A stretch of DNA of 64,000 bases, from positions 12,528 through 76,527 of the forward strand of contig JAILZL010000004.1 of the NCBI GenBank assembly GCA_023512475.1, written 5' to 3'. The translations under genes were made by a program, and so were the position numbers. Below, piece by piece: positions 1-64,000 of the stretch. The stretch is from Syntrophobacterales bacterium. GTDB taxonomy: Bacteria; Desulfobacterota; Desulfobaccia; Desulfobaccales; 0-14-0-80-60-11. A model generated the notes under the pieces. That model saw only the letters and a list, made by a program, of their open reading frames with translations. It searched no databases and was not told where the DNA came from. Positions within the stretch are counted from its first letter, which is position 1. Each line of letters begins with the position of its first letter.

Positions 1-9
1 CATTACTCC

Positions 10-1215
10 GTGCCCCGCTACCTGCTGGGCCGCCTGGGGTCCTGGCTGAGACCCCGCCATTTCTTCCACCGGCTGGCGCCCCTGCGGCTGGAGGAGGTCC
101 CCTTCCAGCCCCCCTCCCGGCGGTGGGTCATCCTGAAAAGCCGGCTGTGCGGCATCTGCGGTTCCGATCTCAATCTGCTCAAGGCGGTGGAATCCTATCT
201 CCTGGAGCCCTATGCCTCCTTCCCCTGCATCCTGGGGCACGAAGTGGTGGCGGAGGTGGCGGAGGCGCCCCCGGGAAGCGGTTTTGCCCCCGGGGAGCGG
301 GTGGTCGTCAATCCCCTTCTCCCCTGCCGGGCCCGGGAACTGCCGCCCTGCGGGGCCTGTCGCCAGGGCCGGGAGAATCTCTGCGAGAACTTTACCCGGG
401 GAGCGCTGGCGCCCGGCCCCCTGATGGGCTTTCACCGGCAGGCCGGAGGGGGCATGGCGGAATATCTGGCCGCGCCGCCGGAGTCGTTGGTGCGCCTGCC
501 GGCGGAGCTCCCCGATGAGGCGGCGGTGCTGGCGGATTCCCTGGCCAGCGCCCTGCAGCCGGTCCTGGACCACTTCCCGACGGATTCCGACACCGTGGTC
601 ATCTATGGCGCCGGCATCATCGGCCAGCAGCTGCTGAGGGCGCTCCGGGCCCTGGGGAGTGCGGCCCGGGTGGTGATGGTGGCCCGCCATCCCTTCCAGG
701 GAGAGCTGGCCCGGGCGGGCGGCGCGGAGGTGGTCCTCCTGACCCCCTCCCGCCGGGAGCTGGGGGAGGCGGTGGGGGCCCGCTTTCTCCCCACCACCCT
801 GGGGGGCGGCAATCTGGAGGGCGGCGCCCAGCTGTTCTTCGATTGCGTGGGCAGCCGGGCTTCGCTGCAGGAGGGCGTGGTGGCCCTGCAGGCCCGGGGC
901 ACCTATGTGCTGGTGGGCACAGCCGGTCGGCTGGGCCCGGTGGACCTCTCCGCCCTCTGGTTCCGGGAACTTCGTCTGTGCGGCTCCGCCATGTATGGCC
1001 AGGGGATCTCCCGGGGGCGCCCGGTGCGCACTTATGAGCTGGCGGTGGAGCTCCTGGCGCGGCCTTCCTATCCCCGGGAGGGCCTTCTGACCCACACTTT
1101 CCCTTTGCAGGATTATGTCCGGGCCTTCCAGGCGGCCTTCGACAAACGCCGCCATCGCAGCGTCAAGGTGGCCCTGGATCTCCGCTCTCCCCGCGGCCCA
1201 GGAGGGAACGGCTGA
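10..1215 (+). CDS. Zn-dependent medium-chain dehydrogenase/reductase (threonine/sorbitol-dehydrogenase-like)
   Basis: 401-aa ORF. Catalytic-Zn motifs CGICGSD and GHEVVAEV. Structural-Zn loop CRARELPPCGACRQGRENLC (C-x7-C-x2-C-x7-C). Rossmann GAGIIGQ. The frame is open back to nt 1, so the true start may lie upstream of the window. Confidence 0.8.
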   Translation: MPRYLLGRLGSWLRPRHFFHRLAPLRLEEVPFQPPSRRWVILKSRLCGICGSDLNLLKAVESYLLEPYASFPCILGHEVVAEVAEAPPGSGFAPGERVVVNPLLPCRARELPPCGACRQGRENLCENFTRGALAPGPLMGFHRQAGGGMAEYLAAPPESLVRLPAELPDEAAVLADSLASALQPVLDHFPTDSDTVVIYGAGIIGQQLLRALRALGSAARVVMVARHPFQGELARAGGAEVVLLTPSRRELGEAVGARFLPTTLGGGNLEGGAQLFFDCVGSRASLQEGVVALQARGTYVLVGTAGRLGPVDLSALWFRELRLCGSAMYGQGISRGRPVRTYELAVELLARPSYPREGLLTHTFPLQDYVRAFQAAFDKRRHRSVKVALDLRSPRGPGGNG

Positions 1216-1377
1216 CCGGGGCGACGGGGACAAGAGGATGATCCGGAGGGAGGCGGCGGCGACCAATCCCTCCTCCCCTTTCAGCGTGAAAGTCTCAAGG
1301 TTGTAGTTGCCGCGGGCCGATAATTTTGTTACCTTGCACATGCATGGTGATGCAGATCCAGGTGTGACGATCCGGCT

Positions 1378-2649
1378 ATGAGTCATCCCGTTCTCACCGA
1401 CCGCTGCCGTCCATTCACGCAATACCTCGGCCTGGTCAAAGCCCTGGGCCTCTATCCCTATTTCCGGCCCCTCAGCCGCTCTTTCGGCCCGGAAGTGGAA
1501 GTCAACGGCCGGCGTCTGGTCATGATCGGCTCCAATGATTATCTGGGGTTCAGCCATGACCCCCGGGTGCAGGAGGCGGCGGCCGCGGCCCTGCGCCGCT
1601 GGGGCACCGGCCCCGGGGGCTCCCGCTTCCTGTGCGGCAACCTCACCCTACATGAAGAGCTGGAGGCCCGCCTCGCCGCCTTTGTGGGCAAAAGGCACGC
1701 CCTGGTGCATGCCACCGGTTTCAGCACCAACCTGGGGGCCATCTCCTGCCTCCTCACCGCCAAGGACCTGATCTTCTGCGACCGGGAGAACCACGCCAGC
1801 ATTTTTGAGGGCTGCCTGGCCTCCCGGGGCCGGCTGATCCCTTTTCAGCACAATGACGTCGCCGACGCGGCCCGCAAGATCGCCGGCGCCCGGGAGAAAA
1901 AACCGGCGGACAGCGTGATGATGCTCTTGACCGAGGGCGTGTTCAGCATGTCCGGGGATTTGGCGCCCCTGTCGGAGCTGGTGCGCCTCAAGGACGACCA
2001 CCCGGATCTGGTGCTGTATCTGGATGATGCCCACGGGCTGGGGGTCATGGGCCCCGGGGGGCGGGGCACCGCCATGCACTTCGGGGTCACCGGCCGGGTG
2101 GATTTCATCATGGGCACCTTCAGCAAAGCCCTGGCCTCGGTGGGCGGCTTCATTGCCGGCGATGACGACGACATCTTTGGCTATCTGAAACATCACTCCA
2201 AGACCTTGATCTTCTCCGCCGGCCTGCCGGCCTCCTGCGCCGCCGCCGTCCTGGCCTGCCTGGATCTCATCGCGCAGGAGCCGGAGCGGCTCGAGCGGCT
2301 GTGGGCCCTGACCCGGCGGGCCCACGCCGGGTATCAGGAGATCGGCCTGCTCACCGGGGACGGGCGCACCCCGGTGATTCCCATCGTCATCGGCGAAGAG
2401 GAGAAGGCGGCGCGGGTGGCCGCCGACCTCTTCGAGAAAGGGGTCTTTGCCCTGCCGGCGGTCTTTCCCGCGGTGCCCCGGGGCCGGGCGGTCATCCGCA
2501 CCGCCTTTATGAGTACCCACGAGGAGCAGCAGGTGGATTTTGTGCTGGAGGTGCTGAGCGGGATCGCCGAGCGCCATCGCATCCGGGCCACCGACCTGGC
2601 CGAGCAGGGGAGCGGGCCGATCCTGGCCCGGCAGCAGGCCCCTCTCTGA
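1378..2649 (+). CDS. PLP-dependent alpha-oxoamine synthase (serine-palmitoyltransferase-like; Kbl/BioF family)
   Basis: 423-aa ORF. Motifs GSNDYLGF, EGVFSMSGD, DDAHGLG and PLP-lysine GTFSKALASVGGF. The family is secure; the subfamily (SPT, Kbl or BioF) cannot be settled by eye. Confidence 0.8.
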   Translation: MSHPVLTDRCRPFTQYLGLVKALGLYPYFRPLSRSFGPEVEVNGRRLVMIGSNDYLGFSHDPRVQEAAAAALRRWGTGPGGSRFLCGNLTLHEELEARLAAFVGKRHALVHATGFSTNLGAISCLLTAKDLIFCDRENHASIFEGCLASRGRLIPFQHNDVADAARKIAGAREKKPADSVMMLLTEGVFSMSGDLAPLSELVRLKDDHPDLVLYLDDAHGLGVMGPGGRGTAMHFGVTGRVDFIMGTFSKALASVGGFIAGDDDDIFGYLKHHSKTLIFSAGLPASCAAAVLACLDLIAQEPERLERLWALTRRAHAGYQEIGLLTGDGRTPVIPIVIGEEEKAARVAADLFEKGVFALPAVFPAVPRGRAVIRTAFMSTHEEQQVDFVLEVLSGIAERHRIRATDLAEQGSGPILARQQAPL

Positions 2650-2751
2650 GGTCCATCACCCCTTGCGCCCCGCCAGGAGGCGCCGAAGTGCCTCGAGGCC
2701 CCAGAGCCCCCAAGGCCCCCATACCTGAGATGAGGAGTCGGTCTGCCACCG

Positions 2752-3924
2752 ATGCGTCTGGATGATCTCGTTCGCATCAGCGTGCGGCAGGTGTATCGCC
2801 ACCGCCGCCGCTACTGGGGGGTGATCCTGGCCATTGCCCTGGGCGTGGCCGGCTTTACCACCATCATCACCATCGGCCGGGACGTGAAGAGGAATTTCAA
2901 CCAGGACCTGGAGCTCATCGGCAGCGCCAATCTCATCCGCCTCTACTGGGATCTCCGCCCCGGCGAGAGCCCTGACTGGTTCCGGCCGGAGACGGTCAGC
3001 GCCCTGCGCCACACCCCCCAGGTCGTGGCGGTGAGTGAGTATACCCTGCGCCCGGCCGTGGTGGCCGCCGGAGGACTGCGACTGGAAATCACCGTCTGGG
3101 CGGTGGACCATTCTTTCTGGCAGCTGAAACAGTATCAGCCCGCCTATGGCCTGCTGTTTGGGGCGGACAGCGTCACCGACCGGCGGCGGGAGTGCGTTCT
3201 GGGCGCCGGGCTGGCGGCCAAACTTTTCGGGGACCGCAACCCCGTCGGCCAGACGGTGGACATCGACGCCGACCGCTATCAGGTGGTGGGGGTGATCCGC
3301 CTGGATGACTACAGCGTCTCCCAATCCCTCTTCCTGCCCCTGAGCACCGCCCGGGACCGGCTGAAAGGCGAAGTGCGGCCCGACCGGCTTTTGGTGCGCT
3401 GCGCTACCTGGGACGATGTGGAGGACGTGGCGGCGGCCATCCCCCGGGTGGTGGCCACAACGCAGTCCGCCCTCGGTCTCAATGTCTGGGTGGTCTGGGA
3501 TGCCCTGCGCCGGGTCAAGCGGGTGGCCTGGTGGATTGAGTTTTTCTTTTACCTGGCCAGCGGCGTGACCCTGCTGTTGGGAGGGGTGGGCATCTGGAAT
3601 GTGATGCTGGCGGCGGTTCAGTCCCGGACCCGGGAGATCGGCCTGAAAAAGGCCATGGGCGCGGAGGATCGGGATATCCTGGCCCAGTTCCTCACCGAGG
3701 CCCTGGTGCTGAGCGTGGGCGCCGCCCTTCTGGGGCTGGCCGCCGGGCGCCTGCTGGTGGCCGTGGCCAGCTACTGGCTGGGGCAGCGGCCCCAGGAGGA
3801 ACTCTTCATCGGCTGCCTGGGCCTCAGTCTGGCGGTGGCCTTCGCCATGGGGCTGGGGGCGGGGCTCTACCCTTCCCTGAAAGCCAGCCGCATGGAAGTG
3901 GTGGCGGCGACCCGCTATGAGTAG
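2752..3924 (+). CDS. ABC transporter permease, FtsX/MacB-type (DevC/LolC-like)
   Basis: 390 aa. N-terminal TM (WGVILAIALGVAGFTTIITI), then a large extracytoplasmic domain, then the FtsX motif REIGLKKAMGA followed by TM segments. Overlaps the downstream ATPase gene by 8 nt. Confidence 0.8.
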   Translation: MRLDDLVRISVRQVYRHRRRYWGVILAIALGVAGFTTIITIGRDVKRNFNQDLELIGSANLIRLYWDLRPGESPDWFRPETVSALRHTPQVVAVSEYTLRPAVVAAGGLRLEITVWAVDHSFWQLKQYQPAYGLLFGADSVTDRRRECVLGAGLAAKLFGDRNPVGQTVDIDADRYQVVGVIRLDDYSVSQSLFLPLSTARDRLKGEVRPDRLLVRCATWDDVEDVAAAIPRVVATTQSALGLNVWVVWDALRRVKRVAWWIEFFFYLASGVTLLLGGVGIWNVMLAAVQSRTREIGLKKAMGAEDRDILAQFLTEALVLSVGAALLGLAAGRLLVAVASYWLGQRPQEELFIGCLGLSLAVAFAMGLGAGLYPSLKASRMEVVAATRYE

Positions 3925-4648
3925 CCCCCGCAGCAACCCCGACGGCTCCCTCATCCAGGCCCGGCAGCTCACCATGGTGTATCCCAACGGCGCCGGGGAC
4001 ATCGAGGTGCTCAAAGGGGTGAGCCTCAGCCTCTTTCCCGGCGAGATGCTGGCCATCATGGGGCCCTCGGGGTCCGGCAAATCCACCCTGCTGTACATTC
4101 TGGGCCTGTTGCTCCGGCCCACGGGCGGCTCCTACTGGCTGGCGGGCCAGGACGTCCTGTCCTTGGACCGGGCCGGTCAGGCCCTCTGCCGCCGGGAACG
4201 CCTGGGGTTTGTGTTTCAGACCTGCGACCTCCTGGAAAATTCCACCGTGTATGAAAATCTGGAATTTCCCCTCATCTATGCCGGGGTGGCCCCCCGGGAG
4301 CGCCGGGAGCGGATCCTGACGGCCCTGGAGCAGGTCAATCTGGGGCATCGCCTCCGGCATGCCGCCAACCGGCTCTCAGGCGGGGAGCGCCAGCGGGTGG
4401 CGGTGGCCCGGGCGCTGGTGAACCGTCCCCTGGTCATTCTGGCGGATGAACCCACCGGGCAGCTGGATCACCGCCAGGGCCATCTGGTGATGGATCATTT
4501 TGAGGCCGTGGCCGCCGGAGGCACCGCGGTCATTGTGGTCACCCATGATCCCGACATCGCGGCCCGGTGCCACCGGGTCTGTCCCCTCCAGGACGGCCGG
4601 CTCGTGGTGGCCCCGAAGCACGCACAAGGATGGGCAGCGGATGCGTGA
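3917..4648 (+). CDS. ABC transporter ATP-binding protein (MacB/LolD/DevA-type)
   Basis: Walker A GPSGSGKST, ABC signature LSGGERQR, Walker B VILADEPTG. Confidence 0.9.
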   Translation: MSSPRSNPDGSLIQARQLTMVYPNGAGDIEVLKGVSLSLFPGEMLAIMGPSGSGKSTLLYILGLLLRPTGGSYWLAGQDVLSLDRAGQALCRRERLGFVFQTCDLLENSTVYENLEFPLIYAGVAPRERRERILTALEQVNLGHRLRHAANRLSGGERQRVAVARALVNRPLVILADEPTGQLDHRQGHLVMDHFEAVAAGGTAVIVVTHDPDIAARCHRVCPLQDGRLVVAPKHAQGWAADA

Positions 4649-5978
4649 CTCTTGGAACCGGCGGGGCGGCTGGCTGGGGCAAGGCCCGGCCCTTCTCCTC
4701 CTGGGGGTCATCGCGGGGGCGCTGGGGGTGGTGAGCGTCCTGGCATCGGCGGCGACCGGGGCGGCCGCCCGGGCCGATTTTGACACCTGCGTGTCCCTGG
4801 CCCTCCGGCATTCCCCTTATTTCAGCCGCAGTGCCCTGGAGATCGAAGTCCGGCGTCTGGATGAGAAGGACAGCAAGTCCGATTACCTGCCCACCATCAC
4901 GTTGAGAACCAAATTTTACCCTCACCAGCCCGAGCGGGCCGGGGCGGTCAATCAGCGGGACTACTCCCTGGATGTGGCCATCGAGTCCTACAACCCCCTG
5001 GTGGCCCACTACAGCCTGAAGATGCGCCAGCTCCTGACCCGCCTGGCGGTGCTGTCCCATCTCCGGGTCATTTCCGACGGCCTGCGGCAGATGGGGACCG
5101 CCTTTCTGGAACTGGAGGCCCTGTCCCGGCTGGCGGGAGTGCAGGAGCGCCTGCTGGAGGTGAGCCGCCGGCAGGAGACTTATGTCCGGCGGCTGGCGGA
5201 ATTGGGGGAGGCCACGCCTCTGGAGGTGCGGGTCGCCCTCCAGGAGGGCGAGGTGGTCAGGGGGGAGATGGCCCGGCTGCAGGCGGCCCAAACCCGCCTG
5301 AAGGCGCGGTTGCGGGATTTTGTGGGCCTCAAGGCGGAGGAACCCCGGGACTTCGACCTCGCCCAGGGTCGGCAGCAGGTGCTGAGGCCGGGGGAGCCCC
5401 GGGACTGGACCCGGCAGGAACCCCGCTCCCTGGAAGCCCGCATGGAGGCGATTAAAAAGGAGTTGCAGTCCTGGAACATCACCCTGGCGAAACTGCGGCT
5501 GCTGCCGGGTCTGACCGCTGCGGTGCAGACCCCGGATCCCGTGGCCGTAACCGGGGTCAGGGGCTATTTCGTCTCCGTGGGCCTCACCTGGCCGATCTTT
5601 GACGGCTTCAAGCGCCTGCGGGATATCTCCCGGCAAAAGACCCTGCTGGCCCAGGCGGAGGCGGAGGGCGCCGCCCAGGAGAGCGACTTCAGATCCCGCT
5701 GGCGGGAGGCGGTGGACAAACTCCAGGCCGCGGCCGCCACCCGGGAGCTGGCCCGCTCCCAGGTGGAGCTGGCCCGCATCAAGGAGCGCCAGGCGGAGCT
5801 CCGCTTTCAGGGCGGGGAGCCCCTCTCCCTGGCCCTGGCCGCCCAGCGCAGCCGCCTGGAGGCGGAGGCCCAGCTCATCGCCCGGGAACTGGAGCATGAC
5901 CAGGCCCTGCTGGAGGTGCGGGCCCTCGCCGGCGAGCTGGTGACCCCTTACGTGTCGGAAAAAAATTGGCTCCCCTGA
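4641..5978 (+). CDS. TolC-like outer membrane efflux protein (OMF)
   Basis: The ORF-track model starts at 4500, inside the ATPase gene. The in-frame ATG at 4641 overlaps the ATPase stop (ATGCGTGA) and precedes a hydrophobic signal (ALLLLGVIAGALGVVSVLASAA). Two-repeat, coiled-coil-rich OEP-like sequence. Confidence 0.7.
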   Translation: MRDSWNRRGGWLGQGPALLLLGVIAGALGVVSVLASAATGAAARADFDTCVSLALRHSPYFSRSALEIEVRRLDEKDSKSDYLPTITLRTKFYPHQPERAGAVNQRDYSLDVAIESYNPLVAHYSLKMRQLLTRLAVLSHLRVISDGLRQMGTAFLELEALSRLAGVQERLLEVSRRQETYVRRLAELGEATPLEVRVALQEGEVVRGEMARLQAAQTRLKARLRDFVGLKAEEPRDFDLAQGRQQVLRPGEPRDWTRQEPRSLEARMEAIKKELQSWNITLAKLRLLPGLTAAVQTPDPVAVTGVRGYFVSVGLTWPIFDGFKRLRDISRQKTLLAQAEAEGAAQESDFRSRWREAVDKLQAAAATRELARSQVELARIKERQAELRFQGGEPLSLALAAQRSRLEAEAQLIARELEHDQALLEVRALAGELVTPYVSEKNWLP

Positions 5979-6976
5979 CCACCCCTCATCTTGGCACAGG
6001 TGCGATGATGATGGCCGGCCGTGCTGACAAATCCGTCCTGACCCGGATCAGACGCCCCGATCTGCGCAGTTTTCTCACCGCCTGGCTGCTGATAACCCTG
6101 TTCCTGCCCGGGGCCTCCGTGTGGGCGGCCAGGGAGGCCGAGGTCCCGGCCCGGGAGCCGGGGGAGTTGCAGATCATCGGCAAACTCTCCTGCTCCCTGA
6201 AGCGGGTGGTTCTGCTGCCCTATGGAGCGGAAATCTCCGGGCTGGCCGTCACCCCCGGTCAGCCCGTGCAGACGGGGCAGGAACTGGCCCGGTATCGCCT
6301 CACCCCGGAGGCGGTGCAGGCCCTGCGCCGGCGGCTGATGCCCCCCCGGCTCCCGGAGCTGGAGGCCCAGTTGGCGCAGGTGGAAAAAGATTTGCGCGCC
6401 GCGGAGGCCCGCCGGCGCACCACCCAGAGCCTGGCGGCCGAGCAGCTCGCCTCCCGGCAGGGGCTGGCCGAAGCGGAGAACGCGGTGCTGTCCCTGCGCC
6501 GCAGCCGCAGCGCCCTGGCCCACGGCCTGAACGAAGAGCGGCGCCTCCTTCAGGAAGAGCGCCGGCTCCTGGCCCGGCAGCTGGGGGTGGCCCTCCCGGC
6601 CGCCGGAATCCCGAGGGAGGGCCGGCTTCTCGCCCCCATCTCCGGCCACGTCCTCTGGCTGCACCCGGACCTCCGGGTGGGGGCGGAACTGAAAGGGGGG
6701 GAGCCAGTCCTGCATCTCGGGGTCCTGGACCCCATGCTCCTGCGGGCCCGGGTGCATGAACGGGATTTTCCCTCCCTCAGCCCCGGGATGGAAGCCCGGG
6801 TGGCGGTGGAAACCCTGCCCCAGCGCACCTTCACCGCCCGGCTCTCCCGCCTCCCCTGGTCCTCTCCGGCGGGAGTGGAGGAGCCGGCCTATTTTGAGGC
6901 GGAGTTTCTCCTCCCCAACCCCGACCTGGTGCTGAAGGAAGGCCTCAAGGCCACTTTGCTCCTGAAGAGACCCTGA
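5966..6976 (+). CDS. HlyD-family periplasmic adaptor (membrane fusion protein)
   Basis: 336 aa. N-terminal TM (FLTAWLLITLFLPGASVWA), a long coiled-coil (LAQVEKDLRAAEARRRTTQSLAAEQL...), and a C-terminal beta-barrel-like region. The start could be the MMMAGR methionines near 6005. Confidence 0.7.
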   Translation: MAPLTTPHLGTGAMMMAGRADKSVLTRIRRPDLRSFLTAWLLITLFLPGASVWAAREAEVPAREPGELQIIGKLSCSLKRVVLLPYGAEISGLAVTPGQPVQTGQELARYRLTPEAVQALRRRLMPPRLPELEAQLAQVEKDLRAAEARRRTTQSLAAEQLASRQGLAEAENAVLSLRRSRSALAHGLNEERRLLQEERRLLARQLGVALPAAGIPREGRLLAPISGHVLWLHPDLRVGAELKGGEPVLHLGVLDPMLLRARVHERDFPSLSPGMEARVAVETLPQRTFTARLSRLPWSSPAGVEEPAYFEAEFLLPNPDLVLKEGLKATLLLKRP

Positions 6977-7470
6977 CCGCCGGAGGGGCCCTCCCCGGGC
7001 AGCCCTGCATAACCCGGTTCCTGGTTCCCGGGCCATCCTGCCCCGTCGGACCCGGCCTCCCGGATTCCCCGGGTTCGGAGCCCCCGCCGGGCTGAGGTAC
7101 GGGAAGATCAGGCCGCGGCGCCACCTCTTCAAGGCCTCGGCCCAGGTCTCCGGCCCAGCCCCGAGGGAACCTGACCCCAGGCGCCCCCTCCTCTCCTTCC
7201 CTGCCCCCGCCTTGCCGTTTCTGCCTTCCCCCGATGATCCAGGACTCCCGGGATGCCTGGAAACCTCAGGCTCGCGTCCCTGCCCCGGGCGGTATCAGCT
7301 GCGGCCCGGTGGCTCCGCCGACCTGCGGCCTGCACCCAGTCCGGGGCCTCCCCCTCCTTTGGCCATGGATCCTCCACTCACGGCCCACCCGGGCGCCGGC
7401 GCGGTCTTCATCCGCGCCCTGCCCGCCGCCACCCGGCTTGGGCCCCCCTGACCCTCTTCCCGGCTCCGGG

Positions 7471-7535
7471 GACTGGCCCCCTCCCCCCCGGCTTAGGTGA
7501 CTGGCCCCCTCCCCACGGCTCTGGCCCCCTGCCCC
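7471..7535 (+). repeat. C-rich direct repeats (gactggccccctcccc x2 plus a degenerate third copy)
   Basis: Perfect 16-mer at 7471-7486 and 7499-7514. Related ctggccccctgcccc at 7521-7535. They sit inside a non-coding spacer of about 650 nt that is strongly C-rich on the + strand. Confidence 0.8.
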
Positions 7536-7631
7536 TTCCCTTGCTCAGGCGGCTTGGCCACCTCTTAGGGCTTCGGCGCCCTGCCTGCCGCCCAGCCGGG
7601 CCTGCCCCCGGGACCGACGCCCCTGCCCCCC

Positions 7632-8615
7632 TCACCACCAGGAGCGGGGCAGGCGCACCCTCACCCGCATGCCGTAGACCAGCCGGTGGGGATTGGCCTG
7701 CTCTGCGGCGATTTCCGCCACCAAGGCCCGTTGCCGCCGCAGGTAGTAATCCTGATATTCCGGCGGCAGGGGTTCGGAAGCCGGATAGACCTTCTTGACC
7801 GTGCCCGGAGTGCGGCGGCCGTCGGCGAAGAGGATGGTGGTGGCCTGACCGGGATGGACCCGCTCCCGATCCTTTTCCGCCACGAAGGCTTTGACGAAGA
7901 GGTCATGCGGGTCCACCAGGGTGAGCACCGCCTGCCCCGCCTGCACCACCTCCCCGGGCTGGCGGTTGCGGCTGATGACCACGCCTTCCCGGGGGAGGCG
8001 CAGCTCCGTGACCACCCGGGCGGCGGGCTGCTGAAAGCGGTGGTACAGGTCGGCCAGAAGCTGCCGTTCCTTCTTGAGGACCGTCAGCCGCTGCTTCAGC
8101 CTCCCCACCTCGGCCTCGGCCTCCCGACACTCCAGGTCCAATTTTTTAACATCCCCGTATTTCAGGATTTTTTGCTCCAAAAGCTCCTGGGAGCGGCGCC
8201 GCTCCTGGGCCAGGGCCGCGGCCACCCCGCCCTTGAGACGTATCTCCCGGGCCGTCACCTCCGCGTCCCCGGCCAGGCGGGTCAGGGCCTCCTCAATGCG
8301 GAAGATCATCTCCGGCGGCCAGGTGTCGGCGAGGCGGCGGGTGACATCCACCCGGGCCACCACGGTGCCTGCCGGGACCGTATCCCCCACTTCCACCAGC
8401 ACCTGCTCCAGCCGGCCGGGCTCCTCGCACTGCACCAAAAACTCCCGGCCGTCCACCAGGGCCGGGAGGTCCAGGTAGAGGGCCCGGCGGCCCAGCCACT
8501 CGCCCAGGGCCAGCACCAGGCAGGCCAGCAAGGCCAGATACAGGAACTTACCCCAGGAGCGCCGGGGCGGCTCCGGCTCCCTTTTGTACAGGGGCGGCAA
8601 TGCCGGGGCTTTCAT
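7632..8615 (-). CDS. HlyD-family periplasmic adaptor, last gene of the EPS module
   Basis: 327 aa. N-terminal TM (FLYLALLACLVLALGEWL), a lipoyl-like hairpin (VEVGDTVPAGTVVARVD ... GEVVQAGQAVLTLVD) and a central coiled-coil. Confidence 0.8.
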   Translation of the reverse strand: MKAPALPPLYKREPEPPRRSWGKFLYLALLACLVLALGEWLGRRALYLDLPALVDGREFLVQCEEPGRLEQVLVEVGDTVPAGTVVARVDVTRRLADTWPPEMIFRIEEALTRLAGDAEVTAREIRLKGGVAAALAQERRRSQELLEQKILKYGDVKKLDLECREAEAEVGRLKQRLTVLKKERQLLADLYHRFQQPAARVVTELRLPREGVVISRNRQPGEVVQAGQAVLTLVDPHDLFVKAFVAEKDRERVHPGQATTILFADGRRTPGTVKKVYPASEPLPPEYQDYYLRRQRALVAEIAAEQANPHRLVYGMRVRVRLPRSWW

Positions 8616-8628
8616 GGTCTCTCCTCCC

Positions 8629-10725
8629 TCAGCGCCACTTTTTCACCTCCTCGTACTGAAACAGGGCAAAGCCGGCCGGGGGCGGCTTCAGCTGCCCCTG
8701 GAGGCGGGCCAGAAAAGCCCGGAGGGCCGCCTCGCCGGCAAAGTCCCGCACCTGCACCCCCACCCAGTAGGGTTTCCCGAGGCGGCTCAGCAGGGCGGTT
8801 TCCGCCGTCAGGGATGCCGCCAGGCGCTGCGGGTCGGTCTGTTCATAGGCCATAAACACCACCCCGTCAGCCTGGCGGAGGAGCTCCGGCCACATCTCCA
8901 CCCCTTCCTCCTCCAGCCATACCGGCACATCCAGCCACACCGGCAGTCCCGCCCCCTGGGATTGCACCAGCCTGAGGGTCTCCAGGAGGTAGCCGGCATA
9001 GGTGGCCCGCCGCTCCCGCCATTGGGGGAGCTGGTGGATCTCCAGGTCCAGATGCACGGCCCGGAAGCGGGCCTCCTCCGGCCCCCCGGCCTGGAACTCC
9101 CGCAGCCAGCGGAGATAACCGAGAAGATCGTCCCGGCGCGCCGGCAGGAGCCAGGTGGTTTCATCCAACAGGGCATGCACGGCCACCCCCTGGCGGTGCG
9201 CGGCCGCCAGGAATTCCCGCAGCCGGGGGGCAAATCCATTCCCCGGCGCGATCATGGCGCGATTCAGACAGAGATAGACCGCCGTCAGCCCCTTCTCCCG
9301 GGCCAGGGCGGGGAGCCGGCCCAGCTCTCCGGAGGTGATCAGGCGGTCGGGGTAATAGAGCCAGACGGCCAAAGGCGGGGAGGCCGCCGCAGCCGGGGAG
9401 GGCGGCGCCCCGGTCGCCGTCGGAACGGCGGTCAGGTCATCCGTGCCCACCGCCAGGAGCAGGGCGGCGTAAGCCCGTTCCCGCTCCGCCTCCCGGGCGG
9501 CCTCCTCCCGGGCCGCGGTCTCCGCCTGCACCCGGGCCGACAGCACCTCCAGGCCCGAGGCGGAGGCCAGGAGGGAAGGCTTCGCCGCCATGACCATTCT
9601 GGCCCGGAGCTGTTCTTCCGCCAGCCGGCGCTGGGTTTGGGCCACTCTCAGGCGCGCCTCCGCGGCCTGGTAGCGCTCCAGGGCCGCCGCCACCTCCCGC
9701 TCCACCTGAAGGGCCAGGGCCTCGCCCCGGGCCTCCTGGGCCGCCGCCTCGCTTTGGGAGCTCTCCCGGCGATGGCGCACCAGCTGCACCGCCTCCAAGG
9801 GGGCGGTGAACCGGGCCATGAGGAAGGCGCCGCTGCGGGTGCCGATGTCTTTGTATTGATCCACGTAGTAGCGGGCCTCCAGGTTGAGGTCGCACACCTG
9901 GGCCACCGCCCGCTCGCCGTTGATGCGGGCCTCCCGCACGCGCCAGGGCACTGCGGCGAGCTCCGGCCGGGAGTTTCGGGCCAGACGCACCAGTTCAGCG
10001 AAACCGGGCAGCCGGGGCCTTTCCGGGGTATGGGGAGCCAGCTGCACGGCGCCGGGGTCGAGGCCCAAAAGGGTGGCCAGGCGCTGGCGGCGGTTCTCCT
10101 GCACCCGGGCCGCCAGGGCCGCCTGCTCCCGGGCCTCCAGCCACTGGTGCTCCAGGGCCAGCACCTCAGCCGGGAGGACCTCCCGCTCTTTTTCCCCCCG
10201 GCGAGCCAGGCGGACGGCCTCTTCCAGGAGCGCGGCCGCGCTCCGATGCCGCCTCTTTTGCTCCTCTGCCTCCCAGTGCTCCAGATAAAGCTGCCGCACC
10301 TCGAAAAGCGCCTCCTGCAGCGCCCGCCGGCCCTCCGCCTCGGCCGCCTTGAGCTGGCAGGCGGCCCGTTCCACCTCCCCCGGCCCCGCCCCCAGGCGTT
10401 TCAGAACCGGCAGCACCACCCCGGCCTCGGCATGATGCTGGACGCTGCTGAAGCTCCGGTCCGTCTCGCTGAACACGGGATTGGTGTTGTAGTTGTAGCC
10501 GGCCTGGAATTCCGGGCCGAAGCGGTGCCGGGACTCGTCTTTCCGGCTGGCCAGGGAGCGGCACCGGAACTGTGCCTCTTTGACCAGGGGATGGCGGCTC
10601 GCCGCCAGGACCTCCAGATCCCGCAACGACAGCACCCCGGCAGGCGGGGCCGGCGCGGCCCCGGCCGGACTTGCCGACCCCCACCCGAGACTGATCGCCA
10701 CCAGCGCACACACGAGGATGCCCAT
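8629..10725 (-). CDS. TolC-like outer membrane factor fused to a C-terminal glycoside-hydrolase-like (alpha/beta-barrel-like) domain
   Basis: The ORF-track start at 10959 overlaps the upstream GT2 gene. The in-frame ATG at 10725 gives a signal peptide (MGILVCALVAISLGWGSASPAGA) 10 nt after the GT2 stop. Residues ~30-450 are OEP/TolC-like coiled-coil repeats. A Pro/Ala linker follows. The last ~240 aa show alternating strand/helix segments (AVYLCL, VAVHALL, AVHLDLE, VWLDVP, VVFMAYE, YWVGVQV). Confidence 0.65.
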   Translation of the reverse strand: MGILVCALVAISLGWGSASPAGAAPAPPAGVLSLRDLEVLAASRHPLVKEAQFRCRSLASRKDESRHRFGPEFQAGYNYNTNPVFSETDRSFSSVQHHAEAGVVLPVLKRLGAGPGEVERAACQLKAAEAEGRRALQEALFEVRQLYLEHWEAEEQKRRHRSAAALLEEAVRLARRGEKEREVLPAEVLALEHQWLEAREQAALAARVQENRRQRLATLLGLDPGAVQLAPHTPERPRLPGFAELVRLARNSRPELAAVPWRVREARINGERAVAQVCDLNLEARYYVDQYKDIGTRSGAFLMARFTAPLEAVQLVRHRRESSQSEAAAQEARGEALALQVEREVAAALERYQAAEARLRVAQTQRRLAEEQLRARMVMAAKPSLLASASGLEVLSARVQAETAAREEAAREAERERAYAALLLAVGTDDLTAVPTATGAPPSPAAAASPPLAVWLYYPDRLITSGELGRLPALAREKGLTAVYLCLNRAMIAPGNGFAPRLREFLAAAHRQGVAVHALLDETTWLLPARRDDLLGYLRWLREFQAGGPEEARFRAVHLDLEIHQLPQWRERRATYAGYLLETLRLVQSQGAGLPVWLDVPVWLEEEGVEMWPELLRQADGVVFMAYEQTDPQRLAASLTAETALLSRLGKPYWVGVQVRDFAGEAALRAFLARLQGQLKPPPAGFALFQYEEVKKWR

Positions 10726-10735
10726 GGGTCCGTCC

Positions 10736-12040
10736 TTACCAGTGAATGGTTCTTTTCCCCACCCACGGCGGGATGTAGCGCACCCGGTAGGTGTAGGTGA
10801 ACAGCCACTCCCCCACATGGGCCGCCAGCCGCACCGGACGCAGTAAAAAATTGTTGTACAGGGGGAACAAAGGCACATAGAGGAGCAGGGGGAGATCCAG
10901 GCGCCGGCGGTCGAAAAGGGCCCAGGCGGTGGCGAATTGGGCCAGGGAAAAGAGGACATAGACGAAATACACCGCCACCAGCACCACCAGGGTGGCCTCC
11001 CGAAAGAGGTAGTAGAGATAAAAGGGGTAGAGGACGAAGGCCAGGTTCTGCACCAGCTGGAAAAGGATCAGGTCAATGGCGCCCAGCAGGCTGCGGACGG
11101 AGAAGTTGGCGGCGCTCAGATCATAGAGATTGCGGTATTTCCTCAGCACCAGGCTGATGAGGGAGTTGTCCCAGCGCAGCCGCTGGCGGATGAGGCCCCG
11201 CACCGTGGCCGGAACCTCGGTGAGACAGAGGGTGCGGGGGGCGAAGGCGATGCGCCAGCCCTTTTCCCGGAGTTTGATGGTAATGTCCAGGTCTTCGCAG
11301 GTGTGCACGTCAAAGCCGCCCACCTGCGCCAGGGCCACCCGCCGCATGACCCCGAAGCCGCCCGAGACGATGAAGAGGGTGCCCCACCAGGCTTGGGCGA
11401 TGCGGCCCACCGAAATGGAGATGAGGTATTCCAGGTCCTGGAGGGCGGTGAGCACGCCGGCCTGGGCGTTTCGGGCCCGCAGGTTGCAGGACACCGCCCC
11501 CACCTGGGGATCGCAGAACTTTTTCAGGGCCTCCGCCACGGAGGTGCGGCTGAGGGAGCTGTCGGCGTCCAGGACCACCACGAACTCCCCCGAAGCAAAG
11601 TTGAGGGCCAGGTTCTGGGCCGAGGCCTTGCCGGTGCGCTGCTCATTGCGGAAGACCCGCACCCGGGGATCCTGATCCTGCCAGCGGCGGGCCACCTGTG
11701 AGGTGCCGTCGCGGGAGCCGTCGTCCACCACCAGGACCTCCAGCCAGGGATAGCTCTGGTCCAGCACGGAGGCCAGGGTCTGCCCCAGGTGGGCGGCTTC
11801 GTTGTGGGCGGGGATGATGACCGAGACCACCGCCTCCTCGGCCTGAAGCCGGGTCAGAAACGCCTCCTCCGCCGGATCCTGCCGCACCACCAGGCTCCGG
11901 AGCAGCACCGCCAGATCCGCCATCAGGTAGCGGCCGCAGTCGAAGAGCACAAAAGGCCAGAAGATGCTCCAGAACTGCCACCGGCTCAGGTGCATCAGGA
12001 AGCGCAGGGCGTCTTCCGCCAGAGAGAAAAGGAACTCCAT
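10736..12040 (-). CDS. Processive family-2 glycosyltransferase (PgaC/NodC/cellulose-synthase-like polysaccharide synthase)
   Basis: ATG at 12040 (MEFLFSLAEDAL...). The ORF-track start at 12178 adds an implausible Cys/Ser-rich leader. Motifs: VIIPAHNE, VVDDGSRDGT, LDADS (DxD), CEDLD, and QRLRW (QxxRW). TM segments flank the GT domain at both ends. Confidence 0.85.
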   Translation of the reverse strand: MEFLFSLAEDALRFLMHLSRWQFWSIFWPFVLFDCGRYLMADLAVLLRSLVVRQDPAEEAFLTRLQAEEAVVSVIIPAHNEAAHLGQTLASVLDQSYPWLEVLVVDDGSRDGTSQVARRWQDQDPRVRVFRNEQRTGKASAQNLALNFASGEFVVVLDADSSLSRTSVAEALKKFCDPQVGAVSCNLRARNAQAGVLTALQDLEYLISISVGRIAQAWWGTLFIVSGGFGVMRRVALAQVGGFDVHTCEDLDITIKLREKGWRIAFAPRTLCLTEVPATVRGLIRQRLRWDNSLISLVLRKYRNLYDLSAANFSVRSLLGAIDLILFQLVQNLAFVLYPFYLYYLFREATLVVLVAVYFVYVLFSLAQFATAWALFDRRRLDLPLLLYVPLFPLYNNFLLRPVRLAAHVGEWLFTYTYRVRYIPPWVGKRTIHW

Positions 12041-12452
12041 GTGGGGGCCCGCAGATTTTTTCCTGCATCGGCTTTTGGGACATGAACTCGAACAATTTTC
12101 GAAAAAACTTAAAGAAAATTTTGGGCACGGCCGGAATGGGGTGGAGCCGACGGCCGTTTTCTGAGGCGGGAGGGACAAAGAGGCGTGGCGGCTTTGCGGG
12201 GCCCTGCTTGGAGAGGCAAGGGAAAATCCTGCCCCAGCGCCGGCTGGGAGGACCTGCTCCGTGGCGGAGTGGTCATGCGGAGGCCGAGGCGGATGTGCCG
12301 TACAGTTCGGTCCGCCCGCCCGGGGCGGGGAGGTCAGGTGGTTTCCGACAAGCTACCGGGGAAAAACCCGGCCTTCCGGTTCCGGAAGGCGGCAGAAGCG
12401 GGTTTCCGGCCCCGGGGACGCCCCTCCTCCTGGCCCAGGAGCAGGACCGGGG

Positions 12453-13457
12453 TCAGTCGGCGGCGGGGCGCCGGCCGAAGCTGGCCACCGCGGCGGCGTC
12501 CTCCCGGAGCCAGTCCGCCACTTCCCGGACGATTAAGGACAGGCGGCGGCGGGGCGAAAAACCCAGGAGGCTCTGGATCTTGCTGATGTCCGGCACCCGA
12601 TGGTCCATATCCTCATAGCCGGCTCCGTAGACCTGCTCATAGGGGAGGAACACGATGGGGGAGGAGGAGCGGGTGATCTCTTTCACCACCTGGGCCAAAT
12701 GGGCGATACTCACCTCCTCCGTGCTGCCGATATTGAAGATCTCCCCCACCGCCCGGGGCTCGCCCGTCAGCTGGATCAGGACCTCCACCACCTCCGCCAC
12801 GTGGATGAAGCAGCGGGTCTGGCGGCCGCTGCCATGGACGGTGATGGGTTCCCCCCGAAGGGCCTGGGCCACGAACGTGGGCAGGACCATGCCGTAGCGC
12901 CCGGTCTGGCGGGGCCCCACGGTGTTGAAGAGGCGGGTGATGATGACCGGCAGGCGGCGTTCCCGGTGGTAGGCCAGGGCCAGGAATTCATCCGCCAGCT
13001 TGGAGCAGGCATAGCCCCAGCGGCTGAGATGGCTGGGGCCCAGCACCAGGTCGTCTTCCTCGGAGAACCTCTCCCGCCGGGATTTGCCATACACCTCGGA
13101 GGTGGAGGCCACCAGGATCAGGCGCTGGTAGCGGGCCGCCAGGGACAGCAGGACATGGGTGCCCAGGATGTTGGTCTCCAGGGTCTCCACCGGGTGATGC
13201 AGGATATGCCGCACCCCCACCGCGGCGGCCAGATGGAAGATGACGTCCGCTTCCCGGACGAGCTTCGCCATCAGCTCCTGATCCCGCACATCCCCGGTCA
13301 CCAAGGAGAAGCCCGGATGGGCGGCCAGACCGGCAATATTGGCATAGGAACCGGTGCTGAAATTATCCACGGCCAGCACCCGCCGGCCTTCGCGAAGCAG
13401 CCGGGCACACAGATGGGAACCGATAAAGCCGGCCCCGCCGGTCACCAGATAGACCAT
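12453..13457 (-). CDS. NAD-dependent sugar-nucleotide epimerase/dehydratase (extended SDR)
   Basis: [11 protein letters not shown] Rossmann motif and YACSKLADE (YxxxK). 334 aa. Confidence 0.85.
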
Positions 13458-13674
13458 CGGTAACCCCTTGTCGGTCGGAAGTATCTATTACACTCAAGCC
13501 GCCGGTCCTGACGGCAGGCCACCCCCCCCAAAGAATGCCTCGGCAGCACTGCCTTTGCCCTTAAATTTTGGGTCCGGCAAAGGGTAACCACCCCAGGCTT
13601 TTTCATCCCGGGACGCCGTGGCCCGGGAGGGCCGGAGGCTCCGCCCCCATGATGCCGCTCAGGGAGCTCCGGGT

Positions 13675-15111
13675 CTACGGACCGGTCAGCAGGGCGTGCT
13701 TCAGGGCCTCGGCCTCCCCGGAGCCGGGGAGCGGCAGGATCTGGCAGGAAAAATCCAGAGGAAAACTCAGGACCTCCCGGCTGCGCTGCACCAGGCGGTC
13801 CACCACGGTTTGGGCCTGAGCCGCTTCGGTTTCCGGCAGCAGGAGGAGAATCTCCCGGTGGGGGGAGACGGTCACCAGATCCGTCTGCCGGGTGTGGCTG
13901 CCGATGATCTCCTGGAGCTCCTTCACCAACAGCATTTTGCCCCCCACCCCCAGCTGGCCCTCCAGCTCCTCCAGGTTGCGGATGGCCAGGCGGATGAGGC
14001 TGGCCTGCCGGCGGTAGCGGTCGCAGCGCTTAAGCTCCAGGTCCAGGTAGGCCTGGAAGAAGGGGAAGGAGTAGATGTTCAGGAAATGATGCAGCACCTC
14101 CTCCAGGCCCAGGCGGGTGTGGAGGCCCAGGAGGGCGGCCTCGACCCCCTGCGGGGAGAGGGAAAAGCGCTGAATGGCCAGGGGGCGGGTGCGATCGGGG
14201 GGAAAGACGGCTCCGCAGCGGATGCACAGGCAGGACAGCTCCGGTTCCTGGAAGGTGCCGCCGCAGACCTCGCACAGGAGCACCTCCCCCGGCTTGGCGT
14301 AATCCACCCCGATGTGACGCAGTTCCTTGCTGCATTTGGGGCAGACATAGCGGTCCCGGCGCACGAACGCGGTCTGGGGGGCCACATGGCCGCAGCTGTA
14401 ATGCTGGATGGTGGGGGTGCGCCGCCACCGGGGGCTCTGGCAGCCGGGGCACACCTGCCGGCAGGCGAGCCGGAAATCCTCGCAGGTAGGGCACAAAGGC
14501 ACGTAATCCACCACCTCCGCCTCCAGCAGGCCTTCCCGGGCCAGACGGTTCATCTCCATCAGGCCCTGGCCCGGCGCCACCCTGAGGAGCGCATCCGCCC
14601 AGGCCAGCCGGTAGCCGTACGGGGAGGTCTCATCCCGCCCGGGCATCACCTGGGAGAGGTCCCGGGAATGGAGGAAGCGCAGCAGGGTGATCTCCCGGGC
14701 CGCCTTCTCGTCCAGCGCGGCGGAGATGGGGGGATAGCGCTCCAGGCAGGCCCGGATGGGGGTCAGGGCTTTCAGCGCCGCCCGGAACTCAAAGCCGGAG
14801 AGGGGCAGGGTGAGGAGATGATCGCACTCCGGCGGGGTCAGCCGGTGGGGGCTGCGGGGGAGCACCACAAGGACGGGGGTGAGGGCCCACCCCGGGGAGC
14901 GCCGCAGCGCCTCCAGACCGCGCCGGGCGCCGTTCTCCGCTGTGGCGGCGAAAATGAGGAGATCCACCGGAAAGGTCCGGTCCGGAACGCCTCCGGAGCT
15001 GCCCACCAGCTTCAGTTCGGCCACCCCCGAAAGTCCACCCAGGACCTCCTGGTAGAGATCGGCATTTTCCACGATGACATAAACACCATAAGAAAGCTTC
15101 TGAGATACCAT
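13675..15111 (-). CDS. Signalling protein: receiver-like N-domain + Cys-rich Zn-ribbon module (TackOD1-like?) + degenerate GGDEF domain with RxxD I-site
   Basis: 478 aa. Five CxxC pairs (C207/210, C221/224, C257/260, C280/283, C296/299). The C-terminal ~130 aa align to a GGDEF fold, but the GG(D/E)EF position reads PHREI. RQTD lies exactly 5 residues upstream of it. Confidence 0.6.
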   Translation of the reverse strand: MVSQKLSYGVYVIVENADLYQEVLGGLSGVAELKLVGSSGGVPDRTFPVDLLIFAATAENGARRGLEALRRSPGWALTPVLVVLPRSPHRLTPPECDHLLTLPLSGFEFRAALKALTPIRACLERYPPISAALDEKAAREITLLRFLHSRDLSQVMPGRDETSPYGYRLAWADALLRVAPGQGLMEMNRLAREGLLEAEVVDYVPLCPTCEDFRLACRQVCPGCQSPRWRRTPTIQHYSCGHVAPQTAFVRRDRYVCPKCSKELRHIGVDYAKPGEVLLCEVCGGTFQEPELSCLCIRCGAVFPPDRTRPLAIQRFSLSPQGVEAALLGLHTRLGLEEVLHHFLNIYSFPFFQAYLDLELKRCDRYRRQASLIRLAIRNLEELEGQLGVGGKMLLVKELQEIIGSHTRQTDLVTVSPHREILLLLPETEAAQAQTVVDRLVQRSREVLSFPLDFSCQILPLPGSGEAEALKHALLTGP

Positions 15112-15240
15112 GCCCCGACTCCTTCAGCCCCTGGGCTGCTTCTGTGTGTGCCCATCGGCCGTTTCGGAAAAAACCTTAGAAGATTTTTCACTTTCCTTGA
15201 AAAACCTGCCGTTCCCGGAGGGGGCCCCCTCCCCGGCCGG

Positions 15241-15269
15241 TTGACTCGGGGACGGGTTCAGGAAACAAT
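15241..15269 (+). promoter_or_regulatory. sigma70-like promoter placed for a leaderless HlyD/ABC-2 operon transcript
   Basis: TTGACT (15241-15246), 17-nt spacer, AACAAT (15264-15269). The ATG at 15276 begins 7 nt after the -10 element. Confidence 0.4.
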
Positions 15270-15275
15270 AGAGGC

Positions 15276-16304
15276 ATGCCTCCGGAAACCACCGCAGCTC
15301 AGGTCACCGGGAAAGTCCCGTGGCGACGGCGTATCCCCTTGGTGGTAGCCGCGGTCCTCCTGGTGGGGGGGAGCCTCTGGTGGTGGCAGCGCCACAGTCT
15401 CCCTCCCGAGGCGGCCCTGCGCCTCACCGGCCACATTGAGGCCACCGAAACCCATCTGGGCTTCAAGGTCCCCGGCCTCATCTCCGCCATCCATTTTCAG
15501 GAAGGGGAGGAAATCCGGGCCGGACAGCTGGTGGCGGAGCTGGATGACCGGGACCTGCGGCAGGAGCTGGCCGCGGCGGAGGCCCGGCTGGCCGCCGCCC
15601 AGGCCAATCTCGCCCGGCTGGAGGCGGGCTACCGCCCCCAGGAAGTCCGGGAGGCCCAGGCCGCCGTGGCCCAGGCCCGGGCGGATTACGACGACAAGGC
15701 CCGGGAATTCCGGCGCTTTCAGACCCTCTTTGCCCGCCGGGTGGTCTCGGCCCAGACCCGGGACCGGGCCGAAGCCGCCTTCCTCATGGCCCAGGAGGCC
15801 CTGAACCGGGCCAAGGAGCGCTACGATCTCCTCCGCAGCGGCTTCCGGAAGGAGGAGATTGAGCAGGCCCGGGCCGAGGCGCAGCAGGCCGAGGCGCAGC
15901 GGGATCTGGCCCGGACCAGGTGGGGTTACGCCCGCATCACCGCCCCGGTGACCGGCGTCGTCCTGGCCCGGCCGGCGGAACCCGGCCAGGTGGCCCAGGT
16001 GGGGGCCACCATTCTCACCCTGGGGGACCTGGATAACCTCTGGTTCGAAGGCTGGCTGCCGGAGACCCAGCTCGGGAAGGTGCGCTACGGCCAGAAGGCC
16101 CAGGTGACCACCGACTCCTATCCCGGCAAGGTCTACCCCGGCTGGATCTCCTACATCGCCAGCAAGGCCGAGTTCACCCCCAAGATGGTGGAAACCTTCA
16201 AGGAGCGGGTCACCCTGGTGTACCGCACCAAAATCCGGGTGGACAACCCCCACCATGAACTCAAACCCGGCATGCCCGCGGAGGCGGTGATCCTGCCGGA
16301 GTGA
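15276..16304 (+). CDS. HlyD-family efflux adaptor (YbhG-like)
   Basis: 342 aa. N-terminal TM (IPLVVAAVLLVGGSLWWW), a lipoyl hairpin, a coiled-coil (LAAAEARLAAAQANLARLEAG...) and a C-terminal beta-barrel. Confidence 0.8.
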   Translation: MPPETTAAQVTGKVPWRRRIPLVVAAVLLVGGSLWWWQRHSLPPEAALRLTGHIEATETHLGFKVPGLISAIHFQEGEEIRAGQLVAELDDRDLRQELAAAEARLAAAQANLARLEAGYRPQEVREAQAAVAQARADYDDKAREFRRFQTLFARRVVSAQTRDRAEAAFLMAQEALNRAKERYDLLRSGFRKEEIEQARAEAQQAEAQRDLARTRWGYARITAPVTGVVLARPAEPGQVAQVGATILTLGDLDNLWFEGWLPETQLGKVRYGQKAQVTTDSYPGKVYPGWISYIASKAEFTPKMVETFKERVTLVYRTKIRVDNPHHELKPGMPAEAVILPE

Positions 16305-16371
16305 GCCCGCCAGCCGGCTCTCCGGGGCTGAGCCGCAGGCCGGAGCCCGGGCGGGGCACTATCCCGGACCG

Positions 16372-17307
16372 ATGCAGCCCGTCATCGAAGTGGAAGGCCT
16401 GACCAAGGATTTCGGCCGTTTCCGGGCGGTGGACGGAGTCAGCTTCGCCGTCTCTCCGGGGGAGATCTTCGGGTTTCTGGGGCCCAACGGCGCCGGCAAA
16501 TCCACCACCATCCGCATGTTGCTGGGGTTGCTCCGGCCCAGCGGCGGCTCCGGGCGGGTGGCCGGGTATGACCTGGTCCGGGAGCAGAGCCGCATCAAGG
16601 CGAAGGTGGGGTACATGTCCCAGCGCTTCAGCCTTTATGAGGACCTCACTGCTGAGGAGAACCTGGAGTTTTTCGGCGGGGTCTACGGCCTGAGCCAGGG
16701 GCGCCTCAGGCAGCGCCTGGCGGAGGTGCTGGAGCTGGTGGGCCTGACGGACCGGCGCCGGGACCTGACCCGCACCCTGGCCCTGGGGCTGCGCCAGCGC
16801 CTGGCGTTGGCCTCCGCCATGCTGCATGAGCCGCCGCTGCTGTTTCTGGATGAGCCCACCAGCGGCGTGGATCCCGTGTCCCGGCGGACCTTCTGGGACC
16901 TGATCTACCGGCTGGCGGCCCAGGGGGTGACGGTCCTGGTCACCACCCATTACCTGGATGAGGCGGAGTTATGCGATCGGCTGGTGCTCATTTCCCAGGG
17001 CCGGCTCATCGCCCAGGGGACTCCCCGGGAGCTGAAGGCAAAAGTGACGCACCGCATCCTGGCGGTCTACCCCGACCGGCTGGCGGAGGCCTTAGCCGCC
17101 GCCCGCCAGATCCCCGAAGCCTCCGAGGTGGCGGTGTTCGGGGCCGGCCTGCACGTGGCCTTTCCCCCGGAAGTGCCGGGGGAGGCCCTCCTGACCCGGG
17201 CCCTGGCGGCCCGGGGTGTGAGCCTCCGGGAGCTCCGGCCGGTCTCCCCCACCCTGGAGGACGCCTTCATCACCCTCACCCGCCGGGCCTCCCAGGGGAC
17301 GGTATGA
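16372..17307 (+). CDS. ABC-2-type transporter ATP-binding protein
   Basis: Walker A GPNGAGKST, Q-loop MSQRF, Walker B LLFLDEPTSG. The signature region is degenerate (TLALGLRQRLAL). Confidence 0.85.
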   Translation: MQPVIEVEGLTKDFGRFRAVDGVSFAVSPGEIFGFLGPNGAGKSTTIRMLLGLLRPSGGSGRVAGYDLVREQSRIKAKVGYMSQRFSLYEDLTAEENLEFFGGVYGLSQGRLRQRLAEVLELVGLTDRRRDLTRTLALGLRQRLALASAMLHEPPLLFLDEPTSGVDPVSRRTFWDLIYRLAAQGVTVLVTTHYLDEAELCDRLVLISQGRLIAQGTPRELKAKVTHRILAVYPDRLAEALAAARQIPEASEVAVFGAGLHVAFPPEVPGEALLTRALAARGVSLRELRPVSPTLEDAFITLTRRASQGTV

Positions 17308-18437
17308 ACCTGAGGCGCACCTTCGCCGTCTTCCGCAAGGAGCTCATCCACATCCAGCGGGATCCCTCCAGCCTGGTGCAGGCCATTCTCCTGCCGGTGA
17401 TGCTCCTGTTGCTGTACGGCTATGCCCTCACCTTTGACATCACCGAGGTGCCGGTGGCGGTCTGGGACCGGGAGCAGAGCCGGGCCAGCCGCGAGCTGGT
17501 GCAGCGCTTCGGGTCCTCCCGCTACTTTACCCTGAGCCATCAGGTGACAAGCTCCGGGGAGATCGCCCGCCTGTTTGACCGGCGCCGCATCTGGCTGGCC
17601 CTGATTCTGCCCCCGGATTTCTCCCGCTACCTGAAGACCGAAGAACCTGCACCCCTGATGGCCATCGTGGACGGCACCGACGCCAACACCGCCAATGTCA
17701 TCCTGGGCTATGTCCAGGGGGTGGTGGCCGACTACAGCCGGGAGGTGGCCCAGGACCGCCTGCGGGCCCGGGGATTCACCCGACCCCTGGTGGAACTGAA
17801 AAGCGACGTGCGGGTGTGGTTCAATGAAGATCTGGAGAGCAAAAACTACATCGTTCCCGGACTGATTGTGGTCATCATGACCATGGTGGGGTCGCTCCTC
17901 ACCGCCCTCACCATCGTCCGGGAAGCGGAGCGGGGCAGCATGGAAGGCCTCATGGCCACCCCGCTGAAGAAATGGGAGCTCATCTTCGGGAAACTGGGGC
18001 CCTACTTTCTCATCGGCATGGTGGACATGTTCATTGCCCTGGGAATGGGGAAGTTTCTCTTTGAGGTGCCGTTGCGGGGCAGCGTGGCCCTCCTGATCGT
18101 GCTGTCCGCCCTGTTTCTGGTGGTGATGCTGGGGCAGGGCCTCCTCATTTCGGTCCTGTCCGTCAATCAGCTCCAGGCCTACCAGATGGCCACCCTGTTC
18201 ACCTTTCTGCCCGCCTTTCTGCTGTCGGGCTTTGTCTTTGCCATCAAGCAGATGCCGCTGCCCCTGCAGCTGGTGAGCTATCTGGTGCCCTCCCGCTATT
18301 TCGTCACCATCTCCAAGGGCATCTATCTCAAGGGCACCGGCCTTACCCTCCTGTGGGGCGAAGTGGTGCTGCTCCTGGCCTTTGCCGTCTTCTTTCTGGT
18401 GATGGCCCAACGCCGGCTGGTGAAAAAGATCCGCTGA
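17304..18437 (+). CDS. ABC-2 family permease
   Basis: The in-frame ATG at 17304 overlaps the ATPase stop (ATGA). MNLRRTFAVFRKELIHIQRDPSSL is a typical ABC-2 N-terminus. A C-terminal polytopic region follows. The ORF-track start at 16971 lies inside the ATPase gene. Confidence 0.85.
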   Translation: MNLRRTFAVFRKELIHIQRDPSSLVQAILLPVMLLLLYGYALTFDITEVPVAVWDREQSRASRELVQRFGSSRYFTLSHQVTSSGEIARLFDRRRIWLALILPPDFSRYLKTEEPAPLMAIVDGTDANTANVILGYVQGVVADYSREVAQDRLRARGFTRPLVELKSDVRVWFNEDLESKNYIVPGLIVVIMTMVGSLLTALTIVREAERGSMEGLMATPLKKWELIFGKLGPYFLIGMVDMFIALGMGKFLFEVPLRGSVALLIVLSALFLVVMLGQGLLISVLSVNQLQAYQMATLFTFLPAFLLSGFVFAIKQMPLPLQLVSYLVPSRYFVTISKGIYLKGTGLTLLWGEVVLLLAFAVFFLVMAQRRLVKKIR

Positions 18438-18470
18438 GGGCGGCCTCAAAGGGCCTTGAAGGGGGAGTGG

Positions 18471-19601
18471 ATGCTGCGGCGACTGCGACACATGGTGAAA
18501 AAGGAGCTCATCCAGGCGCTAAGGGACCCGCGTCTCAGGCTCTTCGTCATCCTGCCGCCCCTCATCCAGCTCATCATCTACGGCTATGCCATCAACTTCG
18601 ACCTGAAGCACATCGGCACCGGGGTGCTGGATCTGGATCTGAGCCGGGCCTCCCGGCAGTTGGTCAGCCGTTTTGCCGCCACGGAATACTTTTCCCTGGA
18701 TCAGGTCCTGAAGGAGCCGGGGGACATCAGCCGCCTCATGGACCGGAACCGGGTGACCCTGGTCCTGCGTTTCGCCCCGGATTTCGGCCGGGAACTGGCC
18801 GGCGGCCGTCCGGCCCGGCTGCAGCTCATCCTGGATGGCACCGATTCCAACAGCGCCCTGGTGGTGGCCCGCTACGCCGCCCAGGTGCTGGCGGACTACC
18901 AGGAGGAGCTGGCTGCGGCGCGCCTTGCAGCCCTGGGACTGCCGCCGGAGCTGGCCCGGCCCGTGAGGCTGGAGCCCCGGGCCTGGTTCAACGAGAACCT
19001 CATCAGCCGCTGGTCCTTTGTGCCGGGGGTCATCGCCATGGTGGTCATGCTGGTGAGCCTGATGCTCACCGCCCTGGCGGTGGTGCGGGAAAAGGAACTG
19101 GGCACCATGGAGCAGATCCTGGTGACGCCCTTGCGGCCGGTGGAATTTCTCCTGGGGAAGACCATCCCCTTTGTGCTCATCGCCCTGGCGGATGTGGTGC
19201 TGGTGACCCTGGTGGGGGTTTTCTGGTTCGAGGTGCCCTTCCGGGGCAGCGTGGCGGTCCTGTTTTTGGGGGTCCTCTGCTTTCTGTTCAATTCCGTGGG
19301 CCTGGGGCTGCTCATCTCCACCGTGTCCGCCACCCAGCAGCAGGCGATGATGGCGGGGACCTTCTTTTTCACCCCGGCCATTTTGCTGTCGGGGCTGGTC
19401 TTTCCGCTGCGCAACATGCCCGAGGCGGTGCAGTATCTCACCTATCTCAATCCCTTGCGCTATTTCATCATCATCATCCAGGACGTCTTTCTCAAGGGGG
19501 CGGGGCTCTCCGTCCTCTGGCCACAGATGCTGGGCCTGGGGCTTTTGGGTCTGTCCCTTTTGACGTTCAGCGTATTGCGCTCTCAGCGGTATCTGGGATA
19601 A
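18471..19601 (+). CDS. ABC-2 family permease (paralogue of the preceding gene)
   Basis: ATG at 18471 preceded by GGGGGAG. MLRRLRHMVKKELIQALRDPRL parallels the N-terminus of the upstream paralogue. Same length and TM pattern. Confidence 0.85.
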   Translation: MLRRLRHMVKKELIQALRDPRLRLFVILPPLIQLIIYGYAINFDLKHIGTGVLDLDLSRASRQLVSRFAATEYFSLDQVLKEPGDISRLMDRNRVTLVLRFAPDFGRELAGGRPARLQLILDGTDSNSALVVARYAAQVLADYQEELAAARLAALGLPPELARPVRLEPRAWFNENLISRWSFVPGVIAMVVMLVSLMLTALAVVREKELGTMEQILVTPLRPVEFLLGKTIPFVLIALADVVLVTLVGVFWFEVPFRGSVAVLFLGVLCFLFNSVGLGLLISTVSATQQQAMMAGTFFFTPAILLSGLVFPLRNMPEAVQYLTYLNPLRYFIIIIQDVFLKGAGLSVLWPQMLGLGLLGLSLLTFSVLRSQRYLG

Positions 19602-19847
19602 GCACTGGCCCTTGATTTAACTTTTCGTTAACAAATTAACCCCTTTTCCGCCCTAGCCCCAGCCGCCCCCTCCTTCTGTACCTGAAATCAGGCCGGAAAA
19701 ATCATCAGAGCGTGTATTGCCCCGATTCAACTTAAGGTGTCGATACTACGGAATACCTGGACAAAAAATTAACCAAAATCCTCTGTCCCTCTGCCCTTCT
19801 CCGGAAGAGCCAGAGGCCCTTCGCCCATGCCACCCCAAGGAGGAGCT

Positions 19848-21203
19848 ATGCCTGCACAACCACGCCTCTCTCCCGCCGCCTTGACCCTGGGTGCCCTGGC
19901 CGCCTTCCTGGCGGCCCTCCTCTGGACCGGCTTTTCCGGCCCCGCGGAGGCCGCCAAAGGCAGAAAACCCCGGCCCGGCAGCTCCGGCCACCACGGCGTC
20001 ACCACCTACCAGGGGAGCGCCACCTGCAAGCAGTGCCACAGCAACAAGGTCCAGGAGGTGCTGGACTCGGAGCACTACCGGTGGGCCGGAAAACTGGGAA
20101 AAATCAACGACTTCTGCATCTACCCCGACATCAACTGGCTGCAGCAGATCACCGTCGCGGCCCCCGACGGCACCAGCAAGACCACCGTCACCGGCTGCGC
20201 CTCCTGCCATGTGAGCTACGGGGAGTTCACCCCGCCGGCGGTGGGCGGCACCATGCCGGTGCAGGCCGACAACATTGACTGTCTCATCTGCCATTCCGAC
20301 GCCTACCGGCGGGTGGGCACCCTGGTAAACGGCAAGCCCGCCCTGGTCATCGACCCCAGCCTCAATCAGGCGGCGGTGCTGGCGGCCATCAAAAAGACCC
20401 CCTCCGCCCAGGCCTGCCTGAACTGCCATGCCCGGGCCGGGGGCGGCAACGCCATCAAGCAGGGGGACCTGGAGCTGGCCCAGGCCAACCCGCCCTATGA
20501 CCTGGATGTGCACCTGGCCACCACCGCGGTGGGCGGCGCCGGGTTGACCTGCGTCTCCTGTCACACGGTGAGCGCCCACAAGATCGCCGGCAAGGGCAAT
20601 GACCTGAGGGTGGCGGAAGGAAGCGGCATGAAGACCTGCACCACCTGCCACGGCACCGCCCCCCACGGCTCCGGCAATCTCAACAAGCACTACAGCCGGG
20701 ACAAGCAGCCCCTGGACTGCACCGTCTGCCACATCCCCACCTACGCCCGGGGGCTGGAGACGGAGACCCGCCGGGACTTCAGCGCCGCCGCGGAGTTCGA
20801 CCCCGGGGTGGGCCGCTGGGAGCCCCACCGCCTCCTGGAGGCGGACCTCACCCCGGTGTGGAGGACCTGGAACGGCACCTCGTTCTTCTATAACCTGGGC
20901 ACCGCCATCAGCGGCGATACCCTGACCCTGGCCGGCCCCAACCCCGGCACCCGCCTCTACCCCTTCAAGGTGCACACCGCCCGCATGGCGGTGGACCAGA
21001 ACCACCGGCTCATCCCCCTGAAATCCGCGCCCCTGTGGAGCCGGGGCGACCTGAACCTGGCCCGGGTCCAGGGGGAGCTGGAGGTCTTCGGGACCAACCT
21101 CACCTCGGTGCGCTATGTGGAGACCACCCGCTATTTCGGGCTGTATCACCAGGTGGCCCCCAAGGAGGCGGCCAAACAGGTGTGCGCCCGCTGCCACAAG
21201 TAA
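19848..21203 (+). CDS. Octaheme c-type cytochrome, secreted
   Basis: Eight CxxCH motifs (CKQCH, CASCH, CLICH, CLNCH, CVSCH, CTTCH, CTVCH, CARCH). Signal peptide ALTLGALAAFLAALLWTGFSGPAEA. ATG at 19848 is preceded by AAGGAGGA. Confidence 0.85.
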   Translation: MPAQPRLSPAALTLGALAAFLAALLWTGFSGPAEAAKGRKPRPGSSGHHGVTTYQGSATCKQCHSNKVQEVLDSEHYRWAGKLGKINDFCIYPDINWLQQITVAAPDGTSKTTVTGCASCHVSYGEFTPPAVGGTMPVQADNIDCLICHSDAYRRVGTLVNGKPALVIDPSLNQAAVLAAIKKTPSAQACLNCHARAGGGNAIKQGDLELAQANPPYDLDVHLATTAVGGAGLTCVSCHTVSAHKIAGKGNDLRVAEGSGMKTCTTCHGTAPHGSGNLNKHYSRDKQPLDCTVCHIPTYARGLETETRRDFSAAAEFDPGVGRWEPHRLLEADLTPVWRTWNGTSFFYNLGTAISGDTLTLAGPNPGTRLYPFKVHTARMAVDQNHRLIPLKSAPLWSRGDLNLARVQGELEVFGTNLTSVRYVETTRYFGLYHQVAPKEAAKQVCARCHK

Positions 21204-21224
21204 CCGCCGGCTTCGGAGCCTCAG

Positions 21225-21260
21225 ACCCCGGGAGGGCGGCTTCCTTCCGCCCCTCCCGGG
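21225..21260. terminator. GC-rich hairpin between convergent genes (possible bidirectional terminator)
   Basis: CCCCGGGAGGGCGG (21225-21238), loop cttcctt, CCGCCCCTCCCGGGG (21246-21260). This is a 14-bp stem with one bulged C. No clear U-tract follows. Confidence 0.35.
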
Positions 21261-21429
21261 GATTCAGCCTGTGCCGGACGCCCAGGGAGGGAGATTTTTC
21301 CTTCCTCCGGCTGAGGCGGGAAAAGAGGGGGGCCGGGGGAAAACTTCCCCGGATGGCAGGGTCTTGGATGAAGGGGGGAGTGTCCTTGGGGATGCTGAAT
21401 CCCCTGCCGCGTCCCCGCCTGCGCCGCCG

Positions 21430-22428
21430 TCAGCAGATGCGGGGCAGGAGCTCGCCGCTGGGGGGCTCCAGGAGCCGGGAGGTGCCCAGCTGGGTGCGCA
21501 GCACCACCCGGCCGGGAGGGCCCGGGAGCACCCGGCCGATGCGGGCGGCCTGCCCGCCGTAGGGGCTGGCCCGCATGATCTTCAGGGCCACCTCCGCCTC
21601 CGGGTCCGGCAGGCAGAGGAGCATCTTGCCTTCGTTGGCCACCTGCAGGGGGTCAAGCCCCAGGGCCTCGCAGGCCGCGGCCACCGCCGGGCTGAGGGGG
21701 ATGCAGCTTTCCTCCACCTCAATGGCCACCTGGGACTGCCGGGCCAGCTCGTTTAAGGCCGCCGCCACGCCCCCCCGGGTGGGGTCCCGCATGGCATGGA
21801 TGGCCACCCCGGCCGCCAGGAGCCCCAGTACCATGCCGGTCAAGGGGGCGGTGTCGCTTCGGAGCTCCACCCCTTCCAAAAGCCCCTCCCGGGCCAGCAT
21901 CACGGTGGCGCCGTGATCCCCCACGGTGCCGGAGATCAGCACGGCGTCCCCCGGCCTCAGGCTGCTCCCGGAAATCCCCGGGCTCAGGATCTCCCCCACC
22001 CCGGCGGTGGTGATGAAGACCTGGTCCGCGGCGCCCCGGGGCACCACCTTGGTGTCCCCGGTGACGATGCTGACCCCGGCCTCCCGGGCGGTGGCCGCCA
22101 TGGAGGCGGCGATGCGCCTCAGGGTCTCCAGCGGCAGCCCCTCCTCCAGGATGAAGGAGGCGGACAAGGCCAGCGGCCGGGCCCCCACGGTCAAAAGGTC
22201 GTTAACGGTTCCGGCCACCGCCAGGCGGCCGATGTCCCCCCCGGGAAAGAACAGGGGAGAGACCACGAAAGAGTCGGTGGTGAAGGCGATGCGGGAGGAC
22301 GGCAGGTGCAGGACGGCGCTGTCGTCCTCCTGCCGCTCCGCCGGCCCGTAGGCCGTCAGAAACACCCGGCGGATGAGTTCCCCCATCTCCCGGCCCCCGG
22401 CCCCGTGGCTGAGTAGGATCACCTCCAT
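21430..22428 (-). CDS. hypE: Hydrogenase maturation protein HypE
   Basis: ATG at 22428 (MEVILLSHGAGGREM...). AIR-synthase-like fold motifs. The C-terminus ends ...LLPRIC, the HypE PR(I/V)C carbamoyl/cyano-carrier cysteine. The ORF-track start at 22677 adds 83 unsupported residues. Confidence 0.9.
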   Translation of the reverse strand: MEVILLSHGAGGREMGELIRRVFLTAYGPAERQEDDSAVLHLPSSRIAFTTDSFVVSPLFFPGGDIGRLAVAGTVNDLLTVGARPLALSASFILEEGLPLETLRRIAASMAATAREAGVSIVTGDTKVVPRGAADQVFITTAGVGEILSPGISGSSLRPGDAVLISGTVGDHGATVMLAREGLLEGVELRSDTAPLTGMVLGLLAAGVAIHAMRDPTRGGVAAALNELARQSQVAIEVEESCIPLSPAVAAACEALGLDPLQVANEGKMLLCLPDPEAEVALKIMRASPYGGQAARIGRVLPGPPGRVVLRTQLGTSRLLEPPSGELLPRIC

Positions 22429-22737
22429 GGCCTCCCGCTCTGAGGCAGGGCCTGGGACCTCATGCCCTGCCCGCCCTCTCCTTTCTCCCCCCGGGGGGGT
22501 GAAGTCCGTGACCGCACCGTGATATATTGCATCCAGCTGGGGGAGGAGGAGGCCAGGGTCGGTGGCCCCGGCTCTCTCTTCCCCCTCTCCCCCGCGCCTG
22601 AGGAGGGGGACAGGGGAGCTGGCCGAGCGGGCAGGGAGAAAGGTTTCCCCGGCCCTCTCCGACGATTTTACCAGCAACGGGGGGCGCTGTCAGGAGGCGG
22701 GCCGCCGGCCCTGGAATTCACCTGTGGGAGGGAGCCT

Positions 22738-24084
22738 ATGCAGCCGGATTACGACACCCTGGTGCGCTGGGACCACGAGCATCTCTGGCACCCTTTCACC
22801 CAGATGAAAGGTTTCCGGGAGGAGGAGCTCCTCATCATCGAACGGGGCGAGGGGCCCTATCTTTTTGACCTGCAGGGCCGCCGCTATCTGGACGGGGTCT
22901 CCTCTTTGTGGTGCAATGTCCACGGCCACCGGCGGCACGAGCTGGACGTGGCCCTACGCCGGCAGCTCAACCAGATGGCCCACAGCACGCTTCTGGGGCT
23001 GGCCCACCCCACAGCCATCATGCTGGCCCGCCGCCTGGCGGAGATCGCGCCCGCGGGCCTCACCAAGGTTTTCTTTTCCGATAACGGCTCCACCGCGGTG
23101 GAGGCAGCCCTAAAGATCGCCTTCCAGTACTGGCGCCAGCGGGGCCGGCCGGAGAAGCACCGCTTCCTGAAGCTGGCCCAGGCCTATCACGGTGACACCC
23201 TGGGCGCGGTGTCCGTGGGGGGGATCCCCCTTTTCCATGAGATCTACCGGCCCCTGCTCTTCGAGACCCTGGAGGCGCCCACCACCTACTGCTACCGCTG
23301 TGCCCACCGGGAGCGCTGCGAGGAGCAGTGCCTCACCCGGCTCACGGAGCTGGTGGCCGCCCACCACCGGGAGCTGGCCGCGGTGATCCTGGAGCCGGTG
23401 ATGCAGGGGGCGGCGGGGATGATCGCCCAGCCGCCGGGGTATCTGGCGAAGGTGCGCCAGGTGACCCGGGAATACGGCGTGCTCCTCATCTGCGACGAGG
23501 TGGCCACCGGCTTCGGCCGCACCGGCCGCATGTTCGCCTGCGAGCATGAGGGGGTGAGCCCCGATCTCCTGTGCCTCTCCAAGGGCATCACCGGCGGCTA
23601 CCTGCCCCTGGCCGCCACTTTGGCCACCGACGAAATTTATGACGCCTTTCTGGGCGAGTTCCACGAGTTCAAGACCTTCTTCCACGGTCACACCTACACC
23701 GGCAACCCCCTGGCCGCGGCGGTGGCCCTGGCCAGTTTGGAGGTCTTTGAGAAGGACCGGGTCCTGGAGCACCTGGCGGCCAAGATCGAGCTTTTAGGCC
23801 GCTGTCTGCAGGAGATGGCGGAGGATCCCCATGTGGGGGAGGTGCGCCAGCGTGGCTTCATGGTGGGCATCGAGCTGGTGCAGGACAAGGCCACCCGGGA
23901 ACCCTTCCCGGTGGCCCGGCGCACCGGCCACCGGGTGATCCTGGCGGCCCGGAAACTGGGGGCCATCCTGCGGCCCCTGGGGGATGTCATCGTGCTCATG
24001 CCCCCCTTGTGTATCACCCCGGCCCAGCTGGAGGAGCTCTGCCGCCTCACCGCCGCCGCCATCGAGGAGGGCACCCGGCCGTAA
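22738..24084 (+). CDS. bioA: Adenosylmethionine-8-amino-7-oxononanoate aminotransferase
   Basis: ATG at 22738 ([24 protein letters not shown]). Motifs [15 protein letters not shown] and PLP-lysine region [12 protein letters not shown]. 448 aa. Confidence 0.9.
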
Positions 24085-24113
24085 CCGGGGGAAGTCCGCC
24101 GCCGTGGCCGGAT

Positions 24114-26558
24114 TTATGCCGCCGGCCTGTCGTCCCCCGCAAAACCTATCAGCACCCCGGCCGGGATCAAGGCGGCATAGCAGACGGCCCCGATCGCCAG
24201 GGTGAAACTGATGCCGTAGGCCAGCCCCACCACTGCGGCCATTCCGGCCGCCAGCACCCCCGCCGCGCCGTTGATCCCCCAGAACCAGGGGGTGGGACGG
24301 GGGTCCTGCCGCATCACCAGGCGCATGCCGCCGGGAAAGCCGCAGCCCATCAGGAGCCCCGCCGGGGTGATCACCCCCAGACACAGAAGCCCCCGCCACA
24401 AGAGGGGGGCACTTTCCACCCCCTGGAGCACCCCCGGCAGCCACAGGGGCAGGCTCCCCAGGTAAGCGGCGGTGAGGAGGGCCCAGAGGATCAGTCCCCC
24501 CGGCCGGGTCAGGGGCAGGGCCCCGGAAAGGAGGCTTCCCACCCCGGTGGTGAAGATCAGGCTGGCAAGCACCAGGCTGAGGCCATGGAAGGGGTGCCCC
24601 AAAAAGACCCCCAGGCGCTGAAAGAGGCCGATTTCCACCATCATGAAGCCCACCCCGAGGAGGAGGAAATACGCCGTGCCGCCGAAGACCAGCCGGGGGG
24701 ACACCTGGCGCACGGCCGGGCGCAAGGGCACAATGACGGTGCCCAGCACCAGGAGGAGGGAAATGAAAAGGATGAGGAGCAGGGTGAAGGCCGCCAGGAA
24801 ATTCCCGGCCAAAGCCCCCCGGGGGGAGATCTGTCTCAACAGGGCCGGCCAGTCGCCGGGGCGGTGAAAGGGCAGATGGTTGAAGAAAAAAGGGCGGTCA
24901 TCGGTGGGCGGCCGCACGTCCAAAAGGAAGGTGCGGGCCATCTCCTCCAGGGCCCGGGGGTCTTTGGCCGCCAGGATTCTCTGCCAGGCCGGGGAGGCCG
25001 GCGGCCGGTGGGGATGCACCAACAGGGTGTAATCATAGTCCGCCACCGCCTGCTCCAAGGCCGCGAGGTCCTCGGGTGACCACGGCGAGGCGGAGATCAG
25101 CAGGGTGGCCATCTTCCCGACGGCGGCGGCAAAGAGGTGGGACTGAGGCTCTGCCACACCCCGCTCCAGCAGGGTGGCCACCGCCAGACTGAGGAGGCGG
25201 CTGAATTCATCCACTTCTCCGGGATGATACCAGCGGCTGACGCTGAACACGCCCGCCGGAGTCAGGCGGGAGAGGAAGATACGCCACGCCTCCCGGGTAT
25301 AGAGGCCGTTTTCGCTCATGGTGAAGCCCCCGGCGGCGTTGGCCCGCTCATCCCCCGCCAGGCTCATCTGAATGATGTCAAAGGTCTCCGGATGGCGGAT
25401 GAACCAGTTACGGGCCTCTGCCGCCAGCAGGCGCACGGAGGGCAGGCCGGCCAGACCGGCAAAGCGGGAGAGCTCCGGGTGCCGGGTCACCAGGTCCACC
25501 ACGATGGGGTTGAGCTCCAGGCCGGTGATCTCCCGGCGGCCGAAGACCCAGGCCGACAGCACATCCCGGCCGCCCCCGGCCCCCACCACCGCCACCCGGG
25601 GCCGTCCCGGCAGGAAATACACCAGGTTCACCACATCATATTTGAGGAAGGCCACCTCCTCCTCCCGACCCCGGAAGCGATACATCTGGGTGTCCGCGAA
25701 CCCGTCCGTGCGCAGGATGCGATGGTCCACCCGAAGGCCCGGAGGGAGTTTCGGGGAGGGGCCCCAGAGCATGGGTTCCTCCCCTTCCACCCGCACCGCC
25801 GTGACCCGGGAAAAGTAGTTCCACCTCTCCACCACCAGGCGGAAAGGATTGCGGCGCTCCACCTCATCCTTGACCACCAGGGGCTGGAGCCCGTAGCCGG
25901 TGAGGCCGTTGACGGCGGCGAAGAAGGCCAAAAAGAGGAGCAACCGGCGGCTCCTCAGGAAAGCGGTTCCGGGAAGCAGCACCTCCGGCGGGCTCCCCAG
26001 CCCGGAGCCCGCAAAAAGGGCGCCGGCGGCCAGGGCCAGCACCGCCAGCCAGAGAACCGCCGAGGGGCCGTCCGTCAGGCTGAGAAGCCCGACCACGGCC
26101 AGGCAGCCCACCGCCGCGCCCACCATGTCCACGCCGTAGACCCGGCTGACGGGGAAGGGGCTCTGGGTCAGGGCCAGGCTCACTACGAGACCGGAAAAGA
26201 CATAAGGGAGAGCCAGAAATACAGCCAACAGCAGCCAGGCCAGCACGCAGGTCAGGGAGAGGGAGACGGTGAGGGGCAAAAGGAGTTGGCCCATCAGCGA
26301 GACCACCAGGCTCACCCCGAAGGCACTGCTGAAATAGGAGAGATAATAGGAGAGGGCCGGAGCCAAGCGGCTCTGATAATAATACACCCAGACCGCCCCC
26401 ACCGTTAGGCCGAACATGGCCATGCTGATGGCGAAAAATGCCAGATGGTACCACAGGATTACTGAGAGTATTCTGGTTTCCGTCAATTGGAACATTAAAG
26501 TGCAGGCAGTAATTAAAAATACTCCCAGATAAAAGCGCAAAGGTCCGTAAGAAAACAT
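24114..26558 (-). CDS. Polytopic membrane protein with a central spermidine-synthase-like (class I methyltransferase-fold) domain
   Basis: About 814 aa. Many TM segments on both sides of a soluble core containing VAVVGAGGGRDVLSAWVFGRREITGLELNPIVVDL (SpeE-type nucleotide-binding motif). ATG at 26558 is preceded by GAGGA. The ORF-track TTG at 26570 is an alternative start. Confidence 0.7.
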   Translation of the reverse strand: MFSYGPLRFYLGVFLITACTLMFQLTETRILSVILWYHLAFFAISMAMFGLTVGAVWVYYYQSRLAPALSYYLSYFSSAFGVSLVVSLMGQLLLPLTVSLSLTCVLAWLLLAVFLALPYVFSGLVVSLALTQSPFPVSRVYGVDMVGAAVGCLAVVGLLSLTDGPSAVLWLAVLALAAGALFAGSGLGSPPEVLLPGTAFLRSRRLLLFLAFFAAVNGLTGYGLQPLVVKDEVERRNPFRLVVERWNYFSRVTAVRVEGEEPMLWGPSPKLPPGLRVDHRILRTDGFADTQMYRFRGREEEVAFLKYDVVNLVYFLPGRPRVAVVGAGGGRDVLSAWVFGRREITGLELNPIVVDLVTRHPELSRFAGLAGLPSVRLLAAEARNWFIRHPETFDIIQMSLAGDERANAAGGFTMSENGLYTREAWRIFLSRLTPAGVFSVSRWYHPGEVDEFSRLLSLAVATLLERGVAEPQSHLFAAAVGKMATLLISASPWSPEDLAALEQAVADYDYTLLVHPHRPPASPAWQRILAAKDPRALEEMARTFLLDVRPPTDDRPFFFNHLPFHRPGDWPALLRQISPRGALAGNFLAAFTLLLILFISLLLVLGTVIVPLRPAVRQVSPRLVFGGTAYFLLLGVGFMMVEIGLFQRLGVFLGHPFHGLSLVLASLIFTTGVGSLLSGALPLTRPGGLILWALLTAAYLGSLPLWLPGVLQGVESAPLLWRGLLCLGVITPAGLLMGCGFPGGMRLVMRQDPRPTPWFWGINGAAGVLAAGMAAVVGLAYGISFTLAIGAVCYAALIPAGVLIGFAGDDRPAA

Positions 26559-26566
26559 GTATTTCC

Positions 26567-28125
26567 TCAATTATTTTTAATTTTTCTGACCAAAATCAAG
26601 GATTCGGAAAGATTTTCGTATGTATAGTCCGGTTGGCAGCGGATGCGATGATCAAACCAGGTGTAATTTTCATCACAGACATATAAAAACAGCTCGTTTT
26701 CCGTCAGAAAATCAGCATATGGCAGGACCCGGAACCGGGGGAAATGGCGTTTCAGGGCTGCCATGGCATGGTAATCATCCACCGCCGCCCGGTTGTTCCG
26801 GGGGTGCAGGGCCGCCTCCCAGTCCAGGAGAAAGTGACAGCGCTCCGGATGGGGGGAGTGGAAGGTGCACTCCAGGAATGCCACGGCTCCCGGGATCACC
26901 AGAGGCAAGGGGGGAAGGGGACGGTCCTCCTGGGCCAGGAGCGGGGGCTCAAAGGGGCGAAAGACCGCATAGCCCAGGGGCGCCGCCAGGAAGGCCGCCA
27001 GCATCAGGGAGAAGCCGCGCCGGGAGAGGGAGCTCCAATAGAAGCGGCGCCAGCCGGTGGGAGATGCTTCCGGCGCCGGTTCCGGAAAGAGAGCCTGGGC
27101 CAAGGCGCTGAGGATCACCGCCCACCCCAGGGTCCCGGGGAGGAAATACCGCTCCCAGAACACCGAGACCCAGACCCGGGACACCACCCAGGCAAGCACC
27201 GGGGGGAGACAGATGAGCAAGAAGGCCAGAATCGCCAGATCCGTGCGGGTTCCGGGGGCCGCCTCCCGGAATTCGGCCGGGTTCCCTTCTCCCTCTAACC
27301 GGGGTCGCCACCACCAGACCGCCAGCCAGAAAAGCAGGAGAAGGGTCACCGGCAGGGCATGCTCAAAGGAGAAGAGGAGATCCCGATAGCCGGGGACCGG
27401 AATCCAGGAGTGGGGGATGCCGCTCTGCCGGTGGCGGGCCAGGGGTCCCAGCCAGGGGAGGAAGGCCAGCCACCCCAGAAGAAGGGAGGTCACCACCCGG
27501 ACGGGAAAGACCCGCCGGCGGCCGTGGGCCACGAGGGTAGCCCCGAGGAAGATGCCGCTATAGAGAAAGCCGAAGTAGTGGGTGAGGACCAGGCCGGCAT
27601 GGACCAAGGTGTTCCCCATAAGGAGCCGGAAGGGCGCTTTCGGCCCTTGGGCCAAAAGACGTTCATAGCACCACAGGGCCAGGGCTGCCAGGGCCAAATA
27701 CAGCCCATAGGCCCGGGCTTCGGAGAGCTGCTGCAGGACCACCCAGGAAAGGCAGAAGGCCGCCAGCGTCCCCAGGGAGGCGGTGAAAAGGGAAAGGCCC
27801 GGCGCAGCACCCGCCAGGTGAGGAGCAGGGCTGCAATGATGCCCAGGCAGGAGATCAGCCGCAGAGAAAGGACCGACATGCCCAGAAGCCGGGTCCAGGC
27901 CCAGGCCAGGAGGTAATACAGGGGCGGGGAGTTGTCCACCTGGTCCGCCAGGGCCGCCAGCATCCTCCCGGGGGTGGGCAGGCTCATCAGCAGCCAGGTG
28001 AGGATCTCATCGCCCCAGAAGGGACTCCGGCAGGAGGAGATGAGGAAGGAAACAAGCAATGAGGCGGCAGCCGCGGCCGGTACCGCCCACTCAGGATTCT
28101 TCCGCCATAAGGAGAGCCGGATCAT
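26567..28125 (-). pseudogene. ArnT/PMT-like GT-C glycosyltransferase, reading frame broken once (about 27,780-27,805)
   Basis: The N-terminal part (ATG 28125: MIRLSLWRKNPEW...FWGDEILTWLL...DNSPPLYYLLAWAW...VLRRAF) is in one frame. The rest (...LFTASLGTLAAFCLSWVVLQQLSEARAYGLYL... to the stop at 26567) is in the -1 frame. The total span is 1559 nt (3n+2). The switch lies in the tract GGGCCTTTCCCTTTTCACC (minus strand). Confidence 0.55.
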
Positions 28126-29087
28126 GTCTGTCTGTGCCCCCTCATCCCCAGGATGGGCGAGGCCAGCAGGCGGAGGCGATACTTCCACCCCTGCAGGCGG
28201 CCGAGGAAGTCGTAGGCGCCGGTGAGCTTGCGCCGGAAGTCGGCCAGGCTGTCCTGCTGCACCACCAGGAGGCGGGGGATGAGAAAAGGTGACCCTGGCA
28301 GGCGGGGGCGGCCATAAATGGTGGTGAAGAGATAGCGGATCCCCCTTTCCCGGAGAGAGGGCAAGGCGGCCCGGGGCACCGAGGCGTAGCCGCCATACGG
28401 CAGGGCCACACACTCGGGCCGGACGCCGATTCCCGTGGCCAGGAGCCGGATCCCCGTCTCCACCTCGGCCAGCGCCGCGGCGGCCGGCAACCGCCCCAGA
28501 TCGGCGTGGGTGTGCCCGTGCAGGCCGAGGCCCACCCCGGCGGCGTGCAGCTCCCGCACCTCCCCCCAGGTGAGGGGCCGCCAGAGCTCCGGAAAGCGCC
28601 GGGCATGGGCCTGCCACGGCGCCGGGATCTCCCCCCCCGCCTCCTCCGGCAGGCCGAACCGGTAGCCGTGCCGGGCCATGAAGAGCATCTCCGGGCGCCC
28701 CACAAAGCCGGTGGTGAGGAAGAGGGTGAGCGTCATGCCGTATTTCCGGGCCAGGGGCCAGGCCACCTGATAAAAATCGGCATAGCCGTCATCGAAGGTG
28801 AGGAGCACCGCGCGAGGCGGCAGCGGCCCCAGGCCCCGGGCGGCGGCGATAAACTCCGGGAGGCTCAGGCTCCGGAAGCCCTCCCGGGCCAAAAGGGCCA
28901 TCTGGGCCTCAAACTGCTCCGGCAGGAGGGTGTACAGGGGCTCCTCGGGATCCTCCACCAACCCGGACAGGACCCGGTGATAACAGAGCACCGGGACAAA
29001 TCCCGCCTCCTGGCCCCGCCGCCGGCGGATGCCCCCCCAGAGCCGGGCCCCCAGACCGGCCAGCCTAAGAGCGAGCCGCCGGGTCAT
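28122..29087 (-). CDS. Polysaccharide deacetylase (NodB homology domain)
   Basis: LTFDDGYADFY (TFDD motif) and LHGHTHADL (HxxxH-type motif). Its stop overlaps the downstream ATG (ATGA at 28122-28125). The start at 29087 was chosen over 29228 to limit overlap with the upstream GT2. Confidence 0.8.
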   Translation of the reverse strand: MTRRLALRLAGLGARLWGGIRRRRGQEAGFVPVLCYHRVLSGLVEDPEEPLYTLLPEQFEAQMALLAREGFRSLSLPEFIAAARGLGPLPPRAVLLTFDDGYADFYQVAWPLARKYGMTLTLFLTTGFVGRPEMLFMARHGYRFGLPEEAGGEIPAPWQAHARRFPELWRPLTWGEVRELHAAGVGLGLHGHTHADLGRLPAAAALAEVETGIRLLATGIGVRPECVALPYGGYASVPRAALPSLRERGIRYLFTTIYGRPRLPGSPFLIPRLLVVQQDSLADFRRKLTGAYDFLGRLQGWKYRLRLLASPILGMRGHRQT

Positions 29088-29940
29088 GCCGTGCCGGAAG
29101 GAGGTCCCACAGCCGTCTGAGATGCCAGCGCCGCTGGAAGTCCCGGAACTCCGGGGCGTCATACTGCGGCTCCCCTGCCCGCCAGGCCTGGAGATAGCCC
29201 AGCCAGATCTCCACCCCGGCCTGGACATAGGGCCGGCTGGCCAGATGATACAGGCCGCTGGCCAGCACCCAGAGGGGGGAGGCCCCGGCGAAGTGCAGGG
29301 CCCGCCCGTGACGCCGCCAGCCGTGGGCCCGGGGCTTGAGATGCAGGGCCCGCAACTCCGGATCGGGGAAGGTCACCGCCTCCCAGCCCCGGCGCAGGGC
29401 CTGGAGGGAGTCGATGCCCTCCCAGCCCTCCCCCGGCGCCAGCCCCCCCAGTTCTTCAAAGCACTGCCGCCGCCAGCCCTTGAGGGCGCCGATCATGCCG
29501 AACTGCTGGCCCCGGATAGGGAAAAGCCGGCTCTCCTTAAAATCCCAGACCGTGCCGGTGGCCACCCCCAGCCGGGGCATCCGGGCGAATTTGGCCAGAA
29601 TGGCCTCATAGTAGTGGGGCCCCAAAAGAATATCCGCATCCAGGATGAAGAGAAAATCATAATCCGCCAGCCGGAGCCGGGAAAGGCCGAAGGTCAGGGC
29701 GGCCACCACGCCGGCGCCGGTGTCCCGCCCGCCTGAGGCCGGCCGCCGGAGAGGCCGGATCCAGGGATAACGCGTCGCCGCGGCCCGGGTCAGAAGCCAG
29801 GTGTCGTCGTCAGAGCCGTCATCCACGATGACCCACAGGGTGGGCCTAAGGGTCTGGCGGGCCACGGAGAGCAGGGTGTAGCCCAGATAAGCGGCTTCAT
29901 TGCGGGCCGCGGTGAGGACGGCGAACCGGGGCTCAGCCAT
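29065..29940 (-). CDS. Family-2 glycosyltransferase
   Basis: AVLTAARNEAAYLGYTLLSVARQT, VIVDDGSDDDT, and ILDADI (DxD). 291 aa. Confidence 0.8.
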   Translation of the reverse strand: MAEPRFAVLTAARNEAAYLGYTLLSVARQTLRPTLWVIVDDGSDDDTWLLTRAAATRYPWIRPLRRPASGGRDTGAGVVAALTFGLSRLRLADYDFLFILDADILLGPHYYEAILAKFARMPRLGVATGTVWDFKESRLFPIRGQQFGMIGALKGWRRQCFEELGGLAPGEGWEGIDSLQALRRGWEAVTFPDPELRALHLKPRAHGWRRHGRALHFAGASPLWVLASGLYHLASRPYVQAGVEIWLGYLQAWRAGEPQYDAPEFRDFQRRWHLRRLWDLLPARHDPAARS

Positions 29941-30970
29941 GGGGGGAGATCCCCAGAAACTTTCCCCGCAGACTCAGATGATCCTCACCCGGCTGGGGGA
30001 AGAAGATCCCCGCCTCCCGGATGAACCGGGTTTGGGGGAAGAGCCGGGGCAGGGCCCAGAAGAGGGCCCCCCGCCCCAGGCCCTGGGCGTACCACAGCCC
30101 CAGGCGACTCTCCAGTCCCAGGGTCCGGTCCCCGGCGAGCCAGGAGAAAAGCAGGCCGGGCAGATCCCGGAAGAGCACCACGGCCAGGCGCCGGGCCAGA
30201 GCCAGAAGCAGGCGGGGCCCGCCGCCAAACTTCAGAAGGAAGCCGGCATCCGCCACCCCCTGCATGAGATTGATGCGCCGCAGGGCGGCCTCCTGCCATC
30301 TGTGCGGGGGGAGCACATGACAGGTCAGGGCGTGAGGGGCATAGGCCAGAGACAGGCCCGCCCGCCTCACCCGCCAGAAGAAATCCGTGTCCTGATCCCG
30401 CCGCAGGAAGGCCGCAAAGCCCCCCAGCCGCCGGAGAAGGTCCCGGTGCAGCAAGACGTTGCCGCCGGTGAGCTCATCCGGGGAGGGGGAGGAAGAGACC
30501 CGGGGCGGGGTCTCCCCCAAAACCCGCCGGGCCCGGGGGCCTAGTCCCGCCTCCATCTCCGGGGGCAGGGCCACCACCACCCGGCCCCCCACCACCAAGG
30601 CCCCGGTCTCACGGGCGGTGCGCCACAGTTCGTGCAGCCATCCGGGAGCTGCCCGCTCATCGTCATCGAACAGGGCCACCCACTCCCCTTCGGCCAGCCT
30701 GATCCCTTGGTTGCGGGCGGCACTCATGCCCCGGTTTTCCTGGCGCACAGAGCGCACCGGCACCCCCCCCGCCTGGGCCTGGATGTCCGCCACCACCCGG
30801 GGAGTGTGATCGGTGGAGCCGTCATCGATGACCAGGATTTCATAGCGAAACTCCCCCCGGGTCTCCTGTTGGAGGAGGCTGGCCAGGGCCTGCCGGAGCA
30901 TCCCGGCCCGGTTGTAGGTCACCACCAGCACCGTCACGTCGGGCTCCGGAAGCGGGGAGGTCTTCGGCAT
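29933..30970 (-). CDS. Family-2 glycosyltransferase
   Basis: ATG at 30970 (MPKTSPLPEPDVTVLVVTYNRAGML...). Motifs VIDDGSTDHT and FDDDE. 345 aa. The ORF-track start at 31822 lies inside the flippase gene. Confidence 0.8.
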   Translation of the reverse strand: MPKTSPLPEPDVTVLVVTYNRAGMLRQALASLLQQETRGEFRYEILVIDDGSTDHTPRVVADIQAQAGGVPVRSVRQENRGMSAARNQGIRLAEGEWVALFDDDERAAPGWLHELWRTARETGALVVGGRVVVALPPEMEAGLGPRARRVLGETPPRVSSSPSPDELTGGNVLLHRDLLRRLGGFAAFLRRDQDTDFFWRVRRAGLSLAYAPHALTCHVLPPHRWQEAALRRINLMQGVADAGFLLKFGGGPRLLLALARRLAVVLFRDLPGLLFSWLAGDRTLGLESRLGLWYAQGLGRGALFWALPRLFPQTRFIREAGIFFPQPGEDHLSLRGKFLGISPHG

Positions 30971-30984
30971 GGGAGGATTCTCCC

Positions 30985-32316
30985 TCACAGGCGGACGGCA
31001 GTCAGCCGGGTATAACACCAGGTCTGGAGAATCAGAACCAACATACTGTTCACCAGCAGCCCCAGCGCCACCCCCAGCAATCCCAGGGAGTACACCAGCA
31101 GGAGGCCCAGGCTCAGGGTGGCCAGCAACCGGAGGAGATAGATGCGGCAGTTGAGATCCGACCGGCCCAGGGCCCAGATGCCGCAATCCACCGCCAGAGG
31201 CAGGGCCCCTATGAGGGCCTGGGCGCTCAGCAGGGCGACCAGCAGACCCTGTCCCGTATAGCGGGGACCGTAGAGGAGCTCCAGGAGGCGGCCGCCAAAG
31301 ATCATGAGCAGCAGACACAGGCTCCCCACCACCCCGCCCACAAAGGCGGTATTGGTCAGGACAAAGCGGCGCCGCTCCCGGGCCGAGCCGGTGGCAAAGA
31401 CCTGGGCCGCGGCCGGGGTGAGGAAGTTGCGGCTCCCCACTACCAGGGGATTGACCAGGGCCACGGTGCTCTGGCAGGCGGCCAGGAGACCCACCGCAGC
31501 AAGATCCCCCCAGAGGGCGAGAAACCAGGGGAAGGCGTAATTGCTGAGATTGAGGGACAGATTGCCTCCCAGAATCCACCGGCCGAAGGACCAGTGGCGT
31601 CCCAGGGCCTCCCGGACGGCCGCGGGGGAGAAGGCCAGGGAGCGCCGCACCCCCCAGAGCCAGCAGGCGCCTGCTGCCGCCCCGGCCCCGGCCAGAACCC
31701 AGAGGGCCCGGCGGGCGGACAGGACCCCCAGCCAGGCCAGCAGGGACAACCCCCCCAGTCTGACGAAGGCGGCCAGGAGATCCAGCCCCAGGGCCTTGCC
31801 CATCTGAAGAGCGGCAAAGCACATCCGGCGGCTGAATTCCTGGAGATAGATGAAGGTCCCGGCCACCAGCAGGGTGCCCAGAAAGGCCTCCAGACCCGGG
31901 GGCCCGCCCCGCCGGGTAAGGACCTGGACCGCCAGCCCCAAGGGCGGCAGGGCCAGGAGGGAGAGGCCCAGCTGCTGCACCAGGGCGCTGCCGGTATAGG
32001 CCGGGAGCTCTGGCGCCTCCGTCCGGGGGCGGAAATAGGTGTACGGGGACCAGATGAGCACCTCCTGGAACTCCATCACCAGCCCCGTGACCGTGAGCCC
32101 CAAAAGATAGAGGCCGAGCTCCTCCCGGCCGCAGATCCGGCCGAGGAGCAGGGCGGTGGCGAAGGAGGTGGCGGCCACCACGCCCTGGTCCAGGAGGGTG
32201 AGAACGCGGCCGGGCTCCCGGAAGGCCTCGGCGAGGGCGCGGACCCCGGCCCGGGCGGCGCTTTGCCCTGCGGGTGCATGTTCCGGATCCGCCCCCGGCA
32301 CCGTCCCCCTCCCCAT
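30985..32316 (-). CDS. Polysaccharide/oligosaccharide flippase (Wzx/MOP-family-like)
   Basis: 443 aa and almost entirely hydrophobic, with about 12 predicted TM segments. First gene of a glycosyltransferase operon. The call rests on composition and context only. Confidence 0.55.
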   Translation of the reverse strand: MGRGTVPGADPEHAPAGQSAARAGVRALAEAFREPGRVLTLLDQGVVAATSFATALLLGRICGREELGLYLLGLTVTGLVMEFQEVLIWSPYTYFRPRTEAPELPAYTGSALVQQLGLSLLALPPLGLAVQVLTRRGGPPGLEAFLGTLLVAGTFIYLQEFSRRMCFAALQMGKALGLDLLAAFVRLGGLSLLAWLGVLSARRALWVLAGAGAAAGACWLWGVRRSLAFSPAAVREALGRHWSFGRWILGGNLSLNLSNYAFPWFLALWGDLAAVGLLAACQSTVALVNPLVVGSRNFLTPAAAQVFATGSARERRRFVLTNTAFVGGVVGSLCLLLMIFGGRLLELLYGPRYTGQGLLVALLSAQALIGALPLAVDCGIWALGRSDLNCRIYLLRLLATLSLGLLLVYSLGLLGVALGLLVNSMLVLILQTWCYTRLTAVRL

Positions 32317-32392
32317 GAAACCGATGCTAAAGAATTACCGGATTCTCTTACCACAGATGAGGCCTCCGGGGCAATCACCCCCGGGAAAGGCC

Positions 32393-33127
32393 TCAGGCGG
32401 GCACGGTATGGAAGAACTCCGCCAGCTCCGGGTCGGCCAGGAGCTCGGGGCCGGAGCCGGCCTTCCGGAGGCGGCCCTGTTCCAGAAAACCGGCGGCCGC
32501 GGCCTCAGGAAGGAGCAGATGCGTCTCCAGCTGGCTGGCCACCACCAGGGTGAAGCCCCGGCTGCACAGGGTGAGGAAGACCTGCCGGAACCATTTCACG
32601 AACCGGGGGCTGAGCCCCAAAAAGGGCTCATCGAACAGGAGCACTTCGGCGCCACTCATCAGGCCCCGGCCCAGGGTGACCATGCGCTGCTGGCCGCCGC
32701 TCAGCACCCCGGCGGGGAGCTCCCGCCGCTCCGCCAGATCGGGGAAGAGGCGGTAGACCTCCTCCAGGCGCCGGGCCAGATCCTGCCGGCGCACATAGGC
32801 CCCGATCTCCAGGTTCTCCTGCACGCTCATCTCCGGGAAGACCTCCATGCCCTCGGGCACCAGGACCAGCCCCCGGGCCACCCGCTCCCACACGGGCAGA
32901 TGCTCGATGGGCTCGCCGTCCAGGAGGATGCGGCCCGCCGCCGGGGTCATTAGTCCGGCCACAGTGCGGAGCACCGTGCTTTTGCCGGCGCCGTTGGGGC
33001 CGGTGAGGAGGGTCAGGGCTGCCGGCGGCACCGAAAGGGACAGACCCTGCACGACCGGCCGCCCCCGCAAGGTGACGGTCAGGTCCTGAATCTCAAGCCG
33101 GGGGGCCTCAGGGGGCGGCGGACACAT
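32393..33127 (-). CDS. livF: Branched-chain amino-acid ABC transporter ATP-binding protein (LivF-like)
   Basis: Walker A GPNGAGKST, signature LSGGQQRM, Walker B LLFDEPFLGL. Confidence 0.85.
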   Translation of the reverse strand: MCPPPPEAPRLEIQDLTVTLRGRPVVQGLSLSVPPAALTLLTGPNGAGKSTVLRTVAGLMTPAAGRILLDGEPIEHLPVWERVARGLVLVPEGMEVFPEMSVQENLEIGAYVRRQDLARRLEEVYRLFPDLAERRELPAGVLSGGQQRMVTLGRGLMSGAEVLLFDEPFLGLSPRFVKWFRQVFLTLCSRGFTLVVASQLETHLLLPEAAAAGFLEQGRLRKAGSGPELLADPELAEFFHTVPA

Positions 33128-34904
33128 CCGAGTTCTCCTCCCGCTCCCCCAGGTAGGCGGCCCTAACCGCCGGGTGGCCCAGAACCTCCTCCGGCCGCCC
33201 CACCGCCAGCAACTCCCCCTGATCCAGGGCCGCCAACCGGTCCGAGACCCGGGCCGTCAGGGTGAGGAGGTGGTCGTTGAGCATGAGCGTCAGGCCCTGC
33301 CGCTTCAGGAGGCGGATGAGCCGGGCCGCCTGGATCACCTCCTGGGGCCCCAGCCCCGCGGCCATCTCATCCAGAAGAAGCACCCGGGGGCCGGTGGCCA
33401 GGGCCCGGGCCACCTCCAGGCGCTGCAGGTCGGCAAAGGGGAGCTCCCCCGCCGGCAGATGCGCCTGGGGGGTAAGGCCCACCAGTTCCAGCAGCTCCCG
33501 GGCCCGGGGCAGGGCCGCCTCCAGCCGGGGCACCCCGGGGCTCCCGAACATCAGCCCCATGGCCACATTCTCCAGCACCGTCATTTCCGGAAAGGGCTGG
33601 GGGATTTGCGAGGTGCGGGCCAGGCCCCGGTGCACGATGCGGTGCGCCGGCCAGCCGGTGATGTCGGTGCCGAAAAGGAGGATGCGGCCGGCGGTGGGCT
33701 TGAGCACCCCACTGATGAGATTGAACAGGGTGGTCTTGCCGGAGCCGTTGGGCCCCAGGACGGCCAGCACCTCCCCGGTCTGGACCGTCAGCTGGATCTC
33801 CTTCAGCACCAGGCGGCGGCCGAAGCGCTTGCTCACCCCCCGGATCTCCAGGCAGGGCGGGCCCCCGGGGGCCCCAGGGGGATCGGGGTCGGCAGGGGCT
33901 CCGGCCTCCCGTCCGCCCCCGGTGGAGGCGGTCTTTGGGCCCGGCTCCCCGCCCCCGGCCCCCCGGCGCTCCAGCCAGGCGGCCACCCCCCGGGGGAAAA
34001 AGAGGATGGCCAGAATCACCATCACGCCATAGACCGCCGCGTGCCCGGTGGGGAGCCAGGGGCGCAACAGCAGCTGGTCCACCGGATACAAAAGCAGGGC
34101 CCCCAGGGCCGGGCCCAGGAGGTGATAGCGTCCGCCGAAGATGCTGAACACCAACGGCAGGGCGGAGAGGTGCAGGGTGAAGACCAACGGCGGCTCCAGG
34201 ATGCCCAGGATATGGGCGTAGATGGCCCCCAACACCCCGGTGAGGGCGGCGCTCAGGAGCAACGCCAGGGAGCGGTGCCGCCACCCCGGCACCCCCACCA
34301 GGCCGGCGGCGGTCTCGTTTTCCCGGAGGGCCCGCCAGGCCCAGCCGAACCGGGAGGTCAAAGCCGCGTGGTGCACCAAGAGGCTCACGGCCAACAGCGC
34401 CAGGAGGAGGAAGTATTGCGCCCGGGTGTCGGTCCCCAGGGCCAGGGTCAGAGGTCCCAAGGGCACGCGGGGCAGAGGCGGAAGCCCCACCAGTCCCTGG
34501 GACCCCAGAGTGAGGGAGTTCCAGTTGTCGATGATGACCCGGGGGATCTCCACCGCCGCCAGGGTGGCCAGACCCAGATACACCCCCCGCAGACGGGCAA
34601 ACCCCAGGCACCACAGCCCGGCGTAGCACACCGCCACCCCCGCCCCCACCGGCACCGTCAGCGCCGGGGACCACCCCAGATGGTAACCCAGGAGGGCGGA
34701 ACCGTAGGCCCCCAGGCCGAAGAAGGCGCTGTGTCCCAGGGAGATGGCGCCGGTGAGGGCATAGAGATTCCAGGCCACCGCCAGGGCGCCGTAGAAGCAG
34801 GCCAGGCCCAGGACGGTCTCCCCCACCGGCCAGCGGCCCAAAAGGGGCCACCCGGCCAGCCCGGCCAGGAGAAAGACGGCGGCGGCCCGGGGCGAAAGGC
34901 GCAT
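33108..34904 (-). CDS. Fused LivM-type permease / LivG-type ATPase
   Basis: ATG at 34904, 2 nt after the livH stop. The N-terminal ~330 aa are polytopic (LGHSAFFGLGAYGSALL). A Gly/Pro-rich linker follows. The C-terminal part is an ABC ATPase (GPNGSGKTT, LPFADLQRLEVARAL, LLLDEMAAGL). Confidence 0.8.
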   Translation of the reverse strand: MRLSPRAAAVFLLAGLAGWPLLGRWPVGETVLGLACFYGALAVAWNLYALTGAISLGHSAFFGLGAYGSALLGYHLGWSPALTVPVGAGVAVCYAGLWCLGFARLRGVYLGLATLAAVEIPRVIIDNWNSLTLGSQGLVGLPPLPRVPLGPLTLALGTDTRAQYFLLLALLAVSLLVHHAALTSRFGWAWRALRENETAAGLVGVPGWRHRSLALLLSAALTGVLGAIYAHILGILEPPLVFTLHLSALPLVFSIFGGRYHLLGPALGALLLYPVDQLLLRPWLPTGHAAVYGVMVILAILFFPRGVAAWLERRGAGGGEPGPKTASTGGGREAGAPADPDPPGAPGGPPCLEIRGVSKRFGRRLVLKEIQLTVQTGEVLAVLGPNGSGKTTLFNLISGVLKPTAGRILLFGTDITGWPAHRIVHRGLARTSQIPQPFPEMTVLENVAMGLMFGSPGVPRLEAALPRARELLELVGLTPQAHLPAGELPFADLQRLEVARALATGPRVLLLDEMAAGLGPQEVIQAARLIRLLKRQGLTLMLNDHLLTLTARVSDRLAALDQGELLAVGRPEEVLGHPAVRAAYLGEREENSDVSAAP

Positions 34905-34906
34905 CC

Positions 34907-35773
34907 TCAGCCCTCCGTCCGGATCTTCAGCCCCTCCGGCCGGAGGATGAGGAGGAGCACCAGCAGCAGGGCGCTCACCAGCTCCCGCCAGTTGGCCCCC
35001 AGGGCCAGGGCCGCCCAGGATTCGGCCAGCCCCAGGAGCCAGCCCCCCAACAGCAGGGTGGGGATGCGGCCCACCCCGGCGAAAATGGTGAGGGTCACAG
35101 CGATAAGGGTGGCCTCCAGGCCGCCGGCGGGGTAGAGATACAAGGTCTGGCCATACAGGGGCCCGGCCAGGCCGATGAGCAGCCCCCCCACCGCAAAGGC
35201 CGAAGTCCGCATGCGCCCCAGATTGATGCCCACCAGCCGGGCGGCCTCCCGGTTCTGGATGGTGGCCCTCAGGGCCTTGCCGCTGAAGGTCCGGGTGAGC
35301 CACAGATGCACGATGCCGGTGGCCAGCAGGGAGAGCACCAGGAGGGTGACCTGGGTTTCGGTGAGGGCGAGCCCCAGGGCCGGAACCTGCATCAGGGCCG
35401 GGGCCGCCGGCTGGATGAGACGATAGTCCGCGGAAAAGGCGGAAAGCAGGGCCTGCTCCACCACCAGGGCCACCCCGAAGGTGACCACCAGGCTGTTCAT
35501 GGGGAAGGGTTCCCGCACCAGCTTCAGGAGCTGGGCCAGGGCCAGGGCAAAGACCGGCATCAGGGCCACCGTCAGGGGGAGGGTGGCCAGGGGGTGCACC
35601 TCGAGCCCCCGCCAGAGGAAATAGGCCAGATAACCGCTCAGGATGATGAGCTCCCCGTGGGCCAGATTGAAGGCGTGGGTGACCCCGAAGATCAGGGCGA
35701 AGCCCAGGGCCACCAGGGCGTAGAAGGAGCCCAGGGAGAAGCCACTCACCACCAGATGCATGCCCACCGACAT
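34907..35773 (-). CDS. livH: Branched-chain amino-acid ABC transporter permease (LivH-like)
   Basis: 288 aa, polytopic. N-terminus GFSLGSFYALVALGFALIFGV and motif FNLAHGE are typical of LivH. Confidence 0.85.
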   Translation of the reverse strand: MSVGMHLVVSGFSLGSFYALVALGFALIFGVTHAFNLAHGELIILSGYLAYFLWRGLEVHPLATLPLTVALMPVFALALAQLLKLVREPFPMNSLVVTFGVALVVEQALLSAFSADYRLIQPAAPALMQVPALGLALTETQVTLLVLSLLATGIVHLWLTRTFSGKALRATIQNREAARLVGINLGRMRTSAFAVGGLLIGLAGPLYGQTLYLYPAGGLEATLIAVTLTIFAGVGRIPTLLLGGWLLGLAESWAALALGANWRELVSALLLVLLLILRPEGLKIRTEG

Positions 35774-35878
35774 GGGGTCCTCAACACCTCGCAGGGGGAA
35801 GGTCAGGGCCCGCAGGGCCTCCCGGGTGCGGCCCGGTCCTCTTCCCGGGGCCGGGAGTGCCGCCCCAGGTGCGGGGGG

Positions 35879-37090
35879 TCATTTCCTCCCCGCCGGCAGC
35901 GGGACCATCACCCTGGCCTGGGCCCTCTCCGGCGGATAGACCGGCACCAGACGCCCGCCCTGGATCTGCACCACCACATGGTGATAATCCAGGGGGTCGC
36001 CGTGGGCGTCGAACCGCACCCGCCCCAGAGGCAGGGTGAGATCCAGGGTCCTCAGTTCCTTAACCACCTGCTCCCCGGTGGGGGCGGGAGACCGGGCCAG
36101 GGCCCGCTCCAGGGCGGTGAGGAGAACCCGGGCCGAGGCGTAGCCATGCATGGCCGTGGTGGTGGGGCTCTGCTGGAAGCGTGCCTCAAAGGCCGTGATG
36201 AAGGCCTGGGAGTCCTTTTCGGTGCCCGGCCAGGTGACCCCCGGCGTCCAGGCGCAGGTGCCCAGCACGCCTTCGCTGAGCTCCCCCAGCTCCGCGATGA
36301 AGCTGGGATAGGCGGCCCCCCAGGGCGCCAGCAAAGCCTGAAGCTGCAGCCGCTGCTCCCGCAGCTGGCGGGTCAGAAGCAGGTTGTCCGGATAAAACCC
36401 CCCGGAGATGAGCACCTCGCAGCCGGTCATCCGCACCTTGAGGAGGGCCATGGAGAAATCCGGGGCCCCGGGGCGGAATTTCTCCTTCACCGGGATGCGG
36501 ATGCCCTGGCGGGTGAGGCGCTCCTCCACCCCCTCGGCGAATTCCAGGGACCCGGGGGTGGCCATGTAGATGAGGGCCACCTGCTGGGGCCGCAGTACCT
36601 CCCCCACCAAGCGGCACACCGGGGAGAGGATGCCCTCCAGGTTGGAGATCCGGAAAAAGTAGGGGTTGTGACGCTTTCTGGTGAGGGCCGCCTGCAGGCT
36701 GGCGGAGGCCACATACGGCACCTGGTGTTTGGCCGCCATTTCGCTGATGGGCCCCACCAGAGTGTCCACATAGCCGCCCACCAGCCCCACCACCCTCTCC
36801 CGAGTGATGAGATCCTGGGCCTGATTAAGGGCGATCTCCGGCCGGCTCTGATCATCCCGGGAGAGGAGTTTCACCCGGCGCCCGGCGAGGCCGCCCCGGG
36901 CGTTGACCTCTTCCACCGCCAGGGCGATGCCCTGGTGGATCTCCAGCCCGTGTTTGGCCAAGGCGCCGGTGAGGGGATTGATCTCCCCCAGGGCCAGCTC
37001 CTGGACCGCGGCCTTGCCGGAACCGGCGCCGGCCAGCAGCAGCACCGCCGCCAGCCCTAACAGCCATCCGTGCCTCCCCCCCTGCCGCAT
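35879..37090 (-). CDS. ABC transporter substrate-binding protein (LivK/type-1 periplasmic binding fold)
   Basis: ATG at 37090 gives a signal peptide (GWLLGLAAVLLLAGAGSGKA). Followed by LGEINPLTGALAKHG, typical of Leu/Ile/Val-binding-protein-family SBPs. Confidence 0.75.
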   Translation of the reverse strand: MRQGGRHGWLLGLAAVLLLAGAGSGKAAVQELALGEINPLTGALAKHGLEIHQGIALAVEEVNARGGLAGRRVKLLSRDDQSRPEIALNQAQDLITRERVVGLVGGYVDTLVGPISEMAAKHQVPYVASASLQAALTRKRHNPYFFRISNLEGILSPVCRLVGEVLRPQQVALIYMATPGSLEFAEGVEERLTRQGIRIPVKEKFRPGAPDFSMALLKVRMTGCEVLISGGFYPDNLLLTRQLREQRLQLQALLAPWGAAYPSFIAELGELSEGVLGTCAWTPGVTWPGTEKDSQAFITAFEARFQQSPTTTAMHGYASARVLLTALERALARSPAPTGEQVVKELRTLDLTLPLGRVRFDAHGDPLDYHHVVVQIQGGRLVPVYPPERAQARVMVPLPAGRK

Positions 37091-37339
37091 GCCTCCATCC
37101 TTGCCAGCTATTTGGGAAAACCTGCACAATTTATTTACCCCTTTTTCCGCCCCGGTGCCAGGAATTTTCTCGGCAGCTTTTCACCATGGCTCTTAAAGAG
37201 GGCGCCAGGAGAAGAAATGTGGCTCCCGGGACGTGCCCCGGAGGGACCCGGGGAGGCCCTTTCTCCCAGGCCGGCAGCCTGATACAATGGCCGGAAAGCG
37301 GCCGGCGGAAGGCTGTTTTTCAGGCCGGGGAGCGAAGAG

Positions 37340-38368
37340 ATGGTGACATCGCGGGCCTTGTATTTTCTGGCGCCCTTTCAGGTGGGCCTGGTGGAGGAGG
37401 AGCTGGCCCCTCCGGGTCCCGGGCAGGTGGGCGTGGACACCCTGCTGTCCGCCCTCAGTCCCGGCACCGAGCTCCTCATCTATCGGGGCCGGGCGCCCCG
37501 GGGTCTGGCGGCGGATGTGTCCCTGCCCGCCTTGGCCGGCGCCACCTTGGAGTTCCCCCTGAAATACGGGTATGCCGCGGTGGGCCGGGTGGCGGCCTTG
37601 GGGCCGGGGGTGGACCCCGCCTGGGAGGGCCGCCTGGTCTTTGCCTTTCAGCCCCACGCCGAGCGCTTCGTGGCCGACCTCGCCTCTCTTCAGCCCCTGC
37701 CGCCGGGGGTGGCCCCCGAGGAGGCGGTCTTCCTGCCCAATCTGGAGACCGCCCTCACCCTGACCCTGGACGGCCGGCCCCTGATCGGCGAACGGGTGGT
37801 GGTCTTCGGCCAGGGCATCGTGGGGCTCCTGCTCACCACCCTGCTGGCCCGCTTCCCGCTGGAGATCCTGGTCACGGTGGATCCCTGCGCCAACCGCCGT
37901 CTGGCCTCGGAGACCGCCGGGGCCCACCTCAGCCTGGATCCGGCGGCCCCGGATGTCCGGGAGCGCCTGGCGGCTCTCCTCACCCGGGACGGCGCGGATC
38001 TGGCCTTTGAGGTCTCCGGCCGGCCGCAAGGCCTGAATGCGGCCCTGGAGTGCCTGGGCTTTCACGGCCGGGTGGTCATCGGCTCCTGGTATGGCGAGCA
38101 GGTGGCCCACCTGAACCTGGGGGGCGAGTTCCATCGCAGACGCCAGCAGCTGCTCAGCAGTCAGGTGAGCACCATCGCCCCGGAACTGAGCGGCCGCTTC
38201 AGCAAACCCCGGCTCCTGGCCCTGGCCTGGCGGCTCCTCCCGGAGCTGGGGCTGCGGCGCTTCATCACCCACCGTCTGCCGCTGGAGCAGGCCCAGGAGG
38301 CCTATCGCCTGCTGGACGAGCGGCCGGAAGAAGCCATCCAGGTGGTGTTCACCTACGGCGCGGCCTGA
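37340..38368 (+). CDS. Medium-chain dehydrogenase/reductase family protein lacking the catalytic Zn ligands
   Basis: 342 aa. GroES-like N-domain plus Rossmann motif VFGQGIVG. The usual Cys and GHE Zn ligands are replaced (SALSPGTE, YGYAAVGRV). Confidence 0.7.
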   Translation: MVTSRALYFLAPFQVGLVEEELAPPGPGQVGVDTLLSALSPGTELLIYRGRAPRGLAADVSLPALAGATLEFPLKYGYAAVGRVAALGPGVDPAWEGRLVFAFQPHAERFVADLASLQPLPPGVAPEEAVFLPNLETALTLTLDGRPLIGERVVVFGQGIVGLLLTTLLARFPLEILVTVDPCANRRLASETAGAHLSLDPAAPDVRERLAALLTRDGADLAFEVSGRPQGLNAALECLGFHGRVVIGSWYGEQVAHLNLGGEFHRRRQQLLSSQVSTIAPELSGRFSKPRLLALAWRLLPELGLRRFITHRLPLEQAQEAYRLLDERPEEAIQVVFTYGAA

Positions 38369-38488
38369 CCCGGGGTGCGGTGCGCGGTTTCAAGTTTTCC
38401 CTCCCCCCGGCCGATGGGCCGGTGGGGAATTCATCCGCGGCATTGTAGAGGACTTTTCGCCCGGAACACTTCTGCTGGCGGAGCAGCC

Positions 38489-39064
38489 ATGGAGCACTTT
38501 CTCAGCCCGGCCCTGTCCTGGCTGGCACATCCCGGCCGATTTCTCTTTCCCACCGCCCTCGCCCTGTGGATGGCAGTGGGGGATCTGCGCACCCGGCGCA
38601 TCCCCAACTACCTCACCTTGGGCACGGCCCTGGCGGGGCTGGCGGTGCGCCTCCTCACCGACGGCCTCCCCGGCCTGGCGGACGGCTTTTTGGGCTTGCT
38701 GGTGGGCTTCTGCCTGCTTTTCGGGTTTTACCTGGCGGGCGGCATGGGGGCCGGTGACGTCAAGGCCCTGGCCGCCCTGGGCACCTGGCTGGGTCTGAGA
38801 CTCACCCTGTTCCTCTTTCTGTACATGGCCCTGGCCGGCGGGGTGCTCACCCTGGTTTATCTCTGCTGGCGGGGTCTCCTCCTCGCCAAACTGAAACGCC
38901 TGGGAAGCTGGCTCCTGAGCTGGGTGCTCCTGCGCCCCCACGGCGGCGGCGCCGGCGCGGCCCCGGGCACCGGGCCTGAGGCCGCCACCGGAGAAGGGGT
39001 CCCGTACGGGGTGGCCCTGGCCCTGGGCATGGTCTTCCTGTGCTGGCAGGTCCTCAGCCGGTAG
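38489..39064 (+). CDS. A24-family prepilin peptidase (CpaA/TadV-like)
   Basis: ATG at 38489. Two catalytic-Asp contexts (AVGDLRTRRIPN and GGMGAGDVKALAALG). Polytopic, about 190 aa. Confidence 0.7.
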   Translation: MEHFLSPALSWLAHPGRFLFPTALALWMAVGDLRTRRIPNYLTLGTALAGLAVRLLTDGLPGLADGFLGLLVGFCLLFGFYLAGGMGAGDVKALAALGTWLGLRLTLFLFLYMALAGGVLTLVYLCWRGLLLAKLKRLGSWLLSWVLLRPHGGGAGAAPGTGPEAATGEGVPYGVALALGMVFLCWQVLSR

Positions 39065-39204
39065 CCCGCCGGCCCGCACCCCCCCACCCCTGACCCCGCT
39101 GCCTTTACGTCCCGGACTTGAGACCTCCGGGGTGGCGGGCGCCCTTGGCAGGTGGTGGAAAAAGGTTATTGGTGGAAGAGGCCAGAGGTCACAGACCCCC
39201 CCCC

Positions 39205-39310
39205 CGCACCCCTTACCCAACCCCATAAATGGTATGCGGCTTCACCCAACCAATAAAAGGCCGGCCTCATCCCCTCAGATTCCGGGGAGGGGTTTTTTCA
39301 AGCGCCTGTC
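39205..39310 (+). repeat. Intergenic repeat family, copy A (core plus 3' hairpin/T-tract extension)
   Basis: Core cccaaccccataaatggtatgcggcttcacccaaccaataaaaggccggcctcat (39216-39270). It is followed by CCCCTC-agattccggg-GAGGGG-TTTTTT (39271-39298). Aligns with copies at 45031-45110 and 45821-45925. Confidence 0.8.
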
Positions 39311-39492
39311 CGGCGCGATCCGGATTTTCCTTCTGTTTTTCCACCCTTGCCGCCGACGCGGCGTCGGAGTACAATGCCGGCAGGAGAGGCGGTCCGCTCC
39401 CGGGCCTGTGGGATCCGGGGGACAGGACCGAGTCATCCGCCATCAGGCCGCACGGGCCGCGGCCGCAATGCGGGCCGGAAAGGACAGCCGGT

Positions 39493-40503
39493 ATGCTCAT
39501 CGTCATGGACAAGGATGCCACCCCTGCCCAGATCGAGGCGGTGGTGGCCAAAATTCAAGGGTTGGGGTATGTGGCCCAACCCATCCCCGGGGGCGAGAGG
39601 GTGGCCATCGGCATCCTGCGCAATCCCGGTCCGGTGGATCCCGCCCTGTTTCTGGACATGCCCGGGGTCATTCAGGCCATCCCGGTCTCCAAGCCCTATA
39701 AGCTGGTGAGCCGGGAGATGAAGCGGGCCGACACCCTCATCACCTTTCCCAACGGCCTCACAATCGGCCGGGGACATTTTGTGCTCATTGCCGGCCCCTG
39801 CGCCGTCGAAAGCGAAACCCAGGCCCTGACCATCGCCCACGCCGTGAAGGCGGCCGGGGCGCAGTTCTTCCGGGGCGGCGCCTACAAACCCCGGACCTCC
39901 CCTTACAGCTACCAGGGTCTGGGGGAGCCGGGGCTGAAAATCCTGGCCAAAGTGCGGCAGGAGACGGGCCTCCTCATCGTCACCGAGGCGGTGGACACCG
40001 ACTCCCTGAAGCTGGTGGCGGAATACGCCGACGTGGTGCAGATCGGCGCCCGCAACATGCAGAACTTCTCCCTCCTGCGGCAGGCCGGGCAGGTGGGGAA
40101 ACCGGTGCTCCTGAAGCGGGGCCTGTACGCCACCCTCCAGGAGTGGCTCATGGCGGCGGAGTATCTCATGGCGGAGGGCAACTCCCAGGTGATCCTCTGC
40201 GAGCGGGGCATCCGGGGCATCGGCGAGCACGCCCGCAATCTCCTGGATCTGGCCACCATTCCGGCGGTGCGCCGGGAATCCCACCTCCCCATCCTGGTGG
40301 ATCCCAGCCATGCCGCCGGGCGCCGGGACCTGGTGGCGCCCCTGGCCCGGGCGGCGGTGGCCGCCGGCTGCGACGGCCTCATGGTGGAGGTGCATCATGA
40401 GCCGGAGAAGGCCCTGTCCGACGGCGCCCAGTCCCTTTATCCGGAGCAGTTCGCCGCCCTGACCCGGGACCTGGCGACCCTCAAGCCCGGAGGCTGGGCG
40501 TGA
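39493..40503 (+). CDS. aroF: 3-deoxy-7-phosphoheptulonate (DAHP) synthase, type I-beta with an N-terminal regulatory domain
   Basis: ATG at 39493 (MLIVMDKDATPAQIEAVVAKIQGLGY...). Motifs AGPCAVES, RGGAYKPRTSPYSYQGLG, DPSH. 336 aa. The ORF-track start at 39229 runs through the repeat element. Confidence 0.9.
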   Translation: MLIVMDKDATPAQIEAVVAKIQGLGYVAQPIPGGERVAIGILRNPGPVDPALFLDMPGVIQAIPVSKPYKLVSREMKRADTLITFPNGLTIGRGHFVLIAGPCAVESETQALTIAHAVKAAGAQFFRGGAYKPRTSPYSYQGLGEPGLKILAKVRQETGLLIVTEAVDTDSLKLVAEYADVVQIGARNMQNFSLLRQAGQVGKPVLLKRGLYATLQEWLMAAEYLMAEGNSQVILCERGIRGIGEHARNLLDLATIPAVRRESHLPILVDPSHAAGRRDLVAPLARAAVAAGCDGLMVEVHHEPEKALSDGAQSLYPEQFAALTRDLATLKPGGWA

Positions 40504-41576
40504 GGGAGCTCACCGTCGCCTTGCCGGGCCGGGAGAGCAGCTACCGGGTGCGGCTGGCCTGGGGCCTGCGCCACCGGCTGGCCGCGGAACTGGAGCCCCT
40601 CTCTCTCCCCCGGCGCCTCTTTGTGGTCACCGACCAGACGGTGGCCCGGCTGCATGCAGACCAGGTCCTGGCGGGGCTTAAGGCCGGAGGCTATGACCCC
40701 CATCTCCTCACTGTGCCGCCCGGCGAGAAGAGCAAAAGCTGGCGGCAGGTGACGGCCCTGACCCGGGAGCTTCTGGCCCGGGGCGCGGACCGGACCACCG
40801 CCCTGATGGCCCTGGGGGGCGGCGTGGTGGGGGACCTGACCGGCCTGGTGGCCTCCCTGTTCATGCGGGGCCTGCCCCTCATCCAGGTGCCCACCACCCT
40901 GCTGGCCATGGTGGATGCCAGCATCGGCGGCAAAACCGCCATCAATCTTCCGGAGGCCAAAAACCTCCTGGGCACCTTCCATCAACCCCGGCTGGTGGCC
41001 ATCGACCCGGAATTTCTCCAGACCCTGCCGCCCCGGGAGCGCCGCAACGGCCTGGCGGAGATCCTCAAGGCCGGCTTCATCCGGGAGGCGGAGCTCCTGA
41101 AGCGGGTGGAGAACCTGGGCCCCCGCCTGTTTCAGGACCGGGAGAGCCTTGCGGAGGTGATCTTCCGGGCGGCGGCCATCAAGGCCGGGATCGTGGCCGC
41201 GGATGAGCGGGAGGGGGATGTCCGGCGCCTCCTCAACTTCGGCCACACCCTGGGCCACGCCCTGGAGGCGGCCAGCCGGTATCGCCTGCCCCACGGCCAG
41301 GCGGTGGCCCACGGCATGATTGCGGCCCTTTGCCTCTCCCGGCGGCTGACCGGGCTGTCTGCCGGGGCCTGTGAGGCCGGCGTGCGCCTTATCCGGAACC
41401 TGGGTCTGGCCCGGCGGCCACCCGGAGTTCCCCCGGAGGCGGTGCTGGCCGCCCTGGGCCACGACAAGAAACGCCAAGCCGGGGAGCTGGTCTTCGTGCT
41501 CCTCCGGGACCTGGGCGCGGCGGAGATCGTCCGGGGGGTGCCTCTGGAGCTGGTGGCCGAGGTCGTACCCCGCTGA
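40500..41576 (+). CDS. aroB: 3-dehydroquinate synthase
   Basis: The GTG start overlaps the aroF stop (GTGA). Motifs GGGVVGDLTG, DASIGGKTAIN, NFGHTLGHALE. Confidence 0.9.
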   Translation: MRELTVALPGRESSYRVRLAWGLRHRLAAELEPLSLPRRLFVVTDQTVARLHADQVLAGLKAGGYDPHLLTVPPGEKSKSWRQVTALTRELLARGADRTTALMALGGGVVGDLTGLVASLFMRGLPLIQVPTTLLAMVDASIGGKTAINLPEAKNLLGTFHQPRLVAIDPEFLQTLPPRERRNGLAEILKAGFIREAELLKRVENLGPRLFQDRESLAEVIFRAAAIKAGIVAADEREGDVRRLLNFGHTLGHALEAASRYRLPHGQAVAHGMIAALCLSRRLTGLSAGACEAGVRLIRNLGLARRPPGVPPEAVLAALGHDKKRQAGELVFVLLRDLGAAEIVRGVPLELVAEVVPR

Positions 41577-41592
41577 AGGGGCCAGCCCCCGT

Positions 41593-42822
41593 CTATCTGA
41601 AGCCGATGGCCCCCGTGCCCAGAAGCAGGGCGGCGGCGGCCTTCAGCCCCAGGGGAAGGGCGGCTTCATCCGGATTGAAATCCGGCGCGTGCAGGGCCTG
41701 GCCCCGGGTGCCGGGGGTGCGCACCCCGAGGAAAAAATAAAAGGCTGGCACTTCCTGGGCAAAGTAGGCAAAATCCTCGCTGCCCATGGCCGGCTGGTGG
41801 GCGGTCACCCGCCGGGCCCCCAGGCACTCCTTCAGGATGCGGACCGCCCGCTCGGCCAGGCGGGCGTCATTTTTCAGGATGGGGTAGATGCCCTGGGTGG
41901 CGAGCTCCAGCCGGGCGCCGGTGGCCTTGGCCAGGCCTGCCAGGTGACGGCGGACCGCCGCCAGCACCCGCTCCCGCACCCCGGGGGAGAGAAAGCGCAG
42001 GCTGCCTTCCAACACCACCCTGTCCGCCAGGATATTGAAGCGGTTGCCGCCCGCGATGCGTCCGAAGGTGAGGACAAAGGGCTGCCGGGAGTCCACTTCC
42101 TGGGCGAGGGCGCTTTTCAGCAGCACCAGGGTCTGGGCCGCGGCCAGGATGGGGTCCACGCCTTTGTGCGGGGTGGCGCCGTGGGCCACCTGGCCCGTCA
42201 CTGTCAGGATGAGGTGTTCGGAGCCCGCCATCACCACCTCGGGGCAATAACGCACCTGGCCCACATCCAGGGTGGGGGCCACATGCAGGCCGAAGATGGC
42301 GTCCACCCGGGGATTGTCCAGCACCCCGGCCCGCACCATCCCCAGGGCGCCGCTGTCGGGCCCCTGCGGGGGGCCTTCCTCCGCCGGCTGGAAGAGGAAG
42401 CGGATCTCCCCGGACAGACGGTCCCGGAAGCGGCTGAGGAGGGCGGCCGCGCCCAGGGCGATGGCCAGGTGGAAGTCGTGGCCGCAGGCATGCATCACCC
42501 CGGCGTTCTTCGACCGCCAGGGCACCTCCAGCTCCTCGGTGAGGGGCAGGGCGTCCATGTCCGCCCGCCAGGCCACCGTGCGGCCGGGAGTGGCTCCCAT
42601 CAGCCGCCCCACCACCCCATGGCCGGCGATCCCGGTTTTCACCTCCAGTCCCAGTTTGGTGAGATATGCGGCCACCGCGGCGGCGGTGCGCCGCTCCTGG
42701 TGGGACAGTTCCGGATGCTGGTGGAAATGACGGCGCAGACGGGTGAGCTCTTCTGTAAGCCCCTCGGCAGCCTGGGCCGCCTCGGGCCACCACGGGGGCA
42801 CGATCATCTCTCTTTCCGGCAT
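41593..42822 (-). CDS. M20D-family amidohydrolase (N-acyl-amino-acid amidohydrolase-like)
   Basis: LRRHFHQHPELSHQE, MHACGHDFH, and GSEDFAYF motifs. 409 aa. Confidence 0.8.
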   Translation of the reverse strand: MPEREMIVPPWWPEAAQAAEGLTEELTRLRRHFHQHPELSHQERRTAAAVAAYLTKLGLEVKTGIAGHGVVGRLMGATPGRTVAWRADMDALPLTEELEVPWRSKNAGVMHACGHDFHLAIALGAAALLSRFRDRLSGEIRFLFQPAEEGPPQGPDSGALGMVRAGVLDNPRVDAIFGLHVAPTLDVGQVRYCPEVVMAGSEHLILTVTGQVAHGATPHKGVDPILAAAQTLVLLKSALAQEVDSRQPFVLTFGRIAGGNRFNILADRVVLEGSLRFLSPGVRERVLAAVRRHLAGLAKATGARLELATQGIYPILKNDARLAERAVRILKECLGARRVTAHQPAMGSEDFAYFAQEVPAFYFFLGVRTPGTRGQALHAPDFNPDEAALPLGLKAAAALLLGTGAIGFR

Positions 42823-42897
42823 GGCGTTTCCGGCCTCGGGCCGTCTGCCCGATAGCCTTCCCTCTCCTCTCTGGCGTAAAACGTCCCGGCCTGACCC

Positions 42898-43917
42898 TCA
42901 GGATCCCCGGCAGAGGACCTCGCCCCGCTCCCCCAGGGCCCCCGTGACGGTGAAACGCGGCCCCAAAAACTGCTCAATCACCCAGATATTGGTGAGAAGA
43001 TGGGAGGTCACCGCCTCGGTGGTGAAGCGGGAAGGCCCCCGGGCCGTGGCCAGGTAGAGCACCAGCTGGTCCGCGGCATGGCGGTCCAGGGCGGCGTGTT
43101 GCGCCTCGTAATGCAAGAAGGCGTCCACCGCCTCGTCGGCCACCTGCTCCGCGGGCTTGCCCCGGGCCCCCAGGGCGCTGAAGCCGGCCCCGGGCCCCCA
43201 GAGGAACACCAGGCTGCCCGGGTCCAGGCTGTCGGCGGCCACCTCCTCCACGAGCAACTCCGCGCCCAGGCGCTCCCGCAGGCGCGCGGCCTGACGCCGG
43301 CGCACGTGCTCCGGCAGCCGGCCGGCCGCGGACAGGGCCCGGAGTTCCGGGCGACGGGCGGGGGTCAGGAGCTCTACCGGGGTGAGGCAGGAGACGGGCT
43401 CCACCTCCAGGCGCACCCGCCCCCCGCCCCGAGGATAAAACCCCCAGTGCTCCAGAGTCAGACTCACCCGCGCCCCCAGGCGCTCCAGAAGGGGCACAAA
43501 GACATACTGGAGATAGTGCACCGGGGGGCTCCAGGGGACGTGGGTGCCGCCCTGGATGATCACCGTGCTCCGGCCGGGGGCAAAGAGGAGGGCCGGCAGC
43601 ACCGCCTGGGCCACCAGGCTCACTGAGCCGGCGCTCCCCATGGTTTCGGCCACATCAAAGACATACTGCCCGGCCCGCACCCGCCCGGGGATGAAGGTGA
43701 GATCCCGGCTGTTCAGCTCCGCCCCCCTCACTTCCGCTCCGGAAATGCGGGCCAGGGCGCGCACGGCGGTGAGATGCTGGGCCTTGAGGCCCGGCTTGGG
43801 CCGGCCGGCCCGGATATTCTCGATCCTGACCGCCTCCCCCACCAGGGCGGCCAGGGACAGGGAGGTCCGGACAATCTGTCCGCCTCCCTCGCCGTAAGAC
43901 CCGTCCAGGTGCAGCAT
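42898..43917 (-). CDS. rtcA: RNA 3'-terminal phosphate cyclase
   Basis: MLHLDGSYGEGGGQIVRTSLSLAAL N-terminus and RAGRPKPGLKAQHL (nucleotidylated-His region). 339 aa. Confidence 0.85.
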   Translation of the reverse strand: MLHLDGSYGEGGGQIVRTSLSLAALVGEAVRIENIRAGRPKPGLKAQHLTAVRALARISGAEVRGAELNSRDLTFIPGRVRAGQYVFDVAETMGSAGSVSLVAQAVLPALLFAPGRSTVIIQGGTHVPWSPPVHYLQYVFVPLLERLGARVSLTLEHWGFYPRGGGRVRLEVEPVSCLTPVELLTPARRPELRALSAAGRLPEHVRRRQAARLRERLGAELLVEEVAADSLDPGSLVFLWGPGAGFSALGARGKPAEQVADEAVDAFLHYEAQHAALDRHAADQLVLYLATARGPSRFTTEAVTSHLLTNIWVIEQFLGPRFTVTGALGERGEVLCRGS

Positions 43918-44010
43918 AGGTAGAGGAAACCCCCGCCGCCCCGACCCGGCCGCCTTTGCCGGCCTTTTTGGGGGGCCGGGCGTTTTCCGGTTAACGAACG
44001 GCTGCGGACC

Positions 44011-44223
44011 TCAATCTTCCAGGATGAAGATGACCTCCATTTTCACCCGGAAGGTGTTGATCTTGTCGTCTTTCACGGAGATGCGCTGCTCCACGATCCT
44101 GAGGCCGGTGATGTTGCGCAGGGTTTTGGTGGCCCGTTCAAAGCCCACCTTGACGGCGTCCTCGAAACTCTCCGGTGATTCGGCGATAATGTGGGTAACC
44201 CGGGCGACATTCTTGCTGGACAT
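44011..44223 (-). CDS. Dodecin-family flavin-binding protein
   Basis: ATG at 44223 preceded by AGGAGGGA. 70 aa. ...IAESPESFEDAVKVGFERATKTLRNITGLRIVEQ... matches the dodecin pattern. Confidence 0.75.
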   Translation of the reverse strand: MSSKNVARVTHIIAESPESFEDAVKVGFERATKTLRNITGLRIVEQRISVKDDKINTFRVKMEVIFILED

Positions 44224-44480
44224 GGCATCCCTCCTGGCTGGATTGTCGGCCTCAGGCGGCCTGGCGCCCGCCAAGGCTCATCTGTCCAATAACATAAGAC
44301 CCTCAGGGGGGGATGCAAGGAAAAAGCGGCCCCCGGGGGATTTTCCCCTGTTCTGGGGGGACTTTCACCCCGCGTCCCCAAGCCATCGGCCCCGGCCTCA
44401 TCTTTTTCCCCGCCGGGGACGATGTGAGTTTCATCACCCAAACCCGGCAGGACCGGTCGCGCCGGTCCCCAGGAGGACCT

Positions 44481-44903
44481 ATGGGAAAAAAGATCCGGGC
44501 CCACTTTCTGGCCATCTGTCTGCTGGCGCTGTGCGGGGCCACCGCGGCCACGGCCGGGCCGCCGCTGGACCCCCGGCTGACCCCGCAGTGGCACAACGTC
44601 ACCACCGTCACCGAGGTGGCCTACGCCCCTAATCTGCCGGTGGATGTCTTCCGCTATCAGGGGCGCTTTTACTGCTACGACGGCCGCTGGTATCAGAGCC
44701 AGGTCTGGGGCGGACCCTGGCGGGTGATTCCGGAGCCCCCCGCGGTTCTCCGGCAGGTGGACGCGGCGTATTTCAAAAAGGTGCCCCCGGGCTGGAGCCG
44801 GGGCCGCAAGGTGGGCTGGCAGGGGGGGTCCATGCCGCCGGGCCAGGCCAGGAAACAGCAGGGCGGTCTGCCTCCCGGGCAAGCCAAGAAGCGGGGCTTT
44901 TAG
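44481..44903 (+). CDS. Small secreted hypothetical protein with C-terminal PPGxxxK repeats
   Basis: ATG at 44481 preceded by AGGAGGA. Signal peptide FLAICLLALCGATAATA. C-terminal repeats VPPGWSRGRK / MPPGQARK / LPPGQAKK. Confidence 0.55.
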   Translation: MGKKIRAHFLAICLLALCGATAATAGPPLDPRLTPQWHNVTTVTEVAYAPNLPVDVFRYQGRFYCYDGRWYQSQVWGGPWRVIPEPPAVLRQVDAAYFKKVPPGWSRGRKVGWQGGSMPPGQARKQQGGLPPGQAKKRGF

Positions 44904-45030
44904 GGGAGTTTAAGGGAGCCGGGCACAGCGGCCAGGCCCAGCAGGAGCAGAGGATGGCCCCATGGACTCCTCTGAGCCCCTTCTTTTAGAGGTTATTTGG
45001 GGAAGGGGGCCAGTAATCACAGGCCCTTTG

Positions 45031-45110
45031 CCCCTCCCCCGACCCTCCTCCCCCAACCCCAGAAAGGGGATGTGGCTTCGCCCAACCGGCAAAGTCGGCC
45101 AACCTCCTCG
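45031..45110 (+). repeat. Intergenic repeat family, copy B (core only)
   Basis: cccaaccccagaaaggggatgtggcttcgcccaaccggcaaagtcggccaacctcct (45052-45108), preceded by a C-rich tract. It lacks the 3' hairpin/T-tract seen in copies A and C. Confidence 0.75.
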
Positions 45111-45189
45111 GGTGGCACAGGGGCACGGGTCCGGGCCGGCCGATCAGCCCCGTCATAGCCCGCCGGCCTTTTCCCGGCCCCGCCCCTCC

Positions 45190-45774
45190 TCAGCGGAAAA
45201 AAGGCAGGGAGACCAAAAGGAAGAAGCCGTTGACGGAAAAGGCCCCCCCTAAGATCGCGGTGGCGATGGCAAAGTAATACATGCGAGGGGATTGGGAAAT
45301 AATGGCGATGCTGGCCAGCACAATGGCGATCTGCAGCAGCACCTCGGCATAATCGAAGGACGGGTCCTTTTTCTGGTTCAGGTCCCGCTCCGCTTCAAAC
45401 TGCCGGGCATCTTTCTCGATCTCCTTTTTCTCCTGGTTGAAGCGTTGGGCCTCCTGGAGAAGGTGGGAGCGGGCCTCCTGGATTTTCTGCTGTCCCGAGG
45501 GGTTGCCGCCCGCGGGGCCGGCCGCCATGGCCTCCAGGAGAAACGCCTGGCTGCGATACAGGTGTTCCCGGATGACCTTGGCCTGGTAGTAGGCCCACAT
45601 GTTGGAGGCCTGCTGCTGCGCCAGAAGCATCTCTTTCATGGCGTTACTGCCACCCAGCGAGGTGATGGCCAGCAAGACCGCAAAGATGGCGGTGGTCAGG
45701 GCCACCCGCCGGGTGAAGGCATCCTTGCGGGCCTCCTCCAGCTCCTCCACTTCCGGCAATTCGATCTCAGCCAT
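45190..45774 (-). CDS. DUF4337-like membrane protein
   Basis: 194 aa. An N-terminal acidic segment, then a TM (VALTTAIFAVLLAITSLGG), then NMWAYYQAKVIREHLY, and C-terminal TM segments. Domain assignment is from memory of the family pattern. Confidence 0.55.
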   Translation of the reverse strand: MAEIELPEVEELEEARKDAFTRRVALTTAIFAVLLAITSLGGSNAMKEMLLAQQQASNMWAYYQAKVIREHLYRSQAFLLEAMAAGPAGGNPSGQQKIQEARSHLLQEAQRFNQEKKEIEKDARQFEAERDLNQKKDPSFDYAEVLLQIAIVLASIAIISQSPRMYYFAIATAILGGAFSVNGFFLLVSLPFFR

Positions 45775-45820
45775 ATGCTTCCCTATCAGATTGTTGACAA
45801 GGTTATTCGGGGATCACAAA

Positions 45821-45925
45821 CCTCTGCCCCCTCCCCCAACCCCTTAAATGGGATGTGGCTTCGCCCAACCGGCAAAAGCGGCCGGCCTCATTTCATCGGG
45901 GAGGAGTGTTTTTCAACCGCCTGCG
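45821..45925 (+). repeat. Intergenic repeat family, copy C (core plus 3' extension)
   Basis: cccaaccccttaaatgggatgtggcttcgcccaaccggcaaaagcggccggcctcat (45835-45891), then ttcatcggggaggagtgtttttcaaccgcctg. The latter parallels the copy-A extension (ggggaggggttttttcaagcgcctg). Confidence 0.8.
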
Positions 45926-46113
45926 TCCTCCTTTCCTTCGACGGTGATCCGGGCTCCATCGCTCAGGGCTCCGTCCAGGCCGATGACATGGCCCCATTCG
46001 TCCCGCACGGTCAGCCCCCGGCCGTCGGGAGGAAAACCGGCGGCCACCAACGCGTGGCGCACCCGCATGCCCGGGGCCAGCTCCACCGGTCGGTCGTTGA
46101 CATACACCCGCAT
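45913..46113 (-). CDS. Small beta-grasp (ThiS/MoaD-like) protein ending in Gly-Gly
   Basis: 66 aa: MRVYVNDRPVELAPGMRVRHALVAAG...LSDGARITVEGKEDAGG. The length, the (M)xVxVN start, the DG-x-hydrophobic strand and the C-terminal GG fit sulfur-carrier proteins. The Shine-Dalgarno sequence is weak. Confidence 0.4.
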   Translation of the reverse strand: MRVYVNDRPVELAPGMRVRHALVAAGFPPDGRGLTVRDEWGHVIGLDGALSDGARITVEGKEDAGG

Positions 46114-46258
46114 GGTCCTTCACCCTGACGTGGGTCAATTGCCCCGAAGAAATGGGCCACCCCCAACGGCGCCTCGGGCACCGGCGTTTTCCCTGACTGT
46201 TCCGGGCCGTTCCCAGGGGCGCCGGCGGGGCCGCAGCCTGCCGGAGGCCGCCACCGCG

Positions 46259-47794
46259 TCAGGGGAGAGCCCGGATGCGGCCTTCCACCGCCGCGGTCAC
46301 CGGGCTGTGGCGCTGAAAATGCTCCAGCACCACATCCCGGAGATAGGTGCCGGGGTCGTTGTAGGCCAGGGCGCCGCTCTTCAGCATGCCCCCGGTGCTG
46401 CTGAAGTCGGCTGCCGCGAGCACCTCCCCGAAGACGGTGTAGCCGTCGCCCCCGGCCGCCAGGAAATCATGGGTGGCCAGGACATACACCTTGGCCGCAT
46501 CCAGGGGCCGACCGCCCACCTCCACCTCCACGATCCGCTGGCCGGGGGGAGCCGAGGCCCGGTAGGTGAACCTCAGGCCCGCCACCTGGGGGAAGCGGCC
46601 CTGCCGCTCCGGCAGACCGGCCACCCCGTGCTCCAGGGCCCGGCGCACCTGCGCCCCGGTGAGGCGGAAGGCCACCAGATAGTTGTCAAAGGGGAGCGCG
46701 GTGTAGATCTGTTTGCGGGTCACCGGGCCCCTGGGGATGCCGGCCCTAAGGGTGCCGCCGTTGATCAGGGCGGCATCGGCCCCGGTTTTCTCCTTCAGGA
46801 TGTCCGTCACCAGGTTGCCCAGGGCGGTCTCCTGAATCCGGGCCTGCTCTGCGTCCAGATCCACCGCCGCCTCCCCCACCACCACGTTGAGCAGACTATC
46901 GACCCGTTTCTGGTATTTCTTGACCAGGGCCAGGATTTGGCCGTCGGCGGGGCCGAGGCCCGGACCGATGGGCACCAACCGTCCCCGGGCCGCCGCCACC
47001 CGGCCCCGGCGCACCGTGAGGTCCAGCACTCCCAGAAACTTCCCGTGTTCGTAGGCCTGGACGATTAAGGTGCCATTCACCCGCTCCGGCCGTTCCAGCC
47101 GGGTGTGGGAGTGGCCCCCCACGATGAGGTCAATGCCCGGTACCGCCTGGGCCAGCTTCCGGTCCTCGGCATACCCCAGATGGGACAAGACCACGACGAT
47201 GTCGGCCTCCTGCCGCAGCCGGGGGAGTTGCTCCCTGAGGGTGGCCGCCGGTGGGGCGAAGGTGAGCCCGGTCACATTCCGGGGATGGGTGGCGTGGGGG
47301 GTCTCCGGCGTCACCAGCCCCACCACGGCCACCCGCACGCCCCCCACCTCTTTCACTATAAAGGGCCTCAGGCCCGGCAGGCCCTGCACGTTGGCCCCCA
47401 GAACCGGAAAGGAAGCCTGACGGATGCGCTCCTGCAACACTTCCTGACCGAAATCGAATTCATGGTTGCCCACCACCATGGCGTCAAAGCCCATGGCGTT
47501 CATGAGTTCGATGACCGAAGCGCCCTGGAAGAGATTGGCCCAGTTGTCGCCCTGGATCATGTCCCCGGCAGCCAACAGCAGGCTGGGACGGCCGGCCCGG
47601 AACCGCTTCACCGCCCCGGCCAGGTAGGCGGCGCCGCCCTGCAGCTCCAGGCTGCCCACCGGCCGGTGGGGCTCGGCAAAACCGTGGAAATCATTGACAT
47701 GCAAGATCCGGATCTTCCCGTCCCCGGCCAGGAGCGGGCTCACCCCGACCAGCAGAATGGCCAGGGGAACGATCAGATATCGCAGGCTACGCAT
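46259..47794 (-). CDS. Bifunctional metallophosphatase / 5'-nucleotidase (UshA family), secreted
   Basis: ATG at 47794 gives a signal peptide (YLIVPLAILLVGVSPLLAG). Metallophosphoesterase motifs ILHVNDFHG, GDMIQGD, GNHEFD and GGHSH. C-terminal 5'-nucleotidase domain. Confidence 0.85.
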   Translation of the reverse strand: MRSLRYLIVPLAILLVGVSPLLAGDGKIRILHVNDFHGFAEPHRPVGSLELQGGAAYLAGAVKRFRAGRPSLLLAAGDMIQGDNWANLFQGASVIELMNAMGFDAMVVGNHEFDFGQEVLQERIRQASFPVLGANVQGLPGLRPFIVKEVGGVRVAVVGLVTPETPHATHPRNVTGLTFAPPAATLREQLPRLRQEADIVVVLSHLGYAEDRKLAQAVPGIDLIVGGHSHTRLERPERVNGTLIVQAYEHGKFLGVLDLTVRRGRVAAARGRLVPIGPGLGPADGQILALVKKYQKRVDSLLNVVVGEAAVDLDAEQARIQETALGNLVTDILKEKTGADAALINGGTLRAGIPRGPVTRKQIYTALPFDNYLVAFRLTGAQVRRALEHGVAGLPERQGRFPQVAGLRFTYRASAPPGQRIVEVEVGGRPLDAAKVYVLATHDFLAAGGDGYTVFGEVLAAADFSSTGGMLKSGALAYNDPGTYLRDVVLEHFQRHSPVTAAVEGRIRALP

Positions 47795-48222
47795 GCTGCA
47801 CCTCCGGGGGTCGGGACGGCGGCGGCAATGTGGCCCTGGGCCTCCCCTCGGCTTCAGGCTACCGGCCCCGCTTCTTCCTGTCAACGCCGGAGTGCCCTGG
47901 AAGGAATATTATGGGGGCCTGCACCTGATTGTGGGCGCAGGGTCCGGGGAGGGCGGACTCCTCCCCCTCCTTTCCCCCACCTTCTCCAAGGCTTTCCGGG
48001 GGGCCTCCCGCCGGTTAAGAGGGCGATTCCGGCCATCTTGTGCGGCTTTTTATGGTAAAAGAGGGCAGGAAAACCCACCTCCGCTCCCCGGGGAAACGGG
48101 GGCGGCACCACCTGCACCTCGAAGATGAATGAGAGACGCTCTCTCCCGACCCTGAAGGCACCGTGCGCCCGGCTTTCATCCGCCACCGGGCTTACGGCCG
48201 GCCTCCCGGCAGGAGGCGCCTG

Positions 48223-49626
48223 ATGTCCGCCGCGCCGCCCCCGGGCCATGGGGTGCTGGCCAAGTTCGGCGCCCTGCTTCTCTCCCGCTGGCTGAAGGAA
48301 GGCCTGCAGGCCCTGTTCCTCATTTATCTGGCCCGGGTGAGCGCCCCCCGGTTCGGGGAATTCGTGCTCGCCCTGGAACTGGGGGCCGTGGTCCTTTTGG
48401 CGGCGGAATTCGGCTTCAATGTGGCTCTGGTGCCCCACCTGGGCCGGAACCCCGAAGAAGCGAAGGCGGCCGTGAGCCGGATCTCCTGCCTCAAGGCGCT
48501 CCTTCTGGGACTGGTCTGGCTGGGGTTGGCAGGATTGGTCCGGTGGCAGGGCTATCCGCCGGAGCTTCAGCGGGTGGTCCTGCTCATTGCCGGCGGCGTG
48601 GGCCTGGAGGCGCTGGCCAGCACCTTCTTCACCTGGCTGCAGGTTCAGGGCAGGCAGGCGGCGGAGGGACGGCTGCGGGCGGCTGCCGCGGTGGTGGGTC
48701 TGGGCTATGCCTTCCTCACCCTGGCCGCGGGCGCCCCCAGCGTGGTGGTGGCGCTGTTCAAGATCTGGGAAAACCTGGTCAACCTGGCGGGGGTGCTTTG
48801 GCTTCTGGGGCGCACCCGCCCCTGGACCCTGCGCCGGCCGGCATGGGGGGATCTGTGGGCCACCTTCCGCCAGGGGATTCATTTCGGGCTCCTGGCGGTG
48901 TTGTCGGCCCTCCTGAGCCGGGTCAACCTGCTGTTTTTGCAGTCCTACGGCGGCAGCGCCCAGGTGGCCCAGTACGGCGCGGCCTGGCCCCTGGTGGACG
49001 GCCTGCATGCCATTATCTCGGGGCTGCTGCTGCAGAGCGTCCTTTATCCCCTCTTTGTCCGGCTCACCGCCGACGACCCGGGGGAGCTCTCCCGCCTGGC
49101 CCGGCATGCCGGCCACTGGCTGCTGGGCCTGTCCCTGATCATCGCCCTGGCCTTGGCCCTGGAAAAGGACCGCCTCATTCCCCTCATCTTCGGGCCCCAG
49201 TATCCGGAGGCGGTGGAGGTCCTGGGGATCCTGGTCTTTGCGGTGCCCATGGTTTTCCTCCAGAGCCTGGCGGGCTTTGCCTTGCTCAGCCTTCGACAGG
49301 AGCGGCTGCTGGTGGTCTTTTTCGGCGGCGGTCTCCTGTTTGCCCTGGCCTTTTGCAGCCTGACGGTACCCTGCTGGCCTCTGGCCGGCGCGGCCTGGGC
49401 CATGGTGTTCAGCCGCGGGCTGGTGACCGGGGCGGCGCTGTGGGCCATCCACCGGCGGCTGCCGCTCCTGTCCTGGCGGCCGGCCGTCCTGCTTCTCCTG
49501 GCGGCCGGGCTGGGCTGGGGGCTGTGCCGGGGCCTGAGCCCTTTCCTGCCCCGGGAGGCCGCCGAGCTTCTGGGGCTGGCCCCCCTGATGGCGGCCCTGT
49601 GGCGTCAGAGACTGGCCCGGGGATGA
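48223..49626 (+). CDS. Oligosaccharide flippase / polysaccharide biosynthesis membrane protein (MOP-family-like)
   Basis: ATG at 48223 preceded by AGGAGG. About 467 aa, polytopic throughout. The N-terminal pattern LSRWLKEGLQALFLIYLARVSAPRFGEF resembles Wzx/RfbX-type proteins. Confidence 0.55.
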   Translation: MSAAPPPGHGVLAKFGALLLSRWLKEGLQALFLIYLARVSAPRFGEFVLALELGAVVLLAAEFGFNVALVPHLGRNPEEAKAAVSRISCLKALLLGLVWLGLAGLVRWQGYPPELQRVVLLIAGGVGLEALASTFFTWLQVQGRQAAEGRLRAAAAVVGLGYAFLTLAAGAPSVVVALFKIWENLVNLAGVLWLLGRTRPWTLRRPAWGDLWATFRQGIHFGLLAVLSALLSRVNLLFLQSYGGSAQVAQYGAAWPLVDGLHAIISGLLLQSVLYPLFVRLTADDPGELSRLARHAGHWLLGLSLIIALALALEKDRLIPLIFGPQYPEAVEVLGILVFAVPMVFLQSLAGFALLSLRQERLLVVFFGGGLLFALAFCSLTVPCWPLAGAAWAMVFSRGLVTGAALWAIHRRLPLLSWRPAVLLLLAAGLGWGLCRGLSPFLPREAAELLGLAPLMAALWRQRLARG

Positions 49627-49665
49627 ACGGCGGGGTTTTTTTTTCCGGGGCAGCAAATTTTTTCC

Positions 49666-49694
49666 TTGACACCTTTCCGGCTCCTGATTATATA
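49666..49694 (+). promoter_or_regulatory. Near-consensus sigma70 promoter with no adjacent gene
   Basis: TTGACA (49666-49671), 17-nt spacer, TATATA (49689-49694), in an AT-rich patch just after the flippase stop. Confidence 0.5.
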
Positions 49695-49700
49695 TAATTC

Positions 49701-49772
49701 AAGTCAGGACCTTTATGGTTCTAACCCCCCCAAACGCCTCCGGTACCTCCCCCACCGGGGGCGTTTTCTTTT
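49701..49772 (+). ncRNA. Candidate small RNA (about 70 nt) bounded by the promoter and an intrinsic terminator
   Basis: The predicted TSS is near 49701. The 5' part is C-rich (ctaaccccccca). The terminator is ACGCCTCCGG (49734-49743) / CCGGGGGCGT (49755-49764), 10 bp with one G-U pair and loop tacctccccca, followed by TTTCTTTT. Confidence 0.35.
49734..49772 (+). terminator. Rho-independent terminator
   Basis: 10-bp GC-rich stem (one G-U pair), 11-nt loop, T-rich tail tttctttt. Confidence 0.55.
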
Positions 49773-50106
49773 CCGGCGGCCTTTTCCCCCGGCGGCGGCA
49801 CGCCCTGACCGGGCCCACATCCCGGCCCGGCCCCGGGCGCACGGCCCGGTCACGAGATTTTCCCGCCGGCGGCTTGCTTTTTTCTTTCACATCCGCTATA
49901 AAAGAAGCGTTCAGTCGCTTGGGGCGGCTGGCCCGATTTCACGGATACGAGGCATATTCACCGGGTGAGGAGGCGGCCCCCTCCCGGAAGCCGGGAGGCG
50001 GGATGCGCCTGCCACGATTCCAGGTACGCCGGCAGTTAGACACGTTTCACCATGCCCTGCACCCGCCGGGCTCCCTGACGGCCCCGCCTCTCACCGCCCG
50101 TCCTGT

Positions 50107-51216
50107 ATGGCACCCACGGCCCCCATCACATCGCTGATCCAGCCTCATCTGCTGCAGCTGAGTCCTTATCAGGCCGGTAAGCCCCTGGAGGAACTGGCCC
50201 GGGAGCTGGGTCTGACGGATGCCATCAAGCTGGCCTCCAACGAAAATCCCCTGGGCCCCTCCCCCAAGGCCGTGGCCGCCATTCAGGCGGAGCTGGCCCA
50301 CCTGCATCGGTATCCCGACAGCCATGTCTATTACCTCCGGGAGGAGCTCAGCCGCCACCTGGGAGTCAAGCCCGAGCAGCTCATCTTCGGCAATGGCTCC
50401 GACGAGATCCTCGACCTGCTGGTGCGGGCCGTGGTACCCCCTGGGGGCGAAGTGGTGAGCACCGCCCATTCCTTTCTGATGTACGGCCTCCTCACCCAGG
50501 CGGTGGGCGGGGTATTTCGGGCCGTGCCCCTGAAAGACCTGGCCGTGGACCTGGAGGCGGTGGCCGCGGCCATCACCCCCCGGACCCGGCTCGTGCTCCT
50601 GAACAATCCCAACAACCCCACCGGCACCGCCTTCTCCCGGAAGGACTGGGAGGCCTTTCTCGCCACCCTGCCGCCCACGGTGACGGTGGCGCTGGATGAG
50701 GCCTATATCGAATTTGCCGCGGACCCCGAGGTGGCCCAGGGGCTCCCCTACCTGGCCGAGGACCGGCCCCTGGTGGGCCTCCGGACCTTCTCCAAGGCCT
50801 ACGGCCTGGCGGGGCTGCGGGTGGGCTACGCCTATGGGCCCAGCGCCCTGATGGAGTGTCTCAACCGTCTGCGGCTGCCTTTCAATGTCAACCGTCTGGC
50901 CCAGGCCGGGGCCCGGGCGGCCCTGGGGGATACGGAGTTTCTGGCCCGCACCCGCGAGCTGGTGTGGGAGGGGCGGGAGTTTCTCACCCGGGAACTCACC
51001 CGCCTGGGGGTCACGGTGGTGCCCAGCCAGGCCAATTTCCTCCTGGTGGCCGTGGGCCGGCCGGGGCGCCAGGTCTATGAGGCCATGCTCCGGCAAGGGG
51101 TCATCATCCGGGCCATGGATGCCTATGGTTTTCCGGAGCATATCCGGGTGAATGTGGGCCTGCCGGAGGAGAACCAGCGCTTCCTGGCGGCCTTCCGCAC
51201 GGTCATGGGGTTGTAG
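50107..51216 (+). CDS. hisC: Histidinol-phosphate aminotransferase
   Basis: LASNENPLGPSPKA and PLP-lysine region RTFSKAYGLAGLRVGY. 369 aa. Confidence 0.9.
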   Translation: MAPTAPITSLIQPHLLQLSPYQAGKPLEELARELGLTDAIKLASNENPLGPSPKAVAAIQAELAHLHRYPDSHVYYLREELSRHLGVKPEQLIFGNGSDEILDLLVRAVVPPGGEVVSTAHSFLMYGLLTQAVGGVFRAVPLKDLAVDLEAVAAAITPRTRLVLLNNPNNPTGTAFSRKDWEAFLATLPPTVTVALDEAYIEFAADPEVAQGLPYLAEDRPLVGLRTFSKAYGLAGLRVGYAYGPSALMECLNRLRLPFNVNRLAQAGARAALGDTEFLARTRELVWEGREFLTRELTRLGVTVVPSQANFLLVAVGRPGRQVYEAMLRQGVIIRAMDAYGFPEHIRVNVGLPEENQRFLAAFRTVMGL

Positions 51217-51223
51217 CACGGCC

Positions 51224-51955
51224 GTGGGTCCGGCGCGCCTCATCACCATCGACGGTCCGGCCGGTGCCGGCAAGAGCACGACGGCCCGGGGACTGGCCCG
51301 GGCCCTGGGCTGGACGTATCTGGACAGCGGCGCCTTCTACCGCCTGGTGGCCTGGCAGACGGCCCGCCGGGGGATCAACCCGGAGGACGAGGCGGCGGTG
51401 GCCGCCCTGCTGCCGCAGCTGGCCCCGGAACCGGGGGCGGACGAGGAGGGCTTCTTCCTCCGCCTGGACGGCCGGAGGCTCTCCGGGGAGTTGCGCACTC
51501 CGGAGGTGAGCCGGGAGGCCTCCCGGGTGGCCCGGCTCCCGGCGGTGCGCCGCTGGGTGACGGAGAGGCTGCGGCAGCTGGCCCGGGGCCGCAGGGTGGT
51601 GGCCGAAGGCCGGGACCTGGGCACGGTGGTCTTTCCCGACGCCGACCTGAAGCTGTATCTGGATGCAGACCTGGCGGTCCGGGCGGCCCGCCGGCAGCAG
51701 GAACAGGCCGCCCTGGGCGCCGGGGGTGATCTCACGGCCACCCTGGAGGCCATCGCCGCCCGGGACGCCCAGGACCAGAACCGGACCGAAGCGCCTCTCC
51801 AGGTGCCGTCCGGCGCGGTGATCCTGGACACCTCCCGGCTGACCCCGGAGGAGGTGGTGGCCCGCTGCCTGCAGCTGGCCACCGAACGCCTGCATCTGGC
51901 CCCACCCGGGGGAGCCGGCATGGCTCCCCCCGGCCGGGGAGAAACCACCACCTGA
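51224..51955 (+). CDS. cmk: Cytidylate kinase
   Basis: In-frame GTG at 51224, just after the hisC stop. ITIDGPAGAGKSTTARGLARALGWTYLDSGAFYR. The ORF-track ATG at 51152 lies inside hisC. Confidence 0.9.
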   Translation: MGPARLITIDGPAGAGKSTTARGLARALGWTYLDSGAFYRLVAWQTARRGINPEDEAAVAALLPQLAPEPGADEEGFFLRLDGRRLSGELRTPEVSREASRVARLPAVRRWVTERLRQLARGRRVVAEGRDLGTVVFPDADLKLYLDADLAVRAARRQQEQAALGAGGDLTATLEAIAARDAQDQNRTEAPLQVPSGAVILDTSRLTPEEVVARCLQLATERLHLAPPGGAGMAPPGRGETTT

Positions 51956-52041
51956 GAGGCTGAACCCGGGAGCGGCACAGCCAAACCCGAGAATAAACAG
52001 AATCAGACACCTCAACACCTTGTGAAGGGGGAACCTTTTTC

Positions 52042-53910
52042 ATGATCGACCTGGACAACAAAGAAGAAACCCTGCACCACCCACCTGGAGACGTTGAGAT
52101 CCAGAATCAGCAAGACGAGCCCCGCGAACCGATGCTGCAGGCCGCTCCGGCCATCGAGGCCGGCCCGGCCCCGGAGCCCGCCGCCCCGGCGCCGGCCCCT
52201 GAAGCCCCGGCCGGGGGCGAGGAGGAGGAAGAGGTCACCATGTCGGAGCTCTACGAGGAGAGCCTCCGGCGGGTGCAGGAAGGCGAAGTGGTGCGCGGCC
52301 GCATCGTCTCCCTCACCAAAGACTACGTCATGGTGGACATCGGTTATAAGAGTGAGGGCCAGATTCCCATCTCCGAGTTCACTTCGCCGGACGGCGAGGT
52401 GACCGCCAAGGTGGGGGATCAGGTGGAGGCATTGCTGGAAAGCCGGGAAGATGAAGAAGGTCCCCTCATGCTGTCCAAGATCAAGGCTTCCCGCCTCAAG
52501 GTCTGGGAGGAAATCTCCTACGCCTACCACAACGAAGGCGTGGTGGAGGGCACCATCACCGCCAAGGTGAAGGGCGGCTTCTCCGTGGACCTGGGGGGCA
52601 TCACCGCCTTTCTGCCCGGCTCCCAGGTGGATCTGGTGCCGGTGCGGCACCCCGACAGCCTCATCGGGCAGAAATTCACCTTCCACGTCCTCAAGTTCAA
52701 CCGCAAGCGCCGGAATGTGGTGCTCTCCCGCCGCACCCTGCTGGAGAAGGCCAAAAACGAAGCCAAGGCCACCCTGCTCGCCACCCTGGAGGAAGGCAAG
52801 GTGGTGGAAGGGGTGGTGAAAAACATCACCGATTACGGCATCTTCGTGGACCTGGGGGGGCTGGACGGCCTTTTGCACGTCACCGATCTCTCCTACGGCC
52901 GCATCCGCCATCCCGGAGACCTGTTCAAGGTGGGCGACACCATCACCGTCAAGGTGCTGAGCTTTGACAAGGACAAGGAGCGCATCTCCCTGGGACTGAA
53001 GCAGCTCCACCCCGATCCCTGGACCATGGTGCAGGAGCGCTACCCCATCGGCGCCGTGGTCACCGGCAAGGTGGTGAGCCTCACCGATTACGGGGCCTTC
53101 GTGGAGCTGGAGCCCGGGGTGGAGGGCCTCATCCACATCTCGGAGATGTCCTGGACCCGCAAGATCCGCCACCCCTCCCAGATCCTCAGCGCCGGGGATG
53201 TGGTGGAGGTGAAGATCCTGGAGGTGGAGCCCCAGCGCAAGCGCATCTCCCTGAGCCTGCGCCAGGTGGAGCCCAACCCCTGGGAGGTCATCGGGGACAA
53301 ATACCCCGTGGGGTCGGTCATCGAGGGCAAGATCAAAAACATCACCGACTTCGGCATCTTCATCGGCATTGACGAAGGCATCGACGGCCTGGTGCACATC
53401 TCCGACATCTCCTGGACCAAGCGCTTCAAACACCCCTCCGAGATCTTCAAGAAGGGCCAGACGGTGCAGGCCAAGGTGCTGGCCATCGACAAGGAGAACG
53501 AGCGCTTCTCCCTGAGCATCAAGGAGCTGAACCCCAACCCGTGGGAGACCATCGACCAGCGCTACCCGGTGGGCGCGGTGGTCTCCGGCCCCATCACCAA
53601 TATCACCGACTTCGGGCTCTTTGTGGAGATCGAGGAAGGGATCGAGGGCCTGGTGCACATCTCCGAATACAGCCGGGACAAGGAGAAGACCGCCTCCCTG
53701 AAGGTGGGGGAGGTGATCCGGGCCAAGGTCATCCACTGTTCCCCTCAGGAGCGGCGCATTGGGTTGTCCATCCGCCGGCTGGAGACCGAAGAGGAGCAGC
53801 GCACCTACCGGGATTACCTCAAGGGCTCCCAGGAAGCCACCACCTCCTTGGGGGACCTGCTGCGGGAATCCCTGGGGGACAGCGAATCCCGCAAAAACGG
53901 CCCGAAATGA
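52042..53910 (+). CDS. rpsA: 30S ribosomal protein S1
   Basis: Six S1 (OB-fold) repeats with recurring G-x-V-x-G-x-V / DYGAFV/DFGIFV / GLVHISE motifs. The alternative start at ATG 52240 (MSELYEESL) would remove a 66-aa acidic/Pro-Ala N-terminal extension. Confidence 0.95.
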   Translation: MIDLDNKEETLHHPPGDVEIQNQQDEPREPMLQAAPAIEAGPAPEPAAPAPAPEAPAGGEEEEEVTMSELYEESLRRVQEGEVVRGRIVSLTKDYVMVDIGYKSEGQIPISEFTSPDGEVTAKVGDQVEALLESREDEEGPLMLSKIKASRLKVWEEISYAYHNEGVVEGTITAKVKGGFSVDLGGITAFLPGSQVDLVPVRHPDSLIGQKFTFHVLKFNRKRRNVVLSRRTLLEKAKNEAKATLLATLEEGKVVEGVVKNITDYGIFVDLGGLDGLLHVTDLSYGRIRHPGDLFKVGDTITVKVLSFDKDKERISLGLKQLHPDPWTMVQERYPIGAVVTGKVVSLTDYGAFVELEPGVEGLIHISEMSWTRKIRHPSQILSAGDVVEVKILEVEPQRKRISLSLRQVEPNPWEVIGDKYPVGSVIEGKIKNITDFGIFIGIDEGIDGLVHISDISWTKRFKHPSEIFKKGQTVQAKVLAIDKENERFSLSIKELNPNPWETIDQRYPVGAVVSGPITNITDFGLFVEIEEGIEGLVHISEYSRDKEKTASLKVGEVIRAKVIHCSPQERRIGLSIRRLETEEEQRTYRDYLKGSQEATTSLGDLLRESLGDSESRKNGPK

Positions 53911-54098
53911 AGGACCTGAAAGGCAGGGGGGACTCAAGTTTGACCCTGGTCCGGTCCGATAAGGAGACAGGGCGTCAGGAGGGGGAGGCTTCGGCGTCTC
54001 CGGGCCGCCTCCTCGCCGGCCGGCAGTTTCCCGGGAGGGGGGCACCGCCTCCCCTGGGCCGGCCATGGCCCCTCAGCCGCGGAAGGTGACGGCCCATC

Positions 54099-54995
54099 AT
54101 GAGACGCCACCCCATCCTCACCTCTTTTCTCATCCTGGCCTTCATTCTCCTCTTTTTCGTGGGCCTTTCGGCGTTGACCCTGAAGTGGGCGGGCAAGGAG
54201 GGTCTCTTCGCCAAGGCCCCCAAGGTGGGGGTGGTGGAGGTTACCGGCCTCATTACCCAGTCCCAGCCCACCCTGAAGGAACTGCGCCGCTTCCAGGAGG
54301 ATGACCGCATCAAGGCCATCCTGGTGCGCATCAATTCCCCGGGCGGCGCGGTGGGCCCCTCCCAGGAGATCATGCGGGAGATCCTGAAGGTCCGGAAGAA
54401 AAAGAAGGTGGTGGCCTCCCTGGAATCCCTGGCGGCCTCGGGGGGCTACTACGTGGCCTGCGCCGCGGATGTCATCATGGCCAATCCGGGCACCGCGGTG
54501 GGGAGCATCGGCGTCATCATGAAGCTGGCCAACGTGGAGCAGCTCACCAAAAAGCTGGGGGTGGATTTTTACTCCCTCAAGGCCGGGGAACTCAAGGATC
54601 TGGGCTCCCCCTTCCGGCCCATGACCCCCGAGGAGCGGGAAGCCCTGCAAAGCCTGCTGGACAACATTCACCAGCAGTTCATCCAGGACGTGGCCACCAA
54701 CCGCAAGATCCCCCGGGAAAAGATGGCCACCCTGGCCACCGGCACGGTCTTCACCGGGGAGCAGGCCAAAAATCTGGGGCTGGTGGATGAGCTGGGGAAC
54801 TTCGAGGACGCCCTGGAGCTGGCCGGACGCCTGGGCGGCATCAGCGGCAAGGTGGAGGCGGCCTACCCCCCCAAAAAGCGCCCCTCTCTCCTCAGCCTGA
54901 TCCTGGGCAGCGACACCGAAAGCAACCTGCACGCCCTGGCGGAATTCCTCTCCCCCTACCCGGAACCGGCCTTCCTGCCGCCCTGGTTCCGGTAG
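54099..54995 (+). CDS. sppA: Signal peptide peptidase SppA (36K type)
   Basis: N-terminal TM. Motifs INSPGGAVGPSQEI, ASGGYYVACAAD, and GSIGVIM. Confidence 0.85.
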   Translation: MRRHPILTSFLILAFILLFFVGLSALTLKWAGKEGLFAKAPKVGVVEVTGLITQSQPTLKELRRFQEDDRIKAILVRINSPGGAVGPSQEIMREILKVRKKKKVVASLESLAASGGYYVACAADVIMANPGTAVGSIGVIMKLANVEQLTKKLGVDFYSLKAGELKDLGSPFRPMTPEEREALQSLLDNIHQQFIQDVATNRKIPREKMATLATGTVFTGEQAKNLGLVDELGNFEDALELAGRLGGISGKVEAAYPPKKRPSLLSLILGSDTESNLHALAEFLSPYPEPAFLPPWFR

Positions 54996-55057
54996 GCCCG
55001 GGGAAGGCGGAGGGCGCGGTTTCCACAAGGCCCTAAGGGGTTTGTCCGGGGGCCCAC

Positions 55058-55223
55058 ACGGGTTCTGAGGAGGGACCGGCGCGAGGAAGGCGCAGGCGTT
55101 CCGGTTTCCGGGGATCCGCCCAGGATCCCCCGGGGCCCCTACAGGTGATCCGGAGGGGCTGGCGCGAGGAAGGCGCAGGCGCCCATCCGGGGGAGCCGGC
55201 TTCCCGGGCCCCAGGACGACAGT
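55058..55223 (+). repeat. Degenerate ~83-nt tandem duplication containing a perfect 21-nt direct repeat
   Basis: ggcgcgaggaaggcgcaggcg at 55078-55098 and 55161-55181, with flanks partly alignable. Unit 1 also carries the perfect palindrome GGGGATCC-gccca-GGATCCCC. Confidence 0.7.
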
Positions 55224-55501
55224 CTCTTTCCTAAGGCGCTCTCACTCCTGCGGATGCGGGGTTTGGGGGTCGGTCCGTGGCCCCGAGGCCGGCATGCCTC
55301 TCTCCCAGGCGCCCTCTTGTCCGGTTGCGGGCTCCGCGTAAATCCTCTGCCGTCCCCTGGCTGTGCAAAGTCGTTTCCGGCCCTCTCCTCCCCCACCGTC
55401 ACCGCCCCGGCAGTCTGGGCCTGTCCTTCCGGCCACCCTTGGGAAACTGCGCCCTCCGGTCGGCCTCCCCATCCCCCGTTGCGGCCCCTTCGGCTTCCGC
55501 T

Positions 55502-56128
55502 TCAGGCGAACATGCTCACATCCCCCTGACCCACCCGGATGACCTCCGGTACGTCGTCGATGAGGGAGATGACGCTGGAAGGCCGGGGCGGAATGATGCC
55601 GGCATCGATGACCAGGTCCAGGTGGCCTTTGAACAGCTCCGCCACGGAAATGGGGTCGCTCTCCGCCAGACTGCCCGCCAGGTTGGCGCCGGTGGAGATG
55701 ATGGGGTGCCCCAGCATCTGCACCAGGGCCAGACAGATGGGGTGGTTGGGCACCCGGATGCCCACGGTGTTGCGCCGGGTCTGCAGGATCTTGGGCACCT
55801 GCCGGGAGGCCTCCAGGATGAAGGTGTAGGGGCCGGGGAGCAGGCGCTTCATGGTCTTGTAGGCATAATTGCCCACCCGGGCGTATTCGCTGATGTTTTT
55901 CAGGTCGGCGCAGATGAAGCTGAAGGGTTTGCTCAGCGGCCGGCGCTTGATCTGGTACAGCCGGGAAATGCCCTTGAGATTGTAGAGGTCGCAGCCCAGG
56001 GCATACCCGGTGTCCGTGGGGTAGCCGATGAGGCCGCCGGCCAGAAGGGTGTCCACCACCTGGCGGAGCAGCCTTTCCTGGGGATTGTCCGGATTGATCT
56101 TCAGGATGGGGGGGAGCTTTGCCTTCAT
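55502..56128 (-). CDS. tsaC: L-threonylcarbamoyladenylate synthase (TsaC/YrdC family)
   Basis: 208 aa. YPTDTGYALGCD, KRRPLSKPFSFI, PGPYTFIL, and IRVPNHP motifs of the YrdC domain. Confidence 0.85.
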   Translation of the reverse strand: MKAKLPPILKINPDNPQERLLRQVVDTLLAGGLIGYPTDTGYALGCDLYNLKGISRLYQIKRRPLSKPFSFICADLKNISEYARVGNYAYKTMKRLLPGPYTFILEASRQVPKILQTRRNTVGIRVPNHPICLALVQMLGHPIISTGANLAGSLAESDPISVAELFKGHLDLVIDAGIIPPRPSSVISLIDDVPEVIRVGQGDVSMFA

Positions 56129-56277
56129 GGCCCTGCCCTCCGGTCAGGTGAGGATGTAAAGGAACGATCGGGGGGCCCGGTCCGCCCTGGCCGGGAAGGC
56201 GCGGCCCCCGGACCGAGGCGCCGCGGGCCCCTCCGGGCGCCGGACGCCCCCTTACGCCGTCTTATGCGATCCCGCCC

Positions 56278-57696
56278 TTAACGGCCGCGTTTTTTGGGCC
56301 TGGGTGAAGACTTGCGTCTCTCCGGGGGGGCGGCCGCGGGGGCCGCCGCCTTCACCGCCAGCATGGTCTGCACCTGATCCTTGTGCCATTTGGGATCCCA
56401 CCATTCCAGGGGATCCACAAACTCCCCGTGCACCAGGACGGAATAGTGCAGGTGGTCCCCGCCGGCCAGGCCCGTGGCCCCGGTGAGCCCCAGGCGGGCG
56501 CCTTTCTCCACCCGCTCGCCCAGCTGCACGTCCATGCGGCTCAGGTGGCTGTACATGGAGAAGATGCCCAGGCCATGGTCCAGGACCACAGTGTTGCCGT
56601 AGATCCCCAGGGGCTCCGCCAGCACCACCACGCCCGGGGCGGTGGCGGGCACCGGGCTGCGCTCCAGGGAGGCCAGGTCCTCCCCCAGATGGGTCTGGTG
56701 GTCCACCGCCTTGCCCTGATAGATATAAGTGCGCTTGTCGCCGAAGCGGGCCATGGGCTTGCCCAGATAGCGCTGAAAGGCCCCGGACCACAACGGCTCA
56801 GGGTGGCTGTGCCGGCAGAGCTCTTTCAGCTTCTCATGGTTGGCCCGGCGCATTTCCCGGTTCACCGTCAGGAAGGCCTCCAGGGGATCGGGGTGCTGCA
56901 CCTGAAAGGTGGCGGCCACCTGGCGCAGGAAGGACTCGGAGAGATTCATATTGTCATGGCGCCACTTGCGGGGCTTCAGGGTCAGGGGTACCGGCCGTTT
57001 CACCTCCTCCCCCACCGCCGGGCGGGCCACCAGCTCCACCGTGAAGGGCACCGCCGGCTCCAGGGGGATGGGAAAGAAGGCCACATACTCCCCTTTCTCC
57101 CCCTGGGGCAGGGGATACCCGGGGGACAGGCGGCCGTTCACCCTAACGCCGCTTGCCGCCACCTCTTTGTTGAGGCGATAGCGCATCACTCCGGTGCCGC
57201 CGAAATGCAGCAGGTGATTGACCCCCTCCAAGGAGAGGTGCACGGGCACCAGGTCAATGACCACCTCCCGGCGGAAGGAGGCGGTGCGGCCCTGAAAGAA
57301 CCCCCGCCAGGAGCGGTCCCGGGCCGTGGCGGTGAGGGTGGCCGGGCCCTCCGCAAAACCCAGCTCGGCTGGCGCCACCGTCACGGAGATCTCCGCCTCC
57401 TGGCCCGCCTCCCCGCCCGGCGGAAAGGTCTGGGTCAGGAGCACCTTTTCCTGCCCTCCCTGGGTCAGGGTCACCCGCACCTCCCGCAAGCCGCTGGAGG
57501 CATCGGCAGCCTTGAGGACAAAGGTGGTGCGCCGGCCCAGAACTGCCAGCCCCTCGGGGCTCTTCAGGACGGGATCCTCCACATCCAGGGCGCTCAGGCC
57601 CCACCAGAGGAACAGGCCCACCCCGGCCAGGGGTATGAGCCACAAGACATACCCTGCCTTCTTATACATAGACCATGTGCGTTTGCGTTTTCCCAT
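56278..57696 (-). CDS. M23-family peptidoglycan metalloendopeptidase
   Basis: N-terminal TM (GYVLWLIPLAGVGLFLWW). C-terminal LytM domain with HLGEDL (HxxxD) and GDHLHY (HxH). Confidence 0.85.
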   Translation of the reverse strand: MGKRKRTWSMYKKAGYVLWLIPLAGVGLFLWWGLSALDVEDPVLKSPEGLAVLGRRTTFVLKAADASSGLREVRVTLTQGGQEKVLLTQTFPPGGEAGQEAEISVTVAPAELGFAEGPATLTATARDRSWRGFFQGRTASFRREVVIDLVPVHLSLEGVNHLLHFGGTGVMRYRLNKEVAASGVRVNGRLSPGYPLPQGEKGEYVAFFPIPLEPAVPFTVELVARPAVGEEVKRPVPLTLKPRKWRHDNMNLSESFLRQVAATFQVQHPDPLEAFLTVNREMRRANHEKLKELCRHSHPEPLWSGAFQRYLGKPMARFGDKRTYIYQGKAVDHQTHLGEDLASLERSPVPATAPGVVVLAEPLGIYGNTVVLDHGLGIFSMYSHLSRMDVQLGERVEKGARLGLTGATGLAGGDHLHYSVLVHGEFVDPLEWWDPKWHKDQVQTMLAVKAAAPAAAPPERRKSSPRPKKRGR

Positions 57697-57970
57697 GGGA
57701 GTGACGGAAGGGCAAGAAGTAACTGCGGCACCTCCCCCGCCTCATGGTAGCAGAGGTTCCCGGAGCTGGCAAGAGCGCCCGCCGGGCCGCCGCCGCACCG
57801 GGGGATTACGCCCCAGGAAATTCCCCGGTTCAGGATGATTTTTTTGCTCGTGTGGATTAAAAATAATGTAAAATAAAGCTCTTATTGTTGAGTTGGGCGG
57901 ACGCCCCCTGGAGGGGCGGCACAACGGCCCCGTCATCAGGGAACACCGCTCCGGAAGGAGGACTGCCCAA

Positions 57971-60184
57971 GTGGCCAAAGAGCAGACCGAAGTCACCCTG
58001 GCGGTGGGCGGCCTGCACTGCGCCGCCTGCGTCGCCCGGGTGGGCAAGGCCTTAAGTGCCGTACCCGGGGTGGACAAGGCCCAGGTCAATCTGGCCACCC
58101 GCCAGGCCAAGGTGGTTTACGATCCCCGTCAGGCCAGCGTGGAGGATCTGAAAAGGGCGGTGCTGGACGCCGGCTACCAGGTGGAGCAGGTCTTCCGGGG
58201 GCCCGCCCGGGCCCCGGCCGCGCCGGAGACGGAGGTGCGCACCTTCCGCCTGCGCTTTCTCACCGCCTTGGGGCTCAGCCTGCCGGTGATGGCGGCGGCC
58301 ATGCTGCCGGGGAGCTTCGCCGCTTTAGGGCTTTCTCCCCAGCAGAATCACTTCCTGCAGTTCCTTTTCACTACTCCGGTGCTGTTTGGCTGCGGCTGGC
58401 CCTTTTTCCGGGGGGCCCTGAAGGCCGCCCGGCATCTGGCCGCCAACATGGACAGCCTGGTGGCCCTGGGGACCACCGCCGCCTATGCCTATTCCACCTG
58501 GGTCACCTTCCTCCCCGGGCAGGTGGCGGCCCTGGGCCAGGAAGCGGTGGTCTATTTCGACACCACGGTGATGATCATCACCGTCATCCTCCTGGGGCGC
58601 TGGCTGGAGGCCCTCTCCCGGGGCCGGGCCGGGGAGGCCATCCGGCGCCTCTTCGCCTTGGCGCCGCCTCAAGCCACGGTGCTGCGGGACGGCCAGGAGG
58701 TCCAGGTGCCCCTGGAGGAGGTGCAGGTGGGGGACCTGGTGGTGGTGCGGCCCGGGGAGCGCCTGCCGGTGGACGGGGTGGTGGTGGAGGGCACCAGCAG
58801 CGTGGATGAATCCATGCTCACCGGGGAGAGCCTGCCGGTGACCAAGGAACCCGGCCATGAGGTCTGGGGGGCCACCCTCAACCAGCAGGGCCACCTGATC
58901 TACCGGGTCACCCGGGTGGGGGAGGACACGGTCCTGGCCCAGATCATCCGCCTGGTGAGCGAAGCCCAGAGCAGCAAGGCCCCCATCGAGCGCCTGGCGG
59001 ACCGGGTCTCCGGTATCTTTGTGCCGGTGGTCATGGGGGTCGCCGGGCTCACCTTCCTGGGCTGGTTCTATCTGGCTCCCCAGGCGGCCCTGGCCCCGGC
59101 CCTCATCCATGCCGTGGCGGTCCTCATCATCGCCTGCCCCTGCGCCCTGGGGCTGGCCACCCCCACCGCGGTGATGGTGGGCACCGGCCGGGGCGCGGAG
59201 CTGGGCATCCTCATCCGGGGCGGCGAACCCCTGGAGCGGGCCCACCGCCTCACCACCGTCATCTTTGACAAGACCGGCACCCTCACCCTGGGCAAGCCCC
59301 GCATCACCGACGTCTGGGCCTGGGAAGGCTGGAAGGAGGTCCAGGTGCTGGCGTATGCCGCGGCCCTGGAGGAGAAATCGGAACACCCCCTGGCCCAGGC
59401 GGTGGTCACGGCCGCCCGCCAGAAGAAGCTGAAGCTCCCGGAGGTGTCCGAGTTCCAGGCCGTCCCGGGCCTGGGGGTCAAGGCCCGCATCGACGGCCGG
59501 GAGGTGCTCCTGGGGAACCTCACCTTCATGAAGCGGGCCGGCGTCCCCCACGCCGATCTGGCCCACTACCAGGAGCAGCTGGCCGCCGAGGGCAAGACCA
59601 CCATTTTTTTGGCGGTGGACGGGGCCGCCCAGGGACTGCTGGCCGCCATGGATACGGTCAAACCCTTCGCCCGGGAGGTGGTGCAGACCTTGCGGGAGAT
59701 GGGCCTGAGCATCCGGCTGCTCTCCGGCGACACCCAGGCCGCGGCCCAGGCGGTGGCGGGGATGGTGGGCATCCGCAAGGTCATGGCCAATGTGCTACCG
59801 GCGGAAAAGAGCCGGGCGGTGGCCGAGCTGCAGGCGGCGGGCGAGGTGGTGGCCATGGTGGGGGACGGCATCAACGATGCCCCGGCCCTGGCCCAGGCGG
59901 ATGTGGGCATTGCCCTGGGCACCGGCGCGGACGTCGCCCTGGAGGCCGCGGACCTCACCCTCATCCGGGACGATCTCCGGCTCATCCCCCAAGCCCTGCG
60001 CCTGGCCCGGGTGATGATGCGCATCATCCGGCAAAATCTCTTCTGGGCCTTCTGCTACAATGTGGTGGCCATCCCGGCCGCGGCCCTGGGCTATCTCTCC
60101 CCGGCTCTGGCCGCCGCCGCCATGGGCCTGAGCTCCGTGAGCGTGGTAAGCAACAGCCTGCGCCTGCGGCGCTTCGGGAAATAG
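57971..60184 (+). CDS. copA: Cu(I)-translocating P1B-type ATPase
   Basis: GTG at 57971, 9 nt after GGAGG. N-terminal HMA motif [12 protein letters not shown], membrane CPC ([12 protein letters not shown]), DKTGTLT, SEHPLA, and GDGINDAP. The ORF-track TTG at 57893 is an alternative start. Confidence 0.9.
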
Positions 60185-60306
60185 CCCTCACCTCAGGAAC
60201 CGGGGAAGGGGTGCGGCGAGGGTAAGGGGCTCCGACCGCCGGCCTCCTCCCCCAGGGCGCCGCCCGGACTGTCTTGGGGCGCCTGACCTCCCGGCCCCGG
60301 CGGACA

Positions 60307-60335
60307 TTGACTCCCCCGGGGCCTTCCCGTACAAT
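60307..60335 (+). promoter_or_regulatory. Near-consensus sigma70 promoter placed for a leaderless transcript
   Basis: TTGACT (60307-60312), 17-nt spacer, TACAAT (60330-60335). The ATG at 60342 begins 7 nt after the -10 element, and no Shine-Dalgarno sequence is present. Confidence 0.45.
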
Positions 60336-60341
60336 GTCCCT

Positions 60342-61415
60342 ATGGCGGTGAGACCTGCGGCCCGGGTGTTGCTGTGGGGGGTGCTCCTGGGGATGGCCTT
60401 TTGGAGGCCGGCCGTCGGGGCGGCCACCGCTCCCCCGCCGGCCTTGCGCCCCCATCTGGTGGATCCCACCGCGGCTCCTGCCGTGGCCCGCCTGCTCCCC
60501 CAGCTCCATCTGCGGTATGACCCCGGGCTGACCCCGGGTGAGCGGGATCGGGAGTTTCTGGCCCAGCTGAGATACTCCAAAGACCGCCTGGAGGTGGGGC
60601 GGCTGGTGGACCTGCGCCACCAGAGCCTCCACCTTCTCAACGCCCACGGCTCCCGGGAGCCCTCCTGGGAGTATCTCCGGCGGCGCTCCTGGCCCCAGGG
60701 CGGCCGGGTGGGGGTGACCTTAAGCGTGCCGGTGTGGGTGCCCTCCCAGGCCCGCCGGGTGCCCACCTACGCGGGCTTTGAAAAACGGTGGGAGACGGTG
60801 GCCCAGACCCTGCCCCGGCCCTCGGGTTTCGTCTGGTTCGCCCCGGAGATGCGCGACATCAACGACAAAGCCCGCTACCGGGCCGAACGGATTCATTTTG
60901 AGGTGAACAGCCGCTTCGCCCCTCTGGCGGCGCTGCTGTTGGAGTATATCTTCCGGGAAGGCTGGTATGAGCCGGACAGGCGGGTGCCGCTCCTGGTGGT
61001 GCGGGGGGGCGAGGACACCTACGCCGCCCCGGCCTATGGCGGCCCGGTGACCGCCCAGGTGCTGAGCTTTCCCGATGAGGAGGGCACCTCCCTGGCCGCC
61101 CGGGTGGTGACGGTATCCCTGCCCCACCTGGCCGCCCTATACCATGGCCGCCACGCCCAGGCCTCCAACCACCGCCTGGGGCTGGCTCTGGACCTGAATG
61201 ATTTCAACTACCCCGGGGTCATGGACGGCCCCCCCAACCCCATCAGCCGGGCCCTGCGGCAGTTCGACCGGGACGCCATGCACCGGCTGGACGCCCGGCA
61301 CCTCCCCGCCTGGGTCTATCGGGCCGCCAAGTGGGTGGGGCTACGCCTGCCCCAGGAGTGGACCTATGTCGGCTACCACACCGACTGGGCCCACCTGGAT
61401 GTGGGCACCAAATGA
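60342..61415 (+). CDS. Secreted hypothetical protein with a C-terminal LAS/M15-peptidase-like Zn motif
   Basis: Signal peptide (VLLWGVLLGMAFWRPAVGAA). SNHRLGLALDL (HxxGxAxD-type) and WAHLDV near the C-terminus resemble D-Ala-D-Ala carboxypeptidase (VanY/M15) signatures. Weak, motif-level only. Confidence 0.4.
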   Translation: MAVRPAARVLLWGVLLGMAFWRPAVGAATAPPPALRPHLVDPTAAPAVARLLPQLHLRYDPGLTPGERDREFLAQLRYSKDRLEVGRLVDLRHQSLHLLNAHGSREPSWEYLRRRSWPQGGRVGVTLSVPVWVPSQARRVPTYAGFEKRWETVAQTLPRPSGFVWFAPEMRDINDKARYRAERIHFEVNSRFAPLAALLLEYIFREGWYEPDRRVPLLVVRGGEDTYAAPAYGGPVTAQVLSFPDEEGTSLAARVVTVSLPHLAALYHGRHAQASNHRLGLALDLNDFNYPGVMDGPPNPISRALRQFDRDAMHRLDARHLPAWVYRAAKWVGLRLPQEWTYVGYHTDWAHLDVGTK

Positions 61416-61499
61416 CCTGCCCCCCACAGGTGCGCCGAGGCGGCCCGAAAGAAGAGATCACGGCCGGCGGCGTGAGCCGCTCTCCTTTTCCCTGCCCCC

Positions 61500-64000
61500 A
61501 TGCTGACCGAGTTTGTCCATCACCTCCGGGAGTCTGAGGATCTGCGGGATATCCTGGTGTATTACCGCTACGAGGAGCCCCGGCCGGTGCAGTATTACGC
61601 CGGTGAGGCGGGGTTGCCCCCGGAGCTCTGGCAGGCCCTGCGCCGGCTGGGGATCGAGCGCCTCTACCGCCACCAGGGGGAGGCCCTGGAGGCGGTGGCC
61701 CGGGGGGAACACGTGCTGGTGGCCACCCCCACCGCCAGCGGCAAGACCCTGATTTACAACCTGCCGGTGGTGGCGGACTTCCTGGCCGATCCCCAGGGGC
61801 ATGCGCTGTATCTCTTCCCCCTCAAGGCCTTGGAGCAGGACCAGCTTAAGGCCCTCAGGGAGCTGGAGGCGGCCCTGCCCCGGCCCGGTCTCAGCGCCGC
61901 CATCTTTGACGGGGACACCCCTCCGGCGGCGCGCCAGGCCCTCAAGGCCAAGCCGCCCCGGGTGCTCATCAGCAATCCCGACATGCTGCACCTGGGGCTT
62001 TTGCCCTTCCACGACGCCTGGGCCGGATTTTTCCGGGGGCTGAAATATGTGGTCATTGACGAGGTGCACACCTACCGGGGCATCCTGGGCAGCCACATGG
62101 CCCAGGTCCTGCGGCGCCTTAGGCGGCTCTGCGCCCATTACGGGGTCCAACCCCGCTTTCTCATGTTTTCCGCCACCATCAACGAGCCAGGAGACTTCAT
62201 CCGGCAGCTCACCGGGCTCCAGGTGCGGGTCATCACGGAGAGCGGCGCCCCCCAGTCCGGCCGGCACTTCCTGTTTCTCAACCCGCCGGAGGGGGCCGCG
62301 GCCACCGCCGCCCGCCTCTTCGCCCAAGCCATCCGCCGCAATCTGGCCACCATCTGTTTCACCCAGGGCCGCAAGCTCACCGAGCTCATCCACCTGTGGG
62401 CCCTGCGCCAGGTGCCGGAGCTGCGGCGCTACATCAGCTCCTACCGGGCGGGCTTTCTCCCCGAGGAGCGCCGGGAGATCGAGGGCCGGCTGGCCAGCGG
62501 CAGGCTCCGGGGGGTGATCTCCACCAGCGCCCTGGAGATGGGCATTGACATCGGCGGACTGGACGTCTGCCTCCTGGTGGGCTACCCCGGCACCATGGTC
62601 ACCGCCCTGCAGCGCATCGGCCGGGTGGGGCGCCAGGGCCGGGACTGCCTGGTGGTGCTGGTGGCCCAGCCCGACGCCCTGGACCAGTACTTCATGAAAT
62701 ATCCGGAGCAGTTCTTCGCCCGGCCCCTGGAGTGCGCCGTGGTGGACCCCGACAACCCGGTGGTGGTGGCGGCCCACCTGCCCTGCGCCGCCCAGGAGCT
62801 GCCCTTGCACCGGGAGCGGGAGGTCCACTTCGATCTTGCCGCCCATGCCCCCGAGGTGGAAAAACTCCTTCATCAGGGCCGTCTTTTGGCCACCCTGGAC
62901 GGCCGCACCCTGCTCGCCCGGGAGCGCTTCCCCCACAAACAGGTGAATATCCGGGGGGTAGGCGAGAGCTTCGCCATCTTCCAGCGGGGCAGGAAGCGGC
63001 CCATCGGCCATGTGGACGGGCATCGCGCCTTAAGGGAGTGCCACCCCGGCGCCATCTATCTCCACAAGGCCCACACCTTTGCGGTGGAGGACCTGGATCT
63101 GCAGCGCCGCAACGTCCATGTCTCCCCGGTGGAGCCCCACTACTACACCCGCATCCAGACGGACAAGGACACCGAAATCCTGGAGGTGAAGGAGAGCCGG
63201 CAGGTGGCGGGCTTTCTGGCCCACACCGGCCGTCTCAAGGTGACGGAGCGCTTCCTGGCCTACGAGAAGCGGCGCCTGCCGGGCCAGGAGCTTCTGGGGG
63301 TGGTGCCCCTGGAGCTGCCGCCCCAGGTCTTTGAGACCGTGGGCGTCTGGCTGGAGATCCCCGACCCGGTCAAGGCCGCGGTCAGCGCCCAGGGCCTCCA
63401 CTTCATGGGGGGCATCCACGCCCTGGAGCACGCCCTCATCAGCATGTTCCCCCTCTTTGCCCTGGCGGACCGCTACGACATCGGCGGCATCGCCCACCCG
63501 GCGCACCCCCAGGTGGGGCGGGCGGCCGTGTTCATCTACGACGGCTATCCCGGCGGCGTGGGCCTGGCGGCCCGGGCCTTCCGCATCCTGGAGGAGCTCC
63601 TGAGGCGCACCCGGGAGATGATCAACGACTGCCCCTGCGAGGAAGGCTGTCCCTCCTGCATCCACTCCCCCAAATGCGGCTCCGGCAACAAACCCCTGGA
63701 CAAACAGGCGGCCTATGAGATCGCCTCCCTGCTCCTGGGAGAGGAGCCCCGGATGGAGCCTCCCGCCCCCCTGGCGGCCGAGCCCCCGGCCCCCGCCCCG
63801 GTGACGGCGGCCCCGGAGGAGACCCTCCCCTGGCTGGCCCGGCGCCGGGTGGGCTTCCTGGACCTGGAGACCTGCTGCTCCGCCGAGGAGGTGGGCGGCT
63901 GGGAGCGCTGCCACCATATGGGCGTCTCCCTGGCCGTCCTGGTGGAGACCGCGCCTGAGCGCCTCCGCGTGTATCGGGAAGGAGACCTGGAGCGCCTCTG
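61500..64000 (+). CDS. DEAD/DEAH-box helicase with C-terminal DUF1998/MZB Cys cluster (MrfA/YprA-like), open at the window end and continuing into an exonuclease-like segment
   Basis: My own translation from ATG 61500: MLTEFVHHLRESEDL...HQGEALEAVARGEHVLVATPTASGKTLIYNLPV (Walker A), VVIDEVHTYRG (DEVH), GRVGRQG (motif VI), CPCEEGCPSCIHSPKCGSGNKPLDK (4-Cys). A Pro/Ala linker and ...VGFLDLETCCSAEEVGGW... then follow, with no stop before nt 64000. This ORF is absent from the ORF track because it is open-ended. Confidence 0.85.
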   Translation, partial: MLTEFVHHLRESEDLRDILVYYRYEEPRPVQYYAGEAGLPPELWQALRRLGIERLYRHQGEALEAVARGEHVLVATPTASGKTLIYNLPVVADFLADPQGHALYLFPLKALEQDQLKALRELEAALPRPGLSAAIFDGDTPPAARQALKAKPPRVLISNPDMLHLGLLPFHDAWAGFFRGLKYVVIDEVHTYRGILGSHMAQVLRRLRRLCAHYGVQPRFLMFSATINEPGDFIRQLTGLQVRVITESGAPQSGRHFLFLNPPEGAAATAARLFAQAIRRNLATICFTQGRKLTELIHLWALRQVPELRRYISSYRAGFLPEERREIEGRLASGRLRGVISTSALEMGIDIGGLDVCLLVGYPGTMVTALQRIGRVGRQGRDCLVVLVAQPDALDQYFMKYPEQFFARPLECAVVDPDNPVVVAAHLPCAAQELPLHREREVHFDLAAHAPEVEKLLHQGRLLATLDGRTLLARERFPHKQVNIRGVGESFAIFQRGRKRPIGHVDGHRALRECHPGAIYLHKAHTFAVEDLDLQRRNVHVSPVEPHYYTRIQTDKDTEILEVKESRQVAGFLAHTGRLKVTERFLAYEKRRLPGQELLGVVPLELPPQVFETVGVWLEIPDPVKAAVSAQGLHFMGGIHALEHALISMFPLFALADRYDIGGIAHPAHPQVGRAAVFIYDGYPGGVGLAARAFRILEELLRRTREMINDCPCEEGCPSCIHSPKCGSGNKPLDKQAAYEIASLLLGEEPRMEPPAPLAAEPPAPAPVTAAPEETLPWLARRRVGFLDLETCCSAEEVGGWERCHHMGVSLAVLVETAPERLRVYREGDLERL

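Follow-up and report, generated by a model that had tools for sequence, protein, structure and literature searches.

Three intergenic repeats in a 64-kb stretch of DNA (hereafter the window) from a Desulfobaccales/Syntrophobacterales MAG are probably copies of a small, non-coding, non-autonomous MITE-like insertion element. The repeats are an ordinary kind of selfish DNA, and no demonstrated small-RNA family. The MITE-like family is new and is atypical in having no target-site duplication; it gives an uncultured Thermodesulfobacteriota lineage (Desulfobaccales/Syntrophobacterales), for which we know of no described mobile repeats, a small mobile-element family.

The repeated unit and its ends

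An initial annotation of the window had placed three repeat cores on the + strand, and both their coordinates and their orientation were correct: the 36-nt pattern CCCAACCCCNNAAANGGNATGNGGCTTCNCCCAACC matched exactly at positions 39216 (copy A), 45052 (copy B), and 45835 (copy C), on the + strand in 3/3, and nowhere else in the 64-kb window even with 3 mismatches tolerated. None of 100 shuffled sequences gave any match to this pattern (chance expectation 0, versus 3 observed). Repeat-finding aligned B and C at 87% identity over 63 nt, bearing out their reported near-identity, and gene calls around the copies confirmed that all three are intergenic, with A upstream of aroF and with B and C bracketing a DUF4337 gene. 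As had also been noted, the copies share no ORF: we found no start-to-stop ORF common to A, B, and C (open frames lie only within long antisense ORFs), and the 15-codon minus-strand ORF of C (MRPAAFAGWAKPHPI*) is real and absent from A and B.

The core was described as a ~57-nt element; the core is real, but the unit that is repeated is far longer. Similarity between copies begins ~65 nt (A) or ~48 nt (C) 5′ of the core, at CAG..GTKGAAAA-AGGTTATT, and ends at CGCCTG, giving a full unit of 160 nt in copy A (39149..39308, + strand) and 137 nt in copy C (45787..45923, + strand), which is within the size of non-coding MITEs (<~500 bp). Read along the + strand, the full-length unit (~160 nt) opens with the left inverted repeat (CAGGYGGTKGAAAA in A) and GGTTATT, continues with a G+C-rich hairpin and the C-rich core (CCCAACCCC..GGCTTC.CCCAACC), and closes with a second hairpin and the right inverted repeat TTTTTCAASCGCCTG. 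The corresponding parts of A are the left terminal repeat CAGGTGGTGGAAAAA (39149..39163), the core (CCCAACCCC...GGCTTCACCCAACC, an exact pattern match at 39216..39251), the tail hairpin with T6 (39263..39298), and the right terminal repeat TTTTTCAAGCGCCTG (39294..39308), all on the + strand; those of C, on the same strand, are the left end CAGATTGTTGACAA (45787-45800), the core (again an exact match, 45835-45870), and the right end TTTTTCAACCGCCTG (45909-45923). The tail ...GGCCGGCCTCAT...TTTTTCAASCGCCTG is common to A and C, as first reported, though it is convincingly terminator-like only in A (hairpin 39263-39294, −15.6 kcal/mol; T6 at 39293-39298), and the reported T-tract tail, while present, is in fact the right end of the inverted-repeat unit.

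Imperfect terminal inverted repeats (CAGGYGGTKGAAAAA ... TTTTTCAASCGCCTG) bound the unit, and in A the limits of similarity to C and to C′ (the counterpart of C in a close strain) coincide with them. At the exact limits of similarity, complementarity is 12/15 in A, 11/15 in C′, and 10/15 in C, placing inverted repeats at the unit ends as in MITEs; B lacks both ends. With 12 nt of slack per end, A and C′ each reach 12/15, which random window segments given the same slack attained in 27/5000 (A) and 36/5000 (C′) cases; taken alone, the inverted repeat of window copy C lacks significance (10/15 was reached by 1065/5000 random segments). The pattern CAGNNNGTKGAMAA had 3 matches in the window versus 0.08 expected, all at element ends.

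Empty and filled sites in related genomes

Five related loci (L018, L059, L020, L023, and L026) are syntenic with the window gene for gene around this region, with DUF4337 77–91% identical, and their alignments contain no counterpart of the element at sites A, B, or C. A search of these loci with nhmmer gave no significant match to the element (best E ~0.03, to short C-rich stretches), and likewise no match was found in a further relative, L065 (aroF 96% identical), in which the small ORF next to DUF4337 overlaps that gene and another insert occupies site A. Filled sites occur in the window and in a 97–99% identical strain (copies A′, B′, and C′; L057/L058/L064). A mix of filled and empty sites across related genomes is characteristic of MITEs and, together with the inverted ends and the exact excision described below, upholds the MITE-like half of the REP/MITE-like option raised initially. 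We propose that the copies were mobilised by a transposase that is encoded at another place in the genome and acts on the inverted ends, and that they inserted at no fewer than three intergenic sites within 6.7 kb, after the split from relatives with aroF/DUF4337 91–96% identical and before the split from the 97–99% identical strain.

The same comparison bears on the suggestion that the repeat is a protein-binding site, in which case the direct repeat CCCAACC...CCCAACC (29 nt apart) would be a putative DNA-binding site of a regulator that co-regulates aroF and DUF4337. Two conserved heptamers do stand in direct repeat in A, B, and C, but this explanation is extremely improbable: every relative with these genes and this aroF promoter lacks the sites, B sits between two gene ends, one heptamer is lost in B′, and the conserved unit is much larger than an operator.

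Insertion of copy C into a coupled gene pair

Copy C lies between a small conserved ORF (45913..46113, − strand; 66 aa here) and the DUF4337 gene (45190..45774, − strand; Pfam PF14235), antisense to that operon, and the last 11 nt of the small ORF, including its TGA stop, are element sequence. In relatives, this ORF is 69–70 aa long in 4/5 compared, and 66 aa in L026. In-silico deletion of 45787-45923 yields a 69-aa ORF ending ...YG*, with its TGA overlapping the DUF4337 ATG, and deletion of C′ (L057 8123-8281) likewise yields a 69-aa ORF, YG*, and the start/stop overlap ATGGCTGA. The ATGGCTGA overlap of the small ORF and DUF4337 is found in relatives, and the restored length and arrangement match 4/5 of them. 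Excision exactly at the inverted repeats restores the ORF without spare bases, which indicates that insertion was precise and made no target-site duplication. The recommended check for such duplications found none at A, C, or C′, judged at C and C′ by the exact excision that restores the ancestral 69-aa ORF and at A by the lack of any visible flanking direct repeat. Classical MITEs have a target-site duplication, and we therefore call the element MITE-like rather than a classical MITE.

The insertion point is the 8-nt overlap region of a translationally coupled gene pair. Insertion gave the small ORF a new stop codon while leaving DUF4337 a ribosome-binding site of its own, and copy C uncoupled DUF4337 from the small ORF. 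It offers a clean natural case in which an element splits a translationally coupled pair and supplies a new upstream stop, with neither gene destroyed.

Tests for a structured or expressed RNA

Copies C and C′ differ at 9/135 positions and by 3 indels (DUF4337 third codon positions, 6.7%) and copies B and B′ at 24/121 positions; for both C and B, divergence between strains equals or exceeds the synonymous rate. This rate is among the observations that leave the small-RNA option of the initial annotation unsupported. That option would make the copies paralogous, trans-acting small RNAs of the + strand with their own terminators, whose C-rich motifs (CCCAACCCC, CCUCC) pair with G-rich ribosome-binding sites, the inverted ends being either incidental or those of a mobile element that carries the RNA. 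The hairpin of A (−15.6 kcal/mol) with its U6 and the weaker version in C would be consistent with it, as would the core being the best-conserved block between paralogues and the constancy of copy A across strains amid variable flanks; multi-copy C-rich anti-Shine-Dalgarno small RNAs also exist (e.g., cuckoo/CcsR, PMC4615179).

Nevertheless, we regard a small-RNA family as unlikely. The Rfam check that had been advised returned nothing at gathering score in Rfam 15 and nothing relevant at E ≤ 10, and a sequence scan found no sigma-70-like promoter in or before A, B, or C (a lone −35-like hexamer before A, TTGGCA, is GTGGCA in the close strain). The search for compensatory changes was equally negative: the RNAalifold consensus of 5 sequences broke many pairs, and its covariation term was positive, that is, a penalty, on both strands (+5.84 on +, +3.14 on −; 5 sequences only). 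Neither the hairpin of A nor that of C exceeds shuffles in stability (z = −0.35 for the tail hairpin of A), the hairpin/U-tail of C is weaker than that of A, B has no terminator, and the core of B′ is missing 9 nt. Copy C is, moreover, antisense within an operon that is intact in relatives.

The resemblance to cuckoo/CcsR RNAs of alphaproteobacteria (PMC4615179) lies in multiple C-rich copies with anti-Shine-Dalgarno-like strings (copy B has CCUCCUCCCCC) and a terminator-like hairpin at the end. Cuckoo RNAs, however, have 2–4 adjacent hairpins, each with CCUCCUCCC in its loop, numerous compensatory changes, and a promoter that is either their own or shared (PMC4615179), whereas the C-rich motifs of this repeat fall outside the predicted hairpin loops, CCUCC is lost from the core of A, and neither covariation nor a promoter was found. 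C-rich, terminator-tailed intergenic repeats should not be called small RNAs from sequence alone.

Copy A upstream of aroF

Copy A is placed between a prepilin peptidase (A24) gene (38489..39064, + strand; start inferred from a 191-aa call in L064) and the promoter of aroF (DAHP synthase, PF00793; 39493..40503, + strand). The promoter-like site, TTGCCG-17-TACAAT (39347..39375, + strand), is downstream of and outside copy A and is kept in relatives without the element. Insertion of A would have put a hairpin and T6 downstream of the peptidase gene and before the aroF promoter, a position from which they may act as an intrinsic terminator; a simple terminator scan missed this hairpin because its loop limit was 8 nt and the hairpin loop is 9 nt.

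Between A and A′ (L064 1204-1371) there are 0 substitutions in 159 nt and 1 indel, whereas the flanks of A differ by 2.7–10% between strains (10% in its upstream spacer). This invariance is at odds with pure decay. The pattern, 0/159 in A versus 2.7–10% in its flanks and 6.7–20% in its sister copies, suggests an elaboration of the insertion-element reading that we consider doubtful, in which a duplication-free, inverted-repeat-bounded element carries a hairpin/T-tract module, possibly a C-rich regulatory RNA, and copy A has been domesticated. If under selection, copy A would exemplify, on a small scale, the recruitment of a mobile element to serve as terminator or insulator before an aromatic amino-acid operon.

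Copy number and candidate parents

Three copies are known, which share an orientation and lie within 6.7 kb of each other; the remaining 57 kb of the window contain none. A wider copy search, as recommended at the outset, covered collections from which this organism is evidently missing and found no copies beyond the window and the close strain (none in 185,579 species-representative genomes, viral collections, plasmids, or phages). A metagenome collection also returned no copy, but neither did it return this organism's known contigs, so it is uninformative on copy number. As far as the collections searched show, the element appears confined to one narrow lineage of uncultured sulfate-reducer relatives. 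An end-pattern search of the window and 59 loci found no parent element or transposase with matching ends. Several features sit less easily with a MITE-like element, namely the missing duplication, three local copies on one strand, the absence of a parent from the loci searched, the invariance of A, and ends of C that are not significant alone.

IS200/IS605 and REP/RAYT elements have subterminal hairpins, make no duplication, and insert strand-specifically, and strand-specific insertion would account for the single orientation of the copies. An origin from such single-strand transposons would also fit the lack of a target-site duplication and the hairpins near both ends (the first hairpin of C′, −40 kcal/mol, z = −3.6, ends 9 nt from GGTTATT/left end). 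We nonetheless judge it very unlikely: this unit carries terminal inverted repeats and those families do not, no tetra- or pentanucleotide is common to the flanks of A, C, and C′ at either end, the unit of 137–160 nt with its non-palindromic core is unlike 20–40-nt REPs, and 3/3 copies in the same orientation have a chance probability of 1 in 4.

Comparison with known elements

The MITE-like element shares several traits with the Correia elements (CREE) of Neisseria, which have 26-bp inverted repeats, a duplicated TA target, an IHF site, and hundreds of copies. Both are ~100–160 nt, non-coding, and bounded by terminal inverted repeats; both are scattered through intergenic regions, including inside operons, vary in presence among close relatives, and can supply terminator-like or processing hairpins to neighbouring genes. 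Here, however, the inverted repeats are imperfect and ~15 nt long, there is no duplication, only 3 copies are known, and sequence similarity is absent. ERIC is one long imperfect palindrome, and BOX combines modules A, B, and C, of which B varies in number. Like ERIC/IRU and pneumococcal BOX/RUP, the repeat is a modular, hairpin-forming unit of ~100–150 nt in transcribed intergenic regions whose copies are distinguished by internal module deletions, although phyla and sequences differ.

Other assignments were rejected. The REP option of the initial annotation, and with it REP/BIME/REPIN, implies a 20–40-nt imperfect palindrome as the whole unit; this unit is 137–160 nt and its 36-nt core is not palindromic. 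An IS200/IS605-derived palindrome-associated element was set aside given the inverted ends and the lack of a shared tetranucleotide in the flanks of A/C/C′. The ISAs1 family has terminal repeats of 14–22 bp starting CAGGG and a 10-bp duplication (PMC11946415). The ends here are ~15 nt and start CAGGC/CAGGT (right end, left end of A) or CAGAT (left end of C), matching CAGGG at 3–4/5; with these starts, no 10-bp duplication, and no ISAs1-type transposase seen, we do not class the element as ISAs1-derived, and the resemblance may serve as a lead toward the parent element, no more.

Copy B and possible exchange between copies

Copy B (44989..45130, + strand; core 45052-45087, right limit approximate) is located between DUF4337 and a convergent 140-aa gene of unknown function (44481..44903, + strand), downstream of the latter. 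It is missing both inverted ends, having neither TTTTTCAASCGCCTG nor CAG..GAAAA in the alignment of copies, whereas its ortholog B′ retains the left end GTTGATGAAAAAGG (L064 6993-7007). Later decay removed both ends of B, both arms of the first hairpin of C, and 9 nt of the core of B′.

Site B is also the possible source in another explanation, a local duplication with neither transposase nor function, in which ancestral intergenic DNA (perhaps the terminator region that separates the 140-aa gene from DUF4337) reached two neighbouring spacers via illegitimate recombination or gene conversion. All copies lie within 6.7 kb in the same orientation, no target-site duplication was made, and a G/C hairpin of loose similarity (GGGGAGAGGGG..GGCCTTTG..CCTCTCCCC) occurs in the site-B spacer of L018. 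Loop variants match across non-orthologous copies (B = C′, C = B′), which suggests sequence exchange between them. Even so, this origin is quite unlikely: two sites carry the same unit, bounded at each precisely by the same inverted ends, an outcome not expected of illegitimate recombination, and nhmmer found no significant similarity to the relatives' site-B spacers. Three contigs of the close relative, from 2 data sets and from both sides, end inside B′, as expected from repeated k-mers, which speaks for the MITE-like reading.

Repeat unit and its inverted ends

Three copies of a repeat (A, B and C) lie on the + strand of the window, their cores at the places recognized in the initial annotation: a 36-nt core pattern matched exactly at 39216, 45052 and 45835, had no other match in the window with up to three mismatches allowed, and matched in 0 of 100 dinucleotide-preserving shuffles. 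A repeat search of the window also recovered the family and gave 87% identity between B and C over 63 nt, and all three copies are indeed intergenic. The repeat had been described as a ~57-nt core, a length that does not hold, since similarity begins well upstream of the core and the unit measures 137–160 nt. Aligned copies resemble one another from ..GAAAA-AGGTTATT, upstream of the core, to CGCCTG. The tail common to A and C and the hairpin followed by T6 in A are as originally described; the "T-tract tail" is present, and our data identify it as the right inverted repeat of the unit.

The right-end motif TTTTTCAASCGCCTG reappears inverted exactly at the left limit of copy A (39149–39163, CAGGTGGTGGAAAAA). 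Copy A is thus a unit of 160 nt (39149–39308) with the end motif CAGGYGGTKGAAAA, while copy C spans 137 nt (45787–45923) and its orthologue in a close strain, C', 159 nt. In copy B (44989 to ~45130), a GGTTATT motif and the first hairpin accompany the core, and both ends are missing. A repeat search likewise found A and C' to be bounded by inverted arms (for C', 8122–8136 and 8268–8282 of the close-strain contig L057, 80% complementary). Complementarity at the exact limits was 12/15 for A, 11/15 for C' and 10/15 for C; among equally long random segments of the window, given 12 nt of slack at each end, 27 of 5000 reached the value observed for A and 36 of 5000 that for C', and as 1065 of 5000 reached that for C, its ends are not significant alone. 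The end pattern CAGNNNGTKGAMAA matched three times in the window (0.08 expected), each time at an element end.

Filled and empty sites among relatives

The DUF4337 protein beside copies B and C is 100% identical to a protein from a Syntrophobacterales-labelled MAG, and its closest named relatives come from MAGs of the Desulfobaccales. We compared syntenic loci in which DUF4337 is 77–91% identical (L018/L019, L059, L020–22, L023–25 and L026), one further locus with aroF 96% identical (L065), and the close strain (L057, L058 and L064; DUF4337 97% and aroF 99% identical). Profile searches with nhmmer located the element in the window, the same-strain contig L001 and the close strain, and in none of the other loci. 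The 77–96% relatives, which have the same gene order, gave only short, weak matches (best E about 0.03, in L059); on inspection, those in L059, and weak ones at window positions 60202–60254, were generic G/C-rich hairpins rather than element copies. Hairpins of this type (GGGGAGAGGG...CCCTCTCCCC) recur in the spacers of this clade (L059 11240–11350 and 19860–19925; window 60190–60260), and yield weak matches to the element's first hairpin in nhmmer searches.

At site C, the junction between a small ORF and DUF4337, four of five relatives have a small ORF of 69–70 aa that overlaps the start of DUF4337 (ATGGCTGA), and in the fifth (L026) a 66-aa ORF stops 5 nt ahead of that start. The window has 137 extra bases here and the close strain 159. 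Removing the unit bounded by the inverted repeats in silico, from the window or from L057, again yields a 69-aa ORF whose TGA overlaps the DUF4337 ATG; the restored ends (...DDREAYG* and ...DAREAYG*, respectively) reproduce the length and arrangement of the four relatives (...SYG*, ...PYG*, ...DHG* and ...THG*). This exact restoration defines the unit's boundaries at single-base resolution, with no space left for a target-site duplication. A search for such duplications, one of the checks proposed in the initial annotation, found none of 1–10 nt at the copies examined. We regard a single-strand element of the IS200/REP type as quite improbable.

Site A, the spacer between the A24 prepilin peptidase gene and aroF, is short (about 150 nt) in distant relatives, and in L018, L059 and L065 it is occupied by another insert, rich in A+T and periodic at 7 nt. 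This insert (L018 16400–16500, and the same spacer in L059 and L065) contains arrays of GTCCAAA (4.6 copies) and AGTTCAA (4.3 copies). This spacer ahead of the aroF promoter looks like an insertion hot spot. The promoter itself (TTGCCG-17-TACAAT) and the leader are kept in all relatives compared, with the element or without it, and that copy A or its fellows serve as a regulator binding site seems to us highly improbable. At site B, between a 140-aa gene and DUF4337, the spacers of relatives show no alignment with the element. All three sites are insertions.

Inverted ends, a precise insertion and sites that are filled or empty among relatives support the MITE-like option raised in the initial annotation; two of the copies have also decayed. 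We consider it probable that the copies belong to a new, MITE-like family of small insertion elements that are non-autonomous and would have been moved by a transposase encoded elsewhere. The missing target-site duplication places them outside the classical MITE definition. Elements of the ISAs1 type have CAGGG... ends and typically generate a 10-bp duplication (PMC11946415); the ends offer a lead towards a parent element, although that duplication is absent here. The copies might instead reflect local duplication without a transposase, an account that, set beside the inverted ends and the precise insertion at site C, we judge unlikely.

Effects on adjacent genes

Copy C uncoupled a translationally coupled gene pair and altered the C-terminal residues of the small protein, which with the copy in place ends ...KEDAGG*, its TGA lying within the right inverted repeat. 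DUF4337 retains its own AGGGAAG ribosome-binding site, outside the element. The small ORF (45913–46113, – strand; MRVYVNDRPVELAPGMRVRHAL...) and its orthologues encode conserved proteins of 66–70 aa with no Pfam match. Copy A, whose hairpin and T6 separate the peptidase gene from the aroF promoter, may act as a terminator of read-through.

Divergence between strains

Genes of the window and the close strain differ at 1.4–2.8% of positions, and third codon positions at 3.9% (aroF) to 6.7% (DUF4337). Over 135 aligned positions, C and C' show 9 differences (6.7%) and, in addition, three indels, two of which are 12-nt deletions that removed both arms of the first hairpin from copy C. The loss is symmetrical, 12 nt per arm, with the loop TCACAAACC retained (window 45812–45830 versus L057 8205–8262); other indels between copies are likewise multiples of three (9, 12, 12 and 9). 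B and B' show 24 differences over 121 positions (20%). B' is without 9 nt of the core (CCAACCGGC) and retains the left inverted repeat, 22 nt past the stop of the 140-aa gene (L064 6976–7007), where copy B has 86 unrelated nucleotides (within window 44897–44989, flanked by two CTTTTAG heptamers). This divergence indicates that copies B and C are not under purifying selection.

Copy A (window 39146–39317) and its counterpart in L064 differ by 0 substitutions in 159 positions and one indel in a C-run, while the adjoining spacers differ by 10% (left) and 2.7% (right); a neutral rate of ~4% would predict roughly six changes. Since mismatch-free runs as long as this also occur elsewhere in the 7-kb strain comparison, the invariance is only suggestive, not proven, and could reflect selection, homogenisation or chance. 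A terminator role could be one explanation.

The loop of a small CCCC-NNAAAN-GGG hairpin (window 45061–45066 and 45844–45849, and L057) reads AG in B and C' and TT in C and B'. This agreement between paralogues, with difference between orthologues, hints at sequence exchange among copies. Three close-strain contigs from two data sets stop within B', approached from both sides (L064 at 7028, L057 at 9079 and L058 at 2941), a pattern compatible with k-mers that recur in C' or with a difficult G+C hairpin.

Small-RNA, coding and other readings

That the copies encode a C-rich family of small RNAs is compatible with mobility, and the tail hairpin of A (-15.6 kcal/mol, then U6) would make a plausible intrinsic terminator in folding predictions, with a stability not above that of shuffles (z = -0.35). 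The C tail hairpin is weaker (-10.5 kcal/mol), and no T-tract follows the tail of B. Among the versions of the first hairpin, only that of C' is strong (-40 kcal/mol, z = -3.6); B has a moderate one, that of A is degenerate, and C has lost most of it by deletion. RNAalifold on five sequences left many pairs broken, and the compensatory changes sought did not emerge, the covariation terms being positive (penalising) on both strands. Rfam, also suggested as a check, gave no family at gathering score across the window and nothing relevant to the copies at E <= 10 (38900–46200); the window contains no tRNA or tmRNA. A simple scan found no sigma-70-like promoter inside a copy or ahead of one, and nearby it detected the aroF promoter alone, downstream of A; the -35-like TTGGCA directly before A is GTGGCA in the close strain. 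A sigma-54-type promoter spacing was rejected by eye. In the best-known multi-copy C-rich small-RNA family, Cuckoo/CcsR, CCUCCUCCC lies in the loops of adjacent hairpins with many compensatory changes (PMC4615179), an arrangement that differs from the present repeats. Taken together, we view the small-RNA reading as a minor possibility.

Consistent with the initial annotation, the copies have no ORF with a common start. Each copy keeps a + frame (..PNPxNGMWLRPTGK..) and a – frame (..GEATSHLxGWG..) open, but only within long antisense ORFs; no start or ribosome-binding site is common to the copies, in A the frame changes after K, and a coding reading was rejected. An integron attC reading was also set aside: two RYYYAAC-like heptamers are direct rather than inverted, and DUF4337 occupies the same place in relatives without repeats. 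Canonical G-quadruplex motifs on the minus strand of A (39196–39224) and B (45024–45060) are not distinctive in a window with 34 such motifs (13 on +, 21 on –).

Distribution in public collections

A scan with CCCAACC-N11-17-GGCTTCNCCCAACC returned 16 matches in species-representative genomes, 30 in metagenomes and 4 in viral contigs; nhmmer and inspection showed these to be chance or unrelated, including repeats of the CCCCAAC type from cyanobacteria and coding sequence of a phage. None of 185,579 species-representative genomes contained the core, the 16 matches being single chance ones in unrelated phyla. The metagenome scan gave chance matches only and has no bearing on copy number, since the collection evidently lacks these samples (the L001 and L064 contigs, which contain exact matches, were not returned). 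Neither blastn against plasmids and phages nor a six-frame peptide search with concatenated A, B and C translations gave a match, the latter among the 8000 candidates listed. On these sequence comparisons, the element family would appear narrow in distribution. Elsewhere in the window, two intergenic 53-nt direct repeats (55046–55098 and 55129–55181; CCGGGGGCCC..GGCGCGAGGAAGGCGCAGGCG) lie 83 nt apart and are 81% identical.

Follow-up and report, generated by a model that had tools for sequence, protein, structure and literature searches.

The stretch of DNA analyzed here (the window, 64 kb) contains a flippase-like gene (Polysacc_synt, 48163-49626) followed by the aminotransferase gene hisC (50107-51216), both assigned by Pfam. 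Between the two genes lie, on the forward strand, a sigma70-type promoter, a predicted transcript of ~72 nt with an intrinsic terminator (49701-49772), and a separate promoter and leader of hisC. No Rfam family was found at its gathering score anywhere in the 64-kb window, and no tRNA or tmRNA was detected in it.

The promoter of the unit consists of the -35 hexamer TTGACA (49666-49671) and, 17 nt downstream, the -10 hexamer TATATA (49689-49694). The initial annotation considered this the best sigma70 match in the window. The element is present as described, and it is joint best by a simple -35/-10 count (10 of 12 matches); no other promoter of the window with this score has a perfect -35 box. 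The pattern TTGACA-N17-TATAWW with one mismatch or fewer gave a single match in the 64-kb window, where 0.02 are expected from shuffled sequence. The promoter was missing from the list produced by the routine promoter scan because the rule used in that scan demands a T at the last -10 position. Seven distinct loci, including the window, were found to carry the unit. The -35 hexamer is invariant in all of them and is followed after exactly 17 nt by a -10 box of the form TAnnnW (TATATA, TATAAA, TATCAA, TATCTT, TAACTT, TATATT, TATTTT), while the sequence of the spacer is free. With the alignment anchored at the inferred +1, six variable bases separate the -10 box from the invariant AAGUCAGGACC... 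start in each of the seven loci. The A/T tract AATTTT (49656-49661) is located just 5' of the -35 box. This tract (AATTTT or ATTTT) keeps a constant distance from the -35 box in 7/7 loci while the neighboring bases vary, and it is probably a UP-element-like sequence or a regulator site. A run of nine T (49636-49644) was also observed 10 nt past the flippase stop codon and ~20 nt before the -35 box, and similar T/A runs occupy the matching place in L081 and L082; the run could be the tail of a flippase terminator, a UP-like element, or both.

The predicted transcript (49701-49772, forward strand) reads AAGUCAGGACCUUUAUGGUUCUAACCCCCCCAAACGCCUCCGGUACCUCCCCCACCGGGGGCGUUUUCUUUU; its putative +1 is an A and its 3' end falls in the U tract. 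Its predicted fold begins with a 6-bp 5' hairpin (AGGACC / UUUAU / GGUUCU, 49706-49722), which is present in the minimum free energy (MFE) structure of all seven variants and is 100% conserved in both the stem and the UUUAU loop. A single-stranded C run follows (49725-49731), with seven C in the window and eight in relatives; it is the first candidate seed. The terminator hairpin (49732-49766) has a G+C-rich stem of 13 bp, in which AAACGCCUCCGGU (49732-49744) pairs with ACCGGGGGCGUUU (49754-49766). Its 9-nt loop, ACCUCCCCC (49745-49753), is anti-Shine-Dalgarno (anti-SD)-like and is the second candidate seed; the CCUCCCCC motif within it is predicted to be unpaired. The U tract of the terminator, UUUUCUUUU (49764-49772), is kept in 7/7 loci. 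A stem of 10 bp with a U-rich tail had been recognized from the start; both are present, and the stem extends to 13 bp. The two exposed C tracts noted at the same time are both predicted to be unpaired; however, the CCCCCCC run is a linker between the hairpins and not part of a stem arm.

Folding of a 75-nt transcript including both hairpins gave an MFE of -30 kcal/mol; compared with 200 dinucleotide shuffles, none of which folded as well, z is -4.85. The MFE structure represents 51% of the ensemble, and each of the seven variants has this two-hairpin arrangement as its own MFE structure. In every variant the C run is predicted to be unpaired (mean probability 0.88-0.92), as is the terminator loop (1.00).

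An exact match to HisC of the window is not on record. Placement of the organism in the Desulfobaccales (Thermodesulfobacteriota) is based on GTDB hisC loci of 72-77% identity and on the names carried by the HisC cluster of 94% identity. Relatives were reached via HisC homologs and their contigs. The unit was identified in the window and in L081, L082, L085, L086, L087, and L097, after duplicates from the same contig or with the same sequence had been merged (L083, L084, and L096 with L082; L088 with L087). Covariance-model scores of the unit at the seven distinct loci are 87-109 bits, and HisC of the relatives that carry it is 81-94% identical to that of the window. The unit was not found beside hisC where HisC identity is 80% or lower (L089, L090, L092, L094, L098) or in GTDB relatives with HisC 72-77% identical, and a BLAST search of the intergenic region against 80 GTDB hisC loci returned only noise. 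A scan of metagenomes with the pattern CCCCCCCAAA-N9-13-ACCTCCCCCA-N9-13-TTTT gave one contig, which was already known. The pattern was one base too tight, since the short-stem variants have N8 in the 3' gap; the breadth of the distribution is therefore under-sampled. No second copy was detected by the covariance model in the 64-kb window or in 46 other sources, where weak matches (E = 0.005-0.3) were G+C-rich hairpins inside coding regions. Searches of plasmid, phage, and viral collections gave no match to the unit. An origin on a mobile element was considered and ruled out by this absence from plasmid, phage, and viral contigs.

The transcript is 93-99% identical over all pairs of loci, compared with 55-73% for third codon positions of hisC and 43-68% for the 90-100 nt flanking the unit on either side. 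Near-invariance begins at C49700/A49701, 7 nt past the -10 box, with the +1 A kept, and stops in the U tail. The stretch of the transcript between promoter and terminator hairpin is 100% conserved in its 5' hairpin; the changes observed are the difference of seven or eight C in the linker and an A-to-C change adjoining it. In four sequences the terminator stem is shorter by one base pair, missing from both sides, and a U-G/C-G exchange is found once. All 129 of 129 pair cells remain standard pairs among the seven sequences, with no pair changed on both sides in either helix. The helices are invariant, hence there is no covariation signal. Covariation speaks neither for nor against the fold; the support for it is thermodynamic and comes from the paired deletion. 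Comparison at the sequence level demonstrates purifying selection on both the promoter geometry and the transcript. The invariant -35 box, the fixed spacing with a free spacer, the near-invariant transcript, and its abrupt end at seven loci strongly support the main reading of the initial annotation, a C-rich sRNA of ~70 nt. We consider it very probable that 49701-49772 is a genuine, independent sRNA gene.

Three kinds of upstream neighbor were observed: the polysaccharide flippase, a two-component system with a small open reading frame (ORF), and a divergent gene. The unit stays while the neighbor changes, which means that it does not belong to the end of the preceding gene. This bears on an alternative according to which a promoter-like sequence happens to precede an ordinary terminator of the flippase gene and no separate gene exists. 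The terminator hairpin begins 106 nt past the flippase stop codon (49626), and A/T-rich intergenic DNA in a genome of 67% G+C readily yields -10-like hexamers. However, the unit also follows unrelated genes, one of them divergently oriented. Neither the -35 box nor the 17-nt spacing varies at any of the seven loci, around a spacer of free sequence, and the promoter match is expected by chance 0.02 times per window. The interval between promoter and hairpin, which is irrelevant to a terminator, is 100% conserved as well. A chance promoter before a flippase terminator thus appears largely refuted by these comparisons, and we give it hardly any probability. The small ORF (61-105 aa) at the loci with the two-component system is itself conserved. 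It lies just upstream of the sRNA promoter (L085 2337-2522, L086 2311-2556, L087 2187-2504) and encodes the motif W..FLEEE...GL.CFY....S.EV.HW, with no Pfam match on record. A second tiny ORF, preceded by an AGGAGG Shine-Dalgarno sequence, was observed further upstream of it.

A gene for a small protein beginning at ATG 49715, perhaps within a dual-function RNA, was also considered. The ATG is conserved at +15 and is preceded by a weak AGGA 5 nt upstream. Against this, indels of 1 nt in the C run and in the stem shift the frame between relatives, and the products range from 18 to 129 aa, share only MVL(T/P)PP, and read through the terminator into unconserved DNA. The ATG is moreover located inside the 5' hairpin. 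Coding potential of the unit was ruled out on the basis of the differing frames from this sole ATG and the lack of a conserved ORF; a small protein is extremely unlikely.

The initial annotation placed hisC about 335 nt further on, which is correct (ATG at 50107), and reported no obvious promoter for it. This second statement does not hold. A promoter separate from the sRNA unit, TTGCTT-17-TATAAA, was found at 49874-49902 on the forward strand, and CTTGC(A/T)TTT...TATAAA-like elements are located 234-275 nt ahead of the ATG of hisC, both in relatives that carry the sRNA and in others that do not. A comparison of the region upstream of hisC in the window and in L001-L011, L067, and L081-L098 indicated a conserved promoter proper to hisC-cmk-rpsA-sppA, followed by a structured 5' UTR of ~200 nt that is likewise conserved (promoter and UTR together, 49874-50106). 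An nhmmer profile of promoter and leader matched 29 sources (28 loci and the window, some of them duplicate contigs); by this profile, promoter and leader are confined to Desulfobaccales-type hisC loci and were not found in more distant orders. The leader contains a G-rich block, GGGUGA(A/G)GGAGGCGG, with a covarying hairpin 3' of it at about 49958-50010. A CU-rich segment complementary to the G block is located 20-60 nt before the hisC ATG, which itself has no Shine-Dalgarno sequence. A long-range helix between the G block and the CU-rich segment was predicted by RNAalifold; 9 of the 36 pairs of the consensus structure show double changes. No Rfam match to the leader was obtained, making it a candidate for an uncatalogued cis-regulatory RNA. 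The local annotation is corrected by these findings, and the leader may be a more interesting object than the sRNA. Upstream of the hisC promoter, a (G)AGATTTT motif was observed ~15-35 nt before the -35 box, at 49850-49860 in the window and at equivalent places in L081, L085, L087, and L097. It sits in otherwise unconserved DNA and may be a regulator site or a UP-like element.

The promoter at 49666 might instead serve as an upstream promoter of the hisC-cmk-rpsA operon, with the hairpin acting as a regulated terminator and the operon controlled by read-through past it. The unit lies on the same strand as hisC and ~100 nt upstream of its promoter at 7/7 loci, whatever is located further upstream, and some read-through of the terminator is physically possible. 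However, the hisC promoter and its ~200-nt leader occur just as well in relatives without the unit, and the ~100 nt between the U tail and the hisC promoter are unconserved (43-68% identity). No competing antiterminator fold was found: the MFE structure makes up 51% of the ensemble, and the upstream sequence contains no complement to the 5' arm of the stem. There is also no conserved leader ORF, no run of His codons, and no T-box or riboswitch match in Rfam, in agreement with the earlier remark that a His-rich leader peptide and T-box features are lacking. Because hisC has a conserved promoter and leader of its own, the gap is unconserved, and there is no antiterminator, we conclude that hisC is independent of the sRNA unit. 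An attenuator is not supported and is highly improbable. The fallback of a terminator/antiterminator leader is abandoned in view of the hisC promoter that also occurs without the unit, the single dominant fold, and the missing leader ORF.

The unit has the general features of a free-standing sRNA gene, namely its own selected promoter, its own intrinsic terminator, and a conserved non-coding transcript, and it was compared with known families. The Rfam search called for in the initial annotation gave weak matches only, none at threshold: ar14 (26 bits, threshold 58.8, E = 0.0082, the best E-value for the unit), 6C (28 bits, threshold 47, E = 0.13), and Scr3202 (21 bits, threshold 52). All three are small RNAs with C-rich, anti-SD-like motifs in their hairpin loops. 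The alignments to them are confined to the C tracts and the generic terminator, and as far as sequence can tell the likeness to ar14, 6C, and Scr3202 is a resemblance in kind and not membership.

The 6C RNA (RF01066) of Actinobacteria is likewise short and highly conserved, occurs in organisms of high G+C content, and exposes C runs. In mycobacteria, the C-rich loops of 6C bind G-rich ribosome-binding regions of several mRNAs without a chaperone, and pairing has been shown genetically for panD and dnaB (PMC6486639). In cmscan, the alignment of the sRNA to the 6C model covers its C run and terminator hairpin. However, 6C has two hairpins with loops of ~6 C, whereas in the sRNA the first hairpin of the model is deleted and a C-rich loop is found in the terminator only. 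The phyla differ as well (Actinomycetota versus Thermodesulfobacteriota here), and beyond the C tracts no sequence homology is seen. The likeness to 6C is convergent and does not amount to membership.

The alphaproteobacterial cuckoo RNAs (ar14, RF02344; CcsR1-4) share with the sRNA a CCUCC-containing anti-SD-like loop, small size, and a terminator-like hairpin. The cuckoo family is defined by two to four adjacent hairpins, each with CCUCCUCCC, and the loops have been described as anti-SD-like (PMC4615179). The sRNA has one hairpin with a related but different motif (CCUCCCCC, in the loop ACCUCCCCC), and its other loop is UUUAU. Cuckoo RNAs are often multicopy or clustered, whereas the sRNA is present as a single copy in the 64-kb window. 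Two further C-rich-seed sRNAs, RsaE/RoxS of Firmicutes and sX13 of Xanthomonas, follow a shared logic in which several exposed C-rich motifs in loops or linkers pair with G-rich Shine-Dalgarno regions (PMC5419742, PMC3771888). Both differ from the sRNA described here in length, fold, and sequence, and neither gave an Rfam match to it even at E ≤10. As in the C-rich-seed class, the C motifs of the sRNA are predicted to be accessible, in a loop and a linker. The sRNA is best read as a narrowly distributed family of Desulfobaccales that has not yet been catalogued and whose functional kind is familiar.

We propose that transcription of the sRNA starts at a sigma70-type promoter of its own (TTGACA-17-TATATA) and would end at its own intrinsic terminator. 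The RNA would fold into the 5' hairpin, the single-stranded CCCCCCC linker, and the 13-bp terminator hairpin. The C run and the ACCUCCCCC loop, which contains ACCUCC, the core of the anti-SD sequence of 16S rRNA, could then pair in trans with G-rich ribosome-binding sites of mRNAs, and this pairing would repress, or otherwise modulate, the target mRNAs. In this proposal the sequence features, their thermodynamic stability, and the selection on promoter and transcript are shown, whereas the points where transcription begins and stops, the action in trans, and the kind of target are inferred. The trans-acting reading is adopted because described C-rich-seed sRNAs pair with G-rich ribosome-binding regions; by this analogy, pairing of C-rich seeds with such sites is slightly favored as the mechanism. 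Taken as a whole, a free-standing sRNA gene of ~72 nt that acts through C-rich pairing to G-rich ribosome-binding sites is a reasonably likely description. Its seed model leaves the complete conservation of the 5' hairpin, loop included, unexplained. The invariant hairpin could point to a protein partner.

A different role is suggested by the downstream genes. The C-rich strands and the 5' hairpin might bind or titrate a protein, for example ribosomal protein S1, or act specifically on the hisC leader. The gene for S1, rpsA, is located two genes downstream in hisC-cmk-rpsA, and S1 prefers pyrimidine-rich single strands. The linkage of the unit to hisC-cmk-rpsA is kept across the three upstream contexts, the 5' hairpin, UUUAU loop included, shows 100% conservation that seeds acting by base pairing would not need, and the conserved leader block GGGUGA(A/G)GGAGG has partial complementarity to CCUCC..CACC in the loop of the sRNA. 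However, the predicted pairing of the seeds is unexceptional, with the leader block in the top 5% and the ribosome-binding site of rpsA in the top 9%, and emergence of the unit at this position within a young and narrow clade can account for the linkage. Binding of a protein or action on the leader is, in our estimation, unlikely. The narrower proposal of a dedicated operon partner, either a pyrimidine-rich decoy for S1 or an RNA that opens or closes, in trans, the long-range helix of the SD-less leader by competing for the G block, is less likely still. If true, such a role would amount to feedback on S1 and translation capacity by an element of a new kind.

To our knowledge, riboregulation has hardly been described in Desulfobaccales or in Thermodesulfobacteriota, which are mostly uncultivated anaerobes. 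The unit, validated by comparison among relatives, could seed an RNA family model. It would also add another independent lineage to those with C-rich, anti-SD-like seeds, a recurring solution in high-G+C bacteria. For the specialist, the sRNA overturns no concept and is expected biology in an unexplored clade.

Targets of the proposed C-rich seeds were searched for in the window. A seed-restricted duplex scan of the 64 kb gave no convincing target, and the best complements are located inside coding regions, over V-G-E-V codons. The G block of the hisC leader pairs with the seeds at -17 kcal/mol; this value and that for the ribosome-binding site of rpsA (GAAGGGGGAAC) were ranked among all 24-nt windows, which gave the two percentages above. 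A local target was dropped as the main explanation, as neither site is outstanding in the seed scan. Unrestricted RNAduplex runs of the sRNA against the hisC leader returned long spurious duplexes and were uninformative. A perfect 13-nt complement (GGUGGGGGAGGUA) to the loop region UACCUCCCCCACC was found at 36596-36608 on the minus strand and can be extended to ~19 bp with G-U pairs; the chance of such a match is estimated at ~0.02 per window. It lies in the middle of the coding sequence of the ORF at 35879-37129 (Peripla_BP_6), over the codons L-V-G-E-V-L. However, G-rich V-G-E-V codon strings are over-represented, with 23 matches at two mismatches or fewer compared with 5.3 expected, and a match of 12 of 13 nt to the same complement was observed in the coding sequence of rpsA (53703-53715).
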